From Convolutriloba macropyga (Eukaryota), in the NCBI RefSeq assembly GCF_964194025.1, contig NC_134480.1:26474001-26538000 (forward strand): 64,000 nt of DNA, given 5' to 3'. The notes under the pieces are model-generated. The model had not been told where the DNA came from and made no database searches. It saw nothing but the letters and a program-made list of their open reading frames with translations. Of this stretch, positions 1 to 64,000 are shown one piece after another (position 1 is the first letter of the stretch; each line of letters starts with the position of its first letter). The position numbers were made by a program, and so were the translations under genes.

Positions 1-381
1 ATTGGCCGACAGGGCGTTTAGCCGACAACCAAAAAATGAGAAATTTAACCGACAATTTATATAAGATGAGCAATAACACTTATTCTGAAGCTGTGATTGG
101 CCAATTGAAAACAAATATACCGCAGTTTTTTTTCGTTATCTAGTGTAACGAAGGTCTATCATCTAGTGTAACGAAGGTCTATCAACTAGTGTAACCAAGG
201 TATTTCACCGCATGTGGCCATGCCTCAGCGGCCCGTGGGACTTGATATGAATCTATCACAACCGAACTACTGATTTAAGGATCAATGAGACTTTTATGAC
301 CAATTATGATAAAACTGTCGGCCAAATTTCCCATTTTTTCCTTGTCGGCTAAACACCCTGTCGGCCAATTTTCCTAGCACC
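1..381. mobile_element. Non-autonomous foldback/MULE-like MITE (left end outside window), inserted into the CRE relic
   Basis: 1-60 is the imperfect reverse complement of about 310-369, with repeated CCGACA motifs in the arms. The right end is ...TTCCTAGCACC(381) and CRE coding sequence resumes at 382. The interior shares a ~52-bp core with the element at 18800-19198. Confidence 0.75.
138..203 (+). repeat. 23-bp tandem repeat (about 3 copies, ATCTAGTGTAACGAAGGTCTATC) inside the MITE
   Basis: Copies start at 138, 161 and 184 (third degenerate). Confidence 0.9.
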
Positions 382-1069
382 GCTTCTTGGGCAATTCTTA
401 GCAAACGCATTAATCACTTTCAAAAATGCACGTTCTGCTGAAACGTGAATCGAAGCTTTCTAGTCGAGGGTCGTCATCAGAAGTGATAATTCTATTTGCG
501 AGTTTCACCTTGCAGAGTCTGAAGACAGGGCTCTACTTCGACATCATCGCAGAGCTCATTGAGCAGGTTGGCAAAAGACTCACGGAGGTCATTGCGCCTG
601 ATCTGTATAGCCATCTTTTCTACAATGAAGAGCACACGCTACATTAAAAATTTCTCCACATACCATGTTGACGACATTGTTACGCGATCCCATCCACATC
701 TAAGGGCAATTCTATTTCTAAAGTCTCCCTTGGTTTAAAAAATTTTTTGAGTGGAAGTGCATTTACCCAGCATGATACCCCTTTCTGAATAGCCAAACCT
801 AGAGAATAGGCCTTTCTTTCGTAGATGAGACGGATGAACCTTTTTTCGCTTGATGGCCACGTTTTCGATCTAGCCTTTTCCTGCTTTTCTTTTCTGATTT
901 TCCGAAGCATTTCTTTCCTGATGAAGCTCTGCATCTAGAGCGTTATCATTCTTTAACCGCTCACATATCAGATCAGATCTTTCATATTCGTTTGCCCTCT
1001 TTTTTTTAAATTCCCTCAGCAGGCTGTCAGAAATTGAAGAAGTCCTAGCATTGAAAATCAATTATTGTT
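382..1069 (-). mobile_element. CRE-clade non-LTR retrotransposon, 3' part (RT thumb, CCHC knuckle, restriction-like endonuclease), decayed
   Basis: Minus-strand translation across frameshifts gives LIFNARTSS, QKGVSCWVNALPLKK, VCGEIFNVACALHCRKDGY..RRNDLRESFANLLNELCDDVEVEPCLQTLQGE, DDDPRL..DSRFSRT..KVINAFAKNCPRS. These match CRE motifs EKGASxWLxALPL / CxC..H..C..GG..RHN / DARLD..FFDVKVFNP. Confidence 0.85.
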
Positions 1070-1405
1070 AAGAAGTGTCAAAAGTTGATACAAAATTGTT
1101 AAATTACTCGAACATTCTCGCAATAACTTGCGTCGCCAGGAGTTTAAAAAAAATTAAGTAAATTTTCACAGATGTGCAAGTATACAGCAACGCGTCTTGA
1201 TTATCTAATTAAATTTTTGAATTTTTCTATAATTTTTACAGGTTTCAAACTTAAAGTTTGTTAAAAAGTTTGAAAAAACTTTAAATCTTTAAAAATGAGT
1301 CTTTTTCTCTATGAGTTTTGAATAAGAGAATTTTGTTGCTCGCATGTTATGTGGCAATTCAAATTTTCTCTTTTAGGCAGAACCTGCATTCTGCACTTAA
1401 TATTT
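1070..1405 (-). repeat. 3' pseudo-LTR of PLE1
   Basis: Diverged direct repeat of 8982-9329; includes the last codons of the ORF (KY*). Confidence 0.85.
1099..1147 (-). ncRNA. Degenerate minimal type I hammerhead ribozyme in the 3' pseudo-LTR
   Basis: Minus strand reads actc-CTGGCGA-cgcaagttattgc-GAGA-atgt-TC-gagt. Stem I (actc/gagt) and stem II (gcaa/ttgc) are intact; the core boxes are mutated from CUGANGA and GAAA. Confidence 0.6.
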
Positions 1406-1749
1406 CATTGTTAGTTCACTACTTTTGTACTCGTCCCGCGTATTTTGTTTTGTCTTGTGTCTACTAATGTGTAGAGTTTCTTTGGTCATAAGTTTTTCGC
1501 TATCCTGGCACTGTTGAGTTACCTTATAATGAAAGGCCCTTAAAGGCCCATAGCATTAAACTACATGAACGGCGAATTGGTTTTTTGATGCTCCGAAAAT
1601 CTCGTGGCCAAATGTCGACACAATTGTCCGACATAGGTGGAATTGCATCCACAACAACTTATTTCGTAGTCCCCATGAGACTTCAGATTGCCATCAAAAC
1701 TAGATTTCAGGGATGGTAGACAAGTACATAATTTTCGCGTTGTTAAATA
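1397..1749 (-). pseudogene. GIY-YIG endonuclease region of PLE1
   Basis: TTRKLCTCLPSLKSSFDGNLKSHGDYEISCCGCNSTYVGQLCRHLATRFSEHQK...KETLHISRHKTKQNTRDEYKSSELTMKY*. Confidence 0.9.
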
Positions 1750-1808
1750 GTTTACTTTCAGATAAAATCATGTAAGAGGCAGCCGTGGTGGCCCCCCAAC
1801 TTCTGTGA

Positions 1809-2387
1809 ATGGTTGTTATTGTTGCTGCCTCCTCTCTATAAACAGCTTAAGCAAAGTGTAAGAACATCAGACGACAATAACAGCCATGAGTCAAATCAAC
1901 CCCAGGTGTCAGCTTGAACCCTAGAGCCGACCCCGAAAAAAGAGTTGTCAACTTTCTGAAATCTTGAGTCCACAAAGACGAGAGTATTATCATCTGGCAC
2001 GACGTTATAAACAACTCGATTACACATCATCCCCGTATTAGACGTGCCCCGCTCTCCAGGGAATAACTCATCTTCAAATTACTGAAGATCCTCAAACTCT
2101 CTGGAATTGTTTACGTGCAAAGAAACGGTGCAACTGATATTTACCAGTACCTAGCGACTAAATCTGGTTTCCCTGTCGTTCACCTTTCGAGAGATCTCTT
2201 GTCAAAAAGGAAACCAAGAGATACTACAATAGCAGCTCGATGACAAGCTCTCTATATTTGCCCATCACTATAGTTGAAATTCCTGGTTCTTGTTAAGAGG
2301 GTCAAAGACGATTTTCTTGCATTCAAGAGAAAAAAGAAACGACCATCCTCAGCCCAGCGAAGACGCTTTGCAAGATATGCTAACTAG
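1809..2387 (+). pseudogene. LINE upstream ORF (ORF0), divergent SGNH/esterase-like protein with basic C-terminus
   Basis: 193 codons in one frame with internal stops: MVVIVAASSL..PGVSLNP..IIIWHDVINNSITHH..IVYVQRNGATDIY..LLSKRK..KRKKKRPSSAQRRR. Homologous to the minus-strand ORF at 8284-8889. Confidence 0.7.
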
Positions 2388-2482
2388 GTAGTCTATTCTT
2401 TTCTTTCCTGCAATCAATCTTGTAATCGTGTATATCTTTCTGAACCGGTTAACTCCACGGTCAGTTGGATTTCAACGACAAG

Positions 2483-3392
2483 ATGACTCGCAACATCAAG
2501 ACCTGCAAAAAGAACATCAATCCCAGCGACAAAACTTATCACAGTGTCGCTTACGATTGTCACATACACTTGACATCAGTATGCACTAACCTGACAAAAG
2601 TTGCTGTCAACGGCTTTGCCGAAGATGAAATGAACGCTATGCTCTTTTGCAACAAATGCGTGGAGAAAAACGAACGCGAGACCTTCATACGGCGCAGAAC
2701 GAGTGGTAAATAGGACAAAAACTTGAGCAGTTCAACTTCAAGTCAAAAAAGGAACAGCTAAAGACGAGTTTGACCAAGTTAATAGAAACTAATGTTGAAG
2801 AAGCGATGAAATCCACCTCCGCAAACGTTGAAGACACCTATGCAAAAGTAGTTGCTCGGAGCATTCCCGAAAAGAATGAGACAGGCAATCCAAGAAAAGG
2901 ACAATAAATATGACGATCACAACATCAAGAAGAGTTTCCGAACCCAAGGCATCCCCGAAGATGTCGAAAAATCACGTGGTGAGAACCTTCTTCCCTTAAA
3001 TGAAAAAGTTAAATATGTTCTGAAGATTATTGGCGTCCAGCCTCAGATAGTGGAAATGATGAGACTCATTTAACAATGGAAATTTAGCAATGGACGTATG
3101 ATACCTAAAACACTTCTTGTTAACGTATTAACAGAACACGACGCCGGAATGGTCCTATTAAAAATGCTTTGAAAATCGAGACAAACACGTGGACGAAAAG
3201 GTCTATCTCACGTACGCATTAACTAAAGAAGAAGCGTTTAAATAAAGTCTCTGGCTCAAACGCAGGAGAGAGCCATTGAATGACGGTGTTCCTCGAGAGA
3301 AACTGAAGATAAGAAACTTTGCGTTATTTAACAAACACTTTTAGGTGGATCTTGAGCCGAACAACTCCGTAAGTCCTGAAACAAGCTCATGA
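2483..3392 (+). pseudogene. CR1 ORF1 (N-terminal PHD-like finger, coiled coil, RRM-like region)
   Basis: KTCKK..DCHIHLTSVCTNL..MLFCNKC; RTQGIPED; PKTLLVNV; LKIRNF; broken by stops and frameshifts. Confidence 0.8.
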
Positions 3393-6304
3393 CTACACCA
3401 CATGTATGTTTTGCAGATCATCGCACGAAGCCTGGTGAGTTACGAAAGACGCTTCCATCTATCAAATGCCATCAGTTTATGCCAGCCTGCCGTGATTTGT
3501 ATCTGTGAAACATGGCTCAATAACAAAAAAAGCGATCCTGAGCTACTCTGAATGACTACTTGATCTTTCGCTCAGATAGAAAATCCACTGAAGACAAGAA
3601 TCCACATGGCGGCAATCTCATTGCTACCCAAAGTGCCCTCAACTGTCGTCGATTGGCACTGGATGACGTCGACAGTTGTGCTATCTGCGAAATTCAAGTA
3701 ATCAAGAACAAAATATTTTGCTGTTCCTTCTACAACCCCCCGAAGACCAGCCCCTATCGATACTCAATCGAAGACTTTGAGAAAATTTTATCTTGCATCC
3801 CAAAAGACTGCATAGCCTTCGTCTGTGGAGACTTGAACTTCCTCAAAACGAATTGGACGAACTGGACCAGTACTCACCCGGAAGAAAATTCAGTAATTGA
3901 ATTCTTCAAAAACAGAATCTTCCGTCAACCGATTGTTTTCCCAACCTTTAGCAGAAACGTTCTTGATGTCGTTTTCCACCAAAAAGGCAACGTGTTTTCA
4001 ACAAATGCAGATGCTTTTTCGAAAATTTTCAACTGTTCTGACAACATTGGGATTAGTAGCACAATCAAATTACCACATATAGTTCAAAATAGTAGAAGAG
4101 AATTTTATTGGAGTTTTGGTTCAGCTGATTTTGACAAAATAGCCAGTGAGATTGAGCAAACTCCTTTGTTTCACTAACATTGACAACTTCTACAAAGAAC
4201 TCGAAGAATACCAGGCGAAACTCATACGCAGGAATGTCCCATCGAGAACTAGGCACGGTTAATGTCGCCCTCCCTGGAGCAAACCAAGAACGTCGCATTT
4301 GCTACGAAAATTAGAGAGCCACCAAAAGGCTTGTTTTGAGACCTAAAAGCTATCGAAAAGCGTTTGTAGCTAAACTCCAAAACCTGGTATCTGAACTGAT
4401 CGAACATGATCGTAAAGAATATCGGAACGGTTTGCTAGGATCACGAACAACCGGACTGATCTTCAAGCATCTCAAAAGTCTGACAAAGGACTCAAACTTT
4501 TCATCTGATATGGAGTACGACGGAAGAACTGCAAATACAACCCAAAAGGCGTCTTTTTTAATTTTTTCTTCAACTCAGTGTTCTCCGCCAAAGAACCCTT
4601 AAGAATTGAAGATATTAAAGTAGAGAATCCAACGCTGACAAATTTCAGCATCTCGAAAGCCAGTATCAAGTCCATCCTACAAGAACTATATATAATGACG
4701 ACCCGAGGCCTCAATGCATCCCACCAATTTTGTACCAGCAAACGTCCGAGCAGATGAGTTCAACACTCCACAAAAACATCAAGCGACTAAAAAGAATGCT
4801 CAAGAAGTAGAAAGTAGCAGCAGTTAGTCCCATCTACAAAAAAGGCATTAGGAAACTGATGAACAACTATCACGGAATATCCCTCATTAACATTTACAGC
4901 AAATTCTTTGAGAAATGCATGTATGAGCCTCTCTACACTCATTTTGTGCATTTCATGAGTTATAATCAGCACGGTTTTGTGCGCAAAAGTTCGATATTAA
5001 GCAACCTGAGAAAAATACTTCAAAGAGTGCGTCAGTCACTGGAGTGCAACAAGGATGACAATGTAGTTGCTTTTTACTCCGACTTCTCAAAGGCGTACCG
5101 CACCGTCTACCGACTACTGTCTGACCGCGTACCACACCGTCTACTACTAGAGAAGTGTGCTTCAATTGGAGTCGGTGGCTGCTTCATCGAAATCCTTCAT
5201 GATGACCGCGTACCGCACCGTCTACTACTAGAGAAGTGTGATTTAATTGGAGTCGGTGGTTGCTTCATCGAAATCCTTCATGATTACCAGTTCGGATGGG
5301 AACAATTTGTTCGATTGAATAATTGTTCCTCTGCAACTCTCGAAGTTACAAGCGGTGTCCCACAGGGCTCACTGCTCGAGCCACTATTATTTTTCATTTT
5401 CATCAACGACCTACCTGACTTGTTGAAATTCAGCGAATCATTCATCTTTGCAGACAACCTAAAGCTCCTTTTCACAAGAAAAGCCGACTGGCAAATTTAA
5501 GAAGACCTGAACAGCATTCAGCACTGGTTGAAGACCAACAAAATTGGTCTGGCAATTGAAAAGTGCCCTGCACTGAGAATCCACCTCCACTCCTGAGATC
5601 TGATGTTAAGCATAAGTCAACTGCACAGCGCTGACTCCATAAAATATCTTGGTTTTTTGTAACTTAAGACATGACCTAGTCTCTACACATCTTCAAAAGA
5701 CTCAAGAAAGCCAACAGGGCTCTTTACCTGCTTCGAAGAAACGTTTCGCCAAAAGTCAATGTGTCTGTCAAACTCGGACTATTTAAGTCCAATTCTTCTG
5801 CCAATACTGCTCTATGGAATGAACTGCGTACGGTTGAGCCGTGGTTCAACCACAGACTTAGAGAGCTTTCAAAAACGTGCTTAGAACTGGGTCTGTTATG
5901 ACTCCAATCGAAGCATCCTCCAACAGCTACTTCTCCTCAACGTACTACCACTTCCGCTCTTCATGCAGTGCAACAACATTCTGCTCATGTCCAAACTACT
6001 TGTTGAAGGAGAACATAACATCAACATTCCCACTTGCAAGCCTGAATCTGATAGGTCCACGATGTTTTTCAAGCTAAACAAGTGCAAGAAAGAAAAGAAT
6101 CGTGGAGCATTTTTCAACCGCACATGCAGAGTCATTATCAGAATAAACAAAAAAATTCAGTTTGCCGACCCTGTCCGTTTAAAATCAAGATTAGTCAACC
6201 TGATGTGGAAGTTTGTCGACAACAGATTCTCTAATTCCAACCCTTGCACATGGCAACTATGTTGCGACTGCTGTGACTGTCGCAACATTTGGAAATTGTT
6301 CTAA
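3393..6304 (+). pseudogene. CR1 ORF2 (AP endonuclease + reverse transcriptase)
   Basis: ARSL, CICETWL, FRSDR..HGG, YNPP, GDLNF, SDN; NYHGISL, NQHGF, YSDFSKA, SGVPQGSLLEPLLFFIFINDL, FADNLKL, KYLG; Cys-rich C-terminus. Confidence 0.93.
5123..5284 (+). repeat. In-frame 81-bp tandem duplication in the CR1 RT
   Basis: DRVPHRLLLEKCxxIGVGGCFIEILHD is encoded twice (5123-5203, 5204-5284); a partial third start lies near 5094. Confidence 0.92.
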
Positions 6305-6363
6305 TCAGAAGTTATGGGAGAAATCCTCTGGTGTCAAACCCCAAGCCACAACAACATCAAATA

Positions 6364-8274
6364 TGGTTGTCAATTTGCACGTTTTTTCCAATTTTAGCTT
6401 CAATTGCAGTTTGATGTTACCTCGATACTACAGGAAAAAAAAGGTTTAACATCTTTCGCTGGCCTTTTTTGTCCCCTCAGTTGTAACTTCTCGCCTCCGT
6501 TTTTCAATTGACGTTTACTTTTGATTTTCTGTAAAGCATCGTTGATTGTTTTGGAAGTCCAAATTTCAGGGTATTGATTTCTTAGCTAAATACTTTCATT
6601 TTTCTTTAAAGTTTTGTCAAAATTTTGCCATGTGCTATTGCTTCTAAAAACGCAGTGAACAGACCCTTCTACAACATTCTTTTTATGTTGGATTGGTGCA
6701 CAGCTACGGAAGACAACTTCCGTATCGATTGGTTTCCTGTGCCACTCGAAATTAACTTCTTTACATCTATTTACATTGATGTTCATGTCTAAAACGGATA
6801 AATTCCAATTTTCGTCAAGTTTTTCTATTGTGAATTTTGATTTTCTATAAATGGTGATTACTTTTTTGAGAAAGGTGTCCGGTTCACCATTTACCCTGCA
6901 AATTATACCCTCTACATATCTTGAGAATAATTGTCCTTCCGTTTCCGGTTCACTATTTAATTTGTCAACCATCTGGCAATTGGAGCAGTACCACACCATT
7001 TCTTAATTTCGCGTAAAGGTGATAGTCAAAATTTTTGGCATTTTGCTTGGAACCAATTCGCACATTTCTCACATTCGACTCCTTTTCCATTATAAGTGAC
7101 TATACGGTTGAATTCAGGGCCTCAAGATCATTTTTAGGGATCTTATTAATGATCTCTTTCGTTGACTTGATCTGATGTTCAGATGCTTTAATCCAATTGT
7201 TAGCAAGAGCTATTGCAAGTGATGCCGTACAGACAGCTAGGCGAAATAAATTCTCTTGGGTTGTGCTCCTGTTGAACGCAGTTTTTGATAAATTTTTGCT
7301 TAATAAAGAGCTCTTCTTCATATCAAGCAACGTGCCGTTGATGTCTATTTCAATCTTCAGAGCAATTTTATCGCCGGCACAAGCAACTTCTTGAAATTGT
7401 GTGCTATCAAGGACATCTGCATCCGCCAGTTTTTGTGATATGATTGCTTCTTCATCACACAAAATCCCGTGTCCCTTTCAAAAGGTACAGCCACGATGTC
7501 ATTATCTTCCAAAAATTTTGCCACTTTCACAACCCCTCTGTCGGCGATTGTTTCTCTGACATTTTTAGCGTACCATTTTGCAGAGACCTCAATTTCATAC
7601 AGTTTCTTACCATCAGTTCACATTTCTCGTAGCGTGCGGACCAGTTTGTCTACATCTGCTAATAAGTCCACCTCATTGAACTTGTCGCGGAGTGGATGTT
7701 TTGGGCCGTCGGACAGAAGATCTTTTACAAATGTTGGTAAGCTAATGTCATCAAGTATTCTGATGGAATCAAAAGTTTCTTCCTTCAAGGGTCTGTCCTG
7801 ACGTACAGACAGCTTTTTTCAACTTTGCATCCAACCCTAGTTTATGTTCTAGTTTAATTTTCCGGATAGATAAGCGTATGTTGAAGGCCAGAGATCCGAG
7901 CAGTTTTTCTTTCAGAGCCGAGCCTGACACAGTTCACTCCTAATATTGTCAGCCCTTGCGTCGAGTTTCGTTTGATTTTCTCTTGCTTTGCTTAGTTCCG
8001 TTTTAAGTAGCCTAAGTTGAAAACCACGTACGGCCTGATTACGGAAAGCATCATTTTTGGGAACACGAACTTTTAAAAAACCTGGTATAACATCACTTTC
8101 AACGCATTTCTCTAGAATATAAATTTTTCCATTTCCATCTTCCCGTTTCTCTAAATTTTTCATATGTTCCAGAAAATTCTTCTGTTTCTCAGTTTTTCTG
8201 AGGACACGTTTCAACCAACTTAGTGGTAGGAGTGGCGTCATTTGCACAAGGTTCTCCTGAACTACAGACAACAA
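6364..8274 (-). pseudogene. PLE1 main ORF: N-terminal domain and RT with internal PHD finger (internally deleted, decayed)
   Basis: YILEKCVESDVIPGFLKVRVP; GPKHPLRDKFNE; LAVCTASLAIALANNWIK; VECEKCANWFQAKC..VWYCSNC; FSRYVEGII; KFTIEK..LSVLD..WHRKPIDT; YRGNI. Confidence 0.87.
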
Positions 8275-8283
8275 AGTCTGTAA

Positions 8284-8889
8284 TTAACAAGTTGGCCCCG
8301 TTAAGCTTCGCCTCTCTCTTGCCTGACGTTGACGTTTTCCCAACATAGGTTTACCTATTCTCTTCTTCAGTAAACTGCGTAGGTTCCTTCGGTGTCGCTA
8401 AATGATGTCCAACGTCTTCAAGTGGTGCATCCTCTTGTTAAAATTCGCTGTACTGCTTCAAACACCAATAATTACGCTGTTTTCGTCGGGAATTAATGTG
8501 CTTGGTTAATTGGATTAAACACCTGATTTCAACAAACTTTTTACAAAATAAAGGGCTCCCTTAGGTATATAATACACAATAGCTTCAAAACTGAACCTGT
8601 CTTGCTGCAGGTACTCCACGAGGCCGTCTGGGTCACAATGACTGAAGTTATTGGATCTATGTTTTGTAGTTGTGTTGATAATAGTATTGTGCCACAGTAC
8701 TAGATCCATCCGGTATCTAAGGCTTCTGCTATTTTCTATTACAAATGTGACGTTTTTCAGGATGTTTCTTGAGTTTGGGTTCAGACTCAGGCCCGAAATT
8801 GTTCTGATGTGGGGCGACAGTCCTCTCCTGCTTTCGTCAGTCATATTGTTCAATGCGTGAGAACAAGATGATGCCACTATTATGTGCAT
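8284..8889 (-). pseudogene. PLE1 upstream ORF, divergent SGNH/esterase-like, homologous to CR1 ORF0
   Basis: MHIIVASSCSHAL..SGLSLNPN..LVLWHNTIINTTTKH..IVYYIPKGA..KSGV; after a frameshift, INSRRKQ..HLKTL..LLKKRIGKPMLGKRQRQARERR. Confidence 0.72.
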
Positions 8890-8981
8890 GGTGGCTCTAA
8901 AAACCTGTTATTCTGAAATAACATCTTTAATATAACCCTTCTGATAGGTAATCGTTTCACTATCGACCTGTCTGTACAGCT

Positions 8982-9329
8982 AAAAAGTTTTAAAAGTCAA
9001 AGTAAAATTGTTAAATTACTTGAACGTTTTCGCAGAAAAAACTTGAATCTTCAGTAGTTTAAAACTTGATGAGTAAATATTTACAGATATGCACATATAC
9101 AGCAAGTTGTCTTGATTATCTATAAACCTTTTCGAATTTTTCTTGAATCTTTACAGGTTACACCCCTAAAGTTTGCTAAAATGTTAAAAAAAACTTTAAA
9201 ACCTTTAGTAAGAGTCCTTGTTTGCATGAGTTTTGAACAGAAGATTTTCGTTTTGATCCACAATATCACGTTGCTCGCATGGCAATTTGAAAAATTTTTT
9301 AGGCAGAACATGCATTTCTACTTAATATT
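8982..9329 (-). repeat. 5' pseudo-LTR of PLE1
   Basis: Direct repeat of 1070-1405; begins on the minus strand with the ORF's terminal codons. Confidence 0.85.
9011..9062 (-). ncRNA. Degenerate minimal type I hammerhead ribozyme in the 5' pseudo-LTR
   Basis: Minus strand reads acta-CTGAAGA-ttcaagttttttctgc-GAAA-acgt-TC-aagt. Core boxes are intact; stems are partly mutated. Confidence 0.65.
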
Positions 9330-10579
9330 TCAATTTTTGTTGCAGTCAATTTGTAAACGATTTGTAAACCTTCTGAGGGACACCTTGCCGTGTTTGGCGA
9401 GTTTCCTAAATATGTAAAAGTATTTGATTTTTCAAAAAAATTTTGCAGCTTATATCAGAGCCAGTAACTGAGCACAGATCACGATTACCTAACAATGACA
9501 TCTAGCCCCCCCCCAAAAAAATTGTTCGCCTTCTGAACAAACTCTGGTTTTGTAACAGATTGACATTTGATTACAATATAGCAAAATGCACCGCAAAGTT
9601 GATTGGGATTCGTAGTGATTCAGGGCTACCGGCCGCATTAACGTCATCTGCGTAACATTCATAAGTCAAACTTTGATCTTCAATCATTTCTATGGGAGCA
9701 AGTATAGCAACTCCGTGCATTGCCATGGCTATTATATCATCCTGAGTTGTTCCTTTCTTGAATTTGACTATTCTTTTATCAATGAAAAAGTCTGATGTGG
9801 TCTTATAAGAGTTTCCGATTGTTGTATCAATTGAGGTACATAGATTTTCGATATCTTTTCTAGCCAGTTTTCTGTTCAGTATTTTAAACGCGTTCCTGAA
9901 CCCATTTCTCGATTTCTTTCTATTTTTCTTAAACGCTTCTGAAGTGCCTTTGCCTCAACGAACAGGTATCAATTTTGCATTTGATCCACATATCGAGCCT
10001 TCTAGACAAGGTTTTTGTTATTGATGCATAGTTTTCAGTTGGGAATCTTGCTAGAAGTAGATGCGGCCTGATCTTTGCGCAAATCATAGCGCATTTAGGC
10101 TCAAGTCCGTCTTCGAGCGTCTTAGTGAGTGTGATGTTCATGAAATTAGCAGTTTTGAAACCTTTTTGTTGCTAATGGCAAAGATGACTGGTTTCTAATG
10201 AACTATTTCATTGCAGATTTTCCCTAGATTTTCTATTTTTTTCTTGCAAATTTTTGCAAAAGTTTTGAGGAGCAAAAGTTTTGGTTTCATGGTTCTGGGG
10301 AGCCTCGAGTTAGATTGTCGGTCTATTTTTAGGTGTTTTTGAGGGTGAATTTCAGCACTTTCACTGTTCACTGCAATGTTTGCAACAAGATTTATATGGT
10401 GTTCGTCTTTAGTTGACCGGCCACTGCATTTGAACTGACTGCAATCGTAGCACCAAACTCCACTTCCTTGCAGGTGAATGGAACAATTAGAGCAATGGTT
10501 TTTAGTGTCGGATATTGTCCGAGGGAGGCTGTTCCCCAAGCATAGAACTCCGAGAAAGATAAATAAAACTATGCATGTA

Positions 10580-11098
10580 ATTCATTGCGGAAAGATATGC
10601 CGATACAAGGTGAACAAATGGTTACCGCAGAGAAAAAAATGAAAGCCATCACGACAGAAAGACGAATTGCTAGAGAAAAAATGATTTGAGGAACTGTATA
10701 AAATTGAAGAAAACGGCGCAGAGCCAAGTTCATCTTGTATTTTTTCGGGTTAACAAGTTCAGTATTTGATGTAGCATTTTTTTAGGGCAGACGACAATAG
10801 GCGTTGGAAATTTATAACACATGATGCCAAATATCGCTCGGTAGCATTCAATGAAGTAGGAGCAGAAGCTGTGATAATCAATGATTCCTGCAACAATGTA
10901 TACTGATCTCAAACTGAGGGGAGGATACTGGTTGACTACACTGAAGAGGTCGCTTAGGTTAGCTCCACGATATGAGTGGACATTTGCGCGACTGATGTCT
11001 TCAATAAAATTTGTCCTGGATGTACAAATTACAAAATCTTGTGCATTCCTTAGCAGTATCTTTGCAGCGAATTGTCTCATCACCTGCAAGAAATTCAA
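10580..11098 (-). pseudogene. SGNH/GDSL hydrolase-like ORF upstream of the CRE ORF
   Basis: Block-like motifs in correct order: FVICTS (I), VHSYRGA (II), YIVAGIID (III) and, after frameshifts, FCRDGFHF (V). Confidence 0.78.
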
Positions 11099-11099
11099 A

Positions 11100-11210
11100 C
11101 AGTATTGTCTGGTTGTATTTTTGAAGCAGTATTGTCTAGGTATTGTCTATGTACAATCAGTAATATCTAGGTACAATCAGGTACAGCAGTATTGTCTAGG
11201 TACAATCAGC
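11100..11210 (+). repeat. Irregular minisatellite of CAGTATTGTCTAGGTACAAT units
   Basis: About 5 degenerate GTATTGTCT(A/G)G motifs and 3 GTACAATCAG motifs. Confidence 0.8.
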
Positions 11211-11469
11211 TTTACTCACGTGAAAAAACACACAGAAGCACACTCACAGACAAACAGCATAATACTTGGAGACAGACCCCGGAGAGCACGCAAAAACGGG
11301 AATGAATGACACCAGAGGCCATCAAAAGCACGCGAAACCACTGGGACAACACAGAGAGCAGAGCACAGAGCGAGTGAACAATGAAGCAATGATGCCAAAA
11401 CTTGACGAGCCTGCTTCTAAAGCCCATAAGAGCGCTCCACCCCACACAGGCAAATCATGAGCATAACAT

Positions 11470-12925
11470 CTCTATTTAATAATTTTATATAAGCAATAAG
11501 GCTTTAAAAAATTTTAAAAAAGAAAAAAGATGTTAAGAAGGAACTTTCTTCATCAATTTTGTACAAAATTAGAAAGGAGGCACCATTCCGAATTGATTGG
11601 CAGGAGACCTAAAGACAAGTTGGCGAAGCTGTCTGAGACAGCACATGCCTTTGAGGAATGGCTCTCATAATAATGTTGTTACATTTGACGGTTTTGGACT
11701 GCCAAAACTTGACCTTGTATAAAAACAAGCAGGAAAATGTATGCATCTGTTCTTTTTATGGTGAAAAGCGTACAACAGAGGACACACAGGAGTTAAAATT
11801 CTTCGAAGAATATGTGGATGACAGACTGTGCACTGTTAAGGGGAATCCTCTGGAGTACCTTGAGTGTGCGAATTCTCTTCACAAAAAAGTACAAATTACT
11901 CTTGAGACACCCAACTGCATGAGAACCCTTGCGCTCCTAGAATTGAACATAAATGTAAACCATGACAGAAAAACGGCTGTCGTAGGTTTCAAAAAACTAC
12001 TGATAACGGCATAATCTTATTTTTCCGTAGCTATGCACAGTTACAGCATAAGAAATATAAATCAAAGGACTGTACATAAAATTTTCAATGCAGCCAGTCG
12101 TTAGCAATCTTTTTATGTTGCTATTAATAAAATCAGGATTTTTGGACTAAAAACCAGTATTGTTGAAGTCACCTTGATAAAAAAATTGTTACGAAAAAAG
12201 GTCGCATCAAAACCCTCCGAGAAATAACATCATCCCAATAAATTTAATTGTCTCCACAAAAATGGACGTGAAACCGACAATTTTTGTTCAATAAGGAGGA
12301 AAAATCACTCAAAATTTTGCAGTGGACTTAAAAAGTTTTGTGGTTTTTTAAATATTTTCTTCTAAAAGAATATTAAGAAATTGCTTGCCCACCCTGAAAC
12401 TCTATTCCGACAGAAAACTGAAAACGAATCTTGTAACAAATGTTACATGTAATGGATTCAATTACGTCTATGTTGGCCAAAGCAGTCAAGATGTTACCAC
12501 TAGAACTTTGGAATATCACAAAAAAGATTCCCCTGTGGGACAAAACTTTGTTGAATTCTGTGGTACAGTGCATAATATTGTACGGGACACTGTCGAGGCA
12601 TGTCGCGTGGTTGAAAAACTAACGACAAATGAAGTGATCTACATCAAAAGGTTCAAAATGCGGGCCACAAAAACCGGGGGTGGGAAATAAAGTTGAAATA
12701 TTAGCTCAAAAGGACAAAAGTTTGACTTTTCAATTTCTTTCTGAAATTTCAAAGTATCTCTTCCGAAATTTCAAAGTATCTTGAAAATTTTTTTAGTACC
12801 TTAACTTGTTTTGCAGAATTTGCCAGAACTGGCCAATGAAAAGCAGGTAATCATATTTATTCAATTTTTTAAACAGTTTTATGTAAACCTGATAATGAAG
12901 ACAGTGTTCGATAACGTTCACTTTT
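11470..12925 (+). mobile_element. Penelope-like element PLE2, internally deleted and decayed
   Basis: KDKLAKLS..NVVTFDGFGLP; YKNKQENVCICSFY (PHD tail); FFEEYVDD; QITLETP..LALLE; CLPTLK..VTCNGFNYVYVGQSSQDVTTR..DSPVGQ; LKY*. Possible hammerhead remnant CTGATAA..GATAACGTTC at about 12889-12919. Confidence 0.82.
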
Positions 12926-13516
12926 TAAATCAAGCCAATTGATTTGATATCGAATTCTTTGTTTTGATGTGCTGTAGCCAAAAAGGTCGTCAAGAAAAGG
13001 GCTTGATCTGTGGTTACAGAAAAAATACCTTTGGTAAAATTTTGTTGATAGATTAATTTTCACTTGATAAATCAATTTTTTTGTCCACGGAAATAATTTT
13101 TTAGGGGTAAAATTGAGAAGTTATGAGCTCTCTGTTCAATCCCAATCGCTTGTTTTTATTCCTAAATGCCCCGATGATTTGCAATTTGACCGAACGAAGA
13201 CATTTTAAATACCCAGATCAGCTGTTTTCCCGGAGAAATTATCTTATTAGAACAGATTTTTTCATATGTGACAAAATACTGAAATAGGTAAAAATTGAAA
13301 GCTTCATGTTTGGAATTGGTTCCAAATGATTCTGTAGTTAGTGTCTTCTGTGGATTTTTAACGATTGTTTATTGTGATTCATATATCTGCGATTGCTACC
13401 AATTCTTAGTCATATGTTTGCATTCCTCGGACTATTTGAATACATTAGTGTTTACTAATTTTGTGCCTGGGAGTTTTTTCGATCACTTTTATGCGAACAT
13501 TTTGTTTGCCGAAACC

Positions 13517-13553
13517 AACAAATGTTTTTGAAGTTAACGTTCATCGTCAGGTT
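13517..13553 (-). ncRNA. Degenerate hammerhead motif in the PLE3 3' region
   Basis: Minus strand reads aac-CTGACGA-tgaacgttaacttc-AAAA-acat-TT-gtt, with stems aac/gtt and gaa/ttc. Confidence 0.45.
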
Positions 13554-15244
13554 AAAACTGTTTCTCAAACTGTAAAAAGATAAGATGAATTGTATCTCAT
13601 TTGTCTGAGGCAACAATTTTGACATTTCTTGGAAAAATTTGAAAAATTGTTATCGAACAACTTTTATTTATACAGAATATTTAGCTCATCCACAACTTCA
13701 ATTTTACATCTGCAATATTTTTGATTGTGCTATATAAAAATTGCTGATTTTTGCCAAGTTTCAGTTCATCTGGGTTAATTCAGAGTTTTTCCTAACCCCA
13801 AATATAACTTGTACGGGATTTCTGCTTCGTCATGCACAAAACATGTTTCTCCTTATAATTCAGTCAAAATTGTTAATTGAACATCGATTTTAGCTTGGGT
13901 TTAGGTGAACGATATCAATCAAATTGTTCTTGTGCTGGCTCCATCTCGATGATTTATGAGTTTTTGAGGGCCATGAGTATTTCTGCTGCGCGACAGCTCT
14001 CAAAAGTTCAACGCTGCTTGTGAATCATTAACATTTAGCTTAGAGTTGACCCAAGAGCGAATCGTTCTTATGATGTTCTTATGTCCTAGGGTTAACTTGC
14101 TGGCGTCTCTGTCCCAAACTTTGCCTTTTCGTTCATATACCACGTGAGATTTCAGACTTTTATGGAAAAATGTGATCAGGGTGCAGAGACAGGACTTTAA
14201 TTTTACCGTCGTGAATAAAATTTGCAACTATGAAGATTTATCATTAGCTTGCAAATGTTTGTGTAAGGTTGCACCTGAATTGTCGAAAAGTTTTTGGTAT
14301 TTCGAGAGATCTAATCTGGTTTCTTAGGTGGTTTTTTGGCTGTGTTTTCAAATGATCTTTACTGCTACCTATTATGTGATCTAAAGAATAGGACAGAATT
14401 TTTGAAGAGCATTCAACCGGATGTTTTTTGGTCCAAAATGTTATGTTCTTTTCGATCGTCTGACGGTGCTCATCTTAATTGTGATATCAAGAAAAGCCAT
14501 GTTTCGTTCTTTGTTCACTTTTTCTTAGATACAATACAGGTTTTTTTGTACCAAGTTTGCAAATTTTAAGTTTCCATCGGTTTTTTCTCAATACAAAAAA
14601 TGCAAAAAATGTCATCCAAATTTGCACTTTGAGCAATTTCTGTAGCCTCTCCAACCAACACATCATTTCATTATACCTTTTGGACAAAGTTTCTCCTCAA
14701 ATTACTCCCCGTGTTCTTGATCGCTGCAGTACGTAAGGATACAAAAAACATCATGCATTTTGGCATATGCTTTTTTTGTTTTATTTTTTGCCATTTCGCT
14801 TGAAATCAGTTTTTGCATAACACACATTCTATTCAGACAGGCGGAATGTCAGTCTTCTTTTGAAAATCCCGTTTTGATCATACTTACGGAAAATTTTGCT
14901 GATCTCTGGTTTTTGCGGTGATGCCTCGAACATTTTCACCACACGTTTGCTAATTTATCAACCAGTGATGCACCCATAGCGCGTTTGGATCATAACAGAT
15001 TGTGCATACCAGATGCCTATATAATTCAAATGAGAATTTGTCAACACTAGTCTGAAGAGATTTTGTATTTCATAATTTGAAATCCAGGGTGCTTGGGTAG
15101 AGTTTTCTTTGAGCATTTTTGGATAACGTCTCCAGCCAGCACATTTTTATATTAATTTTTTTTCAAAAGGTACTATTTGTCCGTCATCATCAAGAAAAGC
15201 TAACTCTAACGTTTTTCTAGCATCTTGTGCGATGGTTCCAAATT

Positions 15245-16324
15245 ACTAGCTTAATAGTTTTTGCAGTTTCACTCTTAATAGCTCTACGAAAATTATTGCC
15301 GTATACATTGAACAGCAGTGGTCCCGACAAAGTTGTTTGTTGCACACATGTGACAACTTCAATCCAATTGGAGTAGTATGATTTAATTTTACACGCTGAA
15401 GTCTGTCAGAAATAAGGATGTCTGGTTTTTTGTATCTATGAAAACCAATTACTCTCACTTTGTCTACTAGGATAGGATCTTTCCAGTATGTACCCTCCGA
15501 GTACTTTATGCACCTCCCAGTTATAGAGCACGTGCTTTTACATAGCTACATAGTACATCATTATGTTAAAATGGGGCACGTGTGTCTCTGGGCTGAAATA
15601 ACAAGCATGCTCTAAAAGTTTTTTAATGTTATGTTTTCGTTAAGATTGTAAGTAGGTGTGATACAATTACTGTTCGGCCATCTGTTATAGCGTAAGGCAG
15701 CAACAATAAAAAAGTCCTAATGGCTTGTTGGAAATCAACTCCATAAGTACAATATGCACCAGTCTTTTTTCTAACAAACTATAAATGGAACGGTTTCTCA
15801 GCTAACTTTCCAGCTCTTTTCCGTAAAATTTAATTTAATTAGACAATGTTAAATTAGCAAATTCCTTTATTCCATTTTCATTTATTATTATATCTTTTTT
15901 TGCAGCGCAGTTGAAGTTGTGCAACAGTCTTGTCGCCCTCTGAGTGTATTTTGAAAATTTCAGTGATTTTTCTCTCTTTCAAAAGCACTGTTTTTTACCG
16001 TTTTTAAGTTCGATAGAACTTGCCGTTTTGTGTTATAAACTTCCCGATTAGTAGAGGCCTAGTTTTCCTGTTAAGTCCTATGTGCATCTTGTTTTCTTTA
16101 TAATTTTGTTATCTAAACTTCGTCAGTCTATTTAGTTTTCTTGATGGTTTTGTGTTTACTATTTCATATATTTTGTTTACAATTGGAGCACGAGTTTTGA
16201 GATCCTTGCTAACATTTGATATCAATAAATTTAGAATTTGGAGAACATCACTGTATTGTTAGATATAGCGCCCCAGGGAACAGAACATAGTTTTAACAAA
16301 ATCGTTTGCTTTTTAACCAAACAG

Positions 16325-16330
<6 letters not shown>
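15245..16330 (-). mobile_element. Decayed LINE (CR1/L2-type) RT fragment
   Basis: RLQRVKLNHT..NWIEVV..TLSGPLLFNVYGNNF resembles QxVxxN..GVPQGxxLGPLLFxxYxND. Boundaries approximate; a (TA)n tract lies at about 16325-16350. Confidence 0.6.
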
Positions 16331-16357
<27 letters not shown>

Positions 16358-17599
16358 TCGCGATTTTGTCTTTTTCATATCAGTTACTTCAAGAGACGCT
16401 ATAGTTCAATTTTGCCTGTAATGTTCATCTTTACATTCAAAATGCAATCAACATGTGTTTATGAGATTTGCGTTAATCTTCTGTGTTCATCGGTGTCAAC
16501 AATTTGTAGAGATTAAGGTGTACAGCTAATTTTTTTTTAAAAATTTTTCTCTCACTTTTATTCAGAGAGTTGAGGTTAGAGACAACCAGTAAATTTAAAT
16601 TGTGTTGCGTTGTCCAAACTGTAGTCTAAGTTGTAGGATAGTCCACATGAAAATTTTTCTCGATGTTGTTTCGAAGGATTGCAAATTACGTTGAGCAGTT
16701 TTCTATCTGCTTTTGTGTCAAAGCCTTTTTTTAAGTTCAATACGAACTGACTCAAATTTCGCTCAAACATGACTTAATCAGGTTCATCGTTTGGTGCAAG
16801 TATCGTTGGAATATATAGAGCAAGACTTCAACCTTTCCTTTTTCTCTTTTTGAATGCGGTATTTTTGAAGTTGAACATGAGTATCGCTTAAAACGTTTCA
16901 CAGATTGGAGCAATGACTCCTACTTAATAACGTTTCACCTAATCTAGGAATCAGACTTTTCTCGAATATCCTGGAAGACATTTTCGCGAGAAGATTCATT
17001 TCGTAATTAAATTTTGAGCATTCCAGTAGAACTTTTACAAATATTTAGGGACTTTTTTGTAGTCACTGAAAGAGATTCATAGGAAACCCTTGGTTCCAAA
17101 TTTGACTCCAGATCATTATTTAGCATTTATTCGTCAGAAATAAATTTTGCGAGGTTCACTCTGGGTAGATTCAAGATAATCCACGACGGTACATTCAAGT
17201 TTATGTTTGCTTTCGCGCTGCAGTGATGCAATAAAATCGAGAGCATTGAGCATGTTGCTAAAATTTGAAGATTAAATCCGAAGGGCGCGGTATTAGATAC
17301 ATAGCGCTTTAAAAATTAAGAGATTGTTTTGGCAAGTTTTTTTGTCTGTCCTATCTGTTTTCACTATTTAAGTTCATCGAAATTTTGCAAAGAGAATTTA
17401 CAATAGATTTAAGTCCGTTATATACATAAGTAGATTTGGGCAAAAAAAATCATTAATTCGTTAGTTTATTCTGATGGTACGAAGGGTTTTAAAGGTGAGC
17501 TAACTGTATGAAATACATACCAATCAAAGTGTTAAAAATTTAACAAAACGTTAAAAATCTAAATCACCCGAAACAAAAACCAGGAAATGACTCCGTGCA

Positions 17600-18790
17600 G
17601 TGTGCTTTGCCTATTCTGGTATCATCAATTTTTAAAAAAAATGACCCAGAAGACCAGCAATTATACCAACAATTATCTTGTTTTATGTAGCTGAATTTTT
17701 TTGTTATTGCTGAAATAGATTCATGAGAAGCTGTTGCTTCCAAAATTGACTCGAAATCAACACTTAGCAAAAGTTTCATCAGAAAAAAAGTTTTGTGGTC
17801 AATCTGTGCTGATTCAAGATAAACTACTGCATTAAATTCAAGAATCATTTTGTTTTTTGGATTGCAGTGATGAACAAAAAGGTCATTGGACATGTTGCTA
17901 AGAAAAAGATGACCATATCCAAAAGAAACGTGTTTAGACAAATAGTGCTTAAAAAATCAAACACACCGTTTTCGCCAGTTTTTTGTGTCTGTTAATATTG
18001 TTTCGGTCGCATAGATATAACACAACCTCTTATTTCAATGTTTAAGTTTTTTGTATTGTTTTAAAGAGATTTTACAGAAAAGTTAACGCCGTTTTCAGAG
18101 GGATATTAGAAATCTATGTGAAGTCAATCAAGATTATTTTGAAACTGCGCATTTAAATCAATCAGATTGAGTCTTTTGTGCGATTATTTATTTCTTCACT
18201 TTGGCTACTAAACTGAATAGTTTTTCGTTGAATTTATTGACACTGATATTACTCTCCTATCTAATTGCACCAAGTGATAAAAAAGTGCCGATTGACATTG
18301 TTTCTGATGTAGATTTATTTGCTCGAGTGTAAGTTAGGTTCTCGTAAGCCATAATTGACTCGTTAATGCCAATATCGGCCGTAGACAGTCATCTATTCTA
18401 TTTGTACTTTACTGTTTCACTGCCTTTAGCTCTGCTGTTTGCAGTTCTTTAAAGCACTCCTGAGATCTTATGACCGCTGAAGCCACTTGCTAAGAAATTA
18501 AGAAATTTGGGCGGAAACATTCTCATAAGACAAAGAACAGTGCGGATCAGGCATAAGTGGATCAACTTTAGGTAATAAATATTTTAAGGCAATTTCTATA
18601 CCAGGTAGTGCACTCATCGTCCAGATTAAACGCATATAATATTATTTTCAAGGTAACTTGCCTGTTTTTGAGCTATAAAACAAACTGTGGCGTCTCCTCC
18701 TTTAACCCCAATTGTTTCATAACAATATTCAATTGTTTTGATATAAAAATTGAACTACCAGAGCCCTCAGAGGATTTCATAGATTTGGTA
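17600..18790 (-). mobile_element. Very decayed LINE RT fragment
   Basis: Remnants such as DCLRPI and GHLFLSNMSNDL in the order expected for YRPIS and GPLLFLxYxNDL. Confidence 0.4.
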
Positions 18791-18799
18791 CAAGAAAAC

Positions 18800-19198
18800 G
18801 GTTCTACTTCTTTTCACCCCGATTCATTTAACCACGCATATTTTAACCCCGTATCTTTTAACCCCTCTATCATTTAACCCCTATATCATTTCATCCCGCT
18901 GATTAGGAGTCGACATTAAAGGCATATTTTGTCATAATTAAGTAGATAAATTAATCCCACGTTCGGTTGTGATAGTTTCATATCAAGTCCCACGGGCCGC
19001 TGAGGCATGGCCTGGCCCGCGAGGCATGGCCAAATGATTATATTGCTAATTTAATTGTCCTTATTTTATAGAAAGATTAAAATCGGGGTGAAATGATAGA
19101 GGGGTTAAAAGATAGAGGGGTTAAATGATAACAGGAGTGAATAAATCGGGGTTAAATGATAGGGGGTTAAATAAATAGGGGTGAAAAAACGGGACACC
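18800..19198. mobile_element. Mutator/foldback-type non-autonomous element with modular TIRs and 9-bp TSD
   Basis: GG...CC termini; arms built of TTTAACCCC / GGGGTTAAA repeats in inverted orientation; perfect CAAGAAAAC at 18791-18799 and 19199-19207. Confidence 0.85.
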
Positions 19199-19719
19199 CA
19201 AGAAAACTCCTACGTCTTTTCTGCTCATCTGAAACAACCCCTATTGCTTCATATTTACACATTATGACAAACAGTAGCCTAAATCGGGTCGTACCTATAG
19301 CAACCGGTCGTACGCAAATCAAAAATTTTTTGAACTGATTGAGAGTATTAACAGCAGAAATAAAGAAACAGTTCAAGTAAAAAAAGACTTAGGCAGAAGA
19401 AATCAGTAACTTCAGTAATTTCTAGGTTTATTCTGATGCTTTAGATCGTTTTAATCGCAGGCTAATTGTATGAAAAACTTACAGAGCAAAGTTTTCAAAA
19501 ATTACCGAAACGTTGAAAAACTAATTAATCCAAAGCAAAAGTTTGAGGTTATTAATCATCTCTGTTTTTTCCACAATTGTCTATACGCGGGATTATTCAG
19601 TTAATTGGCATCGCATCATATCATTTCTTAAATTTTATTTTTAGGATTGGATAGATAAAGGTTACCGGAGTGTTTTAATATAGAACTATTGATACATTTT
19701 GTCATCTGTTAACAGGTAA

Positions 19720-22700
19720 AGCGCACACGCTTCACCACTGAAACTCTGCCCTGGGATTTAATCTTGTCACCAAATCTCAGGGATGAAGTTCTTCATAATA
19801 GAGACGATTCAGCATTTGTCCACTCCTACCGAGGCGACACTATAGCCAATCTGTTCAATGACATGCAGCAAAAACCGCATTTGTATCTGCGAAGAGTGAC
19901 TAAATAGCTGGACTCAAGGGCCACCGACGCCATTCTGCGAACTTTGCTACAAGCTACTAAGCTTTGCTTGAACTAGTTGAAAAAAAATCAAACCCACCGT
20001 CATAAGTACACAAAAATTGTAGACTTAAAAAACAAATGTTTCTTGACAAACAATTAGACCTTCGCAAATGTGTCCCTTTAATCTTCTTATCGAAACTCAC
20101 CTGGTGTCTTTGTCACATTGCCTTTGTTGTCTTCCAGTAGCAGCATTTTCTGTCGTAGTGGTGTACACTTATCGTCCCAAGGAGTTTTTAAATTCGTTAA
20201 TTTTCTTCATGATCTATTATCCTGTTTCACTGTTTATCTTCTCTACTTGACGCCAGGTACTGCTAATTAGCAATCTCCTCAACCCCTACAAGGTCTGAAT
20301 CCTGGGCAGGCTGCTCTAAATGTTAGAATCACCTTAGACGTAGCGGCGTCTTCTACTCTTCCTACGGAAACTATATGCATGGAAAATGCTGCGGGTTGTA
20401 AACCGCAAACTAACACCGTTCGGTTTCTTATACAAACACTTAACAGAATATCTTCACGCACCAACGCAGGCCAGTAGCAGTACCACAGAGACTGCTGAGA
20501 TTTATTAAAGCTACAGCCCCTGAGTTCTGGAAAAATTTGGTCGCCGACTTGAACAAAAATCTGAAATTTATTTACAACGAATTCGTACATTTAAGAACTG
20601 CGTTTGTCTTGATCAGAAATAAAGTGGAATTCAAGTTTCACTGACACATTAGCGACAATCCTTTCAACAAATGAAGATGCTGAAGAAACAGGAAAAAGCC
20701 ATGATCTGAGATTTTGTTACGCTGCTGCTGATCTTTCCGCAAATTAAAGAAAGTCATGACACATCGATCGCAAAAACCATTACCAGACGCCTTGATCAAT
20801 TGACTTCCGGGGACATAAATTAATTCTTCACAGAAGCAAAAGCTTTGCAACTCATTAGGACCCATTCGGACGCTCATTAGCGAACCATTAGGAGAAAAGC
20901 GAAACATGACCTCAACAAATATAAGAGCTCCATAAATACAAGACTTCAGCCAAGACCACAAACGCCATCAGATGAGCTAGTGAAGAATCCCAAAAAATAG
21001 TATCCGCTCCATGATTGAGAAGTTAACAGTCAATGGGTAACAAAAACTGTACTCCAAATCCTGCGCGAGAGAAATATTCAAAAAGTAAACCCCTGAAACT
21101 CAAATTAACCCACTACCATTCCTCGTATTTTGAGAGGTCAATGGAAGCACTATTCGCAGAGCAGCTATGAATACATTTGGAAGCCATGATCGTGCAGGCC
21201 CAGGGATAGATGCCCAGGAATGGCGACCGCTACCTACATCATTCAAAGCATTGTCTTTTTTATTGACCTACACAAAATTCTCCCAAAATTAGCTAACCAA
21301 ATTACAACAAAAAAGCCCTCGTCCCTTGATTCCCAAAACCCATGCCAATTTTTTGCCATAAAGGGATTCCCTGGCGGCCGAACAGGTATCGGTGAAGTAA
21401 TAGGTAGAGCCTTCGGACCAATCGTCATGAAACTTGTGAAGCAAATTGTTAACCAAATTAACCAAATTGGCAGAAACACCTCGGCCAAAAATTTGGCAGT
21501 GAACACGCCTTTCACTCCATCAGGAGCGCATATGATGATACAAAAACGGAAGCAAAATTGCATTTAACAGCCTCAATTGCCAGCTTGACCTCAAAAATAC
21601 AAGTTTTTGCCCGTTGTCATAAATTTCTCTCAAGAATTCTTAGCAATAACCGTCCAACATAAACACAAACAAACTGGTTCTCAAATATAACAAGGCGACT
21701 CGTTAATGTGCGATCGCACATAAGGTTCCGACCCCGCTCATCCACAATTTTGGCTTGATTGTCTACCAAATGAGGAACATAGAAGAACCCAAAAACTCAA
21801 GTATTTAAAAAAGAATTGGTATGAACGAAAAGAAAGTCTCCAAAGAAAATAACTGTGGTGGAGTAAAAATTGCGCATTAGATTGATGAGATGTGCAAATA
21901 TTATGAAAGCGAGTCAAGACAAACAGCAAAATCAAACAACAGCAACAACAAAACTTAATTACATCAAAAACTTCATGTCCGTTGTAAAAAACAAAACTTA
22001 ATAACAAAGTCAAAATACCATCAGATAAAACTGATATTAAACAAAATAACCTGTAATTCACCAGAAAAGATAAGGGAGTAGTCAATAAAAAGGCTTGGTA
22101 ACAATTAGACAATAAACAACAAAAACAGTAAAGTTGAAAAATTCGCTTCCTTTTTTAAAACAATTAATTTCGAAATAATGAAAACCATTAGAAATCAAAT
22201 AAAACATCCCATAGGTATACGATTACCAATGCTTCCACAGAATGAATTAATAGCTGCTGGTATTCAATTTTTTACGAGGTTACAAAAAGAACATATAGAC
22301 AACAAACAAAAAAATCATATAAAACTTGGCATAAAACACTTTCGAAAACTTAAAGCCATACTATGGCCATCAAAATGTGTTCCATTGCGCTTTCTGCAAC
22401 CACCGATCATGTATTATGTGACCTCTTATTAATGAAGCTAGGTAACAGGTAGACAAAAATGGGAAACAAAATGAAAAAATAACACTTTAATTTCTTTTCG
22501 AAAAAAAAAATAATTTCCAAAGACATGAACGCCATTAATTACAGAAAAAAAATCAATTAAGTTCGCATATTCTTCCAAAAGAAGCCCATGAGAATTGCAA
22601 CTATCCAGAATATGTCTTATGTCTACAAAAAGAACGTCAAACATGAAAAAAATCAAAAATTAATTTACTTTTTTTTCGTGTCGAAGCCAGTAAAGTCAAT

Positions 22701-47800: not shown

Positions 47801-50285
47801 CTCACCGTTTTGTTATTTTTTGTTGTTCTGTCGGCTAGTTTCGTTAACGATAGGTGATAACTGCTCTCCAATTAGGCATAAGTGGATATCTTTAAGTACT
47901 TGAATGTTTTAGCTAATCACTGAATTGGCTTCGACACCATTTGGTTTCGAATTTTTTTGAATTTTTTTGTTTTCAGCTTCAGTGCTGACTTTGTTGCATG
48001 TTCCCCCAATTGTTTTCATTGAAGTTGATATACTCCCTTTATGTATAGATATTGAGAAATACGTTGAAGAATTCAAGTTTCAGTTACATGATTTTATGAC
48101 ATATATCACAGATCTTACCAATATTCGTTGTAAAACCACAATCTTTTCTTTCATATAATTATTTTTTCTGCTTAGACGTTTTTTTTTATGATGAAAAGAA
48201 AGTTTTTTCTGCAGAAGCTACGAAACACTAAAACATGTGGAAGCCCATTTGGTTCAGGAAAAAATTGAAATTATCTCAGCTTTTTGAGCCATCTATGCAA
48301 AATCTCAAACGACAGGCAAACCCAAACATCCCAATCCTAGACAGGTTAACTGAAATTGTCGGCTGGTTTATTGTGTCATCTTATGAATATATTTGAACTT
48401 CTTTCACATTAAAAAGCCATCTTTACACAATTTAGGAAACCATCTAACGATTTGACACTGCAAACCTGACAGACTTTTGCATCTGATATTTATCATGATA
48501 TTTATCATAGCTTATCATAACGTTTTTTGACGTTAGACCCAATTATCTTTAACTGAATTATTTAAGTTTTTGTGGCATTTGAAATTTTGATGGGTAAATA
48601 ATCTTTCATTTCTTAATTTGATTAATGCTTGCAGATATTTGTAGATGCACGACCTTTTTGGATAAAGGGATAGCTTCTGAAGGGATAGCTTTGTTTCGCC
48701 TTACTTGACCATTTTGTTTGAAATGCGTCATTGTATTGCGCAAAAAAATTCAAAAGATTGATAAATTTGTTTGTTGTTTTTGTCTACCTTTTATCCGAAT
48801 GATATTGGTTACAGTTATTTCATGGGGGTTGTTGACATTTTAAATTCTTTTGAAGTCTGCCGTTCAATTGAGCTGAATTTGAATTGGAGACAAAATTGAT
48901 ATTATGAGTAATGAGTCTTTAATGTTTTGTCGCAGATTGACCGGTGTTGCATTGCGTAAGAGGTTGAAAACTGTGTCACAAAGCGTGAACACTGATTTGA
49001 GCTGTAATAGTTGATTTGAAAAACAACTAAATCACGTTTGAGATGTGAAGAATTAGAGCTTTGATATATTTTACCAATTGAGCTTTTAGGTGTCTTTATG
49101 TTAGCCTCCTTTATGTTTGATCTTCAAAAGTGAAAGCAGAACAATACCGTCAGATTAAGAGAGCAGATAGAAAACCATACTCAAGTCTTTAATTCACTTC
49201 GAATGAATTCTATTTCACGGCACGAAACAGTTCAAGCTCTAAGGAGCTTTAAATTACATAAGTCCATGACTTTTATATTCGTTAATATGACCATACGCGC
49301 TGTTATTGGATAGTTGAGTCTCGATCTTTTCCGTTGTACCCATAGTACGTTATACGTCACAAGTCACGTGACATTAATTAATAAATCATTATGCAAATTA
49401 TGCCACGAACGTCTGGGTGCGCAAATAATATGCAAACACTTAGCGGGGGAGACATAAACAGAAAAGATCCATTGAGTTCTGGATAGTTCAGTTACTGGAC
49501 AATTTTTGGTCACGTATATCTGTAAATATTGTTCATCGGACTGTTGCTTTTAAAAAGCCGTTGTAACCCGGGTCGACAAATTTTCCGAAATTATTTAAAA
49601 AATGCGCTCGTGTGAGCATTGAATCACACGATTTTTCGTGTGATAGTCGCAAATCGTGTGTTTTCAAGCGAAAAAGATTAACTTGTGTGTAAATTTTTCA
49701 TACGATTTTTCATGTATTATGAAAACATGGGTTGAAAGCCGAAAAAACCCCAAGTTTCTCATTGCCGGACAATATGGTTACAAGATACGTTTTGTGCAAA
49801 ATTTATAGTTTGTGCAAAATCCCTCAAACTTCACCAAACAGTCGGGAAAAGAGGCCATCGGCTAATTCTTTAGCTAAGATCTATATTGAATTACCACTAT
49901 TAATTTCGTCATCTTTTCACACTTTTTCAAGGCATAGTTGTAGAGACAACACAATAAATCGCAAGTAAGGGGGTAAAGTGATAATTGTTTCTGCCCCCTG
50001 TTCTACAACTGAAGCCTTAAATTGTATATAAAGTGAATCACTGTCTCTCATTTCTAGTGATTTTTAAATCACTTTTGGTTGTTGAATCCAAAAAAGTACA
50101 TGAAAAATCATTGGAATTCCGCCTAAAAATCGCGTATTTTTTACCTAATTTCTCGCGTAAAAAGAATCACACGATGAAAGGCCGATTCACACTAGAAATG
50201 CTGTAAAATTACACGATTCTCTCGGGGATAATTCCCAAGATTTTTCGTGTGATTCACACGTTAAATCGTGTAATAGTCATGCAAT
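41815..50285 (+). repeat. Near-identical 4.2-kb tandem duplication (41815-46051 / 46052-50285)
   Basis: Paired spurious ORFs offset by 4234-4238 bp; only scattered substitutions and small indels. Confidence 0.96.
41947..42386. mobile_element. MITE-like element with ~110-bp inverted arms (duplicated at about 46184-46624)
   Basis: TTTTTTCTTCACTTGATTGACAC..GATCGCAACACAGG versus CCTGTGTTGCGATC..GTGTCAATCAAGTGAAGAAAAAA; no clear TSD. Confidence 0.7.
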
Positions 50286-50537
50286 TTTTCGTTTGTTTTC
50301 AACCAATTTTTCATGTGTTTTCAAACGAAAAATCGTGTGGTTTTCACACGAAAAATTGGCTGAGAACACGCGATAAATCGTTTGAATTTTACATGATTTA
50401 TCGTGTGAATCACACGAGAAATTCTGAGGTTAACCCCGAGAAAATCGTGTAATTTCACATGATTTATCTTGTAAATCAACTTCTTATTGTGTGATTCTTT
50501 TTACGTGAGAAATCGGTTAAAAATAAACGATTTTTTT
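50125..50537. repeat. Large imperfect palindrome rich in CACACGA/TCGTGTG motifs (foldback-like element); only the left arm is retained at about 45891-46051
   Basis: TTTCTCGCGTAAAAAGAATCACAC versus GTGTGATTCTTTTTACGTGAGAAA, and TCGTGTGATTCACACG versus CGTGTGAATCACACGA, symmetric about ~50325. Confidence 0.8.
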
Positions 50538-50590
50538 TTATTTCAAACCATTAATTTTTCAATTATGCGTTGAAAGTTTGTGGCTTCGTT

Positions 50591-51008
50591 GGATTTTTTC
50601 TGTTTCTGCCCCCGTCGTATATAAACAGTCTCTTTTCACCCCTAAATATATACTTTTGAATCCTTCCTTAGAGGTTTTTCAGTGTAGTCACAATAAGTTG
50701 CCGGTATCGGCAGACGATTGAATGGATTTTTGTTTCCGGTTGTCGAAAAAATTAGTAATATAAAACAATCTTATGAAAGATTAGCGCAAAAATGGTAAAA
50801 CTACGCATTATTCATTGTCTGTCTATATCGTAAGAAAAGTTGAAAAAATTTAGATATGCTAATTGCAAAACACCGCTGCATAATGAATTTGAATGTGCCG
50901 GTTTTGCATAAATGTATATGTAAGTGCATGAAATGCAAACAATATGCTATAACATGTATAGGTGGGGGTTGCAAATGGACGTGGAGGGGGCAAAAACAGA
51001 AAAGATCT
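50591..51008. mobile_element. MITE of a GGAT..TTCTGTTT / AAACAGAA..ATCC family
   Basis: Inverted ends; flanks GCTTCGTT and GCTTTGTT (7/8). Related ends at about 45210-45236, 51360-51539, 54000-54167, 54934-55092 and 59400-59545. Confidence 0.55.
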
Positions 51009-53077
51009 GCTTTGTTTCAATAACGACAGGAAAATGCTTATCAAAAATATGATAAATACAATACGTAATATAGCGCATTTTGCTCAAAAAACACTTTAAT
51101 CGTTAAAAAAAACTGAACGTATATTTTACATTTTTGCTCCCTTTCCCAGTCCTAAATAACCAGTGTGTTTGGACCCCCAGATGTGTATTTTCTGTCCTTA
51201 GAGATCACTTATAACAGTCATAATAAATTGCCGACACACAAAATTGGATGGCTTTTTGTTGCGGTTACAGAAAAAAGCACTGCCATAAAGCCAACTTTAT
51301 TAAAGATATGCGCAAAAATAGAAAAAACACGCATTACTATCGGTCTGCTTGCGTTATAGGCAAATTTGAATTACGATAAATGTGTTAATTTCAAAAGTTC
51401 GCTTCATCATTAAATTGCAAATACTGTTTGTGCATAATGGCATATGTAATTGCTTGAAATACAAACAATATGCCATAACATGCGAAATGGGGGGGGGGGT
51501 TCCAATGAACGTGAGGGATGGCAGAAACAGAAAAGATCCAACTGAAATTCGAAACAATTAATCCAAAAGTATTCCTCGAAAAAAAATCTACAGATGGGAG
51601 AAAGCGCTAAACCGAGTTGCGGAAAATTGACGAAAATGAGAGAAAGAAACTTTTGATTATCAAGTGTTTTAAAAACAAACGGAAGGTAGAGAACATAAAA
51701 CTTCCACACTGCAAAAGTAGCAATTAGGCTTGGATATTACACCACTATATTAAATTGAAAACCCAATTATGTGGGCTTATTGGATCAAATTGAAGACACG
51801 ATTAAGTTGAAGCCTTCATTTAGTGGATGGAATATATTGCAAGGAATTGATGTTGGGCGCTTCCAATGACCTACTTAAATATGAATGATAACGATAAATT
51901 TTATCAGGAATATTTTATTTTATTTTTTTTTCATATCAGAATTGCAGATTTTTTTTTAAAAAAAGGAATTAAAACTGTAAATCTCTGCTATTGAAAACGT
52001 ACTAAAGGACAATTTTGATAGAAAAAGCACACAAATGAAATCAACTATAATGACAAAAGTTTTATTTTTCATCGAACCACTTTTTCTGACAATATCAATA
52101 TCTATTTGTTGAAATGCTGGTCAACTTTTTTCTTTCGATATTAGATGACTGTTAGTAAGTAAAATCGGGAATTCAAAGAAATTTTAAAAAGCTGAAGAAA
52201 AATTACTCAGTTAGAGGTGGCATTCCAGATCAACACTGAATAGACTTCGAATGGTTATCTCGCAAGCTATTGGCAAAAACTTTATCAAAAATCATGGCAA
52301 GATGTCGCAAAACCATTAATCTTCTTTCATAAATTTCTTGCAAACTCTTTAGCAATGTTGCAAGGTAATTTCTCCTTTCGTAATAAAATCAAGCATAATC
52401 AGCTTACAACTACCATATTTCTAATTAGGGCAAAATTTACAACTTTTATAGGCGAAGTTTTAATTCTTTTCTGCGCAAAACTAAAAGATTTCAGAAAGAA
52501 AAGAATGCCTTCTTCGGATATTATCAATTATATCAGTTTATGCTAGCATGGAAAGGAGAGGAAGCGATTTATACATAGCTCACTTTGTTTCATGCATTTT
52601 GAAAAATTTAAACAATTTCAAACAATTTCAAACTTTGAAAAAATTTCAAATATTTTTTTTCAACATTTTGAGGTTGGAAATATATAATATTATATTGCTT
52701 TTTAAATCTAAAGACAAATTTTTGAATAAACAGAAATACATCACTTTGATTTGACATGTCATCAATGTATTGAGTTTGATAATTGTATTGATAATTGCCT
52801 TGAAATGGGCAACTTGGGATATAAAAAACTGAGTAAAGGTGATAGAGAGCAGTCAACGGTGAAATCAAATGGTCAAAACTTGGTGGCTTTGCGCGACTGC
52901 AATTCATTGCTCTCTTAAACAAAAGGTTGGAAAATATGAAACTTCATATCTATTTGAGTAATGTGACAGAGGTTTTAAATATTGGCGAAGTTTCTTTTCT
53001 TTTCCCTTTCTTTATTAGATGCATCCCTCACAATCAGGTGCAACTACATGTGTAGGTAGATGTTAGTGACTATGTAC

Positions 53078-53227
53078 CTGCTTCAGTAATGTTGACTTTC
53101 TCCTGTACCCTGGATTTCGGGGATAGAGAGGAAAATGCCTCACACCTGTATGTACCCAACACTCCACTGTCTATCTGAGTCACTTCCACTTTCCCGAGCA
53201 CTTTTTTCCTATTCTGGTTGATCTCAC
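53078..53227 (-). CDS. IgSF gene exon: C-terminal half of I-set Ig domain
   Basis: Acceptor ttttgcag; EINQNRKKVLGKVEVTQIDSGVLGTYRCEAFSS..VNITEA; donor gtacat; 150 nt, phase 1-1. Confidence 0.9.
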
Positions 53228-53822
53228 CTGCAAAATGAACAAAACAGCTGTTATCCCCAACATTGCAACACATTGAACAAAATCGCTGTGGTCTCAAAAG
53301 ATGTTTAAAAAATAGATCACGCGTCAAAATGAACCTCGGGACAGACAAACAAGTTCCACGACATTGTTAAGATTTCAAGCAACCCTTAAGAAATAGCTCG
53401 ATGGCCGAAATTGTCCTAGTGGAAATTTTTGTAAAGAGAAACTGGGAGCCATTTGCAACAGATCGTAGCGGTTAGTAGCTTGCATTAAATTCGTTTTGAA
53501 TAAAGTGGGGCTGACCAACTTCAGACAGCGATCTAATCATTAGCTTTGCAGGACAAAACATACGCAGGTTCATACAACCCACTTTAACTTTAGAAATAAT
53601 TAAAACCACTGGGAAAATTTATCCTGTATATGTTGTATAGTCGCACCTGACCCCTGTCGGCGACCCAAGAGGGTCTAATTATACTGGACTCAAGTCCCGA
53701 ACCCCGGCCTTCGTTCCAGTTCCATGATACTGTAAGGACCATATATTAGAAACTCACTTGAAAGCAAAAACTACCATATGGTCAAAATAGCTTAAAACTT
53801 TTTTCTCGGCAGGTCGACTAAC

Positions 53823-53981
53823 TGTGAACTTTGATGTTTTGGGTGTTGTTGAGTGGTTTTGTCTCGTCTCCGTAGAACCACTGTATGGTGGGTGTTGGGT
53901 TGCCATGAGCTAGACACTCTATCGTAGCTGACTCGTGTGTCATCGGGTACGCATTCTTCGTGTATTTGATCTCAGGTGGAA
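53823..53981 (-). CDS. IgSF gene exon: N-terminal half of I-set Ig domain
   Basis: Acceptor gtgtttag; (F)PPEIKYTKNAYPMTHESATIECLAHGNPTPTIQWFYGDETKPLNNTQNIKVH; donor gttagt; 159 nt, phase 1-1. Not in the supplied ORF track. Confidence 0.93.
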
Positions 53982-54379
53982 CTAAACACAAAAATAATCC
54001 GATCTATTCTGTTTTCTGTTTTGCCCCCCCCCCCCAAGTGTTTTTTGACCCCCCAGTTACAAATTATATGTTATATAGCACCTTACTATGTAAGAAAACA
54101 GCAAGTGTCCCTGGGGGTCATAAAAGATTTATGCTCATTAAGCTAGGGCAAAACAGAAGATATCCCGAAAGCGCTCAAAGGCTCAAAATCTTTTTTTAAA
54201 AAAAAACTTATCAATTAAATTTTCGAGTCTTCGCAAATCGTCAATGCTAATGGTGCTACTGGCTATCGGAGAAAATAGAATGACTGTTGTTACAGTGCAA
54301 AAAGGAATTCTGTGATTTGCTCTCATATTTCTGGCGCTCTGCACACACATTGGCATCCCACTTATCTTCATTGTTTCTG

Positions 54380-54491
54380 TCTACATGTGAAGACTTCTGA
54401 TCTTAACTCGGGTTCGAACCACCAACCTTCTGGTTATTCAGCATTGTACTTCTGCATTTCCAGTGCCTACACCACGGGGCTACGCCCCCGG
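54380..54491 (-). mobile_element. tRNA-derived SINE head / tRNA-like pseudogene
   Basis: Minus strand has GGGGGCG-TAGCCCCGTGG (A box-like) and GGTTCGAACCC (B box); spacing is longer than in a tRNA and no acceptor stem forms. Confidence 0.55.
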
Positions 54492-54722
54492 TTAATAGCG
54501 CAGCTTCAGCAACTTTTGAAGTGCTTTTTGCTTTGTGATTTCCCTTTTCAAAGACAACGATCATATAATCAGCATCGAAAGTCTAATTGAGGGAGCGGTT
54601 CAAAAATAGTGGTTTGACAAGATCGTTTCCGGTTTTTGTATAACCCCTTTTAGAGGGGAGCTACACAAGACCCTTTCCCCATCCAAGTTAACGTATTCTA
54701 CCATAAAGAGAACTATTTTTTC

Positions 54723-54758
54723 GTGTGTGTGTGTGTGTGTGTGTGGGGGGGGGGGGGG
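54723..54758 (+). repeat. (GT)n microsatellite followed by poly-G
   Basis: Direct reading. Confidence 0.9.
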
Positions 54759-54933
54759 GTTTAACGGGAAAGCAACTTCTATGCTGCGTGAAAAGGCCAA
54801 AGTGTTTTGGCACTGATTGTGGTATCCTAATAAGAGCCACTCATTACAACCAGTCATGAAGGAACAAATAGGGAGAGGATCTTTGAACAATTTATAATCT
54901 ATAAAACCAATGGTTGTCTTTCATTCAATCTTT

Positions 54934-55092
54934 GGATTATTTCTGTTTCGGCCCCCAGTGTTTTTTATTCCCCATTACAATTTATGTGTTGTCATATAGC
55001 ACGTTACTATAAAAAGTATAGCACGTGCGCCTGGGGGGGGAGGGGGGGGTTGTAAAAGTTTGAGCTGGGAGGGGTTCAAACAGAATAAATCC
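54934..55092. mobile_element. Short MITE of the GGAT..ATCC family
   Basis: GGATTATTTCTGTTT and AAACAGAATAAATCC ends; interior resembles about 54000-54167. Confidence 0.6.
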
Positions 55093-57499
55093 AAATAATC
55101 CACAATGATACATATATGCAAATTTGTCATGAAAATCGCGAAGATCTGCTGTGCCAGAAGTTGCAATGCTAGAAGTTCATGCAAACATTGACAGAAACAA
55201 AAACATCATGATTTCTTGGAATGGTCTGTCAATCAGTTTCGTGATGCTTTTATAAGTCACGCTATAGAAATTCTGTTGCACACCTCGAGCAGCTATACGA
55301 TTTGCGTTTATGTATTTCGTAAATATAACTGGTAACCATTAAAACTTTGACAAAACTTTGATGGAAGTTTTCTGGAAATTACCCAGAATAGGACACTGAG
55401 AGCAGTAAGAAACAAAATTGAAGTATCGAATGCTGACGTCAGCATTACAGCAAACTTTTGCAAAGAAGTTTTCTTCAACGGATCGCATTTGCAAAAACTG
55501 ACATGCTTTCCGCGAGAAACAACCCAAGTGGGGTTCGGATGTTAATTTTGAAAGATCTTGCAAGATTCACATCCGGTCTAAACCAGGGAAAAAACAGTAA
55601 TAAAATGATTAAGAATATAATAACTTTGCTTCAAAAATTAATTTAAAAGTTTTCAAAATTTTCTGCTTCATTACGCTCCAAAAAAATTACAACTAAAGTG
55701 TGTTCAAAAACTCCTCTTTGGGTCGTAAAACCTAATCAAAACACAGTAGAATCTCTAAAATTCTGCTTAAGTTGTGAAAACAAACGAAAGAACAGCTAGA
55801 ATACTATGTTTCAATTAAAGATTCCTGCTTGTTTTTGATCAAATAAGAGATCTCAAACGCTTGACGATATTTGAGGTAAGTTTGTCCTATCTCCTCCAGT
55901 TTTCCACAAATACTCACCCACTTTTTCAAAATCGCATCACTGAAAAATCTTTTTATCATTTCTCAGGTCTTGCACTGAACTTAATATTTAGTAGATTGAA
56001 AAACTAATCAAAACATAGTGGGCACACAAATTCATCAAAAAAAATGCGGATCCAAAGATCAGACCTCCTGAAGATAGCTGTTCCTACATTTAAAATCATC
56101 TAAAAATTTAGACTGCAAAATTTGTGACAGTTTACTAATCATTTTAACAACCATATTGCAATCAATTTACACTCATTCAAGTTGTTGCGATCACATACCT
56201 AAACTGTGAAACTAAACTCTACATCTGACCAATAGACAAAACTTTTGAACTTCGCTAAATGTACTGCTTAATGTACTGCTTTAATTCTGAAACCAAAATG
56301 GCTTTATTTCAAGAAATGTCAAAAATTAGTTCAGAAAACCGGCAATTTTGTTTGTTTAGAAATGATTTTAATGCTCTTCATGACAAATTTTGTGCTTAGA
56401 AGACACTAGTCTATTGTTCTAACGATGCTAAATCAACCTATGCCCGAATGCTGTGTTTAAATCCCTTAAAAGTGCAGATTTGTCTAAAAAACCGTGAAAA
56501 CGCGAACTTTGACCCAAAATATCTCTCAAGGTCCCAAAGAGTTAGGACCCTAAAAAGGGGTTGACACACGCCCTGGGGCAAGTCCTACATCATGGTGCCA
56601 ACCACAAGTGCTAGTTTTCTGGAAAATTTTGGAAGTGCTGGTTTTTAAACCTGATTTTTAACTGTTATCACCAAAATATCTTATTTTTTTGTCTGTACGT
56701 TTCATACCGCAACCATTGTAAGCTTAACAGCTAACAGTGATGCCCCCTAATGTAACCAATCCCATTAGCTATCATTTTGAAGCAATGTTATATTTTTATG
56801 TTGTATTATTTTACGATAAAACACTTTCATACTAGAATTTCCCTCATATAGTGCTAAATTTGATGTTATGCCATATGTACACGCTTTGTGTTGAATGTGT
56901 TTGCTATGATAAAGCAAGCAAGACTCCAATAAGTTATCCCAGGGCTTTACTTTCATATCCATAACTGATTATATTATTTTAACAAGGAATGATTACGATT
57001 TAACAAAGATATGAATCTATCTCGTTGTGCTTTCATAATGTTTAAAACATATTCTGTTTTAGGCTATAAATTTCACAAGAGTATTAGATTATATGGTTCC
57101 CCCTTTCTTAACAGGACAATGTCATTTTATTGAGAAATATCACTATGAAACTCAGAACATGAAACAATGGTCAAAGGCATTTGTGTACTCAATGTTTATT
57201 CAGTAATTCGAGTAAATTTCCATTATAATCTTTTAATGTTCATAATTAAGTACATTACGCGAATGATGCTGTTCTGTTGTTTGTGGCATAGTTCGTGTCA
57301 TTTTGGAAATTTTACAGACTTTATAAATCAAATGGAACGTTGAGACGTTTAATTGTTGCGTAATTTTTACTTTTGACTTGCGTGCTGGAACTTTTGTTAT
57401 TTTGTGTCCTGTTTAATGAAAATATCATGCGTAGGAAATTGATTAGAACAATCATTGCTCTCATAAAGAACAGTCGGCACTAAGAAGTGTTGATATTAA

Positions 57500-58900
57500 T
57501 TTTATAGAAGATACTTATTAAAAATACAGTCCTTTTAAATCTTTGTTTTAACGAACCAGGCTGCGTAACGGTGTAATTCACTTCAGTAGTTTTTTACATC
57601 AGCAGTAACATCAGTTGATGACCATTCTAATAGCTCTTTTGTGCTTTATATGGCTATAAATAACATAACAAATGCTGTCAGATGTCAAAATTTAAATACT
57701 GTTGAGATGTGCCGCAGTCGAGGCTTTAAAAGGAAAAGTATATTTGATGAATAACTTTGAAAAAAAAAAACGCAGGCAAAAAGTGCACGCATCTCTTAGC
57801 GGTGAATGTGTAAATTTTTGCAAAATCATTTGGTTGAATAACAGTTTTTATTCATCATATGTATTGCAGTGGTAAAAATTTGTCTTTTAATGCATTAACT
57901 GCAATTTTTACAAAAGTGAACTCAGTCTCCCTATTCCTGCGTAGCGGCAATTTTTCTCGCATTGACTCAGTATTTATTCATTGTTCTTAGATTTCCTTTG
58001 CATTTAAATCTTATTCGCTCCATTTGTCGATAAAAATGTCCATGGGGTTTAGGAATAACTTAGGAAAAAAACCCAAACAGTTTAGTAGGGGGTCAATAAC
58101 GAAAATAAATACACAGTCGAACATACGTTTTAAATTAGATTGATCAAAAGCCTTTTCATGGCAATGGTCCAGCATGTTATTTTCATGGGTCGAGCAAAAG
58201 TTGTTCTTTCGATTTTTGGTCAAACGTGGTCTTCTTTCAAGCATTTTGGGTCAGGTATTGTCTACTCATTGGTCAAGCAAACGTCTTTTTTATAGCTTTG
58301 CTTTTTTGCAAATAAGCAGTTGTTATTCATTCCAGTCTTTTGAATTACCATTCTCCAAAAACATTCCGGTTTTTGATAAATGATAGTTCTCTGAAACCTG
58401 AAAAATGTGAGAAAAATCAAAACTTATAAGCAAAAGGGAGCAAAAGTAAAATTTTGAGGCAAAGATGCAGACGCATGGGAAAAACGTTTACCTGATCCAT
58501 AATTTGGCAGTAGCTCGATCCAGATTTTGTAACTTATCAGTTTGAGGAAAATGACCCATGAAAAGATGTTTTTTCCTTGATTTTGAATTGACTTTTACAC
58601 GACGCTATTTTTACTGCCCGATAATTTTGCTCGAGAAAATGTCCAGTGCCCAATTCTGATTGAGCAAAAGCACAGCGAAACTTCTTTCCTCTCCATAGCA
58701 CTTTTGTGTACATCATCTCTTCTGCAAGCCTTTTTTGGTCGAGCATTCTTTGTGCATAGGTCAAGATCTAGACAGGGGTTTTCAGCGATAATTCACCGCT
58801 GACAACACAAATCCATTTTAAAAGACAATCCTAAAAACTGCTGATAGGTTATAATCCGCTATAAGACTTATTCATTTTTAGAACTTCTGTGACATTTGCA
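57500..58900 (-). mobile_element. Very decayed LINE RT fragment (intronic)
   Basis: HFLEQNYRAVKIASCKS..SFHGSFSS resembles SFLxxRxxxV..S..GVPQGSxLSP; boundaries uncertain. Confidence 0.35.
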
Positions 58901-60060
58901 GTTTTACCCCTGAAATTTATTTGCCTGCCACTTTTACTGCATAAGCGACAAAAATTATCTTTTCACAACCATTCTATACATTCACCTTAACTCTTAATTG
59001 TTTTGTTGAGATCTCGACCGTGGGCTACTTTTGTTCGTAAAACTTTTTTTAGGGATGCCACAAGCTACAAAAATTATTTTAACTAAATTAGAATTAAACA
59101 TTTGTTAGTTGGGCACTTTTTTGTTTTTGCTCTCTCCATCCAGCTTTGTACAGGCAATATGTTTCTTTGACCAAGCAAGAGATACATCTTTGGTTACTTT
59201 TGCATACTTGTTTTGATAATGGTATTTTTTGTCGACATCAAAGTTAAATTGAAGGGATTTTAGCTCTCACTTGCTTGAAAAATAGTTTGATAAAATTATA
59301 ATTGGACAACAAAAATATCGAATTGATAAAATCATGCATTATCTAAATGCCTCTTACAATATAGGAAAGTTTTAAATTCTTACATACGCATTGATTTAAA
59401 AACTTTGCTGCGTCATTATGTTGTAAATGCCGTCTGTGCTCAACTGTATATGTGTGAATTTATTAGATGCAAACAATATTTTACTACATGTGTAAGTGGG
59501 GTGTGCAAATCGACGTGGGGGGGGGGGGGGGGGGGGGGGGGGCATTACGGAAAAAAGTTTTTACTTGTAATTAATAACTGATGTCTTATCCTACATCTTT
59601 ATTCAAAGAAAATAAATCATTTTATTTTCACTTGTATTATAAATTACCGGAACAAAACTTTTTGGCAAAAACGTAACAGCATTTCAATTCTAATTTTTTG
59701 ATGTTGAAAATCGAATTTTTTGGGAACTGCTTCGTTCTCCCGCTCGTGAATAAATCTTGCGTTTTCATTACCATGATTAAAGACATGCTACACTTTCGTG
59801 CATTTATTAATAGTTTTCATTGTCCGATAAAAAATGATACTAGCCAATAAAATCAATACGTACCAATATAAACAGATAAAAATGTCAATTATTGAGGGCA
59901 GTTTTGACCTTTAATTTACTTAACAAATTGATTTTGTTACTATCAAGTGGCCTATAGTTGTGTGATAACCAAATTAATAATCAAATCAAACAGAGATTTA
60001 TAATCTACTGTTCTGTTGAATATTACATTTCTGACATCGGAATAAACAAAAATAACTTAC

Positions 60061-60375
60061 ATAGAACTTCCAAGTAGATCTCGTGGGATATCACGAATGA
60101 ATTTGGGAAACGTGCATTGTGCGCTTTACAAGATAACTTTCGTCCATCCATACTTCTCAGAGAAGGCGTCGTCAACGTCGAAATGATCTTTTGCCCCTTC
60201 TCGACGACCTCAATTGACGTCTTTCCATCCACGTTGATCAGGGTCTTATCAATATACCATTTTATATGGGCTACGGGGTTGCTATAGTTACAGGTACACG
60301 TCGCTTTCAGCACCCCCATTGGGAAATCCAGGGGCTGTTTCGAAATCAAGTGGACGTCGGGTTGAGCCGGGAGGT
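60061..60375 (-). CDS. IgSF gene exon: complete C2-type (CD80/nephrin-like) Ig domain
   Basis: Acceptor tcttccag; LPAQPDV..ATCTCNYSNPVAHIKWY..ISTLT..MDGRKLSCKAHN..LEVL; donor gtaagt; 315 nt, phase 1-1. Confidence 0.94.
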
Positions 60376-62212
60376 CTGGAAGATAAATTTCAGTTTGAGA
60401 CGCGGCCGTGGTTTTGGTTATAAGTGATATGAAACAGAAGTAATAAGTTATAATAAGTAATAATTGATATGGTAGGTGGGTATTTTGAATGGAAGTTGTA
60501 CTGTTTTGAATCGGAGACATTTTTATTTTACAAGGTAACTGTTAGAGTGTGAAAAGGTTCCCTATCTTTCAAACAGACCACAAATGCAAACATTTATTAT
60601 TATGCGCTATACTGCTGTTATCTTTGCTGCTACTAACGGTACTAGTAGAACTGGTATTGGCGATGAGGTAGCAAAACTAGTACTATAACTGTTTAGTATA
60701 TATCTATTTTGATATACGTTCATGTTTGTTTTTTATTTTGATTGAATGTTGAAAAAGGTGTGAATTCGCGATGGGTTGTTTATTGATCAGAAACAAGACC
60801 GAGTGAAGGTTGGAGGGACTATTCTGTGTAGCAACTACTGCTCATAAATCAAATAGGAGGCAAGTCTTCAAGGCGGAGGAGCCAAGTCCCTTTGATAATT
60901 GGGAAAAGAGGTGGGATGGATAGGTGGGAAAATAAACAAGGTAAACAAGGATATTAAATTTTCAAACCTCAACCTCCCACCCCTTAAAAGAACAACCATA
61001 ATCTAATCATATGTCCATCCGTTTTTAATAGCCTATTTTAATAAAATTGTCTTCATAAATACCCATAGCACAATTTATAATCAATTTTTCCTCTAATAGC
61101 GTGATTGAATGTTTCAAATCACGGCAGCCATATATTTATATAAACCAAAATTATAACTCTTCAATATTTAACCAGAATGATTTGATTTATACATATGATA
61201 ACTGAAAAACCGCACGTCGTTTTCGGACAAAAATCTTATTCAGGCGAATTAGAAAAGCGTATTTATTTCACATTTCAATATTTTCTTTGTACTTCTTTTA
61301 ATCTTCTTAATCAATTGATCGATAATTCCATTAATCTTTTACTTGAAAGTTTAAATGTGGCAAGAATGTGATAGTAATCGGTTAAACGTTTTTTTTTCAA
61401 AGAAAACTGTTCAAAAGGCATTGAATTAACAAAGATGGATTTGTAATAGTTTGTATTTCCATTTAGTAAAACTGTTATCAATAAAATTTCTACTTTTCAA
61501 AGACAATGATAACAATTTTTACTCCGTCTCAATATGAAATTACAAGAAGGTATGTGATGGGAAAATACATAAAATCTTATACCGTACTCAAGTTTCAAAT
61601 ATTTGCGAAATTTTTGTGGTCAAAAATTCAATTATTTCAACAAAAAAATAGCTCAAATTTGATTAGTAACAAAAATTTATTATAAGCAGAGAAAAATGCG
61701 ACTAGTATAAAAAATTCCAATTTTTTAATTATTCAAAAGAATAATCATTATGAAAAAAATTATGTGGGCGTATGATTGAGACTCTAAGAATGCAGCCATA
61801 AATTAAATACTGAGGACAAGGAAACTCAACAATTTGGGTTTTTCAACAAGCACCAAGCAATCCAATCAACACTATCTCCAAATTTCTAAATTATTTAAAG
61901 AAAAGGTTGCGTATTTTAAGAAAAAATGGTGCGTAGGGTTTTGAGATGGGTACACTGAATAAAGCAGGCTCTTGCTCCTTGCATTACATTATAGGTCTCT
62001 TGTCCAAACAAAGCAGTTGAATAGATTAGAAGGCGCTCGGTCTGAAAAACTTCAAATATTTCAAGTACAAGTTGAAGTTGATATATTTCAACTTCAAGTA
62101 TAACCATCAACTACTTACATTACTAAAACCGTAGTAAGCAAACACAAATAAAACGAAGACAAAAAGGGGAACTAAGGGGTGCTGGAATTGCGGGGTCCTG
62201 GAACATACATTA

Positions 62213-62747
62213 GGAGCGTCTACCGGTACCAAATTTTGCGAGTATATTTATTCGCTTTTTAGGCAGATTCATTTCGTATGTTAATACATTGTGCGTGTGA
62301 AGCATACTTTTTTATTTTGAGGACAAAAGGCATTGCTTAATGGGAAAATCCAGTCAGTGTTTTTGACTTTTAATCTGGAAATTGAAAAAGAAAATTGCTT
62401 TGAAAAAACACTTCACTTGTCGGTATAAAAATGTGTCCTATAATGTTAAATCTAGTATAATTTTCACGTTTTGGCAAAAAAAACTTGCAATTATTTTTTG
62501 AACCCTTATTTAATTGTCTTATAATGGCTTTCTTTCAAAACGGATTAAATTTTACGAAATATACGTGCAGCCGAACGTAACTACTTTTCGTATTTTATTG
62601 ATACTACTGTGGAATTTAAGGCTCATAATTGCTTTGTGGAAACCGTTTTCGCAGAATTTAAGCGCCTTCCGCATTGAACGGAAGGCAGCACAATCAAGCG
62701 CCTGCGACGTTTTTTGGAAAAAGTTTTTCGGCACCGGTAGACGCTCG
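62213..62747. mobile_element. MITE with ~25-bp TIRs, possibly PIF/Harbinger-type (TTA flanks)
   Basis: GGAGCGTCTACCGGTACC versus GGCACCGGTAGACGCTCG with TTA on both sides. The inverted symmetry may extend ~11 bp further, so the superfamily is uncertain. Confidence 0.65.
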
Positions 62748-63610
62748 TTATGTATATGTTTTTTTAAAAGTTTCAACTCATGTTGCAAACCGTTAGTTCA
62801 AAACTATTTTTGTTTCAAATGAGCATTGCTGATACGTATCTCAAAAGCTTAAGGACCCCTCATTTTTTTGTGTTTTTTTGCTTGCGTTTGCTCATTACAG
62901 TTTTAGTGATCAACTATTTATATTTATTATTAATATTGATACGAGTGTTTCAGGTAAGTGTTTGCCTGATACCTGACAATGAAGCAGCGTATTTCTCTCT
63001 CGAGAAAATTTAGTTTGCAGACTATATAAATTAATACGCAATCATTTGTTTTTGGTAAAAATCACAAAACAGTTGACAGCTAGAAAAATCACTACATAGA
63101 ATACAAAAGAAAACAATTTCTAATTTTTTTGTTCAATAAAAAAACATAAATTTTTAAAATCAAACAAACAACTACTTTACAAATTTGCTAGCAGAATTTT
63201 AGAGAACCCAATTCATTTTTGAGTGAACGTGTTGCTAATGTGAAGCTGTTTTTCATCTTAGATGCCCATTAGTCACAGTGTTTAATTTTATAAACCATGA
63301 CACTAGTTGACTTCTGATATATGTTTAAAACAACATATACCACATGAAAGAACTAAACTCTTCTCATCATTTCCATCATTTCCCTTAGTTCATTTTTATC
63401 GTGTAACCAGACTTTATTCATTTTGAACTAATTTTTTAAATTCTATTTGTTTCGATTTAAAAGTTTGTTTTTAAGTCAAAACTTTGCTATCATGTTCTAA
63501 TCGTAAACCATTGGGTGTAGTAAGTGATAATGAATTTCTACAGATAAACTTCAACGCAAAATAAATGTGACTGAAATCCGAGCTGAATAAAAAATATATA
63601 CACTACTTAC

Positions 63611-63952
63611 ATTCAACATTAACCTGAAGACTCTGGTTAATTTTCTGTGGAAACTTTTCATTCCAAGCACTGCATGTGTAGTAGCCTGAATGGTGTTTTG
63701 TAATGTCTTTGATCTCCAGTCTAATCACAGCCATGCCACCTTCGTTCAAGTGTGAACTAGTCGATGCCATTAGAATGACGTCAGGCACCTTCGACTTTGG
63801 GTTCGAGGTCTGGGGCAAGCTAGGAATGAAACTCCATTCATTTCGGGATGAAGGAAGTCCTTCGTCAAATGCGCAAGTTAAAGTGAGAGAGTCACCCTCT
63901 TGTGCTCGGTAGAACCCACTAGCAGGGTGCATATTCATGTTCTTTGGGGGAC
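63611..63952 (-). CDS. IgSF gene exon: complete I-set-like Ig domain
   Basis: Acceptor tacttcag; PPKNMNM..EGDSLTLTCAFDEGLPSSRNEW..LEIKDITKHHSGYYTCSAWN..LQVNVE; donor gtaagt; 342 nt, phase 1-1. Confidence 0.95.
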
Positions 63953-64000
63953 CTGAAGTAAAAACCCGGGTTGGTGCTTGACAGCGACCAAGAACATTAT

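Follow-up and report, generated by a model that had tools for sequence, protein, structure and literature searches.

Does a Penelope-like element (PLE) of Convolutriloba macropyga carry a PHD finger inside the core of its reverse transcriptase (RT), between motifs B' and C, and what might a finger do there? The question was raised by the 64,000-nucleotide stretch of DNA analysed here (the window), where a dead, broken PLE copy occupies the minus strand at ~9341-6360. Its order is a pseudo-LTR (pLTR) with a hammerhead-like core, then an upstream ORF, then the RT ORF. The parts of this copy, and of the LINE nested in it, are as follows.

8980..9341, minus strand: 5' pseudo-LTR; hammerhead-like core at ~9054-9020
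8305..8892, minus strand: upstream ORF1, broken, predicted SGNH-hydrolase fold; profile match 116.9 bits; an intact homologue resembles SGNH proteins in fold (Z 10.7)
7246..8232, minus strand: broken N-terminal region of ORF2, as far as RT1; 43% identity to family B residues 4-329, E 4e-70
7226..7245, minus strand: point at which ~385 bp have been deleted, taking away RT2, motif A, the last part of RT1 and the first of B'
7187..7225, minus strand: second half of RT motif B'; tblastn match to family B residues 462-477
7122..7186, minus strand: N-terminal linker from the B' helix to the PHD finger; varies between families
6976..7121, minus strand: remains of the C4HC3 PHD finger (PLE family A); C1 is gone, C2 reads Phe and the His reads Gln, and the frame shifts at 7121/7036/7008
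6901..6975, minus strand: linker on the C-terminal side of the finger, then RT motif C, in which YVDD has become YVEG
6360..6900, minus strand: RT motifs D-E and thumb, broken; tblastn match to family B residues 538-706, blastn matches to siblings
1755..6355, plus strand: nested CR1-like LINE that splits the PLE, interrupting it at ~6360
Parts of the nested LINE, plus strand: SGNH ORF 1809-2375 (138 bits); start of Cys-rich ORF1 ~2465-2690; APE 3560-3976; RT 4763-5659
1063..1753, minus strand: displaced 3' end of the PLE (likely); GIY-YIG region 1746-1400, 3' pseudo-LTR 1416-1069

The segment at 1753-1063 resumes the coordinates of sibling copies within 10 bases of the break at 6360 at all three loci compared, and is likely the 3' end of the same PLE copy; the two pLTRs of the window are only 73% alike. 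Two more decayed PLE copies of the same PHD-bearing clade lie in the window, one at 13517-15266 (minus strand), in which traces of the PHD region remain, and one at 11560-12657 (plus strand), from which most of the RT has gone.

The peptides on which an earlier note had based its claim of a PHD finger were present on the minus strand, where the finger runs from a first Cys position at ~7121 to a final Cys codon at 6976-6978. The note was also right that the first Cys pair and the His have decayed: C1 was lost to a 4-bp deletion, C2 has become Phe, and the His has become Gln. Two details needed correction. The frame shifts three times between B' and C (at 7121, 7036 and 7008), not twice, and the peptide quoted as motif B' (LAVCTAS joined to LAIALANNW) is a chimera across the ~385-bp deletion at 7246/7225, which leaves this copy with no more of B' than its second half. 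Siblings retain the deleted bases, which encode RT2, motif A (including its catalytic Asp), the last part of RT1 and the QxDG.MG with which B' opens; motif C of the window copy reads YVEG in place of YVDD. Because the start of B' is missing here, the intact order B'-PHD-C has to be read from sister families.

The finger in the window is nevertheless not a product of chance, because the stretch 7225-6360 matches many sibling copies at 79-85% identity. The family to which it belongs, family A, gave 69 matches at 76-90% (the window copy included). Among its 38 distinct copies, the commonest residues at the eight ligand columns were C, C, C, C, H, C, C and C, with C1 kept in 36/38, C2 in 32/38 and the His in 18/38.

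The earlier note had proposed that intact copies be recovered, and a search at the protein level led to families B and C, two young sisters of family A whose frames are open. Family B has an open frame of 869 codons (13 fetched loci) and family C one of 885 codons (two loci), and the full finger is in frame at the 13 loci of the one and the two of the other. In family B, Pfam placed RVT_1, the RT of the PLE, at residues 334-482 (33.8 bits), PHD (PF00628) at 498-546 (26.8 bits against a cut-off of 24) and GIY-YIG at 774-851; the scores for the C-terminal GIY-YIG (PF01541) were 25.6 and 28.0 bits in families B and C. The RT profile ends at position 143 of 205 in family B, right at the insert, whereas in two outgroups it reaches 182-183. 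A PHD match within the RT had been anticipated, and PF00628 indeed matches at the point where RVT_1 breaks off. All 11 clade proteins scanned whole had a Pfam PHD match (six above the cut-off), as against none of four outgroups, and 45 of 45 sequence matches of the insert in the PDB were PHD-finger proteins. The finger has C4HC3 spacing with a W-x-C-x2-C end, although in some outer branches a single residue separates the last two Cys.

Copies of family B are 98-99.6% identical, dispersed and 5'-truncated, with variable 5' ends and a fixed 3' end, and the direct pLTR repeats at one locus (L061; 439 bp) are 99% alike. The full architecture is pLTR, SGNH-fold ORF1, RT with B'-PHD-C, thumb, GIY-YIG and pLTR. 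The PHD-bearing families have spread recently. The RT is likely to be active with the finger in place, since the dispersed copies are 98-99.6% identical and no PHD-less helper was found. Within the pLTR is a putative hammerhead-like core (CTGAnGA...GAAA), whose stems differ between family A and families B/C yet still pair; Rfam returned no hammerhead match in the pLTR. In this minimal core a U is added and stem III is palindromic (L061:2612-2645, L066:2594, L133:2146 and window 9054, minus strand).

How consistently the insert is kept was assessed in 92 distinct copies spanning B' and C, many of them at loci found with PHD-containing queries. The insert was present in 92/92. The span from anchor to anchor was 203-294 nt, against 30-48 expected without it; 49 of the copies were open and in frame, and 41 had the full C4HC3 set. 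A second search with two PHD-less relatives yielded no PHD-less copy, the matches listed being broken at the insert, and the finger was present in all four exceptional or unclear cases that we fetched from it. One locus (L243) considered as a PHD-less copy was rejected, having kept the PHD finger and lost motif A instead. That intact copies might lack the insert, which would have undone the earlier claim, is therefore not what we found: the open frames of 869 and 885 codons have it, as do the 92 copies. Retrocopies pass through RNA, and because all 92 keep the finger, it would appear to stay in the transposition template rather than being spliced out. When four sequence runs of unknown kind were compared with family B, a skip of the PHD alone occurred at none of the 15 joints listed (111 more were unlisted), a result that bears neither way.

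The distance from B' to C is ~100 aa in the PHD clade and 29-42 aa in 95 of the 100 relatives parsed from the best 150 among 1.84 billion representatives. Of the other five, one has 66 aa and four have a PHD finger (one of these was misparsed as short by the script). Six further fragments with parts of a PHD finger were seen among 19 inspected by eye. In an alignment of 24 database homologues, from which two partial sequences were left out, the insert was present in 17 clade members and absent in five outgroups.

In an IQ-TREE phylogeny of 48 RTs calculated with the insert excluded, the 16 PHD-bearing rows formed one side of a branch with support of 100/99. The tree was rooted on two outgroup rows; four rows with unparsed motifs were skipped, and family A, which has no open copy, is absent from it. 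The PHD clade is nested among PLEs with short linkers, so that among the 48 RTs in the tree there has been one gain of the finger, with no loss seen. The clade reaches other genomes, because three of its branches have no close copy in this one (best 49-51%). When family B was compared with families A, C and D, dN was 0.18-0.35 in the PHD core, 0.17-0.48 in the RT blocks and 0.73-1.13 in the linkers, with dS saturated or >1.3. Since dN in the PHD core resembles that in the RT and is far higher in the linkers at such values of dS, the finger is under purifying selection. The PLE lineage postulated in the earlier note, with a PHD finger between B' and C, is therefore real: the finger is in frame, is kept in 92 of 92 copies, was gained once and is, on the substitution rates, under purifying selection.

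An AlphaFold2 model gave pLDDT values of 88-90 for the B' helix and ~89 for the motif C hairpin, with 42-64 for the insert between them, and the top three Foldseek matches of the RT model were TERT. The palm is thus predicted to fold normally on either side of the insert, from which the finger would loop out. In the structural check proposed earlier, both sides of the insert were modeled with confidence, and the placement of the finger was of low confidence. The connection between B' and C probably faces away from the nucleotide site. In a sister subgroup of PLEs the B'-C loop is occupied by unrelated, variable inserts 104-219 aa long, within open RT-GIY-YIG frames (P0262/P0313, P0314, P0315, P0316 and P0212), and two or three of these inserts contain decayed remnants of C2H2-type linkers. 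They are likely to represent a second, independent capture at this loop, and they confirm that the loop is permissive. Because the same loop holds variable, decayed spacers in the sister subgroup, the site by itself would not imply a role in targeting.

The upstream ORF1 encodes 219 aa in family B and 202 aa in family C, and has 62 database homologues. Its model (pLDDT 87) aligned by VIA-align with the catalytic domain of OatA with Z 10.7 and an rmsd of 3.0 over 138 aligned residues, the top 35 rows all being SGNH-type; Foldseek agreed weakly with an SGNH fold, and Pfam and PDB sequence searches returned no match. The model identifies ORF1 as having the SGNH-hydrolase fold. A conserved Ser, Gly, Asn and late His, in blocks assigned by eye, occur at the expected places, and the Asp is absent. 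A match to DTW (from the ESM Atlas, with leads <0.9) was dropped in favor of the SGNH fold.

Downstream of ORF1 at 16 fetched loci were BEL/Pao elements (seven), LINEs (two), PLEs (six), and a PLE remnant beside a repeat array (one). The last of these adjoins a very long trinucleotide (AGT-type) array (L152:4350-9400). The LINE nested in the window also has an SGNH ORF, at 1809-2375 (plus strand). One divergent SGNH family, with AASSL for GDSL, is therefore common to PLEs, CR1-like LINEs and BEL/Pao elements, with 31-48% identity between classes; its members include window 8305-8892 (minus strand) and 1809-2375 (plus strand), L061:2813-3472, L137, L140, L142 and L146. That PLEs can have esterase ORFs, and that LTR elements share such ORFs with them, has been described before (PMC3905857, PMC5408684). 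In bdelloid rotifers (Rodriguez et al., 2017; PMC5408684), GDSL/SGNH ORFs are common to PLEs and LTR elements, with esterases in Neptune-like PLEs, whereas here a single AASSL family extends across PLE, LINE and BEL/Pao, and the PLE has no Neptune linker finger.

Against a profile built from 13 PLE fingers, four PHDs of LINE ORF1 type from this genome scored 36.5-48 bits, and 23 PHDs of host genes or LTR elements scored <=30 bits. The sample consisted of only 32 PHDs from the fetched loci, compared by profile scores without a tree, and did not contain Pygopus, the best PDB match of the PLE finger. The LINE identity of L117 was established by Pfam. Since LINE ORF1-type PHDs score highest in this limited sample, the donor was likely a LINE ORF1. 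That the SGNH ORF is common to PLE, LINE and BEL/Pao here supports the idea that the PHD finger, too, may have arrived by module traffic between retroelements in this genome. CR1-like LINEs with three ORFs (SGNH ORF, ORF1 and APE-RT) were seen at 1755-6355 (plus strand) in the window and at L140 and L141; their ORF1 opens with a degenerate, PHD-like Cys cluster, for which Pfam gave no PHD match. Separately, small, GC-rich-looking contigs (L088-L099 and L110-L115) contain numerous long open frames (up to ~2,850 codons) in which an integrase-like region is followed, near the end, by a PHD finger; these are likely LTR elements, possibly from another organism in the assembly.

Kapitonov and Jurka reportedly described, in 2003, CR1/L2-type LINEs whose ORF1 has PHD and esterase modules. 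Such LINEs have the same two accessory modules as the PLE clade, and those of this genome have both the best local match to the PLE finger and the same SGNH family. In LINEs, PHD and esterase lie upstream of the APE-RT ORF, whereas in the PLE clade the PHD finger is inside the RT of another retroelement subclass. PHD and esterase modules in CR1/L2-type ORF1 are also documented by Schneider et al. (2013; PMC3905857).

A TERT-related RT, a GIY-YIG domain, pLTRs and 5' truncation are all present, and the element is an EN+ PLE. Families B and C have two traits given for Penelope/Poseidon (PMC8557442), namely a C-terminal endonuclease (EN) with CCHH and no CX2-5CxxC linker finger; the finger of that type found between RT and EN in Neptune/Nematis is absent from both. 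The single ORF of Penelope/Poseidon is replaced by an ORF2 with the separate ORF1 upstream, and because of this ORF1 we call the clade Penelope/Poseidon-like rather than a member, a name that describes its features; the tree rows are unnamed proteins. Membership of Naiad/Chlamys was rejected, because the EN is C-terminal and the distance from A to B' equals that in outgroup PLEs; Naiad/Chlamys have an N-terminal GIY-YIG, a CxC motif and an insertion in the fingers. The Hydra clade (EN without CCHH, DKT for DKG) was rejected likewise, CCHH and DKG both being present. With Penelope/Poseidon EN+ PLEs such as the Anolis Poseidon studied in vitro (PMC11167929), the clade shares the DKG motif, RT, thumb and C-terminal GIY-YIG with CCHH, and also the lack of a linker zinc finger, pLTRs with a putative hammerhead-like core, and 5' truncation. 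In canonical Penelope/Poseidon elements there is a single ORF, and B' and C lie some 30-35 aa apart; the PHD clade adds the PHD finger between B' and C and the upstream SGNH-fold ORF.

The earlier note knew of no description of this architecture, which was correct only in part. In section 9 and File S1, Craig et al. (2021; PMC8557442) report PHD insertions from algal Chlamys PLEs only, in five families: in three of them the finger lies within the RT, between RT2a and RT3/A, and in the other two within the endonuclease. Chlamys-3_cRei, Chlamys-5_cInc and Chlamys-1_cSch therefore resemble our clade in having a PHD finger inside a PLE RT. In these elements from green algae, however, it lies between RT2a and RT3(A), with an N-terminal endonuclease without CCHH, whereas in the window's clade it lies between B' and C in the palm, with a C-terminal GIY-YIG with CCHH. 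The two gains were probably independent. What we did not find in print was the B'-C site or a PHD finger in a PLE with a C-terminal endonuclease, in a literature search whose scope was outside Repbase, Dfam and most subscription papers; the available part of Frangieh et al. (2024; PMC11167929) has no mention of PHD or chromatin. A selected B'-PHD-C architecture in a likely active PLE clade is thus apparently new at this site and in this clade.

What, then, might the finger bind? In Pygo1, W366, V350 and A356 are critical for binding of H3K4me (PMC2726290), and the counterparts in the PLE fingers are W, V and Gly/Ser/Ala in 13/13. The Pygopus PHD, an H3K4me reader, is the best PDB profile match, but its Y341 and D352 positions are mostly lost (Tyr in 3/13 and Asp in 1/13 PLE fingers), and no BCL9-like partner is known. 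A predicted complex of the PHD finger with the genome's own H3 tail gave weak support, with a score of 0.36 against 0.01 for the best control, with 94% contact agreement between runs and a partner pLDDT of 53. The pass mark was met by 51/78 solved and 2/108 mismatched pairs, but the range <=0.60, into which this score falls, contained five of the 78 solved pairs and all four passing mismatches, so that a pass there is more often wrong than right, and since PHD-H3 complexes have already been solved, the pass for H3 may merely echo those structures. Insertion sites of family B had no target motif, and in a weak test the 34 family-B flanks shifted little from the window (GC 0.372 versus 0.354, CpG o/e 0.87 versus 0.85).

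We consider the chances roughly even that the PLE finger serves as a tether between the RT-endonuclease particle and the tails of histone H3 while a new copy is being inserted. According to this proposal, the finger would have been captured once from a LINE ORF1 into the B'-C loop and would loop out of the palm, the RT working with it in place. Its ligand would be the H3 N-terminal tail, perhaps K4-methylated, and binding might raise the chance, or steer the place, of nicking and target-primed reverse transcription. A bolder version, to which we hold only tentatively, is that this telomerase-related RT has a histone reader of its own, the PHD finger looping out, binding H3 tails and steering target-primed insertion according to chromatin state, and that the B'-C loop is a repeated plug-in point for targeting modules (PHD here, and C2H2, now decayed, in the sister subgroup).

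The best-surviving rival, about as plausible as that bolder version and clearly less so than tethering itself, is that selection keeps the finger as a zinc module whose partner is something other than a histone, such as the element RNA, target DNA, the SGNH ORF1 protein or a host factor, and that it would serve particle assembly or processivity and not the choice of target. LINE ORF1 is an RNP-packaging protein, and the likely origin of the finger in such a protein fits this reading, as do the partial aromatic cage (Y341 and D352), the absence of any insertion bias seen, and the fact that purifying selection names no ligand. It sits poorly, however, with the surface residues that are conserved, which are those that form the H3K4 pocket of Pygo1. 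It is rather improbable that the finger reads histones to protect the element, by counter-silencing or opening chromatin at its own copies, and not to choose sites. Craig et al. suggest a possible role in chromatin restructuring for PHD fingers of transposable elements (PMC8557442), and the insertions look dispersed, but the finger is fused to an RT-endonuclease that acts at the insertion site and is not a separate, abundant protein. The idea that the finger is a neutral passenger, for which the tolerance of the loop in the sister subgroup for unrelated, decayed inserts could be cited, is largely refuted and very improbable: dN in the PHD core equals that in the RT while the adjacent linkers are two to six times higher, the ligands are kept across families only 43-58% identical, and no loss was seen in 92 copies or 16 tree rows. 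Finally, although the copy in the window has many breaks and a LINE nested in it, a PHD finger that is in frame in intact ORFs and kept by 92/92 retrocopies refutes a nested fragment, an intron or a misread broken copy, apart from possible alternative splicing of mRNA, and leaves that explanation almost no probability.

A young, intact family with a reader-type domain in its polymerase makes chromatin-guided insertion open to a test with point mutants. The B'-C loop can hold a folded 50-aa domain, or spacers of 200 aa, in RTs that apparently work, a tolerance that bears on RT evolution and on the fusing of domains to RTs. Within this one genome, the elements described here are also a clear example of modules passing between retroelements of three classes.
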